In this document: piece by piece, positions 1 to 64,000 of the stretch
How the letters are laid out: each line of letters opens with the position of its first letter
Numbering within the stretch: position 1 is the stretch's first letter
Assembly (NCBI GenBank): GCA_905205065.1
Contig: CAJLCI010000001.1
Coordinates: 124,690 to 188,689, forward strand
Direction of reading: 5' to 3'
Length of the DNA stretch: 64,000 nucleotides
DNA from: an uncultured Eubacteriales bacterium
GTDB lineage: Bacteria; Bacillota; Clostridia; Oscillospirales; CAG-272
Position numbers and translations under genes: made by a program
Notes under the pieces: model-generated
The model's input: only the letters and a program-made list of their open reading frames with translations
Databases searched by the model: none
Told to the model about the DNA's origin: nothing

Positions 1-4
1 AAGC

Positions 5-268
5 TTACTTACGGATACCGAGTCTTTCAATTATAGAACGGTAACGTTCAATATCCTCTTTCATGAGATATCCAAGAAGATTTCTGCGGTGTCCAACCAT
101 CTTAAGAAGTCCGCGACGGCTGTGATGATCCTTCTTGTTCTTCTTAAGATGCTCATTAAGACTGTTGATTCTGTACGTAAGTATTGCAATCTGAACCTCA
201 GGAGATCCGGTATCTCCTTCATGAGTTTTGTAAGCTTCGATGATACTTTGCTTTTCTTCCTTTGTCAT
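5..268 (-). CDS. rpsO: 30S ribosomal protein S15
   Basis: The 87-aa ORF matches the S15 family over its full length ([11 protein letters not shown]...[16 protein letters not shown]). Confidence 0.95.
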
Positions 269-291
269 TATGATTCACCTCTAAAATTATA

Positions 292-320
292 ATCTGCGGC
301 AGACTCAGCAAGCGGCAGAT
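292..320 (-). promoter_or_regulatory. Hairpin in the rpsO 5' leader, a possible S15 autoregulatory structure
   Basis: atctgcggc/gcggcagat forms 8 of 9 pairs and lies about 24 nt upstream of the rpsO start on the minus strand. S15 is known to autoregulate through leader structures, but this assignment is inference only. Confidence 0.3.
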
Positions 321-633
321 GAACCCCGTTTCGTTAAAAGAAACTTTTATCCGCAAGCCGTGAAAGCCGTACAAACAGATATTAGTATACCACATACTTT
401 AATTAATGTAAATAGATGTTTGCGTTATTCATATTTATTTTACATTTTTTATATCTGCAAATTCAGTAAATAAGTGTAGCCGTATTTAATTTTACCTGTC
501 TTGCAATTGCCGAAGAGCGGTTTTCCCGTCAAGCAAAGCATACAATTCTGCCGCATCCGTAAGTCATAAAATAAAATTTCATTTCCTGATCGACCTTATG
601 ATATTTACGAATCAAGGCTGTGCATCATAATAT

Positions 634-2160
634 TTATGCGGCGTTCGTCAGCGGAAATTCTCTTTTAAGGAGATTTGCCGCAGTATTTTTGTATCGGTTA
701 TAATAGCTTGTATATGATGCACCGTCAACTCCGGAATAAAAAGCGTCACGTGTCGCGGAGACAAGAGTCTCCAAATTGCAGAACACATGGGTAAAGTCAA
801 CTCCGGCAGTTTTTCCGGCAATATACCTTAGCATAGAAATAGAAGAATTATCGCGAATAGCCGTATTTTGAATATATTCGATCGCCGCGTCTTCCATACA
901 ACCCGACGAGGCAGCATTCAAAGCTTGAATTATAAGCGAAGTATTCGATGCAAGTGCATTGTCAATAGTAGTTACCAGAACCGCCGTGTGGGAAGGATCA
1001 CTTGCAGTAATTCCGACTGTATCAGCGCTGTACGCAGGCAGCGGAAGAACTCCCCATTCGGTTTCGGATGAAGCAAGCAGCTCGGCGTCACCAAGTTTTC
1101 CGACATAAAAAAGAATATTTCCGGCTCTGAAGCTCGACACGGCAGAAGCGTCAGTTCCGAAGCAGCTTTCAAATCCGCTACCACCTGAAATGGTTCTTCT
1201 GCAAAGCGAAATAACGTCAAGAATCGCATCCTGATTTTCCGAAAGCGAAGGAACAGAGCCGTAAACCGTGTCAACATAGTGAATACCGGCGCTTGCCATC
1301 ACTGCGTCGGCAACAGACGAAACAGAAAGATCAGTCATCGCACCGATCTCTGTTGCTGAATCGGTGCCGCGTGCGGCCGCGGCGGCTTGCATCAGCTCAG
1401 CAAATTTATCCCATGTCCAGTCTCCGCTGTATACAAGATTATACAGCGAACCCATTCCCAATTCTTCGGCAAGCGGACGGTTAAAAAATACGGCATAATA
1501 CTGTCTTATATCCTTAGTAGCGTCTCCGCTGACAGCATAGAGCTTGTACGCCGCTCTCATCTGAGACATCGCCTCTGTATTAAAGTAATCATACGAAAAG
1601 AAATCTGCCCCCGGAAGGCTATAAAGGTTCATCAGCAGTCCTGCATCCGCATATGTTCCGACCTCCGTTACATTTACGGAAAGCAAATCAGCATAATAAG
1701 TTCCGGAAGCTTTATTTTTCCTGACCTCTTCGAATAGCTCAGACTCGGAAGCCGATTTTTTGGATACAAGCGACGTATTGAACTTTTCCTCTATATATTT
1801 ATTTCTCGCAAGTGCGGTAGCCGAGATTTCATCCGAGCCCTCAGAAGGACACAAAATATCTTCATAATTGCAGGTAGCTATCACCGTTGCCGCGCCATCA
1901 AAATCAGCGTCGGCGATTGAATCAAGCGCTTTTGCAGAATCCTCCGCAGTACGGCTTCGCACAATATTTTCCACGTAATTCGCCGATGTCTCCTCCACGG
2001 ACGTATCGGTCACGGAATCTCTGTTATCCGTCACAGCCGGATTTTCGCTTCCAATGCCGCCGGTGCAGGAAAAAAACATTGTACAGACAGCCGCTAAAGA
2101 CAAACACAAAGATATTGCTTTTATCCTCCTGCCAAATTCTGTTTTTTCTTTAAACTTCAT
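634..2160 (-). CDS. Lipoprotein resembling a large extracellular solute-binding protein
   Basis: The signal peptide has a lipobox (LAAVCTMFFSC-TGG), followed by a Ser/Thr/Asp-rich linker and a roughly 450-aa body. The start is taken at MKFKEK, although the ORF stays open to 2199. No adjacent permease genes are present. Confidence 0.6.
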   Translation of the reverse strand: MKFKEKTEFGRRIKAISLCLSLAAVCTMFFSCTGGIGSENPAVTDNRDSVTDTSVEETSANYVENIVRSRTAEDSAKALDSIADADFDGAATVIATCNYEDILCPSEGSDEISATALARNKYIEEKFNTSLVSKKSASESELFEEVRKNKASGTYYADLLSVNVTEVGTYADAGLLMNLYSLPGADFFSYDYFNTEAMSQMRAAYKLYAVSGDATKDIRQYYAVFFNRPLAEELGMGSLYNLVYSGDWTWDKFAELMQAAAAARGTDSATEIGAMTDLSVSSVADAVMASAGIHYVDTVYGSVPSLSENQDAILDVISLCRRTISGGSGFESCFGTDASAVSSFRAGNILFYVGKLGDAELLASSETEWGVLPLPAYSADTVGITASDPSHTAVLVTTIDNALASNTSLIIQALNAASSGCMEDAAIEYIQNTAIRDNSSISMLRYIAGKTAGVDFTHVFCNLETLVSATRDAFYSGVDGASYTSYYNRYKNTAANLLKREFPLTNAA

Positions 2161-2211
2161 ATTATATAATCTGACTTTCCCTTTCATAATCAAACACATG
2201 ACTTTTCAATA

Positions 2212-2335
2212 AGGAGCATCGCTCCATCATAAGGCGGTCCGGCGGCAGATTGTACCGCCGCCGAAAAAAGTGAGACGAACCCAATGGCTGCAGAGTCAAA
2301 CGCCTGTATAGGCGAGAAACATCCCGCATTTAGGT
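2212..2335 (+). repeat. Copy R1 of the dispersed GC-rich intergenic element
   Basis: It shares an ordered set of motifs with the other copies: gtcata-like, a hairpin with an AGATTGTA loop (cggcgg/ccgccg), ccgaaaaaagtg, a hairpin cgcct-gtat-aggcg, and acatcc. Confidence 0.55.
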
Positions 2336-2388
2336 ATAGTATTGTGATATCCGATAAATCGGATGAAATCTTCCGGAAACGCCGCCGT

Positions 2389-2488
2389 CAATCGATATTC
2401 GTCAATCGATATTCGTCAATCGATGTTCATCAATCAATGTTCATCAATCAATGTTCATCAATATGTACATCAACCAATGCTCATCAAT
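2389..2488. repeat. 14-bp tandem array of about 7 units (caatcgatattcgt and variants)
   Basis: The units are contiguous head to tail with progressive divergence. The array starts about 54 bp after R1. Confidence 0.9.
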
Positions 2489-2612
2489 AAATTTAAGCAG
2501 ACCGGATTTAAATAAAAAAGTACCCGATAAATTACTCACGGTCTGCCATCCTGATACGGCAAACTATTATATACACAAATACACATACCATTTACCGTTT
2601 TAATCCGGCTGG

Positions 2613-4049
2613 CTATATCCTCCTAAATTTTGTTCCCTCTTTTGTATCCTCAAGAATAATTCCCTTTTCAAGAAGCTCTGCGCGTATGCGGTCAGCTTCG
2701 GCATAATTTTTAAGTTTTTTCGCCTCTGCACGAGCTTCTATTTTCGCCAGAATATCGGCGTCGGCATCTCCGTTCGCACCATTGCGATCCGCAAGCAGAC
2801 GCTCCGCAGCTTTTAACAAATCAAGGGAAAGCACAGAATCAAAATCTGCAAGCAGCCGAAGCTTAGACGCGGAGCTACAGCCGGATTTCACAACATCGTA
2901 AAGCGCTGTCACCGCAAGAGACGTATTCAAATCATTATCCATTGCAGCGGCAAACTCCGCGCGCAAAGTGCCGGCTTCTTCCGCATCTGAAGCATCGATC
3001 TTCTCAGGAATTACGGAACAATCCGAAAGCAGAACAGCAATACGGGAAACAAGCTTTTCATACGCTGTTGCGGCATTGTCAAGCGCATCCCACGAAAAGA
3101 CAAGCACTTTTCTGTAATGCGAGCAAAGGCAGAAAAGACGATATACCATCGGATCATATCCTTTTTCACGCAAAAGAGAAACGGTAAGAAATTCTCCACT
3201 TGATTTGCTCATTTTTCCGTCATCGTTATTCAGATGGAAAACATGAAACCAATAATTACACCATTTATGTCCGAGATAGGCCTCGCTCTGGGCAATTTCA
3301 TTCGTGTGATGGGGAAAAGCATTGTCGATCCCCCCGCAGTGAATATCCAGATATTCTCCCAGAGTCGAGATACTTATAGCGGAACACTCGATATGCCATC
3401 CCGGATAGCCAAGTCCCCACGGACTTTCCCATTTCAGCTCCTGATCCTCAAATTTTGATTTGGTAAACCAAAGCACAAAATCGCTTTTATTTCGCTTGTT
3501 GTCGTCGCGCTCTACGCCGTCGCGTACTCCCACCTCAAGATCTTCACTGTCATGCTTATTAAAGACGTAATACTCATCAAGCTTTGAAGTATCAAAATAA
3601 ATATTTCCGCCGGCCTCGTAAGCATATTCTTTTTCAATAAGCCTTCCGACCATTTTTATATAGTCGGATATACGCGAGGTTGCCGGAACCACAGTATCCG
3701 GCCACCGAATATTCAGACTGCCGCAGTCCGAGACAAATGCATCCGTATAATATTTTGCAATTTCCATAACGGTTTTATGCTCTCTCTGCGCGCCTTTAAG
3801 CATTTTGTCCTCACCCTCGTCAGCATCGCTCGAAAGATGTCCGACATCGGTGATATTCATCGTGCGCTTTACGTCAAATCCGATATAACGCAGGTATTTT
3901 TCGAGGACATCTTCCATTATATATGTTCTAAGGTTTCCTATATGAGCAAAATGGTAGACCGTCGGTCCGCATGTATACATTTTTACAATTCCCGGCTCAT
4001 GCGGAATGAATTCGTCTTTTTTTCTTGTAAGAGAATTATAAAGCTTCAT
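2613..4049 (-). CDS. cysS: Cysteine--tRNA ligase
   Basis: The 478-aa ORF carries the class I HIGH-type motif (YHFAHIGNLRTY) and KMSKS, with CysRS family architecture. Confidence 0.95.
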   Translation of the reverse strand: MKLYNSLTRKKDEFIPHEPGIVKMYTCGPTVYHFAHIGNLRTYIMEDVLEKYLRYIGFDVKRTMNITDVGHLSSDADEGEDKMLKGAQREHKTVMEIAKYYTDAFVSDCGSLNIRWPDTVVPATSRISDYIKMVGRLIEKEYAYEAGGNIYFDTSKLDEYYVFNKHDSEDLEVGVRDGVERDDNKRNKSDFVLWFTKSKFEDQELKWESPWGLGYPGWHIECSAISISTLGEYLDIHCGGIDNAFPHHTNEIAQSEAYLGHKWCNYWFHVFHLNNDDGKMSKSSGEFLTVSLLREKGYDPMVYRLFCLCSHYRKVLVFSWDALDNAATAYEKLVSRIAVLLSDCSVIPEKIDASDAEEAGTLRAEFAAAMDNDLNTSLAVTALYDVVKSGCSSASKLRLLADFDSVLSLDLLKAAERLLADRNGANGDADADILAKIEARAEAKKLKNYAEADRIRAELLEKGIILEDTKEGTKFRRI

Positions 4050-4102
4050 TGATTTTTATTTCCTTTCATTTTCCCGACAGTTCAGCGTTTTTTATTCGAG
4101 CC

Positions 4103-5011
4103 TTATTTTTCATAGTTTTTCCTATCCTTATCCACACTCGAAATTCCGGCATTTCCGGAGCAAAAGACACTTCCGTCACCGTGCTCGTATCCTATTTGCG
4201 AATCCGGAAAAATTCCGCGTTTCCTATCATCTTCTTCGTGCGAGGCTTCCTTCTTCTCGTCCGCAAAAGCGGATTCGAGCGCCGCAATGCGCTCTTTAAG
4301 CTGGGCAAGCTCCTGAGCAACCGGATCCGGTATATGCACCTGATCAAGATCCGACTCTTCAACCCTCACACTGCCGCGTTTTACAACATGAGCGGGAATT
4401 CCAACGGCGGTACTGTCCGAAGGAACCTCATGCAGAACTACCGCCCCGGCAGCTATCTTTGAATTATCGCCTATTTTAAACGGTCCGAGAACCTTCGCCC
4501 CGGCACCGACCATCACATTATTACCGAGAGTAGGATGACGCTTACCCGTATGCTTTCCTGTACCGCCGAGAGTAACCCCCTGATACAGAGTGCAGTAATC
4601 GCCAATTTCTGCAGTTTCCCCAATCACAACTCCGGATCCATGATCGATAAAAAGTCCCCTTCCTATTGTAGCTCCGGGATGTATCTCAATACCGGTAAAA
4701 TGCCGGGCAGTCTGACTTATCAGCCGTGCTGCAAATTCATGTCCTCTTTTCTGAAGCGCGTGAGCAACTCTATATGCAGCAACAGCATGAACACCCGAAT
4801 AAAGCAGAATTACTTCTGCCTTGGTTCTGGCAGCCGGATCACGCTCCATAACGGACTCAACGTCGCACTTAAGCTCACTGACGATTCCTCTCGTAAAACG
4901 GTATACTTTTTCAGCTCCTGCCGCAAATCCGCAGCTTTCACGGGATGAGCAGTCTTTGCATTTTATATATATTTTTTTTCTTTTAATATTCTCATTTTCC
5001 GGGATACTCAT
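4103..5011 (-). CDS. cysE: Serine O-acetyltransferase with N- and C-terminal extensions
   Basis: It has the ERDPAA motif and a hexapeptide-repeat core (GIEIHPGATIGRGLFIDHGSGVVIGETAEIG). The start is taken at ATG (MSIPENEN). The ORF track starts 14 codons earlier at a GTG. Confidence 0.85.
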   Translation of the reverse strand: MSIPENENIKRKKIYIKCKDCSSRESCGFAAGAEKVYRFTRGIVSELKCDVESVMERDPAARTKAEVILLYSGVHAVAAYRVAHALQKRGHEFAARLISQTARHFTGIEIHPGATIGRGLFIDHGSGVVIGETAEIGDYCTLYQGVTLGGTGKHTGKRHPTLGNNVMVGAGAKVLGPFKIGDNSKIAAGAVVLHEVPSDSTAVGIPAHVVKRGSVRVEESDLDQVHIPDPVAQELAQLKERIAALESAFADEKKEASHEEDDRKRGIFPDSQIGYEHGDGSVFCSGNAGISSVDKDRKNYEK

Positions 5012-5326
5012 AATTATGACCATACCTTTCGCACATACCGTGTCTGCAGACACAGTATGAAGGATTTTCTTTCAAATTAAGACCATACCTTAAGTACAGA
5101 CTAAAATTCCATGTCTGTATCTGATATGCCTATAACACCTATAACAGCGCAGATTATCATGACAGGCAGATACAGTTCATTTGTAGGTAAAACGGATGCC
5201 GTTTAAAGCATTTTTCTCGCCTAAATTTATATAAACAGTTTTATACACGTAAATGTATAAAATCTCCCTTATTGTATATTATATCTGTTTTCCCCTGTCT
5301 TGTAAATAGTTTTTATCAATTATTTC

Positions 5327-5355
5327 TTGACATTTTTTAATTCTTATATTATAAT
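5327..5355 (+). promoter_or_regulatory. Sigma-A-type promoter (TTGACA-17-TATAAT)
   Basis: Both hexamers are perfect and the spacer is 17 bp. The promoter sits about 275 nt upstream of the radical SAM start codon. Confidence 0.65.
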
Positions 5356-5491
5356 TAATATGAGCTGAAATATAAATTGTTCGCCAAATATATCTAATAA
5401 GTGAAATAACCTGGGCCTTGACAGGCGTTTGCCGCTACAGGCAACAGGATGCATTCACTTCTCAGACGGCGGTTTGATCCGTCGCTGAAAT

Positions 5492-5575
5492 GTCTTATGA
5501 CAGAGCTATGCTCCTTACCGAAAAAACGGTCCGGCGGATCATCCCGAAATCTACGTAGGAAATTACTCGACATCT
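5492..5575 (+). repeat. Rearranged or partial copy R0 of the dispersed GC-rich element
   Basis: It shares ggtccggcgg, ccgaaaaaa, ctacgtagg and gacatc with R1-R5, but the order differs partly. Confidence 0.4.
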
Positions 5576-5629
5576 CATGTTCTGAATCCACCCGGAAACG
5601 GTCTGTTTAAAAACCAAAGGAAAGAAAAA

Positions 5630-7177
5630 ATGCTGAAAAATCTGGGCGGACGCCCTGCGCGAATGCTGCTTGTATATCCCGATTACACAGACAGAGATGC
5701 TTCAAAACGAACAAGCGGCGGTAACTACAGTGAAGGTCTGGCATCAATTTCTGCAGTCCTAAAACAGGGAGGTCATGATGTTAAACTAATGCATCTTCTT
5801 AACCTCCACACCGAGGAAGCCTTTAAATCAAGACTCCGGGAAATGGGTGAATTTGATATTATAGGATTTTCTATCCGAACAACCGCTTTTCCCGACTGCC
5901 AGCTCTATATAAAATGGACAAAGGAAGTATATCCCGACACATTTATAATCTGCGGAAGCTACCATCCGACTCTTGTTCCCGATGAGGTTCTCGCCGTGGA
6001 CGGTGTTGACTGCGTCTGTGTCGGTGACGGAGAATATGCAGAACTTGAGCTCTGCGACAAAATGCGTGATGGAGATGACTACACCGGCGTTCAAAGTCTC
6101 TATTTTAAAATGCCGGACGGTTCATTTAAACATAATCCCATAAGACCTCTCTTCTCAGATTTGGATCAAATTCCGATTCCCGATTTTGACTTATTTGATT
6201 ATGATAACCTTGAATCCTCAAAGGTAGGTACCGCCATTGTAATTGTAAGCCGCGGGTGTTTTTACAACTGCACCTACTGCGGAAACGGAAACTTTCGCAA
6301 AGTATATCCAAACAAAAAAATTTATGCACGTTTCCGCTCTCCTGAGAATGCAATTTTATATCTGAAGACACTGCTTTCAAAGCGTCCTTATATTAAATTT
6401 ATAAACTTCAGGGACGCAATATTCAATATGTTTCCAGACTGGTTTGACACATTTATAGAGATGTATAAAAAAGAAATCGGTCTCCCCTGCACCGGTAACA
6501 TTCGTTTTGACATTCTCACTGAGGAAACTGTCAAAAAGATGAAGGATGCCGGATTTTATACCATAGATATGGGGCTTGAAAGCGGAGATCAGGAGATGCG
6601 TTTCAAATATCTGCGGCGATACCAAACAGATGAAATGATAATCAACTGTTCAAACTGGTTTCACAAATATGGCATATCACAGCTAACTTATAATATAATA
6701 GGTCTGCCGTACGAGGATATTCACAGAGCTCTCAAAACTATTAAATTGAATGCAAAAATCAAAAGCGACAGAGTTATTCCCAATATTTTTTATCCATATG
6801 AAGGAACTCCCCTTTATGAAATTTCAAAAGAAGCGGGTTTCATCCCTGAAGGAGATTTTACAAAACGGCGCGTTCCGTTAATTCAGCCGCAGTTTCCAGA
6901 AGAACAGGTTTTGTTTATAGAAGCATATTTTATGCATTTTGTGCGTCGGTACAAGCTCGCATATAAGCTTCCCGGAAAAATCGGAAAAGCCTATGAACGA
7001 TTTCTTGACTGGCGGGTTACAAATCCTCATGTTCCCTATAGATTTCTTGTGTCTCTGCATGACGGATATACAAAAGTCCGTAACTCGCTCAAGGATTTTC
7101 TAGTAAACCATCTCCCGAAGGTATACATGAAACTGCGTGTAATCAAGCACAGTAAGAGAGCAAGGATTAAAAATTAA
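5630..7177 (+). CDS. B12-binding domain radical SAM protein
   Basis: The N-terminus has a cobalamin-binding-like Rossmann region (LLVYPDY...DIIGFS...GSYHPT). The CxxxCxxC motif (CFYNCTYC) is present. Confidence 0.85.
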   Translation: MLKNLGGRPARMLLVYPDYTDRDASKRTSGGNYSEGLASISAVLKQGGHDVKLMHLLNLHTEEAFKSRLREMGEFDIIGFSIRTTAFPDCQLYIKWTKEVYPDTFIICGSYHPTLVPDEVLAVDGVDCVCVGDGEYAELELCDKMRDGDDYTGVQSLYFKMPDGSFKHNPIRPLFSDLDQIPIPDFDLFDYDNLESSKVGTAIVIVSRGCFYNCTYCGNGNFRKVYPNKKIYARFRSPENAILYLKTLLSKRPYIKFINFRDAIFNMFPDWFDTFIEMYKKEIGLPCTGNIRFDILTEETVKKMKDAGFYTIDMGLESGDQEMRFKYLRRYQTDEMIINCSNWFHKYGISQLTYNIIGLPYEDIHRALKTIKLNAKIKSDRVIPNIFYPYEGTPLYEISKEAGFIPEGDFTKRRVPLIQPQFPEEQVLFIEAYFMHFVRRYKLAYKLPGKIGKAYERFLDWRVTNPHVPYRFLVSLHDGYTKVRNSLKDFLVNHLPKVYMKLRVIKHSKRARIKN

Positions 7178-7301
7178 AAGCGAAAATCACTTTAAAATTT
7201 ATCGTTTTGATTTAAAGTAGGTATTTTTTAATCAGATATAGCGTACACTTGATACTGTATTAAAAAATTCCTTTGCATAGTCCGAAAGGAATTGATTGGA
7301 T

Positions 7302-7475
7302 ATGGCACACCAGATTGACAGAGAAAAATGCATCGCATGCGGAACCTGCGACGTTGAATGTCCGGCAGACGCAGTTATAATCAGCGAGGCAGGAAAATTC
7401 AGCATAGACGCCGACAAATGTCTCGACTGTGGAATTTGCGCTTCGGTCTGTCCGGTAGATGCAGCACATAAATAA
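7302..7475 (+). CDS. 2x[4Fe-4S] ferredoxin of 57 aa, absent from the ORF track
   Basis: Hand translation gives MAHQIDREKCIACGTCDVECPADAVIISEAGKFSIDADKCLDCGICASVCPVDAAHK*. It contains two CxxCxxCxxxCP motifs, and an AAAGGA RBS lies upstream. Confidence 0.85.
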   Translation: MAHQIDREKCIACGTCDVECPADAVIISEAGKFSIDADKCLDCGICASVCPVDAAHK

Positions 7476-7525
7476 TTTTGATTATGAATTTCCGGCAAGA
7501 TATGCCTGAAAGGAATGGTATTTAA

Positions 7526-7882
7526 ATGTCTGATAACATTAACGAAGAAATTATGAACAATTTACCAGATGAGGAGAACGCCACCGATGCGATCGGAGAG
7601 TCTGATGATATTGAGGACATCGAAGACGAAATCTACACTCTTACTGACGAGGAAGGCAACGAAGCCCGTTTTGAGCTCGCCGGTACCAGGGAGCTTAACG
7701 GAGAGACATACTACGCTTTGATTCCCATAGAAAACGACAAAGACGAATATGTAATTCTAAAATCCGAAATCAGCGAAAACAATGAAGAAATGTTAGTTAC
7801 AATCGATGACGATGATGAGTTTAACAGCATTTCCGAAATATTTGATAATGAGCTTTTCGGTGAAATTGATTACGATTTATAA
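7526..7882 (+). CDS. DUF1292-family acidic protein
   Basis: The 118-aa ORF is very acidic. The core YTLTDEEGNE..FEL......NGETYYALIP is typical of DUF1292. Confidence 0.7.
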   Translation: MSDNINEEIMNNLPDEENATDAIGESDDIEDIEDEIYTLTDEEGNEARFELAGTRELNGETYYALIPIENDKDEYVILKSEISENNEEMLVTIDDDDEFNSISEIFDNELFGEIDYDL

Positions 7883-7949
7883 TTTAGTGTTTATAACCGC
7901 CCCTGTAAAAGTTTTGCACGTAAAGTTGTTCGGCTTTAATGGCATTCGG

Positions 7950-8045
7950 TTGTAAAAACGTTCTACTGTTAAGGCGCTTTGCTGTAATTATTTTCAGCTG
8001 TTAAGGCGTTCACCCGTAAATATTTTCAGTTGTAAAAACGTATGC
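7950..8045. repeat. 16-bp-periodic array of 6 units with a YYGTAA core
   Basis: The units are ttgtaaaaacgttcta, ctgttaaggcgctttg, ctgtaattattttcag, ctgttaaggcgttcac, ccgtaaatattttcag and ttgtaaaaacgtatgc. This amounts to a 32-bp unit repeated twice and flanked by ttgtaaaaacgt. Confidence 0.8.
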
Positions 8046-8419
8046 TTTTAATAAGTTTGACTTTACAAGCGCCAGATACTGCATTTTTCAGTGTGAGTTT
8101 ATTTTCCCACTGAAACGCAAAGAAACTAATACGCCAGTAATACTCCAGGTATAATTACAATCGTTTATAAGATCCGATCCGTGTCTTGCAAACTTGTCGA
8201 AGCGTTACTTAAATTTAAATCAAATTTAATTCTTAACAAACTTTTGAGAATAATCTTCATAACTACAGCAATAATATTAATCAGAACAAGAAGGTCAGAA
8301 AGCAATCTTAGGATCAGCCCGTAATTTCAGGCTACAGAAATTCTGTGGTTTGTATATCCTGCTTCGTTCGTGATATTTCAGTTAATTAAACCCACAATTA
8401 TTAAAAGGAGTCCAATTAC

Positions 8420-8560
8420 AGTTAAGGGATACAGACCTCCCCGGCTGCCCTGAGTTTGAGCCGCTATACGCGTCTCACCACGGCATACCGGGAAGTTGGG
8501 AGTACAAATTGGCAGTGGAGGACACCTACCTTGCGAGAGCAGGGTTTTTAATTGCTGAAT
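8420..8560 (+). ncRNA. Candidate structured RNA or R-element relative upstream of the sipL-like gene
   Basis: Nested pairings cctcc..ctgcc / ggcag.ggagg enclose about 80 nt. A ccttgc-GAGA-gcaggg hairpin followed by a T-run comes next. The 3' part (ggaggacacctaccttgcgag) resembles the R2/R5 3' ends. Confidence 0.35.
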
Positions 8561-8720
8561 ACACGGCGAAGCGGGTTTTTTTATTTTCCATGAATATTTC
8601 CGAACTGTTGTGCATAATATGAAACAAGACCATTTTTTATACAGCAGCTCCGCAACTTACACAGCTTATACTCATCTGCAGTTGCTTTTAGTTATACTTA
8701 TAGTAAAAGGAGAATTCAAA

Positions 8721-10472
8721 ATGGAAACAAAAAAAACGAGCGCAGTGGTAATTCCGCAAGACAATCCTGATTCCGGAATTTCGAGTGTATTTTCCCAATC
8801 TGACAGAAGAGATTGCAGACTTGTCACCGTATGCACAGTTAAGGATGAAAAGGAAGTCAGCGCCGAGATCTCTCTGCCGGATTACTATTCAAATGCAGAA
8901 AAAATACTTTTTGCGACTGCCGCCCCGTCAATAAACGACAAATATGCAGAGGGTGATAAAATTACATACAGCGGCAGCGTTACCTTCACAGTATACTTTA
9001 TAACATCAGAAAACGAGCTAAAATGCATTAGTTTTGACGGAAGCTTTGACGGAGATCCGACAGTCTGCACGCAGGAAAAAGGCGAAGAGGACACCACATA
9101 CACAGTAAATATCTTTCCGATATGCGGTTCTGTATCATACAGGCTGATAGGCCCGAGAAGAATAAGCGCAAAATGCAGGGTAGCCTCCGATATATGCGTA
9201 ACAGCTGAAAGAATATTTGAACCCGATATTTCCGGAGAGGGTGAATATGATACAGCCGTAACGCTTCAAAGAAAAAGCGATTCAGTAAGAACAATTTCCG
9301 AAACAAGCTTTTTTGAAGAAGATCTGAGATTCAGCGATGATATTGAAATTGAAAGCTCACTTCCACCGATTGCCGATATTATTTCATGCAGTATTTCTAT
9401 AATTCCGGAGGAGTGCAAGCAAAACGATGACACAATACAACTACGCGGATCGGTTATAGCGAACTGTCTTTGCATATCGGATACCGGCGAAATCATGTCA
9501 ATTCAAAAGAAGCTACCGATAGCGGAAACATTTGACGCACCCGAAACTGCGTTGGATAGCGACGAAACAAGCTGCTGGGCTGATATTACGGTTGCCGCGG
9601 TTACAGCTGAAGCTGCAGAAAACAGCTTCGGTGAGAAAAAAATTATAGAGCTTGATTTCACATACTCCGTCGAGATATTCTGCGTAACTGAAACAAGCAC
9701 AGAGCTAACCAGAGACATATATTCTACCGAATACAAAACCGACTCAGAATACAGAAAAGTTCCTATCTGCAAATTCAGCAGAATACTGACATCAAACTTT
9801 TCAATAAACGCCAGCACTCCGTTTGAAAGCACGGCGTCCGCATCCATCCAGACATCAGAGCAAAAATCCGGAGACAACGGAGAGGAGCCGGCACTTCTAT
9901 TAACAGAAGCGCCGCGAATTCCTCATGCCCCATCGGTTCTTTATTCTAATGCCTCTATTAAAGAAATGTCATCTGCCTTCGATGAACAAAAGTGTCGGAT
10001 AACAATATCAGGTACTGCAGAAATCTACATGATTATAAACGACAACGGAAATACGCGCGGAATTTGTTTTGAAACTCCGTTTAAAAACGAACTCGACGGG
10101 TACGGAATGACAGGAAACATAATATCTTCCGCTTCCTGTGCCTGCCAGACCGTTCACGGACGTGCCGACACATCTACGGTATATGCAGACTTTGAAGTTA
10201 TATTATACGTCACGGCTTTCTCTGTATCAGACGAAGAAATAATTGATAAGGTAGCCCTTGATAAAGCATCAAAATTCGATCCGATGAGCCGTCCGCCGAT
10301 TTTGATATACTATCCTCACCGCGGAGAAAGTTTATGGGAAATAGCAAAGAAATACAGCACCACGGTAAACGCATTACGAGAGGTAAACCATATACAGGGA
10401 GATGTATCTCCGGATGACTCGGTAATGATTATCCCACGTCATTCGTCTCCGGGAAAGAATTCAAAGAAATAA
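8721..10472 (+). CDS. SipL/SpoVID-like sporulation protein (DUF3794 repeats plus a C-terminal LysM domain)
   Basis: A strong RBS (AAAGGAG) precedes METKKT. The C-terminal LysM reads YYPHRGESLWEIAKKYSTTVNALREVNHI. The architecture matches the clostridial SpoIVA-interacting protein. Confidence 0.65.
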   Translation: METKKTSAVVIPQDNPDSGISSVFSQSDRRDCRLVTVCTVKDEKEVSAEISLPDYYSNAEKILFATAAPSINDKYAEGDKITYSGSVTFTVYFITSENELKCISFDGSFDGDPTVCTQEKGEEDTTYTVNIFPICGSVSYRLIGPRRISAKCRVASDICVTAERIFEPDISGEGEYDTAVTLQRKSDSVRTISETSFFEEDLRFSDDIEIESSLPPIADIISCSISIIPEECKQNDDTIQLRGSVIANCLCISDTGEIMSIQKKLPIAETFDAPETALDSDETSCWADITVAAVTAEAAENSFGEKKIIELDFTYSVEIFCVTETSTELTRDIYSTEYKTDSEYRKVPICKFSRILTSNFSINASTPFESTASASIQTSEQKSGDNGEEPALLLTEAPRIPHAPSVLYSNASIKEMSSAFDEQKCRITISGTAEIYMIINDNGNTRGICFETPFKNELDGYGMTGNIISSASCACQTVHGRADTSTVYADFEVILYVTAFSVSDEEIIDKVALDKASKFDPMSRPPILIYYPHRGESLWEIAKKYSTTVNALREVNHIQGDVSPDDSVMIIPRHSSPGKNSKK

Positions 10473-10608
10473 AGCGGAATAACCTATGCTTAAAACTCTG
10501 ATAACAGAAATTCAATCCTGATTGAACATATTCTTAAAGCTAATAATCACAAAAAAAAATGAGGCCGGCACTGTACTCCGGCGGAAATAAAGATATTTTT
10601 TAGAACTA

Positions 10609-10646
10609 CGGTGTAGTTTCCTCACGGAACTACACCGTTTCTTTTT
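10609..10646 (+). terminator. Intrinsic terminator
   Basis: The stem cggtgtagtt/aactacaccg is followed by TTTCTTTTT. Confidence 0.7.
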
Positions 10647-10963
10647 CAATAGCAAGCGTTCTCCCCGCTTTTACTCACCTTTCACTTTTTGAATATATCT
10701 GTTGGCATGTTAGTCATTTTCTTGAGCTATTCATTGATAGCCATTACCGCATCCGATATACTATATAAACTATGTATATTTAGACCGTATTGCCTTTCTT
10801 CATTTGACCATCTAAATCTCCATTCCTGATCTTATCCCGCTTACCTTTTAAATTCTCTGCTGAGATACTTTTTCTTTCCCTCGACATTATAAAATTCCCT
10901 TATTATAGGCTTGAAACATATTTTGCTATTTTAAATATTTACTCTAATGGAATTTTATCTAAA

Positions 10964-12028
10964 TCAGATCCTTAAATCATTTTTACCATATATACGTTTA
11001 TTAAAGGCAGCTTTTATCAGATTCCATATCATACAGCTCCCAAAAGACAAAATATAAACACATACTATACGAATAATATATCTTATTCCAATATCGCTTA
11101 TGCCGAAAAGCTCCATTCGATAGTTTATCCGAGCTATCGCAAGGCAATGACACAGATAAACAAGATACGTAGCGCGATCGGCGGAGGCAATGAAGTGCGG
11201 CATATTCTTCGTATTACGAGAAATAAAATCAAAGAAATACAATGTGAATAATATAGCCCCTATACAATATACTGTATGGTAAATTTCAGCTGCTGCATAA
11301 CCTATGCGAGAAATAAAAACATAAGATAACACATCAATAATAGCAAGTACTATAAAGCCCAAAGTAACAGGCACTCCCAATCGCTTTATACGTGACATAA
11401 ATGATGTATAGTGCTTACCAACGACACAACCAAAAACAAAATAGAATAAATAAGAAGTAAACACACGATCAATATATATAAAATTCTCACATATCCCACT
11501 TACACGTAAAAGCGGAACAAGTCCGCGCCATAGGATAAGCATTAGTACAAAAGAAGCAACAAGAAGTGGAATCGTTTTAACTTTCTCTAAAAGCTTTATA
11601 AACAATGGCGCAAGAAGATAAAACTGCGTGATAATAATCACAAAATAAAATGGGCTCACAAGATCTCCAACAAGGACATAGCGGAAAAAGTCACTGAACC
11701 GGAATGGAAAATATCCTATGCTAACATAATAGCAATAATATATGAGCACCCAAAGAATATATGGTAAAATTATGCTCTTTACACGCTTACACCAAAAAGC
11801 AACTGTATCAAAAGGTTCTCTCATATTCAAAAAAAGCTTCACCCCAGATAGAAAAATAAATCCCTGAACTACAAAAGCGGAAAGTCGCCATGGTATCATT
11901 ACAGCAAAATACTGAAGAGACGAGCGTTCAAGAGTCGTGACAGGCTCGCTCGACACATGGATAAATACGACAAGCACACAGTAAAACAGATTCATATATG
12001 ATAATTCGGAAAGTCTTTTTTGTTTCAT
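10964..12028 (-). CDS. Acyltransferase family 3 membrane protein
   Basis: The 354-aa ORF is polytopic. Its N-terminus (NLFYCVLVVFIHV) is typical of the OafA/acyltransferase_3 family. Confidence 0.8.
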   Translation of the reverse strand: MKQKRLSELSYMNLFYCVLVVFIHVSSEPVTTLERSSLQYFAVMIPWRLSAFVVQGFIFLSGVKLFLNMREPFDTVAFWCKRVKSIILPYILWVLIYYCYYVSIGYFPFRFSDFFRYVLVGDLVSPFYFVIIITQFYLLAPLFIKLLEKVKTIPLLVASFVLMLILWRGLVPLLRVSGICENFIYIDRVFTSYLFYFVFGCVVGKHYTSFMSRIKRLGVPVTLGFIVLAIIDVLSYVFISRIGYAAAEIYHTVYCIGAILFTLYFFDFISRNTKNMPHFIASADRATYLVYLCHCLAIARINYRMELFGISDIGIRYIIRIVCVYILSFGSCMIWNLIKAAFNKRIYGKNDLRI

Positions 12029-12346
12029 TTGTCCACCTCTTAAAGCGTTAGGACGAAAAATGTTTTAACATCTATCATCATAACAAAAAATTTTTATTTA
12101 CACGGTATATTATTGTCTTAATATCGATATGCTCTGATTTCTTACATATTTTAGGTATATCTCTCAACTAAAAGTATGTAGTTGAACCGAAAGAAGCAAA
12201 TTACTCTCTAATCTATCCTAATTTTAGTACATACTGATCACGGCTAAACTATCACTTCTGATGCCCAATGGTCAAAGTCACCTTATGTTACTGTTCACAA
12301 CTATCCGTTATTCATGTCTACCTGTTGCCCATTGTCGTCTACTGTT

Positions 12347-13300
12347 CTATGTGGCATTTTCGATAGCTTCCAAAGCATTCATAATTCCATCTGCAACCGT
12401 CTGCATAAGCTTTCTTCGTTCAGTCGTGCTGATAAGCCTCGCAGCGTCTTCTGCATTCGTTGCAAAGCCGGTTTCAAACAGCACCGACGGAACAGACGTA
12501 TATTTAGTCACAATAAACGCCTCATCCCAACTATCCTCCCATGTATAAAGCGTTTCAAAAGGATAGGCACTTTTTACAGCGTCTATTATGGTGTCAAAGA
12601 AAATTTTAGAAACGGAAGAACTTTCATTTTCCGCGCAGTAATCAATTTCAAAACCGGAATAATCTGGATTGTTTTCCATTGCATTTACATGAATTGAGAT
12701 AAAAAAATCAACCGCGTTTATCTTTGAAAGATAATTTGCGTAAATCGTTCTCTCGTACGCACTGAAAATATTGTTATCAACACATTTATCTATATTGTAT
12801 TCAATATCGTAATAATCTGCAAACGCCGTCAGCTCAGTCAATGACGGAAAGCTCTTTCCGTCATGAAGCATAATCACATTCACACCGTACCCTTCAAGAA
12901 TACTTCGAAGCTCTTCCGCCATAGTCAGAGTTAGCTCCTTTTCGGTAAAATCTCCGATTAAATCCGAAGAACATCCTTCATCGGTAAAACCGTGTCCCGG
13001 ATCTACGATAACAGTATACACGCTGCGAACGGACGGATCATCATCTATGGATTCAGTTGAACCGACAGTCTCAAAAGCATCCGGCTTAGAAGTTGTTCTT
13101 TCATCAGTCTGAATACCCGCATTTGTCACCGCCGGCATGCTATCAGTATCTCCGGAATTCGCCTCTTCGGTCTGTGCCAATGCGGGCAAGCCATGCTGAG
13201 AAAATATCGACATAATTCTTCCTATCAAAACCGTAAACAAAGTTACTCCGGCGATAACTAAAATAGCTGCAATCAATATTATAATTATTTTTCGACTCAT
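12347..13300 (-). CDS. N-acetylmuramoyl-L-alanine amidase (Amidase_3), membrane anchored
   Basis: It has an N-terminal TM helix plus the motifs VIVDPGHGFTDEG and FISIHVNA. Confidence 0.85.
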   Translation of the reverse strand: MSRKIIIILIAAILVIAGVTLFTVLIGRIMSIFSQHGLPALAQTEEANSGDTDSMPAVTNAGIQTDERTTSKPDAFETVGSTESIDDDPSVRSVYTVIVDPGHGFTDEGCSSDLIGDFTEKELTLTMAEELRSILEGYGVNVIMLHDGKSFPSLTELTAFADYYDIEYNIDKCVDNNIFSAYERTIYANYLSKINAVDFFISIHVNAMENNPDYSGFEIDYCAENESSSVSKIFFDTIIDAVKSAYPFETLYTWEDSWDEAFIVTKYTSVPSVLFETGFATNAEDAARLISTTERRKLMQTVADGIMNALEAIENAT

Positions 13301-13314
13301 AGTCTCTCACTTAC

Positions 13315-14217
13315 TTATTTTATTTCTATGATAAACTCAGCTCTCTTGATTTCTCCGGATTTAAGATGTATCATATCGCGCTTGGTTTCCAGCTTATCGA
13401 TCACACTGTCGTACGCAGGAACACTCGTCCATGGTTCAATACACACAAAAGGCGCTTCGGTATATGGTTTATGCCAGAACCCGATATATTTCATATCCGG
13501 ATAGCTTACACACACAGATTTTCCGCCGTTTTTGCTTTTGAGTGTCACCTCGCCTGAGGTTTCCGAAAGAAAAATGGCGTCATGATCAAACATATTGTGG
13601 CGCAGCGGAATTATGTACCCGTTTTCCAAAGGAAAATCTTCATAATCAGGAAGTGTATAGCATGTTTCACTCATAGCAAGCTTTTTAACACCGTACGTAG
13701 GTTTTGAAAATTCAAGTCTGTAATCTTCAAAACAATCTCCGGAATTCAGCGGAACATTAAATCCCGGATGCCCTCCAAGTGCAAAAATTAACTCGCCATT
13801 CCCAGAATTATAGACCTCATAAACGGTCTTGAGTCTGCTGCCGTCAAGTATATAACTCACAACATAACGAAAATCAAAAGGATAGACAGCTTTTGTACTT
13901 TCATCCGAGATAAGTTCAAACGAAAGCTCACCGGCTTCCCTCTTTATAAGTGAAAACTCACTGTCACGGGCAAATCCATGCAGATTCATTTCATACGTTT
14001 TTCCGTTATACGTATATTTTCCTTCGGTAAGACGGCCGCATATCGGAAAAAGATTATACGAACGACCCGACCAGTATTCAGAATCGCCCTGCCATAAATA
14101 TTCGCATCCATCTGCTTTAGTTTTAATAGAATACAGCTCTGCACCTATGCTATTTATGACAACAGAAATTACATCGTTTTCTAATGTGTATAGTTTCAAA
14201 ATAATCAATCCTTTCAT
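13315..14217 (-). CDS. Aldose 1-epimerase family protein (LacX-like)
   Basis: The galactose mutarotase-like motifs (NLFPICGR, HGFAR, GGHPGFN) are present. The start is uncertain: ATG at 14217, or TTG at 14199, which has the better RBS spacing. Confidence 0.8.
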   Translation of the reverse strand: MKGLIILKLYTLENDVISVVINSIGAELYSIKTKADGCEYLWQGDSEYWSGRSYNLFPICGRLTEGKYTYNGKTYEMNLHGFARDSEFSLIKREAGELSFELISDESTKAVYPFDFRYVVSYILDGSRLKTVYEVYNSGNGELIFALGGHPGFNVPLNSGDCFEDYRLEFSKPTYGVKKLAMSETCYTLPDYEDFPLENGYIIPLRHNMFDHDAIFLSETSGEVTLKSKNGGKSVCVSYPDMKYIGFWHKPYTEAPFVCIEPWTSVPAYDSVIDKLETKRDMIHLKSGEIKRAEFIIEIK

Positions 14218-14608
14218 TATTTGTTTCAATATAGTAAAAACCTTAAGAAAATGTTTCGACGGATTACAACGTTCAAAACATAAAATGCGGCCGGCACCTG
14301 CAGATGTCAGCAAAGATAAATACTTCCATATTGTAAGAATTGTAAGAACATCAGAGTTTAGTTATTATAAAAGACACTTTCTGCATGCGACAAAATCTGT
14401 CATATATATTAATTAACTGTCCGTACTTTGTCAGTATATCATACTTTTTTAATATATGCAATATTTTTTGTCTTATCCCAAATGAAATTATTTAAGGTAT
14501 TTTGTTTTGATTTATCTATAATTTGGACAAATCATTCTTCAGTACGTCAGACACAGAGTTAAAGACACTCATTATAAAATATATAATGAAAAAAATTATC
14601 TTATTTGG

Positions 14609-14637
14609 TTGACAAATAAAGAAAAATATGTTAAACT
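14609..14637 (+). promoter_or_regulatory. Putative promoter of the pyr salvage operon (TTGACA-17-TAAACT)
   Basis: The hexamers were read directly and lie upstream of the PyrR attenuator. Confidence 0.5.
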
Positions 14638-14647
14638 TCTTAAAAAC

Positions 14648-14767
14648 AGAATCTTTAACTGCGGTACAGAGAGACCGATAAGATTTTACAATAAATCAGA
14701 CATGATATAAAAACGTCTGCATTCAAATTATCAAATCTTACAGTCCTCAAAGCTGTAAGATTTTTTA
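14648..14767 (+). promoter_or_regulatory. PyrR-binding attenuator (binding loop plus intrinsic terminator)
   Basis: aatctttaactgcggtACAGAGAGaccgataagatt resembles the PyrR binding-loop consensus (..CAGAGAG..). It is followed by the terminator atcttacag/ctgtaagat plus TTTTTT. Confidence 0.7.
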
Positions 14768-14870
14768 TGTCATTGCGCGTCAGAAATGAAAACTAACTAA
14801 AAAACATACAATCACAGATATGTATACCAAATCATAAAAGCAAAATTTATATGAGAGGATTCTATTTCGG

Positions 14871-15419
14871 ATGTCTGTATTAAAAGCAACCATAATGGAC
14901 GAAGGAACGCTTCACAGAACTGTTAGACGAATTTCTTATGAAATTGTAGAAAAAAACAAGGGAACCGAAAACATCTGCCTTGTCGGAATTAAACGCCGCG
15001 GGGAAGTTCTTGCGCAGATGATTGCGAAAAATATAAAACAGACAGATGGAGCGGAAGTTCCGTGCGGCTCGCTCGATATCAGCCTTTACCGTGACGATTT
15101 AAACAGTATTTCAGAAAGTGAAGCTGATACTCCCGTAATTAGAAAATCATGCCTTCCGTTTGAAATTGTAAATAAAAACGTAATTATAGTCGATGATGTA
15201 CTTTATACCGGAAGGACGGTAAGATCTGCAATAGACGCTGTTTTTACCATGGGCAGACCTAAGGCAATCCGTCTCGCAATTTTGATTGACAGGGGACACC
15301 GCGAGCTCCCGATACGGGCGGATTATATCGGAAAAAGTATACCGACATCGGCAAGCGAACGGGTTTCGGTTATGCTGCCTCCTTATGATTCCGATACGGG
15401 AGTAGTTTTATACGGATAA
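14871..15419 (+). CDS. pyrR: Bifunctional pyrimidine operon regulator / uracil phosphoribosyltransferase PyrR
   Basis: The 182-aa ORF carries the PRPP-binding motif VIIVDDVLYTGRT and is PyrR-like over its full length. Confidence 0.95.
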   Translation: MSVLKATIMDEGTLHRTVRRISYEIVEKNKGTENICLVGIKRRGEVLAQMIAKNIKQTDGAEVPCGSLDISLYRDDLNSISESEADTPVIRKSCLPFEIVNKNVIIVDDVLYTGRTVRSAIDAVFTMGRPKAIRLAILIDRGHRELPIRADYIGKSIPTSASERVSVMLPPYDSDTGVVLYG

Positions 15420-15535
15420 TAAACGTATCCGAGGTATCCAGTGCGTCAGCGGTTCGCAAACCGTCAGCGCGGTTTATAATGATATATAATACATATGTAT
15501 TCTATATAAAACATATAATTAACGGAGGATTATTT

Positions 15536-16870
15536 ATGGAAATAATCTATAAGGTAAATCAAAAACCAAAATTTGGACAGCTGATAATATTCGCTCTGCA
15601 GCAGCTGCTGGCAATTCTTGCGGCAACAATCGCCGTTCCCGCAATCGTCGGAAACGGTATGTCAACATCCGCGGCGTTGTTTGGCGCAGGTGCAGGAACG
15701 ATTATCTATCTTCTTTTCACAAAATTTAAAAGTCCGGTGTTTTTAGGTTCTTCCTTTGCGTTTTTAGGTTCTATGTTTGCCGCCTTTGCGGGTGCGGTTT
15801 CGCTTGAAGTTGGATATGCGGGACTTATTATAGGAGCAGCATTTGCAGGCATTGTATATGTGGCAATTGCCGTTGTAGTCAAATTTGTAGGTGTAAAGTG
15901 GATAGACAAGCTTATGCCTGCGGTTGTAATCGGTCCTACTGTTGCAATTATAGGACTTTCACTTGCAGGAAACGCTGTCGGAGACTCTCTCAGCGTGTCA
16001 TTGAACGCAGACGGCGTATTCGAGATGAATTTACACTCCGCGCTCTGTCTCATCTGCGCGCTTGTAACTCTGATAACCGTAATGCTCTGCTCCGTTTACG
16101 GAAAGAAAATGGTAAAACTTATACCATTCATAATAGGTATCGCGGCAGGTTATATTCTTGCGACAGTTTTTACACTGATTGGAAATGCTCAGGGCATTGA
16201 AGCAATGCAGATTATTGATTTTTCACGTTTTAAAAACATGCAGTGGTATCCTGACTTTACATTTGTTACAGCATTTAAAGGACTTAAAAGCATTACCCCG
16301 TCATATATCGGAACAGTAGCCGTCGCATATGTTCCTGTCGCATTTGTAGTTTTTGCCGAGCACATCGCAGATCATAAAAATCTCTCGTCAATTATTGAAC
16401 AAAATCTTCTTGAAGAACCCGGTCTTTCAAGAACACTCCTCGGAGACGGAGTGGGCTCCATGGTAGGAGCATTCTTCGGCGGATGTCCTAATACCACATA
16501 CGGCGAATCTGTAGGATGCGTAGCTATAACCGGAAACGCATCAGTAATAACTATTGCGGCAACAGCCATCTTGGCGATTATCGCATCATTTATCGCTCCG
16601 TTTATAACCCTTCTTGCTACAATACCGTCATGTGTCATGGGCGGTGTATGCATATCTCTGTATGGATTTATTGCAGTCAGCGGTCTTAAAATGATTCAAA
16701 AAGTCAATCTTGACGATAACCATAACCTCTTTGTAGTTTCGGTTATTCTTATTGCAGGCATCGGCGGTATGTCACTCAAATTCGGAGCTGTTACACTGAC
16801 CGAAATTGCTACAGCGTTAATACTCGGAATTGTAGTAAATCTTATTCTCTCCGGAAAAAAAGCAAACTGA
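15536..16870 (+). CDS. pyrP: Uracil permease (NCS2 family)
   Basis: The protein is polytopic with NCS2 motifs, and it lies immediately downstream of pyrR. The start is taken at MEIIYK, which has a GGAGG RBS. The ORF track starts 19 codons earlier. Confidence 0.9.
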   Translation: MEIIYKVNQKPKFGQLIIFALQQLLAILAATIAVPAIVGNGMSTSAALFGAGAGTIIYLLFTKFKSPVFLGSSFAFLGSMFAAFAGAVSLEVGYAGLIIGAAFAGIVYVAIAVVVKFVGVKWIDKLMPAVVIGPTVAIIGLSLAGNAVGDSLSVSLNADGVFEMNLHSALCLICALVTLITVMLCSVYGKKMVKLIPFIIGIAAGYILATVFTLIGNAQGIEAMQIIDFSRFKNMQWYPDFTFVTAFKGLKSITPSYIGTVAVAYVPVAFVVFAEHIADHKNLSSIIEQNLLEEPGLSRTLLGDGVGSMVGAFFGGCPNTTYGESVGCVAITGNASVITIAATAILAIIASFIAPFITLLATIPSCVMGGVCISLYGFIAVSGLKMIQKVNLDDNHNLFVVSVILIAGIGGMSLKFGAVTLTEIATALILGIVVNLILSGKKAN

Positions 16871-16984
16871 ACATAGATATAAAGGACTATAAAACCATAA
16901 AAACGAATACAATTTTCGCACTGAAAAACGGCGGGTCTGACATAAAAGACCTATAGACTATGTACAAAAGGCATGGTAATTAAT

Positions 16985-17386
16985 ATGTGGGAAGAGATGT
17001 ATGAGAAAGCAAAAGAGATTCAGGCAAGACGAAGAATATCGCCTTATATTGAAACAGGCTCCGCGGCATCCGTCATTATGACAGACAAGGGCAATATTTA
17101 TCTCGGAATCAGTATTGACACGGGTACAGTAAACGGAATATGCTCTGAATTTAATGCTATCTCCAATATGATTACATATGGAGAAAGCAGGATAGTAAAA
17201 ATGCTGACAATTCTGCGTGACGGAGCAATAAGCACTCCATGCAACTCCTGCCTGGAATTTATCATGATGCTTAACAAGGACATTCAAAACATAGAAGTCC
17301 TTACCGATTATAATCCTATAAGCACAATAAAGCTCAGCAAACTGTGTCCGGAATGGTGGCTAAGCAATTCATTTCTGAAATTTTAA
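16985..17386 (+). CDS. Cytidine deaminase-like zinc enzyme
   Basis: The CSE and PCNSC motifs occupy the positions of the CDA zinc ligands. The gene sits in a pyrimidine salvage context. Confidence 0.65.
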   Translation: MWEEMYEKAKEIQARRRISPYIETGSAASVIMTDKGNIYLGISIDTGTVNGICSEFNAISNMITYGESRIVKMLTILRDGAISTPCNSCLEFIMMLNKDIQNIEVLTDYNPISTIKLSKLCPEWWLSNSFLKF

Positions 17387-17461
17387 TTACAATATAAAAC
17401 ACCCGATAAGGAAAGCTTCCGCGTCGGGTGTATACTTTGTATAACGGGTAGAGTCATAAAA

Positions 17462-18640
17462 ATGAAAACAAATTACAAAAAGACTATGTACGCCTGCTTT
17501 ATAGGCTATATAGTACAGGCAATCGTAAATAATTTTGTTCCGCTGCTGTTCGTAACATTTCAAAACAGTTATAATATATCACTGTCACAGGTAACGTCGC
17601 TGATTACGGTTAACTTTATAATACAGCTCCTTATCGACATGCTTTCGGCTGGATTCATAGATAAAATCGGCTACCGCGCATCGGCGGTAACAGCTCATGT
17701 ATTTGCCGCGTCGGGGCTGATTTTACTCACCGTTTTACCGGAATTATTACCGGACTCATTCTCAGGCATAATAATATCTGTTGTCATCTACGCCGTCGGC
17801 GGAGGTCTGCTTGAGGTTTTAGTCAGTCCGATCATTGAAGCATGCCCGACAGATAATAAGGAAAAAGCAATGAGTCTGCTTCACTCCTTTTACTGCTGGG
17901 GACACGTGGGAGTCATTTTGATTTCAACCGTATTTTTTTATATTGTAGGTATCTCCAACTGGAGGATATTAACTCTGATATGGGCTGTCATACCAATCGC
18001 AAATATATTTTTGTTTATTAAGGCACCGATTTATACTTTAAATGAAAACGGAAACCAAGGATTGGGTCTTAAAGAGCTCTTTAAGAAAAAAATATTTTGG
18101 ATACTAATGCTAATGATGATGAGCGCAGGCGCGAGTGAACAAGCTGTAAGTCAATGGGCCTCCGCATTTGCTGAAAAAGCTCTCGGCATCAGCAAGACCG
18201 CAGGAGATCTTGCAGGACCGATGACATTCGCCATACTTATGGGAACCGCAAGACTTATCTACGGAAAATACGGAGATAAGTTTAATTTGGATCGTTTTAT
18301 GAAATACAGCTGCATACTCTGTATTATTTCTTATTCATGTATATCTCTTATTCCCGTTCCTGCAATTTCCCTGCTCGGATGCGCGATCTGCGGATTTTCA
18401 GTCGGAATACTCTGGCCCGGAACGTTCAGCAAGGCTTCCGCTGCGATTCGGGGAGGTGGCACGGCATTATTTGCAATGCTCGCACTGGCAGGTGATTTCG
18501 GCTGTTCAGCAGGACCATCGCTCGCAGGATACATTTCAAGCGGGTTCGGTGGAAATCTCAAGGCGGGAATACTTGCAGCAACAGTTTTCCCTGTAATTCT
18601 TCTGATCAGTTTGTTTGCGCTTAACAGAAGCAAAGACTGA
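17462..18640 (+). CDS. MFS transporter
   Basis: The 392-aa ORF has about 12 predicted TM segments and an MFS-like layout. Confidence 0.85.
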   Translation: MKTNYKKTMYACFIGYIVQAIVNNFVPLLFVTFQNSYNISLSQVTSLITVNFIIQLLIDMLSAGFIDKIGYRASAVTAHVFAASGLILLTVLPELLPDSFSGIIISVVIYAVGGGLLEVLVSPIIEACPTDNKEKAMSLLHSFYCWGHVGVILISTVFFYIVGISNWRILTLIWAVIPIANIFLFIKAPIYTLNENGNQGLGLKELFKKKIFWILMLMMMSAGASEQAVSQWASAFAEKALGISKTAGDLAGPMTFAILMGTARLIYGKYGDKFNLDRFMKYSCILCIISYSCISLIPVPAISLLGCAICGFSVGILWPGTFSKASAAIRGGGTALFAMLALAGDFGCSAGPSLAGYISSGFGGNLKAGILAATVFPVILLISLFALNRSKD

Positions 18641-18826
18641 AAAAATTTGCAAATCCAGCATAACGAAAACACTAACATTTTATAAATATATAATTTAGTT
18701 TGAAAAAATGTGTAGACAAACGCATTTAAAAGTGATAGTATAAATTATATAAATTTTATGTTCTGATTTACCTTCGAAAAAAATTTGATTATTATCGAAC
18801 TAACCTGAAAACCAAGGAAACGATAT

Positions 18827-19129
18827 ATGAACTCAGAAAAAACAATCTATTCCGTGCTTGCCGAAATTATTGAAAACAGGCTCGGAATATCTTTTGAAAA
18901 TATAAGCGAAAATTCAAGACTTATCGAAGATCTCGGAGCAAGCTCTATTGATATAGTCATCATGCTATCGGATGCGGAGGACAGACTCGAAATTACAATT
19001 CCGGATGATATTTTATTATCCATGAAAACTGTTGGCAGAGCAGCGGCAAAAATATCAGAAATATCCGGACTTCCAAGCGGAGTCAAAACGGTACTTACCG
19101 AGTCAGAAGATAACTCGGAAGATCAGTAA
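18827..19129 (+). CDS. Stand-alone acyl/peptidyl carrier protein-like protein
   Basis: The 100-aa ORF contains IEDLGASSIDIVIML, which resembles the phosphopantetheine attachment motif (DLGxDS[LI]). It ends in an acidic C-terminal tail. Confidence 0.55.
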   Translation: MNSEKTIYSVLAEIIENRLGISFENISENSRLIEDLGASSIDIVIMLSDAEDRLEITIPDDILLSMKTVGRAAAKISEISGLPSGVKTVLTESEDNSEDQ

Positions 19130-19307
19130 AGTATTCAAATCTCTACAACTTTTAATATCCAATTAATATAAAAAACACAATCCTTACAAAAAGCTGCAGA
19201 AAATTCAGCAACTTATATTCCCGAAAAATTCTTCGGGTATTAACAAAAATTTGTACTAAGTCTGAATAAAATAGCTTTTCAGACAGACCGGAAAGGAATA
19301 GCAATAT

Positions 19308-20462
19308 ATGAAAAAAGCAATTATGTATGGAGGAGGTAATATTGGCCGCGGCTTTATAGCGCAGCTTTTTTACCTGACCGGGTATGAAACGGTATTTATT
19401 GATGTAAATCAAAGTCTCGTTGATTCACTTAACAATACTCATGAATACCCTATATATATTACCGGAAAAAATGACTATGAAAAATTCACTGTAAAAAAAG
19501 TTCGCGCAGTAAACGGAAATGATAAAGAAGCTGTAGCCGAAGAGATAGCAACTGCGGATGTTATGGCAACGGCTGTCGGCGCAAATATTCTCAAATTTAT
19601 CGCCTCTCCTATCGCTGCCGGAATTCGCCGAAGAATGGACATCGGAGGAAGTCCTCTCAATATTATTGTGTGCGAAAATCTTATGGATGCAGATAAGTAT
19701 CTTCGTTCTCTCATTGAAGAAAAAACCGACAATGATGCAAAAGAATATCTGAAAAACAAAATCGGAATTGCAGAAGCGACTATAGGAAGAATGGCTCCGG
19801 CGGCACCTGAGAGCATTAAAGCTGCAGATCCTCTCGCGGTATGTGTGGAACCTTACTGTGAGCTTCCCGTTGACAGCTCTGCCTTTATTGGAGAAATTCC
19901 TGAGCTTTACGGCATAAAACCGTTTGCCCCGTTTGATTTCTTTATAAGACGAAAACTCTTTATGCATAATATGAGTCACGCCGTACTCTCATATCTTGCA
20001 AAGCAAAAAGGATACACATATATCTGGGAAGCCGCTGCGGATTATGAGCTCAGATATACCGCACTCGGCGCTCTCATAGAAGCCTCCGAAGCACTTTCCG
20101 CTGAATACAGCGTTCCAATAGCTGAGCTAATCTCCTTTTCATATGAGCTTCTCTCCCGTTTCGACAACAAGCTTCTCGGAGATACGGTTGACAGAGTCGG
20201 CAGAGATACCGCCCGCAAGCTTGCAAAAAACGACCGTCTTACAGGCACGGCGCTTCTGTGCTTAAAGCATGGTATCAGCCCTGAATTCATAAAAAAAGGT
20301 ATTCGTGCTGCATTTGAGTTTTCAGCGGACGGAGACACATCTTCCGAGGAAGTTTATTCATACGCAAAGGATAACGGTCTCAGGAAAGCAATCCAAAAAT
20401 ACTGCGGTCTCAGTGAAGAAGTACATGATGAAGCACAGCTGATTGATTTCATAGCAAGTTAA
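19308..20462 (+). CDS. mtlD: Mannitol-1-phosphate 5-dehydrogenase
   Basis: The N-terminus GGGNIGRGFIAQL and the overall 384-aa MtlD architecture support the call. Confidence 0.85.
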   Translation: MKKAIMYGGGNIGRGFIAQLFYLTGYETVFIDVNQSLVDSLNNTHEYPIYITGKNDYEKFTVKKVRAVNGNDKEAVAEEIATADVMATAVGANILKFIASPIAAGIRRRMDIGGSPLNIIVCENLMDADKYLRSLIEEKTDNDAKEYLKNKIGIAEATIGRMAPAAPESIKAADPLAVCVEPYCELPVDSSAFIGEIPELYGIKPFAPFDFFIRRKLFMHNMSHAVLSYLAKQKGYTYIWEAAADYELRYTALGALIEASEALSAEYSVPIAELISFSYELLSRFDNKLLGDTVDRVGRDTARKLAKNDRLTGTALLCLKHGISPEFIKKGIRAAFEFSADGDTSSEEVYSYAKDNGLRKAIQKYCGLSEEVHDEAQLIDFIAS

Positions 20463-20536
20463 TAATCTCATAGCAGATACAAAATCAATTTTAATCAAGA
20501 AAGGAAGCCGAAATAAGCATCGGCATATTAATTATT

Positions 20537-21646
20537 ATGTTTGACAACGATATATTACTCGGAGAACTCCCGGACGTTCTCAGCTTTAATGACGGAACAA
20601 AAGTAAAGACTGCTGAGGATTGGGAACGAAGAAAAGCAGAATTCTATGATATGGTAATTGACACAGAATACGGCGGAATGCCTCCGCAGCCGGAAGTTTT
20701 TAAAGTAGACAAGGTTTGCATGGGTTTCAACCGTGAATTTGATACATACCGAATTACCACGGGAACAAAGGAAAAGCAGATTACATTTTCAATGCATATT
20801 CTCTTTCCGAGAAAATCAAAGGGAGAGGATGTCCTTGAAAAGTTCCCAGTTATTCTCACCGGTGACGGCTGCTTCAGAGACTGTACTACAGACGTACAGG
20901 ATGAATGTTACAGACGCGGATATGCCATTGCAATTTTCGACAGAACAGAGCTTGCGCCCGACATGTACAATACAGACCGCACGCTCGGACTTTACAGCAT
21001 ATATCCGGATTTGCCTTTCTGTGCGATCTCCGCATGGGCGTGGGCATATCACCGCTGTGTTGACGCGTTGTATCAGATTCCGGATGCAGACACGGATCAT
21101 ATTGCAATATCGGGTCATTCAAGAGGAGGAAAAACTGTTCTTTTGGCGGGCGCTACGGACAAGAGAGTGAAATATGTAAATCCAAATTGCAGCGGAACTC
21201 ATGGCTGCGGATGTTATCGTTATATTTCACACGACGATCTCGGAAACGGCGATAAGCGAAGTGAACCGCTCTGCTATTTGTTCGGAATAGTTCCGTACTG
21301 GCTAGGACCCAAACTCAAAAATTATGTGGGACATGAGACAGATCTCCCGTATGATATGCATTTTGTGAAATCTCTGATTGCTCCAAGATATTTGCTTGAG
21401 ACAAGCGCTTATGATGATACCTGGTCTAATCCCCGCGGAAGCTATCTTACATTTCTCGAGGCCAAGAAGGTTTATAAACTTCTCGGAGCCGAAGATAATG
21501 CTGAATCATGGTACCGCACCGGAGGTCACCGTCATAAGCTGCCTGAGTTCCGTGCACTCATGGACTTTATAGACAAAAAACGCGGAATGCCGGTTGAAAA
21601 CACTGATTTCATAACAAATGAGCCATACCCCGGACTTTTCAAATAG
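20537..21646 (+). CDS. CE15-like (glucuronoyl esterase family) alpha/beta hydrolase with no signal peptide
   Basis: The GHSRGGK nucleophile motif is characteristic of bacterial CE15 enzymes. The ORF is 369 aa. Confidence 0.55.
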   Translation: MFDNDILLGELPDVLSFNDGTKVKTAEDWERRKAEFYDMVIDTEYGGMPPQPEVFKVDKVCMGFNREFDTYRITTGTKEKQITFSMHILFPRKSKGEDVLEKFPVILTGDGCFRDCTTDVQDECYRRGYAIAIFDRTELAPDMYNTDRTLGLYSIYPDLPFCAISAWAWAYHRCVDALYQIPDADTDHIAISGHSRGGKTVLLAGATDKRVKYVNPNCSGTHGCGCYRYISHDDLGNGDKRSEPLCYLFGIVPYWLGPKLKNYVGHETDLPYDMHFVKSLIAPRYLLETSAYDDTWSNPRGSYLTFLEAKKVYKLLGAEDNAESWYRTGGHRHKLPEFRALMDFIDKKRGMPVENTDFITNEPYPGLFK

Positions 21647-21750
21647 AACACGTAATCAGCGGTGGGTTATATAATACGAGATATTATAGAACAATAACAA
21701 GTGCGGAATCAAAATTTCCAATATGGATTTAAAGAAAGGAATATCAATTC

Positions 21751-22578
21751 ATGTCGGAATATTATAATAAAATTACATCTGCTGCAAAGTATATAAATGA
21801 AAAGCTTAAAAATCAGACTCCAAAAATCGGACTGATTCTTGGCTCCGGATGGGGAAGTATCATCGGAAGTGTGGAAAACAGTATAACCATTCCATATTCT
21901 GAAGTACCGGAAATGGCAGTATCAACTACTCCGGGACACGCCGGTGAATGGATTTGCGGAAATATAGGAAATAAATGTGTTATTGTAATGAACGGAAGGC
22001 TTCATCCTTACGAAGGTCACAGCCTTAAGGATGTTGTAATGCCGGTTTACATGATGAAGGAACTCGGTGTCAAAACACTGATAGTAACAAACGCAGCCGG
22101 CGCTATAAATAAAAGCTACTCAGCCGGAGATATGATGATAATTACCGATCATATAAACTTTACAGCCCATAATCCTCTCACAGGTGAAAATGATGACAAG
22201 CTCGGCACACGGTTTCCTGACATGAGCCGAGCATATGATAAGGAGCTTACTGCCGCCGCACTTCAAACTGCAGAAAAATGCGGTATTAACGTTCACGCCG
22301 GAATTTACCTCCAATCCACTGGGCCAAGCTTTGAAACACCGGCTGAAATCCGAATGTTCAGAGCCATGGGAGCGGATGCGGTAGGAATGTCAACAGTCCC
22401 TGAAGTTATAGCAGCGCGTCATGCGGGAATTGCAGTCGCCGGTATGTCGTGCATGACAAATATGGCCGCAGGTGTACTCGAACAGCCGTTATCCCACGCA
22501 GAAGTGTTAGAGACCGCCTCAAGAGTCAGAGACTCATACCGTGATTTCATGGAAGAATTTATTTCGCAGATAAACTGA
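21751..22578 (+). CDS. punA: Purine nucleoside phosphorylase (PunA type)
   Basis: It resembles PunA over the full length (GLILGSG, VTNAAG, MSTVPEV, LSHAEV). Confidence 0.92.
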   Translation: MSEYYNKITSAAKYINEKLKNQTPKIGLILGSGWGSIIGSVENSITIPYSEVPEMAVSTTPGHAGEWICGNIGNKCVIVMNGRLHPYEGHSLKDVVMPVYMMKELGVKTLIVTNAAGAINKSYSAGDMMIITDHINFTAHNPLTGENDDKLGTRFPDMSRAYDKELTAAALQTAEKCGINVHAGIYLQSTGPSFETPAEIRMFRAMGADAVGMSTVPEVIAARHAGIAVAGMSCMTNMAAGVLEQPLSHAEVLETASRVRDSYRDFMEEFISQIN

Positions 22579-22876
22579 TATCGCATGTACGGTCTAAGCC
22601 ATACAATTACTGACTATGATCATCATTTTGCGTGAACTGTATTTCTATATATAGTAATTGCATAACTTGCTTCTTGTAATTGTAAGCTAAAATATACAGT
22701 AAGATTGAAAATTGTAACTTAATATAATTATAATTATATTCCGTATCACCTCAAATTACTGTTTGTATCTTAAAAATGGATTGCCTAAAAGCCCAAAGCC
22801 GGTCAACTGTACCATCGAAACCGTGATCCTATAGAAGAGCTTACCATTATAAAGACTCCTCTATAAATGGACTTAT

Positions 22877-22993
22877 TATTAAGAGACTCTCTATTAAAAA
22901 GATTACTATTAAAAGATTTACTATTAAGAGGCTCTCTATTGAAGGGTTCTCCATTGAAAGGCTCTCCATTAAATGACTTATTAAGAGGCTCCC
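22877..22993. repeat. 15-bp tandem array of about 8 units (attaagagRctctct and variants)
   Basis: The units are contiguous. The last unit forms the 5' arm of the adjacent terminator hairpin. Confidence 0.85.
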
Positions 22994-23023
22994 CATCTGT
23001 TTAGATGGGGAGCCTCTTATTTT
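22983..23023 (+). terminator. Intrinsic terminator
   Basis: The 12-bp stem aagaggctcccc/ggggagcctctt is followed by ATTTT. Confidence 0.7.
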
Positions 23024-23084
23024 CCGAAACCGCACATACAAAATTAATTCTTCTCAATTTATCACAGTCTCTTTTTATTCAATA

Positions 23085-23212
23085 ATGGGCTTACCCCGTT
23101 ATTCAACGTGGCAAGCCCATTGTGAAGCAATACGGCGCTCAGCGGGAGATTATACGCCCTCCGAGCGTAAGATGACGTCCGCCGCCTATAGAGCGGGAGA
23201 CATCCTTTCTTA
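23085..23212 (+). repeat. Copy R3 of the dispersed GC-rich intergenic element
   Basis: A 12-bp hairpin aatgggcttacc/ggcaagcccatt comes first. It is followed by a hairpin with an AGATTATA loop, ccgccgcctatagagcgg, and gacatcc. Confidence 0.55.
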
Positions 23213-23266
23213 AGTCATATTCTCAAAAAACTTCCGACAGAAAATCCGGCATAACAAACCGTTTTT

Positions 23267-23308
23267 CAATTTATTTCTGTCAATTTATTTCTGTCAATTT
23301 ATTTCCGT
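23267..23308. repeat. 14-bp tandem array of 3 units (caatttatttctgt)
   Basis: The units are contiguous. The array begins about 55 bp after R3, the same spacing as R1 to its 14-bp array. The unit is 9/14 identical to the 2389 array unit. Confidence 0.85.
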
Positions 23309-23347
23309 CAGCTTTTGTCGACGGTCTAAAAATCCGCTGACACATTT

Positions 23348-24007
23348 CTATCCCTGTTTTTCTGCAGAAGCAAGCCATTTAATCAAGTCCGTCTTCTCAT
23401 ATGCGCTTGTCCATGCATCATGACCTACATTATCAAATATCGTAAGCTCGGCATGCCCATGCGCAGCATTCACTGTATCAACCATCAGCTTTGAATATTC
23501 AACAGGAACAATAAAATCGTCGCTTCCGTGAAATGCTCTTATCGGCATTTTAACAAGCGCAGATGCGCGCCACGTCATCCCTCCTCCGCATATCGGAGCC
23601 GCAGCGGCAAAATAATTATAGTACTCACATGCCATTTCCCATGTACCAAATCCGCCCATGGAATTTCCGGTTATAGTTATGCGGTTTTTATCAATATTCA
23701 GCTCACTTGAAACAATTTCAATTAAATTCATAAGCTGAGCGGTAACTCCGTTCCAGATTCTGTCCCACGGGCACTGCGGAGAAAGCGTAATAACGCGCAG
23801 TCCGAGATAATCCTGATCTCCACAAAAATATTTCGGAATTCCATGGGTTTTAACCATTTCAATGTTATCTCCGGACTCGCCTACTCCGTGCAGGTATACA
23901 ATAAGAGGCAAAGATTCCTTTGCCGGATGAAATCCGGATGGAGTAGTAACTATATAACTAAGCTTTGAAAAGCTGTCTTTTACAAATGAGGTTGACGTTC
24001 TGACCAT
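23348..24007 (-). CDS. Alpha/beta hydrolase (carboxylesterase/phospholipase family)
   Basis: It has LIVYLHGVGESG and the nucleophile elbow GNSMGG. The ORF is 219 aa. Confidence 0.75.
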   Translation of the reverse strand: MVRTSTSFVKDSFSKLSYIVTTPSGFHPAKESLPLIVYLHGVGESGDNIEMVKTHGIPKYFCGDQDYLGLRVITLSPQCPWDRIWNGVTAQLMNLIEIVSSELNIDKNRITITGNSMGGFGTWEMACEYYNYFAAAAPICGGGMTWRASALVKMPIRAFHGSDDFIVPVEYSKLMVDTVNAAHGHAELTIFDNVGHDAWTSAYEKTDLIKWLASAEKQG

Positions 24008-24065
24008 GATAATTTTAACCTTTCAGTATTATTTAATTTTTCTCTGTTTAATAAACAAGGGTAAA

Positions 24066-24160
24066 GATCCGTCATAAGCCGTTCCTGCAACGGATCGCGT
24101 CTGCTATCTGAAAAAGTAAGCGAAACCGCCGCTTATAGAGACAAACGCCTTTATATACGG
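24066..24160 (+). repeat. Copy R4 of the dispersed GC-rich intergenic element
   Basis: It carries ccgtcataag, ctgaaaaagtaagcg and ccgccgcttatagag. Confidence 0.45.
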
Positions 24161-24177
24161 GAAAATCTCAAAATCGG

Positions 24178-25554
24178 TTATATTATCTCAATTCCGAGCA
24201 AACCGCAAAGCATTGCAATTTCTTTAGTATTATCTCCGTATGAAATAATATAATGCTGGCACATAACCTTGTCTGTAAAGTCCTCAACATCGTCAAGAAC
24301 AATCTCAAGTCCCGGAAGCTGAGGAGCCGGCTGCGTCCAGCCTGCCTCTTCCCACTTTCTGGGCGTTACACCATGTCCCTTAACCATATGCATAACATAT
24401 TTATCACCGATCTGAGCCAAACGGCACATGGTTACCATACCAGGTTTAACTTTTGAGACATTAAGGATTCCCTCTGACAAAGCACCGAAGGCTGCCGGCA
24501 TAGCAACTACACCGCTTTCAGTAACCTCGGCAGGAACATAATCCGGAACTCCGGCAAGCACACGATCTGAGAAAAATTCATAAAATTCAAGATAAGCCGC
24601 CGCCTGTCCTGTAATATATTTAACCATAAGCTGCGTAACATTTCCGAGACAATCATTTTCCGGAATTGTACACACACCCGAAATATCGGAAAGAAGCATG
24701 AAAACCGGTGCAGGCGGAAAACCGAGAAGCTTCTTCATTCCGTCAACATCTTTAAGAGAAATTGCATCATATCCGCGCTCTTTTATAAGCTTATCTACTG
24801 CAATATAATAGCCGGCCGCTTTCATAAGTCCATCGTCTGACGGCTCAGAAAGGAAATTCCAAGCTTTTATCTCCCTTCCACCGACATTTCCGCCCTGTTT
24901 GACGGCATTTACCACCGCTCTCCTGGCATCGTCGGACACCTTTTCACTTCTTTGAAAGACCTCAAGCAACTCAAATGTTTCAATTTCAGGTCCGATTACA
25001 CGTTTTAAAGACGGACCATCCGCCTGAGTACCGTAGAGATTCATATCACGGTATCCGGCCATACCCACCCTGGCATGACGAAGCCTTCCTGCTGCAGACG
25101 CCGCGCGGCAATACGCTGCGACACGATCTACTCTTGACGGAAGTCCGATAATATCATATATGTACTTAAAATTATATCCGAGGTCACACATTGTTTTGCG
25201 AAGTGCGCTCGTTCCGGCCTGATCCGCGGTCGTAACAAGACGACCGTCTTCCATCCAGCCGCACAAGCCCCAGAGAACCATCGGCTTATATCTGTAATGC
25301 TCCGCAATTTTTATTACAGCATGCGTAGGAATCCATCCTGCAATGCACAGAACAAGACAATCAAAATCATCTTTTTTCAGTACCTCAAGAGCATGGGCAA
25401 TATCATTTTCCTCATAGTCGTCGGTTACCGGATAAACGCTTACTGCAGAAATTCCCTCTTTTTCAAGACTTTCAAAAGCGTCACTGCACTTTTTAACGAT
25501 TATATCTTTAGGAGTATTTACCTCGCCAAAGCCAACAAAACCTGCTTTTACCAT
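24178..25554 (-). CDS. L-fucose/L-arabinose isomerase family protein (COG2407-like)
   Basis: The 458-aa ORF has an N-terminal Rossmann-like region (AGFVGFGEVNTP...) and the length and layout of the fucose isomerase-related family. Confidence 0.65.
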   Translation of the reverse strand: MVKAGFVGFGEVNTPKDIIVKKCSDAFESLEKEGISAVSVYPVTDDYEENDIAHALEVLKKDDFDCLVLCIAGWIPTHAVIKIAEHYRYKPMVLWGLCGWMEDGRLVTTADQAGTSALRKTMCDLGYNFKYIYDIIGLPSRVDRVAAYCRAASAAGRLRHARVGMAGYRDMNLYGTQADGPSLKRVIGPEIETFELLEVFQRSEKVSDDARRAVVNAVKQGGNVGGREIKAWNFLSEPSDDGLMKAAGYYIAVDKLIKERGYDAISLKDVDGMKKLLGFPPAPVFMLLSDISGVCTIPENDCLGNVTQLMVKYITGQAAAYLEFYEFFSDRVLAGVPDYVPAEVTESGVVAMPAAFGALSEGILNVSKVKPGMVTMCRLAQIGDKYVMHMVKGHGVTPRKWEEAGWTQPAPQLPGLEIVLDDVEDFTDKVMCQHYIISYGDNTKEIAMLCGLLGIEII

Positions 25555-25763
25555 TTTTAATTACCATTCCTTTCGTTTAACCATACCCAAAAAGCTTTTT
25601 ACCGCCTCAGATTCCTAAAAATACCGGATATTCCTGTAGCAGGTACAGTATAGAGTTTTACACACCGCACCGAATATAATGAACCGTGCCGGCATTCTCT
25701 TTGCATCTGTTTTATTTTCACATCTGCAGCATTTCACGCTGTCTTTCGACATGTTATTCCCCG

Positions 25764-27272
25764 CTATTTCCCGGACGGATAAAGCTTCTCATCTGCTTCT
25801 ATATATCTGTGATAAGCTGCCTCTGTTTTTTCATTCTGATTTGGAACATAAACTTTATCAGTTCTGACAATTCTATCACACGCAGCCTCGACAGACTTAA
25901 AAATTCCGGCTCCCATACCCGCAAGAATCGCGGTTCCAAGACATGCAGTTTCAGTATTTTTCAGCGTTGCAAGCCGAACACCTGTAATATCTGCTTTTAT
26001 TTGACACCAGAGCGAACTTGACGCGCCTCCGCCCATAGTTCTGATTTCATCACAAGACACATCCAAATATTCAAGAGTACTACGAAGCATACAGGCAACG
26101 GATTCAAGAATTGCACGTACCATATGTCCGCGCGTATGCTCCATCGTAAGTCCGTAAAATACTCCTCTCGCATCAGGATTATATTTCGGCATCGTTGAAC
26201 CGCAAAGATACGGAATGAACACAAGTCCACTGCATCCTGGCTCTACCTTGTCAGCAAGCCTGTCAAGCTCCTTGAACGAGAAGCTTTCACAAAGCTGATT
26301 TTTAAACCATTTAAGTGCAATGCCTGCCGTCGGCGTCCATGAAAGCAAGGCATAGCTTCCGTCATAATTTATATGACACGGAATAATACTGTCCGGACTA
26401 TACGGAGGAATTTCGCTTACAGGTGCAAATACAGCCATAGTAGTCCCGGTCATCTCGCTGATTACTCCGGAACCTACAACTCCTGCACCGATCGCACCGG
26501 AAATCTGATCAAGCGCCCCGGAAACAACAGAAATACCGCAGCCACAGCTTTTACCAGCCTCTCCTCCGCCAAAAAACCAGTCCGTGTCCATTGCGCCGAC
26601 TTTCACACCTGAAGGTACAATCTCCGAAAATACTGTGATATCAAGTCCAATGTAACTGAGCATTTCCGCCCACCATTGTTTTTTACAAATATCAAAGTAA
26701 ATTGTCGAAGACTGAATTGTCGGCTCGGTTACAGTCTTTCCGGTAAGAGCCCATAAAATCCAGTCCTCAAGCAGGAAAACATGCCTTATACGATTAAATA
26801 CCGCAGGCTCGTTTCCACGTATCCACATCAGCTTACAAGCAGGCCATGTTGCTGTGATTTCCGGCTGCCCGGTAACTCGGTACACGAGTTCATGTCCAAA
26901 ATCCGCCTCAATTTTCTTTTCTTCTGCGTCCGCACGGTTATCAAGCCATACAATTGCCGGACGAAGAGGAGCAAAATTTTCATCTGTAACTATCAGAGTT
27001 TCACCCTGAGTATCTACCGAAAGTCCAGCTATAATCTCCGTCAGCTTATCTTTATCGCAGTCAGGAAATGCAATTCGAGCGGCTTCAGTAAGAGACCTTC
27101 TTACAATTGAAATATATTCAAGAGCATCAAATTCGACAAGGCTTCCCTTTGTATCGAGAGTATAATCAATCGTTGACGAAGAAACCATATTTCCGTCTGT
27201 ATCAAAAATTGCGGTTTTCAGCGACGTAGTTCCTATATCAATCCCGACCAAATATTTTTTTCTGTCTGTCAT
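25764..27272 (-). CDS. FGGY-family carbohydrate kinase
   Basis: It has LVGIDIGTTSLK and the FGGY C-terminal motifs (GGGASS..W). The start is taken at MTDRKKY, just after the upstream gene's stop. Confidence 0.85.
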   Translation of the reverse strand: MTDRKKYLVGIDIGTTSLKTAIFDTDGNMVSSSTIDYTLDTKGSLVEFDALEYISIVRRSLTEAARIAFPDCDKDKLTEIIAGLSVDTQGETLIVTDENFAPLRPAIVWLDNRADAEEKKIEADFGHELVYRVTGQPEITATWPACKLMWIRGNEPAVFNRIRHVFLLEDWILWALTGKTVTEPTIQSSTIYFDICKKQWWAEMLSYIGLDITVFSEIVPSGVKVGAMDTDWFFGGGEAGKSCGCGISVVSGALDQISGAIGAGVVGSGVISEMTGTTMAVFAPVSEIPPYSPDSIIPCHINYDGSYALLSWTPTAGIALKWFKNQLCESFSFKELDRLADKVEPGCSGLVFIPYLCGSTMPKYNPDARGVFYGLTMEHTRGHMVRAILESVACMLRSTLEYLDVSCDEIRTMGGGASSSLWCQIKADITGVRLATLKNTETACLGTAILAGMGAGIFKSVEAACDRIVRTDKVYVPNQNEKTEAAYHRYIEADEKLYPSGK

Positions 27273-27286
27273 ATACATCATATCCG

Positions 27287-27991
27287 TTACGCCTTGTGCT
27301 TCTCGTCCCATGCAGCGCGCAGAGCGTGAATCATTTCTTCAACCATTGCAGCCGGATCATCCGCGCAGAAAATACCGCTTGTACTGCCTGTCGCCTCCGC
27401 ACCGAGCATAATTGTATCATAAACATCCTGACCATTTTTTATTCCCGCTCCCTGAAGCACCATAATATCAGGATTAATTTCTCTCACGCTCTTTATCGTC
27501 TGAGTGACATAATTTTCATCGCTTGTCTTCCCTGTTCCTATAAGCTCCGTTGGCTCCGCAACGAGAAGATTCGGAGAAAGCTTTGCAATTGCCATAAGCT
27601 CATCTACCGTATCAGCGCACACAATTGTCCCAAGACCCACCTCGTCTGCACGTGCAATCGTTTTTTCAATTTCATCAAGAGTCAGCTTACATTCAGCATG
27701 ATTCAGCATTACGCCTTCCGCTCCGGCCTCTTTTACCGCCTCCGGAAGAACCGAGCCGAGTCCGCGACCGGGACGAAGATAATCCATATGCTGTGCAAAA
27801 ACATGAATACGCTCGGTATTGTCCGCAATCATCTTAATATCTGTGTAAACAGGTGTAACAAGAATATCCACATCATATTTTAAAGCGACGCGGTCAATAG
27901 CCTTAGCAAGCTCCAGCATCTTTTCTCCGTACATATAACATTTCGGACCTATCTCAAAAAACGGAGGTTTAATTTTGAATCCACTGTACAT
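27287..27991 (-). CDS. Triosephosphate isomerase family protein (short, archaeal-like type)
   Basis: The ~235-aa TIM-like protein carries LNHAE, AEPTELIGTG and GAGI. The start is taken at MYSGFK. The ORF track starts 22 codons earlier. Confidence 0.7.
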   Translation of the reverse strand: MYSGFKIKPPFFEIGPKCYMYGEKMLELAKAIDRVALKYDVDILVTPVYTDIKMIADNTERIHVFAQHMDYLRPGRGLGSVLPEAVKEAGAEGVMLNHAECKLTLDEIEKTIARADEVGLGTIVCADTVDELMAIAKLSPNLLVAEPTELIGTGKTSDENYVTQTIKSVREINPDIMVLQGAGIKNGQDVYDTIMLGAEATGSTSGIFCADDPAAMVEEMIHALRAAWDEKHKA

Positions 27992-28200
27992 ATACAAAAA
28001 CCATTCCTTTCGGATGAAATCAATTACAAGCAATATTAAATTTATACCAAACAACAATATTGTGCGGCGTAGAGCTGCAAAGCTGCCGTTACAGGCGGAA
28101 ACAAAGCTTGCTAATCTCAGTCTGTAACTTTGATATTATTATATCATAAAAAGTCTCTGAAAACAAGTAAAGTCATCAATTATAAATATATAAACATTTT

Positions 28201-29163
28201 TTACGACTTATTTAAGTTCTCAGATTCAAGCTTTTTTATCATCAGCTTTGTTTTACGGAAATGCAGAAATACGGGTAAACTGACAATGACAATGAGCAAA
28301 ATTATCGCGAGAACTATCAGAATTATATCGGCATATTTGGGAAAACTCTCTCCGAGTATTGCACTGGTTCCTCCCCTGTAAGCGTTTGAAACCGTAGCTA
28401 TACTGCTCTCTCCGCCGTACGCCTCAGCGGTACTGAGAGAATCGGAGCTTTCCCCGGTCTGCAGATCCACCTTTTCAAGCAAAAGAGATTTTCCGTAATA
28501 AAGAACAGCTCGTCCCGGTTCTGTTTCTGCTCTAATCTCAGAAGCAATAATACGAAGAGTTCCGGCGGCAGAAACAGCAGCATTTGAAAAAACACTTCCT
28601 CCGGTTATCTGTACCGTGCCTCCTGTTATCCCCGTTCCGTTTGAACTGTTTGAAACGGCAATGTCTGTATTTCCGCCTACTATACTGATAACTCCGCTGT
28701 CAAAACGAATTCCGCTGCGCCCTGCTGTAATCGAAATATCCCCGCTGCGAATTTTAATTTCTTTGTTCATAGCCGTTGAATAACTGTATATTCCATCACC
28801 GTCTGTCACTATAGTAAGCGATCCGTCCCCGGTGATTATAAAACCGCCCTGACCCGCAAGCGCGTATTCAGACGCCGAAATGTAATTTTGCCCGAAAAGC
28901 TTTACCGTTGCTCCGTCTATAAGTTTAATTCCGTATTCATCATCGGTATTGACATTTATTCCGTTGAGTTCAAGTATATTTTCGCGGTTGTTCCAGTAAT
29001 AGCCCTCTCCGCTTATGTTTTTCTGAGGTCTTGTAAGGTCGAGAGTTTCTCTGATTACTCCGGACGATACCGATTCCGCAGAAAAACAAATAGAAAATAA
29101 AACGGCGGCAACGACCGAAAATAAAAAGACGGCGGCATATTTTATGAAACGATTATTCTTCAT
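28201..29163 (-). CDS. Surface protein with beta-helix-like G/S/T/I repeats, an N-terminal signal and a C-terminal TM anchor
   Basis: A signal peptide is present. Repeated I.GG..I / ITGG motifs follow, and a hydrophobic segment (ADIILIVLAIILLIVIVSLPVFL) lies near the C-terminus. Confidence 0.5.
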   Translation of the reverse strand: MKNNRFIKYAAVFLFSVVAAVLFSICFSAESVSSGVIRETLDLTRPQKNISGEGYYWNNRENILELNGINVNTDDEYGIKLIDGATVKLFGQNYISASEYALAGQGGFIITGDGSLTIVTDGDGIYSYSTAMNKEIKIRSGDISITAGRSGIRFDSGVISIVGGNTDIAVSNSSNGTGITGGTVQITGGSVFSNAAVSAAGTLRIIASEIRAETEPGRAVLYYGKSLLLEKVDLQTGESSDSLSTAEAYGGESSIATVSNAYRGGTSAILGESFPKYADIILIVLAIILLIVIVSLPVFLHFRKTKLMIKKLESENLNKS

Positions 29164-29373
29164 ATATGTACTAACCTCTCAGTTTACATTCAATATTTAA
29201 ATCCCGTCTTAATAAGACTCCGATAAAAATCTGCAACCAGAATTACTCCTGCAAAGCAATTTTAATATATTTAAGTATATCATGCACATTAAAAAAAATC
29301 AAGAAGTTAAGATACCATTATTTAATTATAATGTAAATTTTTTAGCTGTTTCTAAATACCTCCGCTCAAAGCC

Positions 29374-29402
29374 TTGACTTTAAATAAAAAAACAAATATA
29401 AT
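29374..29402 (+). promoter_or_regulatory. Sigma-A-type promoter (TTGACT-17-TATAAT)
   Basis: The hexamers were read directly and lie upstream of the VanZ-like gene. Confidence 0.55.
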
Positions 29403-29465
29403 AATTACAATATCAGCATATATATAATGTTGGAACTAAAATATATTTTGGCACTGGAGAACTGC

Positions 29466-30005
29466 ATGAATCCGATATATAAGCATAATAAAACACCAGA
29501 CAGAAAAAACGTCGGGCTCACGGAACACAGCGGATTCAGAATAATTCTGTCGGTCCTTATCATCATCACCCTGATTTTTATCTGGACAAATTCAATTCAA
29601 AACGGTACCGAGTCAAATGCGCAAAGCGACCGTATTGTCACCCGGCTGAAGCCGATTATTGATCCGAAGAATAAAATAGATATTGACGATTTATCATTTG
29701 TGATCCGCAAAGCCGCGCATTTTTGCGAGTATTTTCTTCTCGGCGCGGAGCTTTGTCTTTTTTTCTATTCATTAAAAATAAAAGAAATTTTCGGCTCTCC
29801 GTTTCTTGTACTCATGAGCGCCGTAATCGATGAAACGATTCAGCTTTATCACGAGAGGACCTCAAGCGTCACGGATATAATTCTCGACTTTTGCGGCGGA
29901 CTATGCGGCATTTGTATAATGATTATAATAGTCATCTTGTGTACTCAATTTTCAGAAAAAAGAAAATTGCGGGTAAATTCCTCAAAATATCCTGAAAATA
30001 ATTAG
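29466..30005 (+). CDS. VanZ family membrane protein
   Basis: RKAAHFCEYFLLG and DETIQLY are VanZ-like motifs. The start is taken at MNPIYK, which has a GGAGA RBS. Confidence 0.7.
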   Translation: MNPIYKHNKTPDRKNVGLTEHSGFRIILSVLIIITLIFIWTNSIQNGTESNAQSDRIVTRLKPIIDPKNKIDIDDLSFVIRKAAHFCEYFLLGAELCLFFYSLKIKEIFGSPFLVLMSAVIDETIQLYHERTSSVTDIILDFCGGLCGICIMIIIVILCTQFSEKRKLRVNSSKYPENN

Positions 30006-30126
30006 ATTTCAGAATATTTATGTTATTTAATTTGAGCATAATAATAATAGGCTAATATAAATATTTAAGAACAATACACAGCCGATAAGTTAATTTAATA
30101 AGTTTTTGACAATATCGGAGAATGAA

Positions 30127-31140
30127 ATGAACATAAATCTTCTCAAAAATCAAATATCGAGGATCGCGGCGATAGCCTTCTCAGTTTGTATTACAGCTGT
30201 GATTATTTCAGCGGCAGACGGAGTTCCCGCAGGACAAACAGAAAAACTTATAAGAGAAGTTCCGTCAGGTTCTCCTGATATAAACGGTATAATAGAGCGG
30301 GGAGAATGGTCCGAGTCAAACAAAATTGTTATGAATGAAAATACCTGCACAGCCTCTCCCTGGAGCGGAAGTATCGAAAGCTCGGCAGACGTATATTTTC
30401 TCTGGGATGAAGACGGATTATATATTGCTGCCAAAATAACGGATTTGACAGAAGCATATTCATCTGAAAAAAGTCCGGAAAGCGTTTTGTCGGGAGATGC
30501 ACTTCAACTCGGTCTAAATCCGGGAATGTTGATTACCGGAGGTCATCCAGGAGAGTTTTTCACTTTTTCTTTACCTGCCGACGCAAAGAAAAATTCTCCG
30601 TCGCCGCTGTACATCATCAGACAAAACTACGCTGATTATAACGGAATCGGAAGCTCGGCAGGAGGAGAACTGATAGACGAAAAATGCTATAAAGCGACCG
30701 GACAAAAAGTTTCGAACGGATGGCAATTTGAGTGTTTCCTTGCATGGAATCAGGTAAACACCGTCGGAATTAACAGCCAGAATCCTATATGCGAAGCGCT
30801 GTCAGATCCCAATTTTTCATCGGCAAGCACACTGATTCCCGAAAATGGATTATCTTTTGGATTTATGCTCTGTTACCTTGACAGACCAGGCAGTTCCGGT
30901 AACTTTACTACCGGTTCAGGCCTTGGATTTAATGTTGAACATTACGGAGGAATACTGACTCTTATCGAAAACGTAATCGAATACAATGCAAAAAGTTCGC
31001 CTGCTCCGGGAACTTTTGACCTTACTATTCCAATCATCTGTATTTTCATTATATCCTCATCAGCTTCTCTTATGATTCGAAAAAAACTAAAAAATAATCA
31101 TCATTTGCCCAATTATTCATACCATAAAAGGGTAATATAA
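30127..31140 (+). CDS. Secreted, membrane-anchored carbohydrate-binding (CBM9-like) protein
   Basis: It has a signal/TM segment, the motifs DGIIERGEWSES and VYFLWDEDGLYIAAKITD, and a C-terminal TM helix. Confidence 0.5.
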   Translation: MNINLLKNQISRIAAIAFSVCITAVIISAADGVPAGQTEKLIREVPSGSPDINGIIERGEWSESNKIVMNENTCTASPWSGSIESSADVYFLWDEDGLYIAAKITDLTEAYSSEKSPESVLSGDALQLGLNPGMLITGGHPGEFFTFSLPADAKKNSPSPLYIIRQNYADYNGIGSSAGGELIDEKCYKATGQKVSNGWQFECFLAWNQVNTVGINSQNPICEALSDPNFSSASTLIPENGLSFGFMLCYLDRPGSSGNFTTGSGLGFNVEHYGGILTLIENVIEYNAKSSPAPGTFDLTIPIICIFIISSSASLMIRKKLKNNHHLPNYSYHKRVI

Positions 31141-31143
31141 TAT

Positions 31144-31186
31144 CACAGCCGGTAATTTGCATAAGTAAATTTACCGGCTGTGTTTT
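31144..31186 (+). terminator. Intrinsic terminator
   Basis: The stem cacagccggtaa.tt/aaatttaccggctgtg is followed by TTTTG. Confidence 0.7.
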
Positions 31187-31209
31187 GTAGTTTTATTCAA
31201 TAAGATGCA

Positions 31210-31318
31210 TAGCCCCGTCATAGGGTGTTTCGGTGACAGATTGTACTACCTCCGAAAAAAGTGCGCTGATCCCGCCGCCTACAGCGGCGAATGCCTCCTT
31301 TAATTTCGGAGGACATAT
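31210..31318 (+). repeat. Copy R2 of the dispersed GC-rich intergenic element
   Basis: It carries cgtcataggg, a hairpin with an AGATTGTA loop, ccgaaaaaagtg, the hairpin cgccgc-ctaca-gcggcg, and ggaggacat. Confidence 0.55.
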
Positions 31319-31367
31319 ATCATTCAATTATATAGTTGTTACACGGTCAGGAGTTATGCACAAATTT

Positions 31368-32183
31368 TCAATCTCCGCTGCAAAACCTTGAATCTCCGTA
31401 ATATATCCAATAACAATCTTCATAATCAGAATATTCTTTTGCATATGTCAAAATGGCAAAAAGCAAAATCACCCTTTGCACTCCAAACAGTTCATAAACC
31501 TTGACATTTTCACCATCAATGTTTACCTGCTTTACTAAAAATAATTTACTTTTTATAAAATTTTCCTCAAGAGCATCAGAATCGGAAATTCCACACATGG
31601 TGCACAGAGATGATAATGTAAAAGACGTCATATTATTTTTTATAACAGTCTGCAGAGCATTACGAAAATCGCGGTCAATAAGCATATTCAGAATTTCCTC
31701 CGCCCCGGCATCGGTAAGAAGACTGCTCCACCCTTTTTCAGGTCTTTTTAAAGCGATTTCTCCGATTTCGTCACGTAAATAAACTACACCGTGCGGATGG
31801 ATTACGGTGCTTCTTAATTTTTTGTTTGACTTCATTCTTTCAACATAATTATCCAGTTTTTCAATTTCTAAAAAAGGCTCATTAAAATTATCTGCACCAC
31901 CACAAGCCGAAAGTATTACTTGACATACAGAACGATAAGCGGCATCAAAAACAGCATCTGAAGATGTGGCGCTACACGGAGAGCTGCGCCTTCCGTAAAG
32001 CATATCGACAGTTACACCAAAAGTGTCGGCAATTATCGGAAGCAGCATTATATCAGGCATATTAGTATTATTTTCCCATTTAGAAACCGATTTCGCTGAA
32101 ACACCTACTATAGCTGCAAACTCCTCCTGTGTCATTGATTTTTGTTTGCGAAGCTCTGCAATTCTTTCTCCGATTGTAGCCAT
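31368..32183 (-). CDS. XRE-family HTH transcriptional regulator with a C-terminal domain of unknown function
   Basis: The N-terminal HTH_3 region reads IGERIAELRKQKSMTQEEFAAIVGVSAKSVSKWE. Confidence 0.8.
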   Translation of the reverse strand: MATIGERIAELRKQKSMTQEEFAAIVGVSAKSVSKWENNTNMPDIMLLPIIADTFGVTVDMLYGRRSSPCSATSSDAVFDAAYRSVCQVILSACGGADNFNEPFLEIEKLDNYVERMKSNKKLRSTVIHPHGVVYLRDEIGEIALKRPEKGWSSLLTDAGAEEILNMLIDRDFRNALQTVIKNNMTSFTLSSLCTMCGISDSDALEENFIKSKLFLVKQVNIDGENVKVYELFGVQRVILLFAILTYAKEYSDYEDCYWIYYGDSRFCSGD

Positions 32184-32689
32184 AAAAAACACCATTCCTT
32201 TCTTTTCATTTGCACCTGCATATACATAAGAGACATGAAAAAAGTATACTTTAAATTACAGATTACTTACTTTTCACGTTAATATTCTCGCCTTTATCTA
32301 TATAAAGGCTTCCTCTCCTTTTTCTATATTTCAGGCAACGTCTTTCAATGCATTTAAAGAATCCACTGGATATATATTCTGTGCTTAAATTCTAACAATA
32401 TTTACAGAAACAGTCTACATAGCAATAAGAGACTTTATCTCTTAAACGGATACATAAAATCCGAACCATTCATTTATCCCGACATCCATAACAAAGCGGA
32501 TAAACATTACAAAACACTTAACTTAAACATCAGATTTCGCACTATCGTCGATAATAAAGCCGTATGTATATATATCAAAGTAATTACAGTTGCATACGGA
32601 GTCAATACCGATAAGTATAATTATAATGCCGAGACAAACATTATCTGTTCTAACAGTCATAATAATTCTTTTCAATAAAAGGCATGACT

Positions 32690-32775
32690 CTGTCATTATG
32701 CATTCCTATAGTGTACTGTGCCGCCTAAAAAATAAGCGGAAGCCGCCGCCTGTAAAGGCGTAGGACATCCTTGCA
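32690..32775 (+). repeat. Copy R5 of the dispersed GC-rich intergenic element
   Basis: It carries ctgtcattatg, cctaaaaaataagcgg, the hairpin cgcct-gtaa-aggcg, and taggacatccttgcaag. Confidence 0.5.
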
Positions 32776-32840
32776 AGTTATAATATAGCTGTAAAAACAG
32801 GTGCAAATCTGAAAAAAACAGACATGCACCGTATTTTGTA

Positions 32841-33761
32841 TTATTTTGTCTCATTCTCAAGCTTTTCAAGATACCAAGCCTGAAGATTGTCGACAAGTTT
32901 CTGATCCCGGCATCCAACCGGCCTGCCGTCAAGTTCACATGCTGCCCTGACAAGTGTTGTAGTGCTTGTTATCAGTATTTCATCAGCCTCAAAAAGTTCG
33001 CTCCGAGTAATATACCGTTCTTCAGTATCAATTCCGTGCTCACTGCATAACTCAATAACATGCTTTCTCGCAATGCCCGGAAGTATATAGGAGCCAAGAG
33101 GAGCCGTTACGAGCTTTCCGTTCTTAACAATAAAGATATTTGTATGCGCTCCCTCTGTAACTGCATCTCTTAAAATTTCTCCGTTCTCGGTCACAAGCAT
33201 ATCGCGTATTTGAACCGCTTCATCACAGCCCAATGAAACTGCATGCTCCGCAGCAAGAATGTTTGGCACAAGATTAATTGTTTTGACATTACACATCTTG
33301 TAACGTATATCGTCCCATGTAACAAGCTTCATGCGCTTATCAAGATTTGTAATCTTTTTTGGCTTGACATACATAAGAAGATTAGGTTTTACATTCTCTC
33401 CGGGAAACGGATGATTCCGCGGAGCCGTCCCTCTGCTCGCCTGCCAGTATATAATAACATCTGATGTATCGTCGAGGCGTGAAATAAGATCATCAATAAT
33501 TGTCCGAAGTTCTTCTCTGCTGTACTGAAAATCAATTTTTATCAATCTGCAGCTATTATAAAAGCGATCAAAATGCTCGTCTATCAGAAACGGTTTTCCG
33601 TTATGACAAAACGCAACGTCATATACTCCGTCGCCGAAATAAACAGCCCGGTCATTAAGCGGGACTGTCATATCTTCAATAGTTGTAACTCTTCCATTAT
33701 AAAAAGCGGCGTTTTTCGTATAAATCACCAAACCTTTCTTATTATCATATGCGCATCCCAA
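32841..33761 (-). CDS. Class IV aminotransferase (D-amino-acid / branched-chain type)
   Basis: DRAVYFGDGVYD and the fold-type IV layout support the call. The ORF is 306 aa. Confidence 0.8.
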   Translation of the reverse strand: MGCAYDNKKGLVIYTKNAAFYNGRVTTIEDMTVPLNDRAVYFGDGVYDVAFCHNGKPFLIDEHFDRFYNSCRLIKIDFQYSREELRTIIDDLISRLDDTSDVIIYWQASRGTAPRNHPFPGENVKPNLLMYVKPKKITNLDKRMKLVTWDDIRYKMCNVKTINLVPNILAAEHAVSLGCDEAVQIRDMLVTENGEILRDAVTEGAHTNIFIVKNGKLVTAPLGSYILPGIARKHVIELCSEHGIDTEERYITRSELFEADEILITSTTTLVRAACELDGRPVGCRDQKLVDNLQAWYLEKLENETK

Positions 33762-33798
33762 AACTCCACATAAATATGTGCATCAAGATAAATCGAAA

Positions 33799-34833
33799 TC
33801 AGACAATTAGGTCATCCGAAAAAGATTCTCTCTTAATCCTGGCATCTCTTTCAAGCTCATCAAGCAATGAGAAAACGTTTTCCTTCGATTCAGAACGATT
33901 TATTAAATCACGAATCCTTGCAGAACCTGGAATTCCTTTTATATACCAAGAAATATGCTTTCTCGATTCACAAATACCGATATGCAGGCCCTTGTCGGCA
34001 ATAAGCATTTCAGTGTGCTTTTTTGCAAGATTTATCCTGTCATGAACTTGCGGAGCAATATAACTCCTGCCCTCAATATATGAAGTTATTTCTTCAAAAA
34101 TCCAAGGATTCCCGCATGCCCCTTGTCCAATCATAACAGCATCACAGCCTGTGTATTCAAACATCCTGCGCGCGTCTGCTCCGGAATATATTCCGCCGTT
34201 TCCGATAACCGGTACAGAAACTGCCTTTTTCACATCAGCTATTGTATTCAAATCTATAGGGGGAGCATACATCTGCTCGCGAGTACGTCCGTGAATACAA
34301 ATCGCAGATACTCCGGCCTGCTCAAGCATAACCGCAAATGAAACAGCGTTTAAAGTATCGCTATCAAAACCAGTGCGTATTTTAACGGTTACCGGTATTT
34401 CAGCTCCTACAGCGCCGACAACAGACGAAACAATTTTCTTTGCTTTTTCAGGCGACTTCATCAGAGCCGAGCCATCACCATTGCCGACTATTTTCCTTAC
34501 AGGACATCCCATATTTATATCAATGACATCAGGATGAAAATTATTGTAAAGCCATGACGCCGCTTCCGCCATAACAGAAGAATCGCTTCCGAAAATCTGA
34601 AGCGCCATGGGGCGTTCTTCGCTTCTCATTTTTGCCAACTCCGGAGTTTTGCTGTCACGATATACAATCGCCTTAGCAGAAATCATCTCAGAAACCATAT
34701 ATTCAGCACCAAAGCTCTTGCAAATCCGCCTGAAGACGCTGTCTGTAACACCCGCCATTGGAGCTAGTGCAAGACCATTTTTAAATATTATATTTCCAAT
34801 CTTCAAATGCGGCAAAAACCTCCGATAAAACAC
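33799..34833 (-). CDS. dusB: tRNA-dihydrouridine synthase
   Basis: LAPMAGVTD, DINMGCP and HGRTR are Dus family motifs. Confidence 0.9.
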   Translation of the reverse strand: MFYRRFLPHLKIGNIIFKNGLALAPMAGVTDSVFRRICKSFGAEYMVSEMISAKAIVYRDSKTPELAKMRSEERPMALQIFGSDSSVMAEAASWLYNNFHPDVIDINMGCPVRKIVGNGDGSALMKSPEKAKKIVSSVVGAVGAEIPVTVKIRTGFDSDTLNAVSFAVMLEQAGVSAICIHGRTREQMYAPPIDLNTIADVKKAVSVPVIGNGGIYSGADARRMFEYTGCDAVMIGQGACGNPWIFEEITSYIEGRSYIAPQVHDRINLAKKHTEMLIADKGLHIGICESRKHISWYIKGIPGSARIRDLINRSESKENVFSLLDELERDARIKRESFSDDLIV

Positions 34834-35205
34834 TTTACACTAAAACTATATAAATTCACACAAACCTGTATTATCATTATTATACATCACGAAGCTTACA
34901 AATGCAAGACAAAATTAATTAATTCATCTTTGATAAAGTAAATCCGCATTTTACAAATACTATAGCATAATTTTATGTTTTATGCTGCAAAATAAAAAAG
35001 TAAGCCGTTCCAATCCCGTACTTATATCTATGTACGAAAATGGAACAGCTCAGATTTTCGATCAGAAATAATTCCTGTTATAAAGCATTCCGGCAGGAAA
35101 TCACATCCCGAACGGAAAACGAAAACGGCCCCTTCACCCTACAATGATCTGGAAACGGTTTTCGTAAAGACACAAAAGAAAAACTTCGCCGAAAAATACG
35201 GACAA

Positions 35206-35808
35206 TTAATCAGCTTTTACTTCCTCAGTATTTGTTTCTTCAGTCTTTACCTCTTCAGTTTTTACTTCTTCGGTCTTTGCTTCTGCGGCATCTGCCTTTT
35301 CTGTCTTTACTTCCTCGGATTTTGCTTCCTCGGTCTTTTTTTCTTTTTTATCGGCCTTTTCAGCTTTATCCGCCGCCTTGCCGGCTTTGGCTTTCTTATT
35401 CGCTTTATCAGCTTTATCCGTTTTGGCAGCCTTATCTTCGGTCTTTTCATTCTTTTTGTCTTCAAAACCGACTAAACGTATAATCGCCATTTCGGCACCG
35501 TCTCCACGACGCGGTCCAAGCTTATAAACGCTTGTATATCCACCGTTACGATCAGCATATTCGGGTGCGATCTGATCAAACAGCTTCTTTACTACTTCTT
35601 TTTTAGTTATATATGAAAGAGCAGCACGGCGACTTGCCAATGTGTTCTTTTTGCCGAGTGTTATCATCTTCTCGGTCATGCTGCGTACTTCTTTTGCTCT
35701 ATAAACGGTAGTTTCAATCGTACCATTTTCAAGAAGATACGTAACCATCCCGCGAAGCATTGAATTGCGATGCGCGGTAGGTCTTCCGAGTTTCCTTGTA
35801 CCTGGCAT
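35206..35808 (-). CDS. rplQ: 50S ribosomal protein L17 with a Lys/Glu/Ala-rich C-terminal tail
   Basis: The L17 core spans roughly residues 1-115. It is followed by about 85 aa of KAxK / KTEEV repeats. Confidence 0.93.
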
Positions 35809-35824
35809 TATGGATTCCTCCTTT

Positions 35825-36775
35825 TTATTCCTCTTCTTTCTTTAGATCAAGACCTAAAGAATGCAGCTTAAAGATAACTTCTTCAAGCGATTTTTTTCCA
35901 AGATTTCTGACTTTAATCATATCCGCTTCAGTACGATTTGTTAAATCCTCTACCGTATCAATTCCAGCACGCTTCAGACAATTGAAGCTTCTTACGGACA
36001 TGTCAAGCTCCTCAATGGTCATCTCAAGGACTTTTTCTTTAATCGTTTCCTCACGTTCAACCATAATCTCTGCCTTCTTTGCCTCATCTGATAAATCGAC
36101 AAACAAGTTGAGATGCTCATTGAGTATCTTGGCTCCGAGCGAAATGGCTTCCTTAGCGGAAATCGTTCCGTTCGTCAAAACCTCGAGCGTGAGCTTATCG
36201 TAATCGGTATTACTTCCGACACGCGTATTTTCTATCTTATAGCTTACATTATATACCGGTGTATATATTGAATCGGTAAATATTACGCCGATTGCCGGCT
36301 GACTAAGCTGCTTATTCTTCTCCTGAGAAACATAGCCGCGGCCATGATCAAAGGTCAGCTCCATATAAAGGCGCGAACCCTCACTCAGCGTCGCAATGTG
36401 ATGCTCAGGATTCAGTATTTCAATGTCAGAATCTTGTTTAATATCTCCTGCTGTTACTTCACGCTCGCCACTGCAGTCAATTATAACTGTTTTGGGCTCG
36501 TCGGAATACAGCTTTGCCGTAATTCCTTTTACATTCAGTACAATTTCAGTGACGTCTTCCTTAACTCCCGGAATCGTGGAAATTTCATGAAGTACGCCCT
36601 CAATTTTTATACTGGTAACAGCAACGCCGGGAAGTGAGCTGAGAAGTACGCGCCTCAGAGAGTTTCCGAGAGTTGTACCATAGCCTCTTTCAAGCGGTTC
36701 AACAATAAACTTGCCGAATTTTCCATCCTCGCTCATATTTACCGTTGAAATGTTTGGCTTCTCTATTTCTATCAT
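35825..36775 (-). CDS. rpoA: DNA-directed RNA polymerase alpha subunit
   Basis: A GGAGGG RBS lies 7 nt before MIEIEKPN. The protein is RpoA-like over its full length. Confidence 0.95.
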
Positions 36776-36875
36776 TATTTTCCCTCCTGTATTATCTCTC
36801 ATTCAGAACAATTAAACTTGAGATCAGCTTGACGCGAGACAGATTCCAGACACTCGCGCAAGCATCCGGAAAATC

Positions 36876-37502
36876 TTATTTAGAATAAAGCTCGACGATG
36901 AGATGTTCTTCAAACGGAAAGTCAACGTCTTCTCTCTTGGGAAGTTCTTTAACCGTTGCCTTTACAGCCTCTCTGTCTACTTCAAGCCATTTCGGAGAGG
37001 TAGAGGAAGCGCATCTGTCAATCAGCTCTTTGATACGAACACTTTTGCGGCTGTCTTCCTTAAGTGTGATAACATCTCCAACCTTAAGAATAATCGACGG
37101 TATATTTGCCTTTTTGCCATTAAGAAGAAAATGTCCATGCAACACAAGCTGACGGCATTCGCGGCGGCTTCCTGCAAAGCCCATTCTGTAAATTACATTG
37201 TCAAAACGGCGTTCAAGAAGCGTAAGAAGATTTTCACCGGTAACGCCTTCAGCGCGGTCAGCCTTCAAAAAATAAGACTTGAACTGCTTTTCCTGAACTC
37301 CGTAATATCTTTTTGCCCTCTGCTTCTCACGAAGCTGCATGCCGTATTCTCCTTCTTTTTTTCTGGCAGCGCCATGCTGACCGGGTGCTGTAGGACGACG
37401 GTCAATTGAGCACTTACCTGTAAGGCAGCGATCGCCCTTCAGAAAGAGTTTCTTACCTTCCCTGCGGCAAAGTCTGCAAGCAGGTCCTGTATATCTTGCC
37501 AT
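36876..37502 (-). CDS. rpsD: 30S ribosomal protein S4
   Basis: [16 protein letters not shown] identifies S4 (208 aa). Confidence 0.96.
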
Positions 37503-37609
37503 TTTAGTTTTTATTCCTCCTGTTCAACAATTGTGAAACATGCGAATTTATAAATCACGTAACCGCATTCAAGCGGTCTTTCCCATCCGAAACCGAACGT
37601 AAAAAGAAA

Positions 37610-38005
37610 TTAAACGCGTCTTCTTTTAGGGGGCCTGCAGCCATTGTGCGGAATAGGTGTTACATCCTTAATCAAACTGATTTCAAGTCCCGTAGTCTGA
37701 AGCGCGCGAATCGCAGACTCGCGTCCCGATCCAGGTCCCTTCACATAAACCTCAACAGTCTTCATTCCGTGATCAATCGCTTTCTTTGCAGCCGCTTCCG
37801 ATGCGCTCTGAGCCGCAAAAGGTGTAGACTTACGTGAACCCTTAAAGCCCATTTCACCGGCAGACGCCCACGATACAGCGTTTCCGTGAATATCTGTAAT
37901 TGTAACGATTGTATTGTTGAATGTAGCACTGATATGCGCTGCGCCGCGTTCAATATTCTTTTTCTCACGGCGTTTTTTGATTACTTTTTTTGTTACCTTT
38001 GCCAT
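37610..38005 (-). CDS. rpsK: 30S ribosomal protein S11
   Basis: The 131-aa ORF matches the S11 family. Confidence 0.96.
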
Positions 38006-38023
38006 CTGTACTCATTCACTCCT

Positions 38024-38392
38024 TTACTTCTTCTTATTAGCTATCGTCTTAGCCGGACCTTTTCTTGTCCTTGCGTTTGTTTTGGTACGCTGTCCCCTTA
38101 CCGGAAGTCCCTTGCGGTGACGAATACCACGATAGCAGTTTATTTCAATCATGCGCTTGATGTCAAGTGCAATATCACGGCGAAGGTCACCCTCAACCTT
38201 ATGATTTGCCTCAATCTCTTCACGAAGCTTCGCAATCTGTTCCTCTGTAAGCTCCTGCGCGCGAGTATCGGGATTGATGCCTGTTTTTGCAAGTATCTTA
38301 TTCGATGTGCTGCGACCTATGCCGTAAATATAGGTAAGAGCAATCTCGATGCGCTTTGCATTTGGAATATCTACTCCTGCAATACGTGCCAT
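38024..38392 (-). CDS. rpsM: 30S ribosomal protein S13
   Basis: [10 protein letters not shown] identifies S13 (122 aa). Confidence 0.96.
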
Positions 38393-38426
38393 CTCTTTTT
38401 TTCACTCCTTTTAGCCCGACAGGAAA

Positions 38427-38540
38427 TCAGCCCTGTCTCTGTTTGTGTTTCGGATTTTCGCATATAACCATGATTTTACCATGGCGGCGGATAATCTTAC
38501 ACTTATCACATATTTTCTTAATGGAAGGTTTTACTTTCAT
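38427..38540 (-). CDS. rpmJ: 50S ribosomal protein L36, absent from the ORF track
   Basis: Hand translation of the minus strand gives [37 protein letters not shown]. Confidence 0.93.
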
Positions 38541-38541
38541 T

Positions 38542-38778
38542 TTAATTACCATTCCTTTCTGCCTTGGTACGCCATGTAATTCGTCCTTTGGTGAGATCAT
38601 ATACAGAGACCTCTACCGTAACCTTATCACCGGGCAGTATCCAAATATAATTCATTCTCAGCTTTCCGGAAATACGCGCGGTCACGATATGTCCGTTCGG
38701 CAGCTGAACCTTAAAGGTTGCGTTTGGCATTGCTTCGATTACAGTGCCTTCAAATTCAAGAATATCATCCTTTGCCAG
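38542..38778 (-). CDS. infA: Translation initiation factor IF-1 with a non-AUG start
   Basis: The track ORF begins at internal MPNATF. The conserved N-terminus [15 protein letters not shown] continues upstream to CTG (38778) or ATT (38781). An in-frame TAA at 38799-38797 and a GGAGGG RBS at 38790-38785 bracket the possible starts. Confidence 0.85.
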
Positions 38779-38845
38779 AATAATCCCTCCGCTTTCTTAT
38801 TCAGAATAGTTGTTTCAGTATTTTTATCTAATCCACATTCAAGCG

Positions 38846-39127
38846 TCAAAGATCGGGAACATCTGCCGCAGCCTTAACAGCCGCAGCTATAGCAGAATCT
38901 GTAAAAGCGCCCTCATAAGACGATAATCCGATCCGCCGCAGATGTCTGAACTTCTTTTTCTTCGGTTTTGAAACAGTTCTGCATCTGCCGTCGGCAATAT
39001 AGGCATATCCGTCTTCTGTGCAGCGCAATACAACATGTATTCGCCCCGAATCGCGCCCCGAAAGCGACAAAGCATAGCATCCTTTTTCAAGCTTCTGAGT
39101 CATAACCGTATTTTCATTATCTTTCAT
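38846..39127 (-). CDS. KOW domain-containing RNA-binding protein
   Basis: The 93-aa ORF sits at the conserved position between map and infA in Firmicutes. It contains GRDSGRIHVV...KPKKKKFRHL. Confidence 0.75.
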   Translation of the reverse strand: MKDNENTVMTQKLEKGCYALSLSGRDSGRIHVVLRCTEDGYAYIADGRCRTVSKPKKKKFRHLRRIGLSSYEGAFTDSAIAAAVKAAADVPDL

Positions 39128-39150
39128 ACGATACCAAAATATATGTCACA

Positions 39151-39948
39151 TCAGAGCACAACAGGATCTGCGCCGTACGGAATAAAATCCGGTACATTCA
39201 CGGCTGTGAGAATCATGATTCCCTCCTCGGTGAATGCAATCGAATGCTCGTAATGGGCAGAAAGTCCCCCGTCGGCCGTTTTAACTGTCCAGCCGTCGGA
39301 AAGTTCCTGTACCTCATATGTTCCTGTACAGACCATCGGCTCCACTGCAATTGTCATGCCTTTAAGAAGCCTCGGACCTCTTCCGGAACGTCCGTAATTC
39401 GGCACATCGGGCTGCTCGTGAAGCTCATGGCCTACGCCGTGGCCTACATATCGGCGGACAGATGAAAAACCGTTTTCAGTAACATATGAATCAACAGCGG
39501 CTCCAATATCTCCGATTCTGCCGCCGTTAATATCAGCGGCGGAAATACCGCGCCAAAATGAATTTCTTGTTACCTCTATCAGCTTTTTAGCCTTATCCGA
39601 AATCTGTCCCACCGCAAATGTACAGGCGCTGTCTCCATGAAAGCCCTTGTAAAAAGCTCCGACATCTATTTTGACAATGTCCCCCTCCTGAAGCAACCTT
39701 TGCCCCGAAGGTATTCCGTGAATTACTTCATCGTTAATACTGATACATGCGCTGCCCGGAAATCCGCCATATCCAAGAAATGAAGGCTTTGCACCATATT
39801 TCTCAATATGTCTGCGAACGACAGTATCTATATGCAGGGTAGAGACTCCCTCCCGAACAGCCTCTCCCCCCATCAGTAATGCCTCGCCGGTAATTTTGCC
39901 GGCATCCCGCATGACAGAAATCTGTTCCTTGGTTTTAAGCGTTATCAT
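39151..39948 (-). CDS. map: Type I methionine aminopeptidase
   Basis: The metal-ligand regions of the MAP family are present (D..D, H, E, E context). The ORF is 265 aa. Confidence 0.93.
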   Translation of the reverse strand: MITLKTKEQISVMRDAGKITGEALLMGGEAVREGVSTLHIDTVVRRHIEKYGAKPSFLGYGGFPGSACISINDEVIHGIPSGQRLLQEGDIVKIDVGAFYKGFHGDSACTFAVGQISDKAKKLIEVTRNSFWRGISAADINGGRIGDIGAAVDSYVTENGFSSVRRYVGHGVGHELHEQPDVPNYGRSGRGPRLLKGMTIAVEPMVCTGTYEVQELSDGWTVKTADGGLSAHYEHSIAFTEEGIMILTAVNVPDFIPYGADPVVL

Positions 39949-39977
39949 GAAATCGCTCCCTCAGAAAAAATTACCGC

Positions 39978-40610
39978 TCAGCCGTTTAAAGCTTCTAAAG
40001 TAAGCTTTGTTGTATCAGCTACCTCAACCTGCCCGATAACGGTCCTAAGCTTATTCTTTTTTTCATAGTAGTTCTTAAGCGGTTCTGTCTGCTCATGATA
40101 AACCTTAAGTCTGTCAATAACAACAGCAGGATCGTCATCCTTGCGTATTATAAGATCAGCTCCGCATTTGTCACAAATGCCCTCATGCTTCGGCTTATTC
40201 CATTCAACATGGAAAGACGCGCCGCAAACGGGACAAACTCTGCGTCCGCTCATCCTTTCTACAATATCATTGTCAGAAACCTCTATACTGATTACACGGT
40301 CAATTTCAACACCCATTTCATCAAGCGCTTCAGCCTGAACAACAGTCCGAGGAAAACCGTCTAAAATAAATCCTTTAGCACAGTCATCCTTTGCGAGTCT
40401 TTCTTTGATTATACCGATAACCACATCATCGGGAACAAGCTTGCCTGCCTCTGTATAAGACATTGCGGCCTTTCCCATCTCAGTTCCTGTCTTAATAGCT
40501 TCCCTAATAATCGCTCCTGTAGATATTGCAGGAATTCCATAAGTTTTGCTGACAATTTCAGCCTGAGTGCCTTTGCCGGCACCGGGAGCCCCTAAAAATA
40601 TTATTTTCAT
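39978..40610 (-). CDS. adk: Adenylate kinase (Zn-lid type)
   Basis: MKIIFLGAPGAGKGTQ is followed by a CPVCG...CDKCG lid. Confidence 0.95.
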   Translation of the reverse strand: MKIIFLGAPGAGKGTQAEIVSKTYGIPAISTGAIIREAIKTGTEMGKAAMSYTEAGKLVPDDVVIGIIKERLAKDDCAKGFILDGFPRTVVQAEALDEMGVEIDRVISIEVSDNDIVERMSGRRVCPVCGASFHVEWNKPKHEGICDKCGADLIIRKDDDPAVVIDRLKVYHEQTEPLKNYYEKKNKLRTVIGQVEVADTTKLTLEALNG

Positions 40611-40635
40611 AATTTTGTGCCATTCCTTACCGACA

Positions 40636-41937
40636 TTATTCAAGGAATCCCTTGTAATGTCTCATAGTCATCTGCGCCTCCAGCTCCGTTACGGTTTCAA
40701 GTGCAACACCTACTACAATCAGAAGCGAAGAACCTCCGAATGCAATGCTTCCGAGCGAGCTTCCGGTGCAGATATTGACGATAAGCGGAAATACCGCGAT
40801 AATATCAAGGAACAGAGCTCCTATAAGCGTGATTCTTCCGCGTACCTTTCTGATATACTCTACCGTAGGTCTTCCGGAACGTATTCCCTTGATCATGCCT
40901 CCGTTTTTCTGGAGATTATTTGCAATTTCAACAGGATTGAAAGAAATTTCAACATAGAAATATGCAAATGCGATAATCAATATAAACATCAGAGCCGGAT
41001 AAAACCATGATGAATATGAAAAGAACTGCAGAAATCCATGCCAGAAGGTTCCTTCTTCAGGCGTCGGGAAAAGCATCGCAATTGTCGTGGGAAGAGAAAC
41101 AATTGAGCTTGCAAAGATGATAGGCATAACTCCGGACATATTGAGTTTAATCGGAAGGAACGAGGACTGACCTCCGTACATTTTCCTACCGACAACCTTC
41201 TTGGCATACTGCACCGGAATACGCCTTTCACTGTTTGTAACAAATACAACAAATACAATTACAGCCAATGCTATAAAGATTATTGCTTCAGCGGCTACAA
41301 TATACCACGGACCGCTCATGAAGAAGGATATGAGCATAGAAACGATCGTCGGACCGCTTGATACGATATTGGCAAAAAGTATCAGTGAAATACCGTTCCC
41401 TATACCGAACTCGTTAATCCTTTCAGCAAGCCACATTACGAGAGCCGAACCGGCAGCATAGCATGCTACGATAACAAAGCCCACGAGTACATTTGCGCCT
41501 GTATTTGAAAATGAAACAATTGCGTCGTTGGCCTTCATATAAGCATAATAACCATATGCGGTTATAAGCCCAAGTCCGACTGTCGCATAACGTGTAATCG
41601 TATTTATTTTTTTTCTTCCTTCTTCGCCGTCCTTCTGCATTCTTTCAAGTGCAGGAATTGCGATAGTAAGGAGCTGCATTACAATTTGTGCAGTGATATA
41701 CGGTTGAATAGACAATGCAAACAATGTCGCACGCGAGAATGCCTCGCCTGACATAATATTCAGGTACTGGAAAAAGGATCCGTTGCTTGCAGAAAAGTTC
41801 TCCGCAAGTACATTCGCATCTACAAACGGAACAGGCATTACAGCTCCCAGTCTGTAGAGCAGAATAATCATAAGTACGAACAACATTTTTCTTCTAAGAT
41901 CCGGGATCTTGAAAGCGTTGACTATCGTCTTGAACAC
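40636..41937 (-). CDS. secY: Preprotein translocase subunit SecY
   Basis: The 433-aa ORF has 10 TM segments and matches the SecY family. Confidence 0.96.
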   Translation of the reverse strand: MFKTIVNAFKIPDLRRKMLFVLMIILLYRLGAVMPVPFVDANVLAENFSASNGSFFQYLNIMSGEAFSRATLFALSIQPYITAQIVMQLLTIAIPALERMQKDGEEGRKKINTITRYATVGLGLITAYGYYAYMKANDAIVSFSNTGANVLVGFVIVACYAAGSALVMWLAERINEFGIGNGISLILFANIVSSGPTIVSMLISFFMSGPWYIVAAEAIIFIALAVIVFVVFVTNSERRIPVQYAKKVVGRKMYGGQSSFLPIKLNMSGVMPIIFASSIVSLPTTIAMLFPTPEEGTFWHGFLQFFSYSSWFYPALMFILIIAFAYFYVEISFNPVEIANNLQKNGGMIKGIRSGRPTVEYIRKVRGRITLIGALFLDIIAVFPLIVNICTGSSLGSIAFGGSSLLIVVGVALETVTELEAQMTMRHYKGFLE

Positions 41938-41938
41938 G

Positions 41939-42379
41939 TTATACCACCTCAGCCTTTCCGCCTGCGGCCTCTATTTTTTCTTTTGCGGAGGTGCTGAAGC
42001 AGGAAGCTTTTACAGTAAGCTTCTTTGTAATTTCCCCGTTACCGAGAATCTTCAGGCCGTCAAGCGGATTAGTTATAATACGGCGAGACTTAAGTGCCGC
42101 CATATCCACAACATCACCATCTTCAAAAACATTGAGCTGCGCAACATTTGCAATTGCATAGTTCACTGCAAAACGGTTCTTGAAGCCCCTTTTCGGAAGT
42201 CTTCTGTAAAGCGGAATTTGTCCGCCTTCAAAACCAGGACGTACGCCGCCGCCCGAACGCGCATTCTGACCTTTATGACCTTTTCCAGAGGTTTTTCCGT
42301 TTCCGGAACCAGGACCTCTTCCTACGCGGAAGGAAGCTTTTACCGAGCCTTCCGCAGGTGAAAGTTCATGGAGTTTCAT
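41939..42379 (-). CDS. rplO: 50S ribosomal protein L15
   Basis: The start is taken at [12 protein letters not shown], the canonical L15 N-terminus. Confidence 0.93.
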
Positions 42380-42513
42380 CTGTATGAACATTCCTTTCTT
42401 TATCGGAGTACGAACAGTTACGTTAAGACTCATAGCAAAATTCTGCTCGTTTTTCGATGCCTGATGCCACCGAATAATCTCTCCTTATTTTTTAGAACAA
42501 GTTTCCGAATAAA

Positions 42514-42696
42514 TTACTCGGCAGCCTCTACTTTAACAAGGTGGGCTATTTTTACGATTTTGCCGTCAATAACGCTTCCTGACTCGTGAACAATACTGTC
42601 GCCAATCTTACGAAGACCGAGAGACTCAGCAGTAAGCTTTTGATTAGGCTTTGCGCCGATGAGGCTCTTTGCGAGTGTGATTTTTACCTTACTCAT
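42514..42696 (-). CDS. rpmD: 50S ribosomal protein L30
   Basis: The 60-aa ORF reads MSKVKITLAKSLIG. Confidence 0.93.
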   Translation of the reverse strand: MSKVKITLAKSLIGAKPNQKLTAESLGLRKIGDSIVHESGSVIDGKIVKIAHLVKVEAAE

Positions 42697-42708
42697 TTCG
42701 GCTCCTCC

Positions 42709-43212
42709 TTATTTCTTAAGCGATTCAACAGAGATTCCGCGGATTCTTGCGACCTCTTCAGCCGTACGCAGAGCTTTCAAACCCTCAAAAGTCGCTTTTA
42801 CAACATTTGTCGGATTGTTTGAACGGAGACACTTTGCACGGATGTTTTTGATTCCGGCCATCTCCAGAACATCACGGACTGTTCCGCCTGCAATAACTCC
42901 GGTACCTTCCGCAGCCGGCTTAAGCAAAACCTTTCCTGATCCGAATACACCAATAATTTCATGAGGTATTGTAGTACCCTTAAGAGACACTTCGATAAGA
43001 TTTTTCTTAGCATCTTCAATTCCCTTGCGAATAGCATCCGGAACCTCTGCCGCTTTGCCCAAACCGTATCCGACATGTCCGTTTTTGTCACCGACAACCA
43101 TAATAGCCGTGAAACGCTGAATACGTCCGCCCTTTACAGTTTTGGATACACGGTTGAGAGCAACAAGCTTTTCCTCAAGTTCCATCGTGGATGCATCTAT
43201 CTTTTTTATCAT
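42709..43212 (-). CDS. rpsE: 30S ribosomal protein S5
   Basis: The 167-aa ORF matches the S5 family. Confidence 0.96.
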
Positions 43213-43227
43213 TTCTGTTACCCTCCG

Positions 43228-43587
43228 TTAGAATTTGAGTCCGCCTTCACGGGCGCCTTCTGCAAGCTCTTGTACACGTCCGTGGTAAATATAACCGCCG
43301 CGATCGAATACAACTTCCTCAATACCATTCTCAATTGCACGTTTTGCAATGAGATTTCCGACCTTGCGGGCAGCCGCCTTATTTCCGCCGCTGCCTTCAA
43401 AATCCTTCTCGATGCTGTTTGCAGAAACAAGCGTCTTTCCTGCGGCATCGTCGATTATCTGAGCATAAATATTGCTATTGGAGCGGTAAACAGCAAGACG
43501 GGGACGCTCCGGCGTGCCGGAAATTTTTCCTCTGATTCTCTTGTGTCTCATGATACGTCCAATATTTTTATCTTTTTTCGTTATCAT
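43228..43587 (-). CDS. rplR: 50S ribosomal protein L18
   Basis: The 119-aa ORF matches the L18 family. Confidence 0.96.
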
Positions 43588-43607
43588 TTCCCGACCACTC
43601 CTTTCAT

Positions 43608-44147
43608 TTATTTGGCTGACTTACCGGCCTTGCGGCGGATAACTTCACCCTCATATTTAACTCCCTTGCCAAGGTATGGCTCAGGCGGACGGCATTCACG
43701 AATCTGAGCTGAGATCTGACCGACAAGCTGTTTGTCTGTTCCGCGTACGATTACCGTATTGGTGTCAGGAGTCTCAAACGTAATTCCGTCTTTCTCTTCA
43801 AACGTTATCGGATGAGAATATCCGAGATTGAGCGTCAAAGTTTTTCCGCTCTTCTGAGCTCTGTAACCAACGCCGACAATTTCCAGCTTCTTGGAATATC
43901 CCTCGGTTACACCGATAACCATATTATTGATAAGCGTCCTTGTGAGACCGTGAAGAGCGCGGTCTTCTTTTTCGTCACTCGGACGGGATACATTAATCAC
44001 ATCTCCGTCCTTTTTAATAATCATTCTTGAACTAAGAGCCTGTGTAAGAGTTCCAAGCTTGCCCTTAACAGTAACCACATTTCCGTCTGCGATACTGACA
44101 TCGGTTCCGGCAGGAATTGCAACAGGCTTTCTACCTATTCTTGACAT
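43608..44147 (-). CDS. rplF: 50S ribosomal protein L6
   Basis: MSRIGRKPV identifies L6 (179 aa). Confidence 0.96.
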
Positions 44148-44168
44148 TATACCTTCCTCCCTTACCGA

Positions 44169-44564
44169 TTACCAAACGAAAGCAAGAACTTCGCCGCCGA
44201 CGTTTTCGGAGCGGGCCTGCTTATCTGTCATTATTCCTTTAGACGTAGAAATAATAGCTACGCCGAGACCATTCATAACCTTAGGCATATCCTCGCAGCT
44301 TGAGTAAATGCGAAGTCCAGGCTTTGATACACGGCGAAGTCCCTGAATTGTCTTCTGCTTACCGTTGTATTTCAGAGTGATTCTGATAATCCCCTGTTTG
44401 CCGTCCTCAATTACCTGATAGCTTTTAATATAACCTTCCTTAACAAGAATGTCGGCGATAGATTTTTTCATATTTGACGCCGGAACATCCACTGTTTCAT
44501 GCTTTGCATTGTTAGCATTGCGGATTCTTGTAAGCATATCCGCAATTACATCTGACATTTGCAT
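44169..44564 (-). CDS. rpsH: 30S ribosomal protein S8
   Basis: [13 protein letters not shown] identifies S8 (131 aa). Confidence 0.96.
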
Positions 44565-44798
44565 TGTTTTTCCTCCTTAATGCAATGCCGGCATAGCCGG
44601 CTTAGTATCGGCGGTTAAAGCGAGACCTTCGCTCTCCTTCCGATTAAGCTTTGGAGCTTTGTCTAAAATATAGCCGATAAATATTAAGCTGTATTTTGTA
44701 CATTTTATTTCCGCCGGCGGCGGGAAAACTTTTATGTTTTCTCTGCTCCGACTCCTGACGGAATACTTTCCGTCAATCCTGCAGAGCAATTTTCACTG

Positions 44799-44840
44799 CT
44801 GAAAAATAATTATTACCAGCTGAAAAATAATTATTACCAG
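44799..44840. repeat. Perfect 21-bp tandem duplication spanning the rpsN stop codon
   Basis: ctgaaaaataattattaccag occurs twice. The second copy contains the last codons and the TAA of S14. Confidence 0.9.
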
Positions 44841-45019
44841 CTTGCCTTGCGTACACCGGGTATAGCGCCCTTGTAAGCAAGCTCACGGAAGCATATACGG
44901 CAAATACCGTATTTACGGAGATACGCGTGAGGACGGCCGCAAATCTTGCAGCGGTTGTACTCACGTGTTGAGTACTTCTGTGCTTTCTGCTGTTTCAGTA
45001 TCATCGATTTTTTTGCCAT
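44834..45019 (-). CDS. rpsN: 30S ribosomal protein S14, type Z (zinc-binding)
   Basis: The 61-aa ORF has a CKICG...CRIC motif. Confidence 0.95.
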
Positions 45020-45031
45020 CTTACGTTCTCC

Positions 45032-45574
45032 TTATTTTTCGAACGGAGCGCCCATCAGGCTGAGAAGCTCACGAGCCTCGTCGTCCGTCTGCGCCGTCGT
45101 TACAAATGCAATATTCATTCCACGGATCTTCTCAACTTTATCATACTCGATTTCGGGAAATATAAGCTGTTCCTTAAGACCGAGAGAATAATTTCCTCTG
45201 CCGTCAAAAGAGTCTTTTCCGATTCCCTTAAAATCACGTACGCGCGGGAGCGCAAAATTGAAAAGTCTGTCCATAAATTCGAACATTCTCTCTCCGCGAA
45301 GCGTAACTTTAACTCCGATTTTCATACCCTCACGAAGCTTAAAGTTTGCAACCGATTTTTTAGCCACAGTCGGAACTGCGTGCTGTCCGGTAATCGTCGT
45401 AATATCATTTATAACATTTTCGATGACCTTTGAATTATCCTTTGCGTCGCCGGTACCTACGTTTATTACAATCTTCTCAAAACGCGGAATCTGCATGGGA
45501 CTCGAATAATTATACTTTTTCATAAGCGCGGGAGCAACTTCATTCTTATACATATCTTTAAGTCTTGCTGACAT
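45032..45574 (-). CDS. rplE: 50S ribosomal protein L5
   Basis: The 180-aa ORF matches the L5 family. Confidence 0.96.
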
Positions 45575-45592
45575 AATCTGTTACCTCCCGTC

Positions 45593-45910
45593 TCAAAGCT
45601 TCGCGCCGCATTTAGCGCAAACTCTGATTTTCTTTCCGTCTTTGCCGACGCTAACCTTAGAACGGCGGCCTGCCTTGCATTCAGGGCAATAGAGAGCAAC
45701 TTTATCTGCATAAATAGCGCCCTCAACCTCAAGAATCTGCCCGGTCTCACCCTGACGGCGCGGCTTCTGGTGTTTCTTAACGATGTGTACTCCGCTTACC
45801 AGCACTTTTCTTTCGCTGGGGGAAACGCTGATAACTTTTCCGCGCTTTCCCTTATCATTGCCGGAGATAACAATGACTTCGTCATCCTTTTTTACATGAA
45901 GTGTATTCAC
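45593..45910 (-). CDS. rplX: 50S ribosomal protein L24 (four-Cys variant)
   Basis: The KOW N-terminus is present. The C-terminal half carries CPECK...CAKCG. Confidence 0.93.
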   Translation of the reverse strand: MNTLHVKKDDEVIVISGNDKGKRGKVISVSPSERKVLVSGVHIVKKHQKPRRQGETGQILEVEGAIYADKVALYCPECKAGRRSKVSVGKDGKKIRVCAKCGAKL

Positions 45911-45926
45911 TGTAACTTACCTCCGC

Positions 45927-46295
45927 TCAAAGTACTTCCGGAGCAAGTGAAAGAATTTTCAAATAATCCTTTTCACGGAGCTCTCTTGCAATCGGCCCAA
46001 AAATACGGGTTCCTCTCGGGTTTTTGTCTTCTCTGATAATAACGGCCGCGTTGTCATCAAAACGAACGCATGAACCGTCAGCTCTTTTTACGCCTTTGAC
46101 TGTACGAACTACGACTGCCTTGACAACGTCGCCTTTTTTGCACTGTCCTCCAGGCGCTGCTTTTTTTACAGTTGCTACAACGACATCACCGATTCTTGCA
46201 TAACGTCTTCCTGTTCCGCCAAGAACGCGGATACACATGATTTCCTTTGCTCCGGTGTTGTCAGCAACCTTCATATAGCTTTGCTGTTGAATCAC
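45927..46295 (-). CDS. rplN: 50S ribosomal protein L14
   Basis: [17 protein letters not shown] identifies L14 (122 aa). Confidence 0.96.
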
Positions 46296-46470
46296 TGTTT
46301 TTTTCCTCCTTATGAAGATTCAGCCGCCCGCGCATTACAGCTTACGCGGACGTATTATCACCGATATACTTTCAGCAAAAGTCAGCTGAATTACAGCCGG
46401 TGATTTATACTCCGGGATTTTCCGGAGATAAATCCGCGCCGGATTTCCAGCACAGAATTCATCCGATTAA

Positions 46471-46755
46471 TTATTTTGCCTTTTCAATAATTTCAACAAG
46501 TCTCCATCTCTTTGTCTTAGAAAGAGGACGGGTTTCCATAACCTCAACTCTATCTCCGACGGAGCACTCATTGTTTTCGTCGTGCACATGGATCTTTATG
46601 GAGTGTTTTACAACCTTGCCGTATTTAGCATGTTTTACATTATCGTCAATCGAAACCACAGCGGTCTTATCCATAGCTGTGCTTACAACATGGCCTACAC
46701 GGGTTTTTCTCAGATTGCGCACAGTTTCCTTAACTTCGTTCATTTCGTTACTCAT
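46471..46755 (-). CDS. rpsQ: 30S ribosomal protein S17
   Basis: [13 protein letters not shown] is the S17 motif. An AGGAGG RBS lies 5 nt before the ATG. Confidence 0.94.
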
Positions 46756-46773
46756 CTCTACCTCCTATGACAG

Positions 46774-46962
46774 TTACACGTTTTTCTGGCGCATGACTGT
46801 CATCACACGGGCGATATCTTTTTTTACATCATCGATCCGGTGGGGATTGTCAAGCTGATTGATTGCGTGCTGAAAACGAAGGTTAAACAGTTCTTCCTTA
46901 AGATCTCCGAGCTTTTTTGTAAGCTCTTCCGACGACATATTCTGCATTTCTTTAGCTTTCAC
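46774..46962 (-). CDS. rpmC: 50S ribosomal protein L29
   Basis: The GTG start is preceded by AAGGAGG at 8 nt, just after the rplP stop. The track ORF is 12 codons too long and would overlap rplP. Confidence 0.9.
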   Translation of the reverse strand: MKAKEMQNMSSEELTKKLGDLKEELFNLRFQHAINQLDNPHRIDDVKKDIARVMTVMRQKNV

Positions 46963-46975
46963 TGCCTGTTCCTCC

Positions 46976-47404
46976 TTACTCAGCCGTCTCAGTCTCATCG
47001 GCTCTCGCTATAAATTTGCATTTAATAGGAAGCTTGTGAGATGCAAGACGCATTGCTTCTTTAGCCGTTTCAAGCGGAACACCGCTCATCTCGAACATTA
47101 CCCGTCCCGGCTTTACAACAGATACCCAGTATTCGGGAGAACCTTTACCGGAACCCATACGAGTTTCCGCAGGCTTCTCGGTAACCGGCTTATCCGGAAA
47201 AATCTTAATCCATACCTGTCCGCCACGACGTATATAACGAGTCATCGCGATACGTGCCGCCTCGATTTGGTTGCTTGTAATCCACGCGGGTTCAACTGCT
47301 ACAAGACCGAAATCTCCGTATGTCAATGTATTTCCGCGTGTCGCCTTGCCTTTCATTCTGCCGCGGTGAACGCGTCTGTACTTAACTCTTTTAGGCATTA
47401 ACAT
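46976..47404 (-). CDS. rplP: 50S ribosomal protein L16
   Basis: [15 protein letters not shown] identifies L16. Its start overlaps the rpsC stop by 1 nt. Confidence 0.96.
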
Positions 47405-48276
47405 CAGTTTGCGCCCCCTTCTTTGTTGGATCTTCCTCCGGCGCCGCCTTTTCCTGCAAAATTACCACGGCCGCCTCCGGCACCGCCTCTTCCTGCAAAA
47501 TTACCGCGACCTCCGGCGCCGCCGCGGCCTGCAAAGTTTCCTCGGCCACCGTTGCGTCCGCCGTTGTTTCTGCGGCCTCCGCTCCGTCCGTCACGCTGAT
47601 CTGCCGGTTTGGAATCCGGGAAAGCGCGCTTTGCTTTGTTCTTTGAATCCATAAGGACTTCACCGTTGTAAATCCATACCTTTACACCGATTTTACCGTA
47701 TGTGGTGTTGGCTTCCCAGAAACCGTAATCAATGTCTGCACGAATAGTCTGCAGCGGAATAGTTCCTTCATGATAGTGCTCAGTACGTGCAATTTCAGCG
47801 CCGCCGAGACGTCCGCCGACAGATACTTTAATACCCTTGGCACCGAGCTTCATTGTTCTTCCGATAGCCGACTTCATCGCACGGCGGAAAGAAATACGTC
47901 TTTCAAGCTGACTTGCAATGCTTTCTGCGACAAGCTGAGCATTCAGATCAGGCTGACGAATCTCAACAACGTTTATTACAACCGGCTTATTAACAATTTT
48001 CTCGATAGCTACGCGAAGCTTGTCGATTTCAGAGCCGCCGCGTCCGATGACCATACCGGGCTTAGCGCAGTGAATAAACACTCTTATGCGGAGATTATCA
48101 CGCTCAATCTCAATTTTCGGAACTCCTGCGAGGAAGAGAGTTTTTTTCAGATACTCTCTGACTTTATAGTCCGAAACGAGCGTGTCGCCGAACTCCTCGT
48201 CCTTTGTGAACCATCTGGAGTCCCAGTCTTTTATAACGCCGACTCTGAGGCCGTGCGGATTAACTTTCTGACCCAT
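47404..48276 (-). CDS. rpsC: 30S ribosomal protein S3 with a C-terminal RGG-repeat extension
   Basis: The S3 core is about 215 aa. It is followed by about 70 aa of [13 protein letters not shown] x3, seen as 36-39 nt DNA repeats at 47410-47560. Confidence 0.94.
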
Positions 48277-48296
48277 TTTTCGTTTCCTCCTCCCGA

Positions 48297-48632
48297 TTAT
48301 TCTTTCTCAGCAACACAAATTGTTATATGGCTTGTTCTCTTCAAAATACGGTCTCCTCTTCCCTTTGCCCTCGGCATCATACGCTTGAGAGTAGGTCCGG
48401 GTGTTACCCAGCATTTTGAAACAACAAGATTATGAGAATCCATATCGAAATTGTGTTCTGCATTTGCGCAAGCTGACTTTAAAAGCTTAATAAGGCTTTC
48501 GCTTGCTGCCTTAGGTGTATGCTTCAGAATCGCCATTGCCGTACCCGCGTCCTTGCCGCGAATAAGGTCAAGAACAACCTTTACCTTGCGGGGCGAGATT
48601 CTGACATATTTTGTTTTAGCGTAAGCTTCCAT
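48297..48632 (-). CDS. rplV: 50S ribosomal protein L22
   Basis: The 111-aa ORF matches the L22 family. Confidence 0.96.
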
Positions 48633-48647
48633 TTATCGTACCTCCCG

Positions 48648-48929
48648 TCATTTCGCGGTATTAGAGGTTTTCGAACCGGAATGTCCGCGGAAAACTCTCG
48701 TGGGCGCGAATTCACCGAGTTTATGACCAACCATATCCTCGGTAATGTAAACCGGTACATGCTTTTTTCCGTCATGAACCGCAATCGTGTGGCCGACAAA
48801 CTCAGGGTAAATTGTGGAAGCTCTCGACCATGTTTTAAGAACCTTTTTTTCTTTAGCATCGTTCATAGCCACAATACGGCTGTAAAGCTTAGCTTCGACA
48901 AACGGTCCTTTTTTAAGGCTTCTGCTCAT
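48648..48929 (-). CDS. rpsS: 30S ribosomal protein S19
   Basis: [10 protein letters not shown] identifies S19 (93 aa). Confidence 0.96.
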
Positions 48930-48946
48930 TGTTTAATGCCTCCTCC

Positions 48947-49777
48947 TTATTTACCGTTTCTGCGTCTGACGATGAACTTATCTGTTCTCGCCTTCTTGTT
49001 ACGAGTCTTATAACCATTCGTAGGTTTACCCCAAGGTGTTACAGGCGAAGGACGTCCGATAGGAGATTTACCTTCACCGCCTCCATGAGGGTGATCACAC
49101 GGGTTCATTGCAGAACCGCGTACTGTAGGTCTGATTCCGCGGTGACGGCTCTTGCCGGCTTTACCGATTTTGACAGTGTCGTGTTCAACATTGCCGACAA
49201 CACCGATCGTTGCCTTGCAGGAAAGACTTACAAGTCTGACCTCTCCAGAAGGAAGTCTTATCTGAGCCATTCCGTTTTCCTTAGCCATAAGCTGAGCCGC
49301 AGCGCCGGCGGAGCGAACCATCTGAGCGCCTTTTCCCGGATAGAGCTCGACGCTGTTTATAATTGTACCGACCGGAATATTGGCAATCGGAAGGGTATTT
49401 CCGACCTTTATATCAGATTCGGGACCGGTGTATACTGTATCTCCGGCTGTAAGTCCTTCCGGAGCAATTATATAGCTCTTGCGGTTCTCGGCATCAGAGA
49501 GAAGCGCGATATATGCCGTACGGTTAGGATCGTATTCGATTCCGACGACAGTTGCAGCGCCTTCTGTCTTACGCTTGAAATCAATAATACGGTATTTTTT
49601 CTTGTTTCCGCCGCCGTGATGACGAACGGTAATGCGGCCATAGCTATTGCGCCCGGAGTTCTTCTTGAGAGTCTTCACAAGGCTCTTTTCGGGAGTCGAC
49701 TTGGTAATCTCTTCGAAGGACGGCACCGACATATTACGGCGGCCATTGGTAGTAGGTTTGTATTTAATTACTGCCAT
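48947..49777 (-). CDS. rplB: 50S ribosomal protein L2
   Basis: The 276-aa ORF matches the L2 family. Confidence 0.97.
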
Positions 49778-49792
49778 TTCTGCTCACCCTCC

Positions 49793-50086
49793 TCAGTTCA
49801 AGCCTTCAAAGAACTCGATCGGTTTCGAATCCTCCGTAAGAGTCACAATAGCTTTTTTCCAACCGGATTTATAACCACTGTGCACACCTACGCGTCTCGG
49901 CTGCTTTTTAACATTGATTGTATTGACGCATTTTACGTCAACTTTAAATATTGTTTCTACCGCCTGCGCAATTTCAGGCTTTGTAGCATCAGACATAACT
50001 CTGAACGCATATTTTTTGTCAGCGCCCATCGCCATGGAATCCTCTGTAATAACAGGAGCGATTATGATGTCATAAATGTTTTTCAT
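49793..50086 (-). CDS. rplW: 50S ribosomal protein L23
   Basis: The 97-aa ORF matches the L23 family. Confidence 0.95.
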   Translation of the reverse strand: MKNIYDIIIAPVITEDSMAMGADKKYAFRVMSDATKPEIAQAVETIFKVDVKCVNTINVKKQPRRVGVHSGYKSGWKKAIVTLTEDSKPIEFFEGLN

Positions 50087-50710
50087 TTATGCAAACACCT
50101 CCTCGAGCTTTTCCGCCGCTTCCTTTGCAACAACAAATGTATCGGCGTTGAGTATGTCGTATACATTGACTGTATTGTAAGGAGCTGTCTTTACGCCCTC
50201 AATATTGGCGCAGGACTTGACAACCTTATTATCGTTATCAGCAAGTACAATCAGACTCTTCTTTCCCGCACCGATTGCGGAAAGCATATTAACCATGGTT
50301 TTGGTCTTATATGAATCTGCGGTGATAGAATCAACAACGATCATATTTCCACCGGCAACCTTGTCGCTGAGCGCACTGCAAATAGCGATTTTTCTAACTT
50401 TCTTATTGACAGACATCTTGTATTTTCTGGGTTTCGGTCCAAGCGCAACCCCACCGTGTGTCCATTGAGGAGATCTTGTGGATCCCTGTCTCGCACGGCC
50501 GGTTCCTTTCTGGCGCCACGGCTTTCTGCCGCCGCCTGAAACCTCAGTACGTGTAAGGGTTGACTGTGTACCCTGTCTCTGATTTGCAAGATACGCTTTG
50601 ACCGCTGTATGAAGAACAGTGGCGTTTACCTCGGCGCCGAAAACTGCATCGGAGAGGGTAATCTCGCCTGTTTCTTTACCCGCCATATTGACTATTTTTA
50701 AAACCGGCAT
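50087..50710 (-). CDS. rplD: 50S ribosomal protein L4
   Basis: The 207-aa ORF matches the L4 family. Confidence 0.96.
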   Translation of the reverse strand: MPVLKIVNMAGKETGEITLSDAVFGAEVNATVLHTAVKAYLANQRQGTQSTLTRTEVSGGGRKPWRQKGTGRARQGSTRSPQWTHGGVALGPKPRKYKMSVNKKVRKIAICSALSDKVAGGNMIVVDSITADSYKTKTMVNMLSAIGAGKKSLIVLADNDNKVVKSCANIEGVKTAPYNTVNVYDILNADTFVVAKEAAEKLEEVFA

Positions 50711-50728
50711 GTAAATTCCTCCTTCCGA

Positions 50729-51364
50729 TTACGCATTTTTGACTGTGTCACGGATAAACACAATTCCGCCTTTAGCTCCGGGAACAGCTCCCTTAACGGC
50801 GATAAGGTTTGCATCCGCGTCAATCTTTGCAATTTCAAGATTCAATACAGTCACCTGCTCATTTCCATACTGTCCCGGCATAATCTTGTTTTTGAATATA
50901 CGGGAGGGTGTGGAAGTCGAACCCATAGAACCGGGCTGACGGTGAATAGGACCTGTACCGTGTGTCATTTTAAGTATGTGAGCGTTCCATCTTTTAACAA
51001 CGCCTGTGAATCCGCGTCCTCTTGTGATTCCGGTTACGTCGACCTTTTCACCCTCGGCAAAATCACCGGCAGTGACGGTATCGCCTACATTGAGTCCGGA
51101 ACAATCATCAAGTCTGAATTCCTTCAGGTGCTTTTTATTTGTAACTCCAGCTGCCTTAAAATGTCCCAATTCCGGCTTGGTAAGCTTACGCTCGGCAATA
51201 TCTTCAAATCCGAGCTGAACAGCTTCATAGCCGTCTTTTTCAACTGTTTTCTTCTGAGCGACAACACAAGGCCCCGCTTCAAGAACAGTTACAGGAATAA
51301 CATTTCCCGCCTCGTCAAAAATCTGGGTCATCCCCAGCTTCTTTCCAATGATACCTTTCTTCAT
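50729..51364 (-). CDS. rplC: 50S ribosomal protein L3
   Basis: GIIGKKLGMTQIF identifies L3 (211 aa). Confidence 0.96.
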   Translation of the reverse strand: MKKGIIGKKLGMTQIFDEAGNVIPVTVLEAGPCVVAQKKTVEKDGYEAVQLGFEDIAERKLTKPELGHFKAAGVTNKKHLKEFRLDDCSGLNVGDTVTAGDFAEGEKVDVTGITRGRGFTGVVKRWNAHILKMTHGTGPIHRQPGSMGSTSTPSRIFKNKIMPGQYGNEQVTVLNLEIAKIDADANLIAVKGAVPGAKGGIVFIRDTVKNA

Positions 51365-51673
51365 TAGTATCTTTTCCTTTCCAGCACTTCAACAGTGCAC
51401 ATGTTATTGGTTGACGCAACGCGTCAACATGACATACCGTAGGCTGCATAAATGCAGCGCGGCCATCGCGCCTTCGGCACCGGCTGGCCGAGGGCTTTTT
51501 GTATATAATTTTCCGTATATTTTCTATATATTTTCCATAATATCTTCCATATAGTATTTTCCTATATCCATATACTTTTATATCAATATAATTTACACAT
51601 ATAGAAATTAGAAATATATAATAAATATATAATAATGTAGAAAACCGATATACAAAGACACTTCCCGAAAAAA

Positions 51674-51988
51674 TCAGAGCTTAATCTCGATTTCAACACC
51701 GGCAGGAAGCTCAAGACTCATCATAGCCTCAACAGTCTTCTGCGAAGGCTTTATAACATCGATAAGTCTTTTGTGAGTTCTCATTTCAAACTGTTCGCGG
51801 CTGTCCTTATATTTGTGAACTGCACGGAGAATAGTTACAATCTCTTTATCCGTAGGAAGCGGAACGGGACCTGAAACCGTTGCGCCGTTGCGCTTTGCGG
51901 TCTCGACAATCTTTTCCGCAGCCATGTCGATAAGAGTATGGTCGTAACTCTTCAGTCTGATTCTGAGCTTTTCCTTAATAGCTGCCAC
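51674..51988 (-). CDS. rpsJ: 30S ribosomal protein S10
   Basis: [10 protein letters not shown] is the S10 motif. The start is taken at GTG, 8 nt after AAGGAGG. The ATG used by the track lies inside that RBS. Confidence 0.92.
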
Positions 51989-52403
51989 TTGTTTTTCCTC
52001 CTTCATAGTCTTTTATAAGGGGGAATACGCACCGAAAATCATTCTGTCAGTGTTCAGTCAGTTTCCGCCGGTATCCTGCTTTTCTTCTGCTCCATCCTCT
52101 GCTTCATCTTAAGCTGACAGACTGAAAATCAGGCATACGCTGTCAAAGGCCGATACTACCTTAATCCGATCGCCGCCGCATTGCACACCCTGCCGGGTGT
52201 TTCAAAGACCGACATTAAAAATAACGGATTCGCCGCATGCCTTACGGCAGCGACGGCGCCGTAATTTCTATCCGGAAAAACACTGTTTCGATACGATTGC
52301 CGCCCGGTTTGTAAACTCGGACATACTCTGCGAAAATTCCCTGCGCACAGCCATTTCAGCCGCCTCAGCCACCTTTCGCCTCATCGCACATCAAGCTTTT
52401 AAA

Positions 52404-52432
52404 TTATACACTAAAAAAGAGCCGAATGCAAT
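52404..52432 (-). promoter_or_regulatory. Candidate S10-operon promoter (TTGCAT-17-TATAAT on the minus strand)
   Basis: The hexamers were read on the reverse complement. This promoter would give a leader of about 400 nt before rpsJ. Confidence 0.5.
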
Positions 52433-52573
52433 AGTTTTCCAAACATTTTTTTGTTTTTTTAATTTTTTACATTTTGTTCATATTTTAACCATCAATTAAT
52501 GCTTTGGTGAAAAGTTTCAAAAAGTAATGACTTTTCAGCCTTATATTTTGTAACTTAATTCGTCAAAATACTA

Positions 52574-52610
52574 TTGACAATTTTATACATTTATGGTATT
52601 ATATTGTCAA
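52574..52610. promoter_or_regulatory. Face-to-face overlapping divergent promoters in a near-palindrome
   Basis: The plus strand reads TTGACA(52574)-17-TATTAT, pointing towards abrB. The minus strand reads TTGACA(52610)-17-TATAAA, pointing towards rpsJ. The outer arms ttgacaat/attgtcaa are inverted repeats. Confidence 0.55.
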
Positions 52611-52752
52611 GTTAAAGCAAACACTCCATAATGATGAAAATTTATACTGAAATCATACGGAGTACGCTTAAATAAATCATATCCGAATATTATATCCGGA
52701 AAATTCAGTTCAAAACTTCAAAAAAATCTAAAATTATAGGGGGATAACTCAT

Positions 52753-53004
52753 ATGAAGTCGACTGGAATTGTTAGGAAAATCGACGAGCTCGGAAGAATC
52801 GTACTGCCAATTGAAATAAGGAACACTCTTGATATTAAACCCAAAGATTCAATCGAAATATTTGTTGACGATGATAAAATCGTTCTCAAGAAATATCAGC
52901 CGTCATGCATTTTCTGCGGGAATTCCGATTATGTAACAGTATTCCGTGGAAAACTTGTATGCGCCGATTGTATTTCAGCTATCAAGCGTTCCATTGTTCA
53001 GTAA
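52753..53004 (+). CDS. abrB: AbrB-family transition-state regulator
   Basis: MKSTGIVRKIDELGRIVLPIEIRNTL forms the SpoVT/AbrB swapped-hairpin domain. A C-terminal CxxC...CxxC is present. Confidence 0.9.
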   Translation: MKSTGIVRKIDELGRIVLPIEIRNTLDIKPKDSIEIFVDDDKIVLKKYQPSCIFCGNSDYVTVFRGKLVCADCISAIKRSIVQ

Positions 53005-53083
53005 AAGCTGTCAGTTTAATTATTATTTGTAAAATTTTCTTTCAGTTATAATAATTATAATAATTCAATATGTTTCATTGGTA

Positions 53084-53120
53084 ATTCACGGCGGGATTTT
53101 TTCCCGCCGTGAATTTTTTA
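53084..53120 (+). terminator. Intrinsic terminator after abrB
   Basis: The stem aattcacggcggga/tcccgccgtgaatt is followed by TTTT. Confidence 0.8.
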
Positions 53121-53312
53121 TACAAATAATTAAATGCATCGAGGTACTTAAATCAATCAAAATATTTAAAAATAAGTCCTTTCTGTATAATTTGATTTTG
53201 ACGGTCAAAAATACTATTGCAAGCAAAAAGGTCCGATGCCTGCAAAATTCGGATTCTGTTGATTTTTACGGCAGGCACGCAAGCTTAATATAATATGAAA
53301 GGACAAAGATGT

Positions 53313-54065
53313 ATGAATTATAACGCAAAACGAGCAAGACTCAGCGGCGTTATATACATAATCCTTGCGCTAATGCTGGCGGCGATTATGTGTATAACCT
53401 TCTTTACCGCAATTTCTTCACGAAGAGAGAATACCTTGCCGGAGGATACCACCCCGACAGCGGACACATCCGACCGTACCAACGATACGCTTCCGTCTGT
53501 AATTCCGGGAACCGAAAATTCATCCATAGTTGATGCCAACCCTGTAACATCTCCGGACGACGCGGCAGTAAACGCTGAGCCGTCAGACGAAGAGACAAAA
53601 ACTCCGAGCGTAACAAAACCGACATTTTTTATGCCGTTTGACGGTATTGTAACAAAAGAATTTTCAGGAAATATTCCCGTATTTTCAATTACAATGAATG
53701 ACTACAGAGTTCACGCGGGAATAGACATTGAGGCCGCAGAGGGAAGTTATGTCAAAAGCTGCGCGAGCGGAATTATATCCAATATATATAATGATGATCT
53801 CTGCGCAACATGTATATCAATCGACCACGGAAGCGGATATGTATCATGTTATCGCGGACTCAGCGACGAGCTTCCGGAAGGAATTGTAGCCGGAGCGTCA
53901 GTCGAAGCAGGAACGGTTATAGGCACAATAGACGACGGAGCATTGTTTGAAGTTTCGCAGCCTGCCCATTTGCACTTTGAAATGACGGTAAACGGAGAAT
54001 TTGTCGATCCGCTTGAATATCTGCCATATAACGCGGAAGCAGCCGCAGCTTACTACGGAGAATAA
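53313..54065 (+). CDS. M23 family metallopeptidase, membrane anchored (SpoIIQ-like possibility)
   Basis: It has an N-terminal TM helix, the motifs HAGIDI...DHGSGY...HLHFE, and a low-complexity linker. Confidence 0.75.
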   Translation: MNYNAKRARLSGVIYIILALMLAAIMCITFFTAISSRRENTLPEDTTPTADTSDRTNDTLPSVIPGTENSSIVDANPVTSPDDAAVNAEPSDEETKTPSVTKPTFFMPFDGIVTKEFSGNIPVFSITMNDYRVHAGIDIEAAEGSYVKSCASGIISNIYNDDLCATCISIDHGSGYVSCYRGLSDELPEGIVAGASVEAGTVIGTIDDGALFEVSQPAHLHFEMTVNGEFVDPLEYLPYNAEAAAAYYGE

Positions 54066-54135
54066 TAATTACACCAATCTTTTAAATCATACAATCTCTT
54101 AAATAAATCACTTAAATCAAACAGTCAAATCAAAC

Positions 54136-54192
54136 AAAAAAACCTTTGCACGGCAAAAGTCAATTAAAATACAGCCGCGCAAAGGTTTTTTT
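54136..54192. terminator. Bidirectional intrinsic terminator between convergent genes
   Basis: The stem aaaaaaacctttgc.cgg ... ccgcgcaaaggttttttt is flanked by an A-run on one side and a T-run on the other. Confidence 0.7.
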
Positions 54193-54202
54193 ATTATGGT
54201 CA

Positions 54203-55714
54203 TCAGAACAAATCGAGAGTACAATTTCTTATGGTCTTGTATTTTTCGTATTTTTCAAGATATACTTCTTTATATTTAAAATCAGGATATGCAGGACGCT
54301 TATACTCAACAAAAATTTCCGCAGCTTCCCTCAGCGAGTTAAAGCGTCCAAGAGCACAGCCCGCCATCATCGCGCAGCCTGCCGCTCCGGCTTCATCGGC
54401 CGCAAGCGGAGCTATAGATTCAATTCCGCAAAGAGAACCGAAAATATCAGCCTTGATTCCGAGCCAAACCGAAGAAGAAGCTCCTCCACCCGTCGCCATA
54501 AGCTGTCTTACAGATATTCCCTGTTCGGAAAGCTTTTCAAGATTATACGCCATTTCAAAAGTAAGTCCCTCCATGACCGCGCGGTATATATCCGCAAGTC
54601 CTGTTTCCATTGTCATACCAATTATGCTTCCCTTAGCGTCCGGAACAATATCGGGCGTCCCGCCCGCACCGAGAAAATGGGGAACAACAAGAATATCGGA
54701 AGGCTTCTCTGGACAAAGCTCATCAAGCATACGGTAAACACTGACTCCGCGTTTCGCAGCCTCTGCTTTCATCGGCAGAGCGAAGGTATCTCGAAACCAC
54801 TTTAAAAGAACTCCTCCGGAAAAATTAAAAGCATATGTAGCATAAAGCCCACCGACAGAATGCGGAACACATACATAATTATTTGACGTAAACCCCTCCG
54901 ACTTTATAATTCTGTCAAAAACAGGCGTTATACATTCAACAGATCCGGTGCCGTCAACCGCTTGCCCCGCAGAAAGAACCCCAGCGCCTGTAGCGGCAGC
55001 AATCTGGTCCTGAGAACCAGCGACAATCTTAACAGTATCGGAAAGTCCGAGCTCCGCTGCAAGTTCTCTTCGCAGTAATCCGATTACAGTCCCGTTTGGT
55101 ACGGGATCCGGCATCTGTTCCATGCGAATCCCTGCTGCCTCCAAAAGCTCCGGTGACCACCGCAGACGCTCAACATCGAAAGCATCCGTTCTGCACGCCT
55201 GAGTATACGTCGTCGTAAATTCTCCGGACAGACGATAACAGATAAAGTCGGCCGCCTGAAGAAATCTGAACGCACTCTCACGAACCGCCGAAATATTTTC
55301 CGACATCCACATGATTTTCGGCAGTGAATACATTGGAGCCGGATTTGCACATGTAACAGAAGAAATATATTTTCGCCCCAGTTTTTCAATCAGTCTATCA
55401 TTTTCAGACACTCCACGCCTGTCGGTATACATTATCATATCGCAAAGACAGTTTCCCTCGCGGTCTACTGGCACGCACGCCTCTCCGAAAGACGTTACTG
55501 AAATTGCAGCGACATCAGATCTTTCTACCTTGCCTCCGCTGACACAGCGCGCAATAACATCCTTAGCAGCATCAAAAATAGTATCGGCATTCATATCACC
55601 GGCTCCGGCAGATGTAGGATATTCCGAATACGCAAGCGACAGCTGAACACCGTTTTCGGAAAATGCGACACATTTAATTCCGGTACTCCCTGCGTCAAGA
55701 CCTAAAAAAATCAT
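54203..55714 (-). CDS. FGGY-family carbohydrate kinase (second copy)
   Basis: LGLDAGSTGIKCV and the GGGASS motif are present. The ORF is 503 aa. Confidence 0.85.
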   Translation of the reverse strand: MIFLGLDAGSTGIKCVAFSENGVQLSLAYSEYPTSAGAGDMNADTIFDAAKDVIARCVSGGKVERSDVAAISVTSFGEACVPVDREGNCLCDMIMYTDRRGVSENDRLIEKLGRKYISSVTCANPAPMYSLPKIMWMSENISAVRESAFRFLQAADFICYRLSGEFTTTYTQACRTDAFDVERLRWSPELLEAAGIRMEQMPDPVPNGTVIGLLRRELAAELGLSDTVKIVAGSQDQIAAATGAGVLSAGQAVDGTGSVECITPVFDRIIKSEGFTSNNYVCVPHSVGGLYATYAFNFSGGVLLKWFRDTFALPMKAEAAKRGVSVYRMLDELCPEKPSDILVVPHFLGAGGTPDIVPDAKGSIIGMTMETGLADIYRAVMEGLTFEMAYNLEKLSEQGISVRQLMATGGGASSSVWLGIKADIFGSLCGIESIAPLAADEAGAAGCAMMAGCALGRFNSLREAAEIFVEYKRPAYPDFKYKEVYLEKYEKYKTIRNCTLDLF

Positions 55715-55798
55715 AACCGTTCTCCATTTCTGTTCTTAAAAGCCGGCGGCACCGGCAATTTTTTTTCACATCAAAATAAAAAATGTGTTCCTTATAAT

Positions 55799-55827
55799 AT
55801 TGACTATCTATCCTTTTAATATTATAA
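55799..55827 (+). promoter_or_regulatory. Sigma-A-type promoter (TTGACT-17-TATAAT)
   Basis: The hexamers were read directly and lie upstream of the aldolase gene. Confidence 0.55.
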
Positions 55828-55882
55828 TAATAAAAATGAAGTATGTCAACAAAATCATTTCATATCAGATAGGAGTATAAAA

Positions 55883-56878
55883 ATGTCTGTTGTATCAGAT
55901 TACAAAAAAGTTAAAGAAATATACCAAAAGGCCGCGGAAAAAGGATGGGTAATTCCCTGCATCTGTTCCGAAAATCTCACTACAACCGAAGCAATCTTTT
56001 CAGCGGCGGAGGACTTTGCCGTCTCGCACGAACTCGATTCCGTTCCGGTTACAATTGCAATGACGGTAAAATACAGCCACCGCCCGCAAGCTACATACTA
56101 TACACACAGCCGCCGCGCTGACATCGGTCTCCGCTGCTTCCGCGCGGACGCCGAAATACTTTCGGAGGTATATCCCCACGTTACGGCTATGCTTCACTTA
56201 GACCATGTTCAGCCGATTGACGACAGTGACCTGCTTAACAGCGATCTTTCGGGCTACGCTTCGATAATGTATGACGCTTCAGCCTTTCCCTTTGAGCAAA
56301 ATATAAAAATGACTTCGGATTTTGTAGATAGGATGAACGACAAAATCCTCATAGAGGGAGCATGCGACGAAATATACGACGCGGGCGGATCGACTCACAA
56401 TTCAATCACAACAGCGGAGGACGCAAAACGCTTTATAGACGAAACCCGAGTTGATTTGATTGTATGCAATCTCGGAACAGAACACCGCGCGTCAGGAAAA
56501 GATTTAAAATATTACGGAGACGCCGCACGCAAAATCCGCGACGCTATAGGAGAAAAAATAGTCCTTCACGGCACCTCATCGGTAACGGCCGATCAGATTA
56601 AAACTCTTTTTGCCGACGGCGTATGCAAGGTAAATATCTGGACAGCGGTCGAACGCGATTCTTCTCCTGTGCTTCTCCGCTGGATGGCGGAAAACGCGTC
56701 GCTTATAGGCGGAGCCGCAGCAGTAGACAAACTGATAGAGGAAGGTTATCTCGGAAACCGCTGTAAAACAGGAGAATCCGCTTCGCTGAAATACTTCACC
56801 ACCGAAGCGCGCCAGCAGATAGTCTTTGAGGAAATGAAAAAAATAGTCAGAGCGTACTTCGATCTCTGGTACGTATAA
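55883..56878 (+). CDS. Class II ketose-bisphosphate aldolase family protein (FBA/tagatose-bisphosphate type)
   Basis: LHLDH, GTEH and HGTSS are zinc- and phosphate-binding motifs of class II aldolases. Confidence 0.8.
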   Translation: MSVVSDYKKVKEIYQKAAEKGWVIPCICSENLTTTEAIFSAAEDFAVSHELDSVPVTIAMTVKYSHRPQATYYTHSRRADIGLRCFRADAEILSEVYPHVTAMLHLDHVQPIDDSDLLNSDLSGYASIMYDASAFPFEQNIKMTSDFVDRMNDKILIEGACDEIYDAGGSTHNSITTAEDAKRFIDETRVDLIVCNLGTEHRASGKDLKYYGDAARKIRDAIGEKIVLHGTSSVTADQIKTLFADGVCKVNIWTAVERDSSPVLLRWMAENASLIGGAAAVDKLIEEGYLGNRCKTGESASLKYFTTEARQQIVFEEMKKIVRAYFDLWYV

Positions 56879-56915
56879 TGCTTTATCTTTTTTTCGATTT
56901 TTTTTGACAAAATGC

Positions 56916-56944
56916 TTGACAAACCTTTAATCGTGTGATATAAT
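56916..56944 (+). promoter_or_regulatory. Consensus sigma-A promoter (TTGACA-17-TATAAT) with no downstream CDS
   Basis: Both hexamers are perfect and the spacer is 17 bp. The next plus-strand gene is 4 kb away. Confidence 0.65.
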
Positions 56945-56949
56945 TATTA

Positions 56950-57372
56950 ATAGATAGAAATATTATCCATTTAGCTTTTGCTTTTTAATTAAATACCGTC
57001 TGAACCGGCAGGACATAAAAGAACGCCGGCAGATTTGTTGGATTCCCGTCCAACATCTCCTGATATTCATGTGCCGAACACACATAAATACCCACCGGAA
57101 TCCCGGCGCCGACGTGAGATATATTATAACATACTTTATTTTATATTTCAAGAGGTTTGCCGAAAAAAACCGAATTAGAGGACAAACGGTTTTGACTCTC
57201 AACCTATGTACCGTCTTTGGTCGTTGAAGTTTTAAAGCCTTTTCCCTCATTTTCAAGTTTTTGGATTCTTAAACCTTTTTTCAAAAAGGTTTAAGCCTCC
57301 GCAGGATTATTCTTCGATTTGTATTATACAAAATCGGGGCGTTGTGTTTGTGCACATGCCCCGATTTTTTTG
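56950..57372 (+). ncRNA. Candidate non-coding transcript of about 420 nt (promoter to terminator) of unknown family
   Basis: It is bounded by the 56916 promoter and the 57333 terminator. The longest plus-strand ATG ORF is under 10 codons. Perfect local hairpins include tgttgga/tccaaca and cttaaacctttt/aaaaggtttaag. Confidence 0.45.
57333..57372 (+). terminator. Strong intrinsic terminator
   Basis: The 8-bp GC-rich stem atcggggc/gccccgat is followed by TTTTTTT. Confidence 0.8.
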
Positions 57373-57503
57373 TTTTCTCTTTTTTAAATCATTCAAAAGA
57401 AAAGGACGTGATTTATTTTGTCAGAGCCAAGCGGAAGCATCTGCCGCAGGCAGAGCTGTCTCAGTCCGGTTAAAATTGAATAGAATTGACTGTCAGTTTT
57501 GAA

Positions 57504-57538
57504 CCGGAAATTAATTTCCTTCGGAGTTAATCTTCCGG
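57504..57538 (+). repeat. Module X1 (stem ccggaa/ttccgg enclosing TTCGGAGTTAATC)
   Basis: It aligns with X2 at 58490 and shares the upstream ttttgaa. Confidence 0.7.
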
Positions 57539-57892
57539 GCAAAAAAGCCGCAGCGGAGCATGAGAGGTTCCCGCCTCCCATGTCCGAACTCGGAGTTGCC
57601 GAACCAACGCCCAAGTCACTTCTGCGGTAACTGATAGTTTAACACATTCTTTGCGTTTTGTCAACACCTTTTAACGATAACAATCTCAAGCTGTCTTAAG
57701 TTGTTTCAAGTCGTTTCAAGTCGTTTTTAATTTGGTAAAACCGGGCCAACTGAATTGTGTCGGACTTTAGTGCCGTGAAATAAAAACCAGAAGTGCGCTG
57801 TCAGCTTTAGCTTTCAGTATTTAATACGAAAAGTTTGCAGTGTAATTCAGAGCGATACAATTTGATTTAGGATAATTCAATATGTTTCAGAA

Positions 57893-58006
57893 TGATTTAA
57901 TTTGATTCAGTTTGATTCAATAGATTCGGTCTGATTCAATAGATTTAATCTGATTCAATAGATTTAGTCTGATTCAATAGATTCAGTTTGATTCAGCGTG
58001 ATTTTA
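57893..58006. repeat. 19-bp tandem array of 6 units (ctgattcaatagatttagt and variants)
   Basis: The units are contiguous head to tail and were indexed by hand. Confidence 0.9.
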
Positions 58007-58134
58007 GCTGCATGCGGCGCGAGCCGCGGCTACCAATGCAGCCGAAAGTATCACATTGCAAAGCTTGTCAGCATTGATAAAGTGTTGAGGAAAAGTGTTT
58101 TTTCCCATAGCGTGTACCACATGCTATAACACGT

Positions 58135-58160
58135 CGCGTAAAAGAAGCCGCGCAAGCGGC
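58135..58160 (+). repeat. Module Z1 (cgcgtaaaagaa plus hairpin gccgc-GCAA-gcggc)
   Basis: It aligns with Z2 at 58989. The hairpin has a GNRA loop. Confidence 0.7.
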
Positions 58161-58288
58161 GTCTGTCGCAGAAACTGTTTACCTGTTTACTCAAAAAGTT
58201 AAACGTAAAAGGTAAACGTAATTGGAAGTCTACGCGTTGCGATATTCCACAATTCCGAGTTTTACGCCTGCCGGTATTTTTCCCGGAG

Positions 58289-58323
58289 GTTGACTTATCC
58301 GGTCTGTGCCGTTGATTTGTGCC
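58289..58323 (+). repeat. Module Y1 (ttgacttatccggtctgtgccgttgatttgtgcc)
   Basis: It aligns with Y2 at 59139, 850 bp away, and more weakly with 57192-57224. Confidence 0.65.
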
Positions 58324-58489
58324 AATGTTTTTTACTGTCTGTTTATGACATCAATTTTTGATGTTGGTTTGCAGTCCGCTCTATTGGTCTCTGCCGTAAT
58401 TTCTGCATTGCGGCAGGTAACATGCGCGGCACAGCCGAATTATAATAAACATTTCTCAGGTATTTTTCTGCATAATGCTTTTTGAATCG

Positions 58490-58528
58490 CCGAGAAATGT
58501 TACTTTCTTTCGGAGTTAATCTTCTCGG
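58490..58528 (+). repeat. Module X2 (stem ccgagaa/ttctcgg enclosing TTCGGAGTTAATC)
   Basis: It aligns with X1. The stem carries an extra A on one arm, matched by an extra T on the other. Confidence 0.7.
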
Positions 58529-58847
58529 ATAAACGGAATCGCAGAGAATGCAAAAGTCAAAAAACGCACTCAAAAGCTTAAAGCTGATATAAAAGCTATG
58601 CGCCAAAAAATTAAGCTTACATCAAATTGAATGTTCGGCTTTTGTATCTCATTTATATACTTGGGGTTGTGCAAGCGGCGCTCAAGCCGCTCCTGTCTTT
58701 CGGAGCGCGCTTGCAGTCATGAATGCAAGTCATGCATGCGGAAGGTCTTCCGCCATGATACGGCGCCGGGGCGAATGTGGATTTAGGCTTAACGTTTTCA
58801 CAGCGTTAACATGTCAAACGAAATTGAAGCATCGTCGGGATACAGTT

Positions 58848-58984
58848 GAAAGACGCTGAAACGACACTGAACGCAGCTGAAGCGATGTCCGGCGCAGTGA
58901 AACATACGCCGAACGAAGTTAAAGCGGCGTTAAAGCGATGCTAAACGCAGTGAGACATTCGTCAAACGCAGTGAGACGTTCTGC
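58848..58984. repeat. Degenerate tandem array of about 21 bp (aaacgcagtgagacattcgtc and variants, about 6 units)
   Basis: The two 3' units are nearly identical. The upstream units become progressively more diverged. Confidence 0.7.
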
Positions 58985-58988
58985 ACAT

Positions 58989-59014
58989 CGTGTAAAAGAA
59001 ACCGCGCGAGCGGT
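58989..59014 (+). repeat. Module Z2 (cgtgtaaaagaa plus hairpin accgc-GCGA-gcggt)
   Basis: It aligns with Z1. The closing pair changes from G-C to A-T in a compensated way, and the GNRA loop is kept. Confidence 0.7.
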
Positions 59015-59138
59015 TACACTTCCGCAAAGTACGTCTGTTTTTAAAGCTTTAAAAGCAAAGGCCGCGCGTATTTTGTGTTGCGTTAGCCCGCAATATCAAG
59101 TTTTTTCTGTTCTGTACAGAAAATTGTTTGTCCTTGAA

Positions 59139-59172
59139 ATTAACTTATCCGGTCATGCCGTTCATTCGGCAC
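59139..59172 (+). repeat. Module Y2 (ttaacttatccggtcatgccgttcattcggcac)
   Basis: It aligns with Y1. It sits inside a 9-bp outer stem atccggtca/tgaccggat that is followed by TTTTTT. Confidence 0.65.
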
Positions 59173-59215
59173 AGTCTTCTGACTGTGTTCGTCTGGCGCG
59201 GTCTGACCGGATTTT

Positions 59216-60286
59216 TTATTCACCGCTTTCGGTTTCCGAAACATCCGTAGCTGATATATCAACAAAATCGTAAAATGCAGACATAATAGATTCCGCAAAT
59301 TTTCTTTCTGCTTCCGGAGAAAAAAGAGCTTCTTCTCTGATCTCGGAAACCGGAATATGCATTTTCAGCTCAAGATTTCCGGAGCTTTTCATTGATCTTC
59401 CGGACGGAATACATTGCAGAGGCATGCCGCAGCTTTCAAGAATCACATCGGAAACAACGGCACTCGGTATATCGTCATATTCAAGGGCAGAAGCAAGCTC
59501 AGTCATTGATACTGCGCCTTTTGTCACTCTTCCGATTCTGTCAATCTCAGCATGCAAGGACGCGGATATTTCTCCGTCCTCACATAAGATTTCAGCATGA
59601 CAGTCTCCGTCCGAGCATTTAAGCATAAGCATTACCGCAGGAACAAAAGTGTAAATAAAACGCGCAAGCTCCCAAACCGCAACACGCCCCGACATCGTAT
59701 TAATAAGCTCTACAGAAAGCCTGTAACCGAGAATTCTGACCCGTTTAATCAAAATGTCTCGCATGCAGTCAATAAAAAACGCGGCAGGAACAGCTCGCTT
59801 TTCAAGTTTTCCGTTAAATCCCTCGCTCACATCATAAAGCATTGTATTCCGTCGAGTATAATTCCATGCCGCCGCAGGCGCCTGTATGTCGTTAAGCTCT
59901 CCCTGCGAGACAACAAATTCAGTCAAACGGCTTCCCGCGCAAAGCGAAACAGATCTTGCGTACTCAAGAAGAGCGTCGCTGACATTCCTTTGCAGTATAT
60001 TTAGGAATATAAATGCAGTTCTGCGCTCCCCGTTATAATTATAGCATCCGGCAAGCGAATTACGACACATTGAATACGTATTATCAAATACAATTATGTC
60101 ATATCTTTCTATCGTATCGCATCTCATCTGCAAATAAGAATCATATCCGACTGCAGAAAGATAACGTATAAGCGGGGTTCCTTTGCGGCATCCCGGAAGC
60201 AGCTTCTTCGCTGCCGCATTTTTGTAAATCAGTCTTCCGCCGCCGTCCGCAACAATTATCGGCGTTGCTGTTAAATCCAAATTCAT
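59216..60286 (-). CDS. Hypothetical protein with a PAS-like N-terminus and an acidic C-terminal tail
   Basis: The 356-aa ORF contains PIIVADGGGRLIYKNAAAKKLL, which resembles the start of a PAS fold. The middle region faintly resembles a degenerate GHKL fold. I recognise no confident family. Confidence 0.5.
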   Translation of the reverse strand: MNLDLTATPIIVADGGGRLIYKNAAAKKLLPGCRKGTPLIRYLSAVGYDSYLQMRCDTIERYDIIVFDNTYSMCRNSLAGCYNYNGERRTAFIFLNILQRNVSDALLEYARSVSLCAGSRLTEFVVSQGELNDIQAPAAAWNYTRRNTMLYDVSEGFNGKLEKRAVPAAFFIDCMRDILIKRVRILGYRLSVELINTMSGRVAVWELARFIYTFVPAVMLMLKCSDGDCHAEILCEDGEISASLHAEIDRIGRVTKGAVSMTELASALEYDDIPSAVVSDVILESCGMPLQCIPSGRSMKSSGNLELKMHIPVSEIREEALFSPEAERKFAESIMSAFYDFVDISATDVSETESGE

Positions 60287-60430
60287 TTTTGTTTTTCTCC
60301 GTCTTTTAATTTTGTGTTAAGCAGCATAAAAAGCAACACACTTAATAAGTGGTATATACCCGATATAAGGCGTTACTGCAGCTGACGCCGACACCGCAAA
60401 AAGCGAGTGTAAGCATCACCGGTAAAGTCA

Positions 60431-60558
60431 AACATCTTTACAGCCGAACATCTTTACAGCCGAACATCTTTGCAGCTGAACATCTTTGCAGCAAAACGTC
60501 TTTACAGTCGAACACCTTTGCAGCCGAAAGTCTATACAGCCGAAAGTCTTTTCACGCA
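60431..60558. repeat. 16-bp tandem array of 8 units (aacatctttacagccg and variants)
   Basis: The units are contiguous. The reverse complement carries a CTGTAAA core every 16 bp, like the 7950 array. Confidence 0.9.
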
Positions 60559-60821
60559 CCATCTTACAAACGGCGACATTTCGCTTTTAGTATCAGTAAA
60601 ACCAGAAAAACCGCAATCTTTTGCTGTCTGATTTGCAAGATCTCTCTTTCATCGAAACTAAACCTGCATCTTAGAGCATAAAGCTTTAAAGCATTTTACC
60701 ATAAACCAGTCATTTTTTCAATAAACACAATACAATCTTTTTCAAATAGCATGAATATTTAATTCTTGATATATACAAATAAGGTTAATTGTTACAATTT
60801 TTAAAAATTTTATCTTTTCCC

Positions 60822-60850
60822 TTGTAAAACAATTGAAAATGAGTTAAAAT
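60822..60850 (+). promoter_or_regulatory. Possible gap promoter (TTGTAA-17-TAAAAT)
   Basis: The hexamers were read directly and lie about 45 nt upstream of the gap start. Confidence 0.4.
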
Positions 60851-60896
60851 ACTTGTATATGTAAATATAAATATTTAATCCTGGAGGAACTATAAT

Positions 60897-61907
60897 ATGT
60901 CAGTTAAAGTTGCCATTAACGGTTTCGGTCGTATCGGCCGCCTTGCTTTCAGACAGATGTTTGAGGCAGAAGGATATGATGTAGTCGCAATCAACGACCT
61001 TACAAGTCCGAAAATGCTCGCACATCTTCTTAAATACGATTCAACACACGGCAGATACAATAAATCTGTAGAGGCTACAGAGGATTCTATCATTGTCGCA
61101 GGTAAGGAAATTAAGATCTATGCAGAAAAGAATGCGGCAGATCTTCCCTGGGGTAAGCTCGATGTCGATGTTGTTCTTGAATGCACAGGTTTCTATACAT
61201 CAAAGGAAAAGGCTTCCGCTCACATTCAGGCTGGCGCTAAAAAAGTTGTAATTTCCGCGCCCGCGGGAAATGATCTTCCTACAATCGTTTACAATGTAAA
61301 CCAAAACACTCTTAAGGCATCGGATACTGTCATTTCAGCAGCTTCCTGTACAACAAACTGCCTCGCGCCGATGGCAAAAGCTCTCAACGATTTCGCTCCT
61401 GTACAGAGCGGTATAATGACAACGGTTCACGCTTACACAGGCGACCAGATGCCTCTTGACGGACCGCAGAGAAAAGGCGATCTCCGCCGTTCGCGCGCAG
61501 CTGCTATCAATATCGTTCCTAACTCCACAGGCGCTGCAAAGGCTATCGGTCTTGTAATTCCTGAGCTCAACGGCAAGCTTATCGGTTCGGCTCAGCGTGT
61601 TCCGACACCCACAGGTTCGACCACAATCCTCGTCGCTGTAGTAAAAGGTAAGGACATAACCGCAGACGCTATCAATGCCGCTATGAAAGCAGCAGCTACA
61701 GAATCTTTTGAATACAATGAGGATCAGATCGTTTCATCCGACATTATCGGTTCAACAGCAGGATCTATCTTCGACGCAACCCAGACCATGGTTGCAAAGA
61801 TCGACGACGACACATACCAAGTACAGGTTGTTGCATGGTATGATAACGAAAACTCATACACCAGCCAGATGGTTCGCACAATCAAATATTTCGCAGAGCT
61901 TGCATAA
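60897..61907 (+). CDS. gap: Type I glyceraldehyde-3-phosphate dehydrogenase
   Basis: INGFGRIGR and the active site SCTTNC are present. The ORF is 336 aa. Confidence 0.97.
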
Positions 61908-61925
61908 GCTCCGTCATGTCTCTTA

Positions 61926-61964
61926 CGGCAGCCGTGTGTTTTGAAAACAGCGGCTGCCTTTTTT
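61926..61964 (+). terminator. Intrinsic terminator after gap
   Basis: The stem ggcagccg/cggctgcc is followed by TTTTTTT. Confidence 0.75.
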
Positions 61965-62236
61965 GCTCCCACATCGACGGATGAAAGATAAATTCTACAC
62001 TTTTCATGCTATTTTCTATAGACTCATTTTCTGTCAATATATGTTTGATAATTTATTCATACAGAGTTTTAAAAAACGTGTTATAATAATTGAATAAGTA
62101 TATGATAATTTTCTGATTAACTACATTTTTTACGCCGCGGCTAATCTAATCACAGCTTAGCGCCTTCGTATACCGCAGTTTAGCACGAAATTCAGTCTGA
62201 AAGACGGCTTAAAAAGAAAGGTCGGTATTTAATATA

Positions 62237-63043
62237 ATGAAAACTAAATATGCATTTTTAGGGGTCGGCAATATGGCGTCGGCGATTATAAAAGGACTTA
62301 TGCTCGACGGAACAGATCCGTCCGATACTATTCTATTCGATAAGGAAAAGAGTAAAATTTCGGACTTTGCAGAAAAGGGCTTCCGTTCCGCTGAATCAGC
62401 CGAGGAAGCAATTAATTTTGCTGATTTTATCGTATTGGCAGTTCAGCCGCAAAATTTCGCTCAGCTTTTTGAAAATATACGAGGTATGAATACAGACGGA
62501 AAATGTTTTGTGTCAATAGCGGCAGGAATTTCAATAGAAAAAATTTGCAATCTGCTCGGACATGACGCGGCGGTAATACGTACAATGCCAAATGCCCCGC
62601 TTAGAATAGGCAAGGGCGTAACAGCGCTTACAAGAAACAGCCTGGTAAACGATAAAAGCTTTGCGGTAGTATGCAGGATGTTTTCTCGTATAGGTGAAAT
62701 TCTGACTCTCACAGAGGACAAAATGAACGCGGTTATAAGCGCAACGTCGAGCGCACCGGCATATGTTTATCTGTTTATCAAGTCAATTATGGACGCGGCA
62801 AAAGCAGAAGGAATTGAGCTCAGCGAGAAAGATATGAAAAACGTTATCTGCCGCATGGTTATAGGTTCTGCAGAGCTTATGATGAATTCTGATGACTCAC
62901 CGGATGCGCTGATAAAACGTGTTACAACGCCCGGAGGTACTACCGAACCCGCAGTAAAGGTTCTGAAGGAGCGCGGTATGCCCGAAATTATAGCCGAGGC
63001 AATGAGAGCGTGCGTTCAGAGAGCCGACGAACTGGGAAGATAA
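62237..63043 (+). CDS. proC: Pyrroline-5-carboxylate reductase
   Basis: FLGVGNMASAI and TTPGGTT are ProC motifs. The ORF is 268 aa. Confidence 0.92.
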   Translation: MKTKYAFLGVGNMASAIIKGLMLDGTDPSDTILFDKEKSKISDFAEKGFRSAESAEEAINFADFIVLAVQPQNFAQLFENIRGMNTDGKCFVSIAAGISIEKICNLLGHDAAVIRTMPNAPLRIGKGVTALTRNSLVNDKSFAVVCRMFSRIGEILTLTEDKMNAVISATSSAPAYVYLFIKSIMDAAKAEGIELSEKDMKNVICRMVIGSAELMMNSDDSPDALIKRVTTPGGTTEPAVKVLKERGMPEIIAEAMRACVQRADELGR

Positions 63044-63122
63044 AAACTGCATAGAAAATAATTCCGCCGAATATATATGGTATATCAACGTTACAAAAAT
63101 ACCGAAAGGAAAAAGATGTACC

Positions 63123-63710
63123 ATGATGGCAGGAGAAGAAAGATACAGGAGAATACATACAGTATTTACGGCCGCCGCCGCGCTGTTTTTTATCGCCGGA
63201 ATAATCACTGAATTTTACCTGAAAAAGACGGACATGCATGTCTCGGATTATCTCGGCAATTTCATATGGAATTTTAAGGACAGCTCCGGTTTTGAATCCT
63301 GCGCCGTATTTACCGACTTCCTTCTTGCGGTTCTGCGCGGATTATGCCGGCCGGCGCTATGCCTGATTCTTGTTTTTCTCTGCGGATTTACAGTATACGC
63401 TCCCGCGGTTGCCTTTACAGCTTCTGCATATTCGGCTTTTACGTTCGGCGCGCTTTGTACTAAACTTGCCGAAAAAGAAATCTCCTATCTGATTTTTGCC
63501 GTTATCTGTTCGTCCATACTGATAACGCTTTCAGAGCTTTGTGTATATTCCGCATATCTGGGGCGTGAGCTTGCAAGACGCTCTCCGCCGTCCGCCCGTT
63601 TGCTGACTTCCCTGCCGGAGGTAAGGGAATTATTTCGTTTAACCGGAATCGCCGCTTTTAAGCTCGCCTTTCTCATTGCCGTATATTATGCGGTAATTCC
63701 ATATTTCTGA
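63123..63710 (+). CDS. Hypothetical polytopic membrane protein
   Basis: The 195-aa ORF has 4-5 hydrophobic segments. No family was recognised with confidence, and any SpoIIM-like topology is only a guess. Confidence 0.45.
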   Translation: MMAGEERYRRIHTVFTAAAALFFIAGIITEFYLKKTDMHVSDYLGNFIWNFKDSSGFESCAVFTDFLLAVLRGLCRPALCLILVFLCGFTVYAPAVAFTASAYSAFTFGALCTKLAEKEISYLIFAVICSSILITLSELCVYSAYLGRELARRSPPSARLLTSLPEVRELFRLTGIAAFKLAFLIAVYYAVIPYF

Positions 63711-63738
63711 AAGCGCCTGAAAAGAAAGGAATTTATAA

Positions 63739-64000
63739 ATGTCAAAATATCATGACGCCATGAAAAAGCTGTTCGATACACAGCGTGAAGGCAAGGGTGT
63801 CGAAAAGGGACCGAAAGCTCCTCAGAATTTTACAGGATTCTTTAAATATTTTAAGATGCACCTAAACGATATTTTCAAGGTGAATCTTATTCTTCTGTTC
63901 GGCAATTTCCCGATTTTTTTTGCTATTTACGCGCTAACGGGAAATCTGAACCGTGTTTCAACATCGCCGATTTCACCGATATTTCCTCAACTTCACGGCG
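63739..64000 (+). CDS. Partial CDS (5' end) of a DUF624/YesL-like membrane protein
   Basis: The ATG follows AAAGGAA. The frame stays open to the window end (MSKYHDAMKKLFDTQREGKG...NLILLFGNFPIFFAIYALTG). Confidence 0.45.
   Translation, partial: MSKYHDAMKKLFDTQREGKGVEKGPKAPQNFTGFFKYFKMHLNDIFKVNLILLFGNFPIFFAIYALTGNLNRVSTSPISPIFPQLHG

What the first reader, a model, noticed from the sequence alone, without database searches (positions are those of the whole stretch)
58014..59014. GNRA-capped 5-bp GC hairpins and compensated stem changes between repeat copies
Four hairpins share one design but differ in stem sequence. They are gcggc-GCGA-gccgc (58014-58027), gccgc-GCAA-gcggc (58147-58160), gcggc-gctcaa-gccgc (58675-58690) and accgc-GCGA-gcggt (59001-59014). 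Between homologous modules Z1 and Z2 the outer pair changes from G-C to A-T on both arms, while the loop stays GNRA. Between X1 (ccggaa/ttccgg) and X2 (ccgagaa/ttctcgg) an inserted A is matched by an inserted T. Double changes that preserve pairing are the classic signature of selection on RNA or DNA secondary structure rather than neutral decay.
Basis: seen in the sequence. Interest (0 to 1): 0.65.

Follow-up and report, generated by a model that had tools for sequence, protein, structure and literature searches.

The report
Conserved mosaic of structured non-coding RNAs
The four small hairpins are real and lie in a 2.3-kb gene-free stretch that a small group of uncultured gut Clostridia keeps as a mosaic of folded RNA elements matching no Rfam family, but the real evidence for selection on base pairing is in neighbouring helices, not in the four hairpins first noticed.

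Summary
All four hairpins are at the stated coordinates. Short GC-rich hairpins are about 9-fold enriched here (6 in 1.2 kb against 0.65 expected). They lie in an ORF-free 2.3-kb gap (56879-59215) between two convergent genes. The gap holds two paralogous ~0.9-kb modules. I recovered homologous loci from about four other lineages (75-82% identity).

- **H1 (58014-58027):** the stem is invariant and the loop is free (GCGA/AAAT/AAAC/GAAA).
- **Z1/Z2:** conserved, but they change only through wobbles or mismatches. Covariation is no better than shuffles.
- **H3 (58675-58690):** not conserved. Its two arms belong to two helices of a conserved four-way junction.
- **X1/X2:** a conserved + strand hairpin with invariant U·G pairs.
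- **Neighbouring helices:** strong compensatory change occurs at 57555-57585, 58107-58127 and 58676-58768.
- **Minus strand:** two sRNA genes with conserved sigma-70-type promoters are also present.

There is no match in Rfam, phage, plasmid or viral collections.

Verdict: a candidate new family of structured non-coding RNAs with narrow distribution. The strand is only partly resolved and the function is unknown.

The parts
56879..59215 (.). ORF-free conserved locus between the class-II aldolase gene (+, ends 56878) and a 356-aa gene with no Pfam match (-, ends 59216)
   Evidence: ORF lists and Pfam. It is 97.7-100% identical in 10 strains. Homologous loci at 75-82% identity occur in L037, L038 and the D lineage.
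56990..57151 (-). Minus-strand sRNA gene 'B0'. Promoter TTGAAA-17-TATAAT at 57151-57123. The RNA runs from about 57116 to about 56990 as a multi-helix junction followed by UUCUUUUAU.
   Evidence: The promoter is conserved in all 3 lineages that cover it. MFE is about -50 kcal/mol on the - strand against -35 on the + strand in 5 of 5 sequences. The consensus has 41 pairs, 4 of them compensatory, plus invariant G·U pairs.
57263..57372 (+). Invariant 12-bp hairpin (57268-57295) and a strong intrinsic terminator (stem 57330-57368, then a T7 run)
   Evidence: The + strand folds better in 7 of 8 sequences.
57504..57538 (+). X1 hairpin, about 15 bp, with two invariant U·G pairs and a variable loop (CUUC/UUUC/CUCA)
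   Evidence: The + strand is 4-8 kcal/mol more stable than the - strand in 9 of 9 sequences. z = -2.9 on + against -1.5 on -.
57541..57664 (-). Minus-strand sRNA gene 'Y'. Promoter TTGACA-17-TAAACT (TG-extended) at 57664-57636. The Y-shaped RNA runs 57629 to 57547 and is followed by U6 (57546-57541). It contains the covarying hairpin 57555-57585.
   Evidence: The promoter is conserved in all 4 lineages and its spacer varies. The - strand is 5-12 kcal/mol more stable in 9 of 9 sequences. Five compensatory pairs.
57790..57848 (+). Conserved hairpin 'B2'
   Evidence: z = -2.8 on + against +1.6 on -. The + strand is favoured in 7 of 7 sequences.
57875..57996 (.). 19-nt tandem repeat (GATTCA-containing, about 6 copies); a hypervariable linker
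   Evidence: The copy number differs by one unit among strains. The array has a different length in the D lineage and is absent in L037 and L038.
58007..58042 (.). H1 domain: outer stem 58007-58013/58036-58042 with H1 (58014-58027) on top
   Evidence: All 12 stem pairs are invariant in 4 lineages, except for one C·A SNP at 58023. The loop and internal loop vary. The strand is not resolved.
58095..58132 (+). Pre-Z1 hairpin (inner stem 58107-58113/58121-58127), strongly covarying. L037 carries a roughly 105-nt apical expansion with extra hairpins.
   Evidence: Six of 7 pairs show changes on both sides. It folds in each lineage individually, and better on the + strand in 5 of 6.
58136..58169 (.). 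Z1 (58147-58160) inside an imperfect extended stem (58136-58138/58167-58169 and 58143-58149/58158-58164), preceded by the conserved GTAAAAGAA
   Evidence: The inner two pairs are lost in the D lineage.
58296..58441 (+). Long hairpin at the module A/B boundary. Arms ATCCGGTCTGTGCCG (58296-58310) and CGGCACAGCCGAAT (58428-58441).
   Evidence: In the D lineage it is compact (about 17-nt loop) with G·U pairs on the + strand.
58490..58528 (+). X2 hairpin, the paralogue of X1
   Evidence: The covariance model built from X1 finds it at 31 bits. Orthologues carry U·G and G·U pairs and one A-U to U-A flip in the basal stem.
58676..58768 (+). Conserved four-way junction. P1 58676-58682/58762-58768; P2 58685-58695/58701-58711; P3 58712-58715/58724-58727; P4 58729-58743/58748-58759. 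It absorbs both arms of H3 (58675-58690).
   Evidence: 97% of cells paired, 4 pairs with changes on both sides, covariation score reached by 1 of 500 shuffles. H3 itself pairs in only 63% of cells.
58840..58980 (.). Module B hypervariable linker with 10-11-nt periodic repeats (CAGTGA-containing)
   Evidence: It is replaced by other repeats in L038 and is absent in the D lineage.
59000..59015 (.). Z2 hairpin AACCGC-GCGA-GCGGTT, preceded by GTAAAAGAA
   Evidence: The loop is GCGA/GTGA/GTAA across lineages.
59023..59077 (+). Long irregular hairpin
   Evidence: Three compensatory pairs. z = -1.8 on + against +0.8 on -.
59147..59218 (+). Terminal long hairpin (arms 59147-59160/59199-59212) followed by T6; a strong + strand intrinsic terminator
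   Evidence: (I11).

Best explanation
The hairpins are pieces of a candidate new family of structured RNAs with no Rfam match: a vertically inherited, ORF-free locus found in a small clade of uncultured gut Eubacteriales.

**What is shown**
- The 2.3-kb gap is a mosaic of conserved multi-helix domains separated by hypervariable linkers that carry lineage-specific tandem repeats.
- Many helices keep their pairing through compensatory and wobble changes.
- The locus holds two paralogous ~0.9-kb modules. Each has an X hairpin, variable linkers, a Z hairpin and a long terminal hairpin; module A also carries H1 and a covarying pre-Z hairpin.
- Two short minus-strand genes (B0 and Y) have conserved sigma-70-type promoters, junction-shaped folds and U-rich tails.

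**What is inferred**
- Most of 57400-59218 is read on the + strand as one or two long structured RNAs that end at the strong terminator 59147-59218.
- In that RNA, H1 and Z1/Z2 are ordinary capping hairpins of larger imperfect stems. They help folding and stability. They are not GNRA-specific devices.
- H3 is a species-specific alternative pairing of strands that normally form a four-way junction.

**What is speculative**
- The ~90-nt Y sRNA is fully complementary to 57541-57629 of the long RNA. It could therefore control that RNA by antisense pairing.
- The repeat-bearing linkers are tolerated expansion segments or possibly binding arrays.
For: **No coding potential and no known family.** There is no ORF and no Pfam match in the gap. 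Rfam gives no family, even at E <= 10 in the window or E <= 1 in five related loci.

**Conservation.** Strains are 97.7-100% identical. Four other lineages are 75-82% identical overall, with blocks above 90%.

**Covariation tests.**

| Segment | Sequences | Cells paired | Pairs / cells changed on both sides | Shuffles reaching it | Slid controls |
|---|---|---|---|---|---|
| 57490-57665 | 9 | 98% | 6 pairs / 11 cells | 1 of 500 / 0 of 500 | 25-45% |
| 58000-58174 | 7 | 91.6% | 8 pairs | 0 of 500 | 31-52% |
| 58660-58812 | 6 | 97% | 4 pairs | 11 of 500 (covariation score 1 of 500) | not noted |

**H1.** The stem is invariant while the loops vary (Fisher p = 5e-7).

**Expansions.** Helix apices take insertions without losing the helix: about 105 nt in L037 and 27 nt in P2 of L037 and L038. 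This is typical of structured RNAs.

**Strand.**
- The + strand is favoured in every or nearly every lineage for X1, 57400-57500, B2, the pre-Z1 hairpin, 59020-59085 and the long hairpins.
- X has invariant U·G pairs that would be A·C mismatches on the other strand.
- B0 and Y are minus-strand by the same test.
- B0 and Y sit behind the only two promoter-like sites conserved in at least 3 lineages.

**End point.** Strong + strand terminators lie at 57330-57372 and 59147-59218.
Against:
- No conserved + strand sigma-70-type promoter was found for the long RNA.
- The + strand preference is partly confounded by the G+T richness of that strand.
- For H1, Z1 and Z2 the two strands fold equally well.
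- Only about 4-5 independent lineages exist, and the D-lineage sequences are close relatives. Counts of cells therefore overstate the number of independent events, and the shuffle control does not correct for relatedness.
- A·C mismatches, which would be wobbles on the other strand, also occur in several helices.
- The Z stem itself shows no significant covariation.
- The element is absent from the sister species, where the 356-aa gene is followed directly by rplS. It is therefore dispensable at that position.
- The function is not established.
Confidence: 0.6

Rival explanations
1. The Z hairpins, and perhaps H1, are minus-strand intrinsic terminators. The locus would then be a cluster of independent short transcription units and insulating terminators between convergent genes, not long + strand RNAs. 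Read on the - strand, Z1 and Z2 are GC hairpins followed by UUCUUUUAC.
For: - The terminator scan flags both Z hairpins on the - strand.
- The A-tract GTAAAAGAA before Z is almost invariant in all orthologues and paralogues.
- The same UUCUUUUAY tail follows the closing stem of the clearly minus-strand B0 RNA.
- Z2 lies 200 nt downstream of the minus-strand 356-aa gene in the window.
- The minus strand folds Z2 slightly better.
- SNPs at 58023, and the L038 changes in Z1 and Z2, give G·U only on the - strand.
Against: - Clear terminators after genes in this window have 10-15-bp stems and dG of -15 to -22 kcal/mol. Z has 5-6 bp, about -9 to -12 kcal/mol with its flanks, and a z-score near 0 on the - strand.
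- In the D lineage, Z1 keeps 4 of 5 pairs on the + strand (two G·U) but only 2 of 5 on the - strand, while the A-tract is still conserved.
- The Z1 outer pair is G·U on the + strand in three lineages.
- No conserved - strand promoter lies upstream of Z1 or Z2.
- In L037 and the D lineage the locus is not next to the 356-aa gene.
- The hairpin directly adjoining Z1 is clearly better on the + strand.
Confidence: 0.22
2. The features act at the DNA level. The 19-bp and 10-11-bp periodic direct repeats would be iterons or protein-binding arrays, and the hairpins cruciform or single-strand structures of a replication origin, transfer origin, recombination site or remnant of a mobile element.
For: - The direct repeats have a helical-repeat period.
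- Flanks vary among lineages, and some strains carry a mobile-element-like insertion (HTH_38, DNA methylase, SLT) beside the locus.
- Copy number is polymorphic.
Against: - The repeats are the least conserved part. They are absent in L037 and L038 and differ in the D lineage.
- No rep, relaxase, integrase or transposase gene is adjacent.
- There is no similarity to plasmids, phages or viral contigs.
- The motifs do not recur elsewhere in the window or in sister loci.
- Conserved helices hold invariant G·U pairs and show strand-asymmetric stability, which DNA duplex or cruciform function does not explain.
- The GC skew has the same negative sign on both flanks of the gap, with only a brief neutral-to-positive stretch inside it.
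Confidence: 0.08
3. The region is a decaying tandem duplication of non-functional intergenic DNA. The hairpins would be leftovers of old terminators plus chance palindromes.
For: - Outside the X, Z and boundary blocks, the two modules have diverged beyond recognition.
- H3 is species-specific.
- Z shows no significant covariation.
- The sister species lacks the region.
Against: - Blocks of 90-100% identity persist between lineages that are about 80% identical overall, alternating with unalignable linkers.
- Compensatory changes are far above the slid and shuffled controls in three separate domains.
- Promoters are conserved while their spacers vary.
- Hairpins are enriched about 9-fold.
Confidence: 0.07

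Closest known systems
Large ornate bacterial ncRNAs of unknown or recently emerging function (OLE, GOLLD, ROOL, raiA), recalled from my own knowledge and present in Rfam
   Same: - A long ORF-free stretch made of many conserved helices and multi-way junctions.
- Helix apices tolerate large insertions.
- Found by comparative analysis in Firmicutes and gut metagenomes.
- Not tied to a downstream gene.
   Different: - No sequence or structure match to any of them.
- Here there are two or three tandem paralogous modules, hypervariable repeat linkers and embedded antisense sRNA genes.
- The distribution is very narrow: one clade, with only 1 hit among 185,579 species genomes for the X motif.
- A single long transcript is not demonstrated.
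Cis-antisense RNA pairs such as ColE1 RNAI/RNAII or plasmid counter-transcribed RNAs (own knowledge)
   Same: A short, strongly promoted, highly structured RNA (Y, about 90 nt) is encoded antisense to the 5' part of a longer structured non-coding region.
   Different: - No origin function, rep gene or plasmid or phage similarity.
- The locus is chromosomal and syntenic.
- Transcription of the long partner across Y is inferred, not shown.
- Y is a closed Y-shaped junction, not a row of stem-loops.
Rho-independent (intrinsic) terminators
   Same: - GC-rich stem with a tetraloop.
- On the minus strand Z is followed by a U-rich tract.
- The locus certainly contains true examples at 57330-57372 and 59147-59218 (+ strand).
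   Different: - Z stems are only 5-6 bp, much weaker than the terminators behind genes in this window.
- On the + strand there is no U-tract.
- H1 and H3 have no U-tract of the usual kind.
GNRA-tetraloop capping hairpins of structured RNAs
   Same: Z2 keeps G-N-R-A in all lineages (GCGA/GTGA/GTAA). Z1 has GCAA in three lineages. H1 has GCGA or GAAA in two.
   Different: - H1 has AAAT and AAAC in two lineages, and Z1 has ACAA in one.
- No tetraloop receptor was identified.
- The retention in Z2 needs only two transitions at the N and R positions.
Repeat-bearing protein-sponge sRNAs (CsrB/RsmZ, CrcZ; own knowledge)
   Same: Short sequence motifs (GAUUCA; CAGUGA) are repeated many times in unstructured stretches between stable hairpins.
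   Different: - No GGA or A-rich motif of the known sponges.
- The repeats are absent from some lineages.
- No partner protein is known.

Membership tests
Any described RNA family (Rfam 15: OLE, GOLLD, ROOL, raiA, riboswitches, sRNAs and others) | Match to the family covariance model at or near its gathering score | tested here: not met
   Only 6S RNA at 8353-8581 passes in the window. Nothing meaningful appears at E <= 10 in 56800-59400 or at E <= 1 in five related loci.
Structured non-coding RNA (generic) | Base pairs kept through compensatory changes across homologues, above controls | tested here: met
   Cells paired are 92-98%. There are 4-8 pairs with changes on both sides per domain, reached by 0 to 11 of 500 shuffles. 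Slid controls give 25-54% paired.
Structured non-coding RNA (generic) | The region is transcribed | not testable with these tools
There are only indirect signs: conserved promoters on the - strand and terminators.
Structured non-coding RNA (generic) | Absence of a conserved reading frame | tested here: met
   No ORF above 111 aa and no Pfam match. Indels of 26-27 nt and about 105 nt, and non-synonymous-only changes, occur in the best conserved block.
GNRA tetraloop hairpin | Loop stays G-N-R-A in homologues | tested here: inconclusive
   Met for Z2 (3 loop variants). Not met for H1 (AAAT, AAAC) or for D-lineage Z1 (ACAA).
GNRA tetraloop hairpin | A cognate receptor or tertiary partner | not tested
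   No receptor motif was searched for systematically.
Intrinsic terminator (Z on the minus strand) | Hairpin immediately followed by a U-rich tract on the transcribed strand | tested here: met
   GCCGC-TTGC-GCGGC TTCTTTTAC and AACCGC-TCGC-GCGGTT TCTTTTAC. The tract is conserved.
Intrinsic terminator (Z on the minus strand) | Stem strength comparable to the genome's proven gene terminators, and stem kept on that strand in homologues | tested here: not met
   Gene terminators in the window have 10-15-bp stems and dG of -15 to -22 kcal/mol. The Z2 region has z = -0.2 on the - strand. D-lineage Z1 keeps only 2 of 5 pairs on the - strand.
Intrinsic terminator (Z on the minus strand) | An upstream transcription unit on the same strand | tested here: inconclusive
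   The 356-aa gene lies upstream of Z2 in the window and L038, but not in L037 or the D lineage. No conserved promoter lies upstream of Z1.
REP/BIME-type dispersed palindromes | Many dispersed copies in intergenic regions of the genome | tested here: not met
   The X, Z and boundary motifs occur only in this locus within the 64-kb window and the sister loci. The rest of the genome could not be scanned.
Iteron-type replication origin | Conserved direct repeats next to an initiator gene, with similarity to plasmid or phage origins | tested here: not met
   The repeats are lineage-specific and absent in L037 and L038. There is no rep gene and no plasmid or phage match.
Cis-antisense sRNA / long RNA pair | Independent promoter and terminator for a short RNA antisense to a longer transcript | tested here: inconclusive
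   The promoter, fold and U6 tail of Y are conserved. Transcription of the opposite strand across Y is only inferred.

The most novel reading that the evidence does not exclude
The locus encodes a new class of large (~0.9 kb per unit), tandemly duplicated, ornate + strand RNAs comparable in complexity to OLE, GOLLD and ROOL. Fast-evolving repeat 'expansion segments' would act as multivalent binding arrays. The RNAs would be controlled by an embedded, fully complementary ~90-nt antisense sRNA (Y).
Probability: 0.3. Interest if true: 0.7.

Novelty: new member of a known kind. Interest (0 to 1): 0.5.

Why it matters
New structured non-coding RNAs are still rare finds. Large ones have repeatedly turned out to have unusual biochemistry.

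This locus offers several candidates at once in an uncultured gut clade:
- two compact junction-shaped sRNAs with textbook promoters
- a strongly covarying four-way junction
- a pair of ~0.9-kb paralogous modules

The within-locus paralogy and the lineage-specific expansions give natural 'mutants' for structure-function work.

There is also a methodological lesson. Eye-catching GNRA hairpins pointed to a real structured region, but the statistical signal lay in less conspicuous neighbouring helices. One of the four hairpins was a decoy whose arms pair elsewhere.

Tried and rejected
- **Rfam.** Gathering and permissive searches on the window and on five related loci gave nothing.
- **Phage and plasmid collections.** blastn in distant mode gave no match.
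- **Viral contigs.** Seven motif scans gave only chance hits or none.
- **Coding hypothesis for the best conserved block (58719-58859 ORF).** Rejected. Substitutions are all non-synonymous, stop positions differ, and indels are not multiples of 3.
- **'Promoter-like' TATAAT at 58441.** Reinterpreted as the tail of the 3' arm of a long hairpin.
- **Integron attC, DGR target hairpin, group II intron domain V, dif site, DnaA boxes.** Considered from memory and dropped. The defining partners (integrase, reverse transcriptase, core motifs, skew switch) are absent.
- **Pairing of the GATTCA repeats with a loop of the B0 sRNA.** Rejected, because that loop is not conserved.
- **MAFFT alignment of X1 with X2.** It misaligns the arms. 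The covariance-model alignment was contaminated by reverse-strand self-hits. X paralogue comparison therefore rests on individual folds.
- **Fremin and Bhatt 2021 (PMC8040213).** The supplement held none of four locus motifs in the 200 of 408 files that could be searched.
- **Strand assignment by counting G·U against A·C in Z and H1.** Inconclusive.
Full report
**Observation.** Z1 and Z2 are paralogous: a 30-nt block is 87% identical, and the 22-mer GTAAAAGAARCCGCGCRAGCGG occurs only twice in the window. Short GC-rich hairpins are enriched. Forty perfect hairpins (5-bp stem, at least 4 G/C pairs) occur in 64 kb. Six of them fall in 58000-59200 against 0.65 expected (P = 6e-5), and only 1 of 500 dinucleotide shuffles reaches that. 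Three of the window's four GNRA-looped hairpins are here. Individually the hairpins are not unusually stable: the Z2 region has z = -1.2 and the H1 domain z = -1.85.

**Setting.** The hairpins lie in a 2.3-kb gap (56879-59215) with no credible ORF and no Pfam match. The gap sits between a class-II fructose-bisphosphate aldolase gene (+) and a convergent 356-aa gene of unknown function (-) in an ordinary housekeeping neighbourhood. The window is identical to NCBI assembly GCA_003343545.1 over this stretch, and ten strains of the species share the gap at 97.7-100% identity.

The gap contains two paralogous modules of about 0.9 kb, at roughly 57435-58335 and 58400-59215. They are recognisably similar only in a few blocks:
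- the X hairpin
- the Z hairpin with its preceding GTAAAAGAA
- a block ACTTATCCGGTC, which forms the 5' arm of a long boundary hairpin

Between these blocks lie different tandem repeats.

**Relatives.** The 356-aa protein has very few homologues. In the sister species that carries an 83%-identical protein, the gene is followed directly by rplS and the gap is absent. A motif scan of one genome per species found a single other locus, L037, in an uncultured Eubacteriales MAG. The contig of a third species (L038) and a metagenome scan added six more loci. Together they form about five lineages: the window species, L037, L038, and a 'D' group with L058 slightly apart. Mutual identity is 71-82%, or 85-96% within D. 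The right-hand neighbour differs among lineages, and one D contig carries a third module. None of the motifs occurs in viral contigs, phages or plasmids. No Rfam family matches the window locus or the relatives.

**What the comparison shows.** Conserved blocks of 90-100% identity alternate with unalignable linkers. The GATTCA repeat array (57875-57996) varies by one unit within the species. It has a different length in D and is absent from L037 and L038. The module B repeats behave likewise. Three domains pass a covariation test.

1. **57490-57665, 9 sequences.**
   - 98% of cells are paired.
   - Six pairs and 11 cells change on both sides, reached by 1 and 0 of 500 shuffles.
   - Slid controls give 25-45% paired.
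   - Most of the signal is in hairpin 57555-57585, for example CATGAGAGG/CCTCCCATG against CACAAGAG/CTCTTGTG against CATGAGATG/CATCTCATG.
2. **58000-58174, 7 sequences.**
   - 91.6% of cells are paired.
   - Eight pairs change on both sides, reached by 0 of 500 shuffles.
   - The signal is concentrated in the pre-Z1 hairpin 58107-58127, which folds in every lineage with different sequences.
   - In L037 that hairpin carries a roughly 105-nt apical expansion made of further hairpins.
3. **58660-58812, 6 sequences.**
   - This is a four-way junction with 97% of cells paired.
   - Four pairs change on both sides.
   - The covariation score is reached by 1 of 500 shuffles.

These numbers rest on few independent lineages, and the shuffle control ignores relatedness. 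The slid controls and the concentration of changes in stems, not loops, make the conclusion reasonably firm.

**The four hairpins themselves.**
- **H1.** It sits on a second stem (58007-58013/58036-58042). All 22 paired positions are identical in four lineages, while 10 of 12 unpaired positions vary (p = 5e-7). The loop is GCGA, AAAT, AAAC or GAAA, so GNRA is not required. One strain haplotype has a G-to-A change at 58023 that breaks the closing pair on the + strand.
- **Z1/Z2.** Across 11 copies, 89% of cells pair, which is no better than shuffles. No pair counted by the tool changes on both sides. The outer pair is A-U in 6 copies, G·U in 4 and G-C in 1. In D-lineage Z1 two inner pairs are lost (GCCGT-ACAA-GAGGT). 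The consensus fold places Z1 at the tip of a longer imperfect stem that uses part of the A-tract.
- **H3.** It fails. Only 63% of cells pair and four of five pairs break elsewhere. Its 5' arm is the 5' strand of junction helix P1 (58676-58682 with 58762-58768; G-C/A-U and G-C/C-G covariation). Its 3' arm belongs to P2.
- **X.** It is a genuine conserved hairpin of about 15 bp with two invariant U·G pairs and a variable loop. X2 orthologues show U·G, G·U and a flipped A-U in the basal stem. A covariance model built from X1 finds X2 at 31 bits.

**Strand.** I compared folding energies of each element on both strands in every lineage.
- **Consistently better on the + strand:** X1, 57400-57500, the hairpin 57790-57848, the pre-Z1 hairpin, 59020-59085 and the long boundary hairpins. 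Shuffle-based z-scores support this for several, for example -2.8 against +1.6.
- **Strongly minus-strand:** two elements are the opposite. B0 (56990-57116) folds at about -50 against -35 kcal/mol. The Y-shaped domain 57547-57629 is better on the - strand by 5-12 kcal/mol in 9 of 9 sequences.
- **Promoters:** B0 and Y lie immediately downstream of the only two sigma-70-type sites conserved in at least three lineages, 57151-57123 and 57664-57636. The second keeps its -35 and extended -10 while its spacer varies.
- **Tails:** both end in U-rich tracts.
- **Unresolved:** H1 and Z are neutral in this test.
- **Gap in the model:** no conserved + strand promoter was found for the long RNA. The + strand does have strong terminators at 57330-57372 and 59147-59218.

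**Rivals.**
- **Z as minus-strand terminators.** On the minus strand, Z1 and Z2 look like intrinsic terminators: a hairpin plus UUCUUUUAC, the same tail as B0. Against this, terminators behind genes in this window have 10-15-bp stems and -15 to -22 kcal/mol. D-lineage Z1 is preserved only on the + strand. No promoter feeds Z1. I give this reading about 0.2.
- **DNA-level origin or iteron.** This is unlikely. The repeats are the least conserved part, no initiator or mobility gene is attached, and the helices contain invariant G·U pairs.
- **Neutral decay of a duplication.** This is contradicted by the block conservation and the compensatory changes.

**Conclusion.** The region is best described as a narrow-range, candidate new family of structured non-coding RNAs. 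It comprises two junction-shaped minus-strand sRNAs and two tandem paralogous modules of conserved domains, probably read on the + strand. The hairpins H1, Z1 and Z2 are conserved caps of larger stems, and H3 is an incidental alternative pairing. Y is fully complementary to the opposite strand at 57541-57629, which suggests antisense control of the long RNA. That idea, and any sponge or scaffold role of the repeat linkers, is speculation.

Noticed in passing
window 8353-8581 (+): 6S/SsrS RNA, the only Rfam family passing its gathering score in the window (59.7 bits).
   Followed up: no
window 56990-57151 (-): A minus-strand sRNA candidate ('B0') with no Rfam match, behind a near-consensus TG-extended promoter (TTGAAA-17-TATAAT). 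It forms a multi-helix junction with 41 consensus pairs, 4 of them compensatory, and several invariant G·U pairs. It matches no Rfam family.
   Followed up: partly
window 57541-57664 (-): Second minus-strand sRNA candidate ('Y', about 90 nt). It has a conserved TTGACA-17-TAAACT promoter with a variable spacer, a Y-shaped fold and a U6 tail. It overlaps the + strand structured region in antisense.
   Followed up: partly
window 56916-56944 (+): A perfect sigma-70 consensus promoter (TTGACA-17-TATAAT with TG) lies directly after the aldolase stop codon and is also present in L038. It would drive a + strand transcript across the antisense of B0 towards the terminator at 57330-57372. Its product is unexplained.
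   Followed up: no
L002 and L005, from locus position about 9400 onward (window equivalent about 56885): In two strains the aldolase side of the locus is replaced by, or separated by, a block of mobile-element-like genes: HTH_38, DNA methylase, radical SAM, DUF6273 and SLT lytic transglycosylase. The breakpoint is within a few bases of the aldolase stop codon.
   Followed up: no
window 57929; L003, L005, L006, L007: Copy-number polymorphism of exactly one 19-nt repeat unit within the species. There is also a 3-nt indel at 58315-58317. SNP density appears lower in 57700-59216 (about 0.7%) than in 56880-57700 (about 3%).
   Followed up: partly
L038 7558-8627: In the L038 species the homologue of the 356-aa gene is split into two ORFs of 152 and 208 aa. 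This looks like a frameshift or pseudogene, yet the non-coding locus next to it is retained.
   Followed up: no
L077 196-278 and 697-776 (+), against 3721-3802 and 3092-3183 (-): One D-lineage contig carries a second, inverted partial copy of the Y domain and of the boundary block. The two copies flank a 559-aa protein that looks Sel1/TPR-repeat-like by eye. This may be an inverted duplication or an insertion.
   Followed up: no
L074 1650-1960: A third module follows module B in a D-lineage contig. Its content is different and highly structured: several GC-rich hairpins and a long hairpin GTTTCAGTGGGAG...CTCCCACTGAAAC. It matches no Rfam family.
   Followed up: no
window 57440-57454 and 57465-57508 (+): A perfectly conserved palindrome TCTGCC-GCA-GGCAGA lies here. 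A long + strand helix also uses AACCGG, which is part of the X1 5' arm, so the two could be mutually exclusive alternative structures upstream of X1.
   Followed up: no
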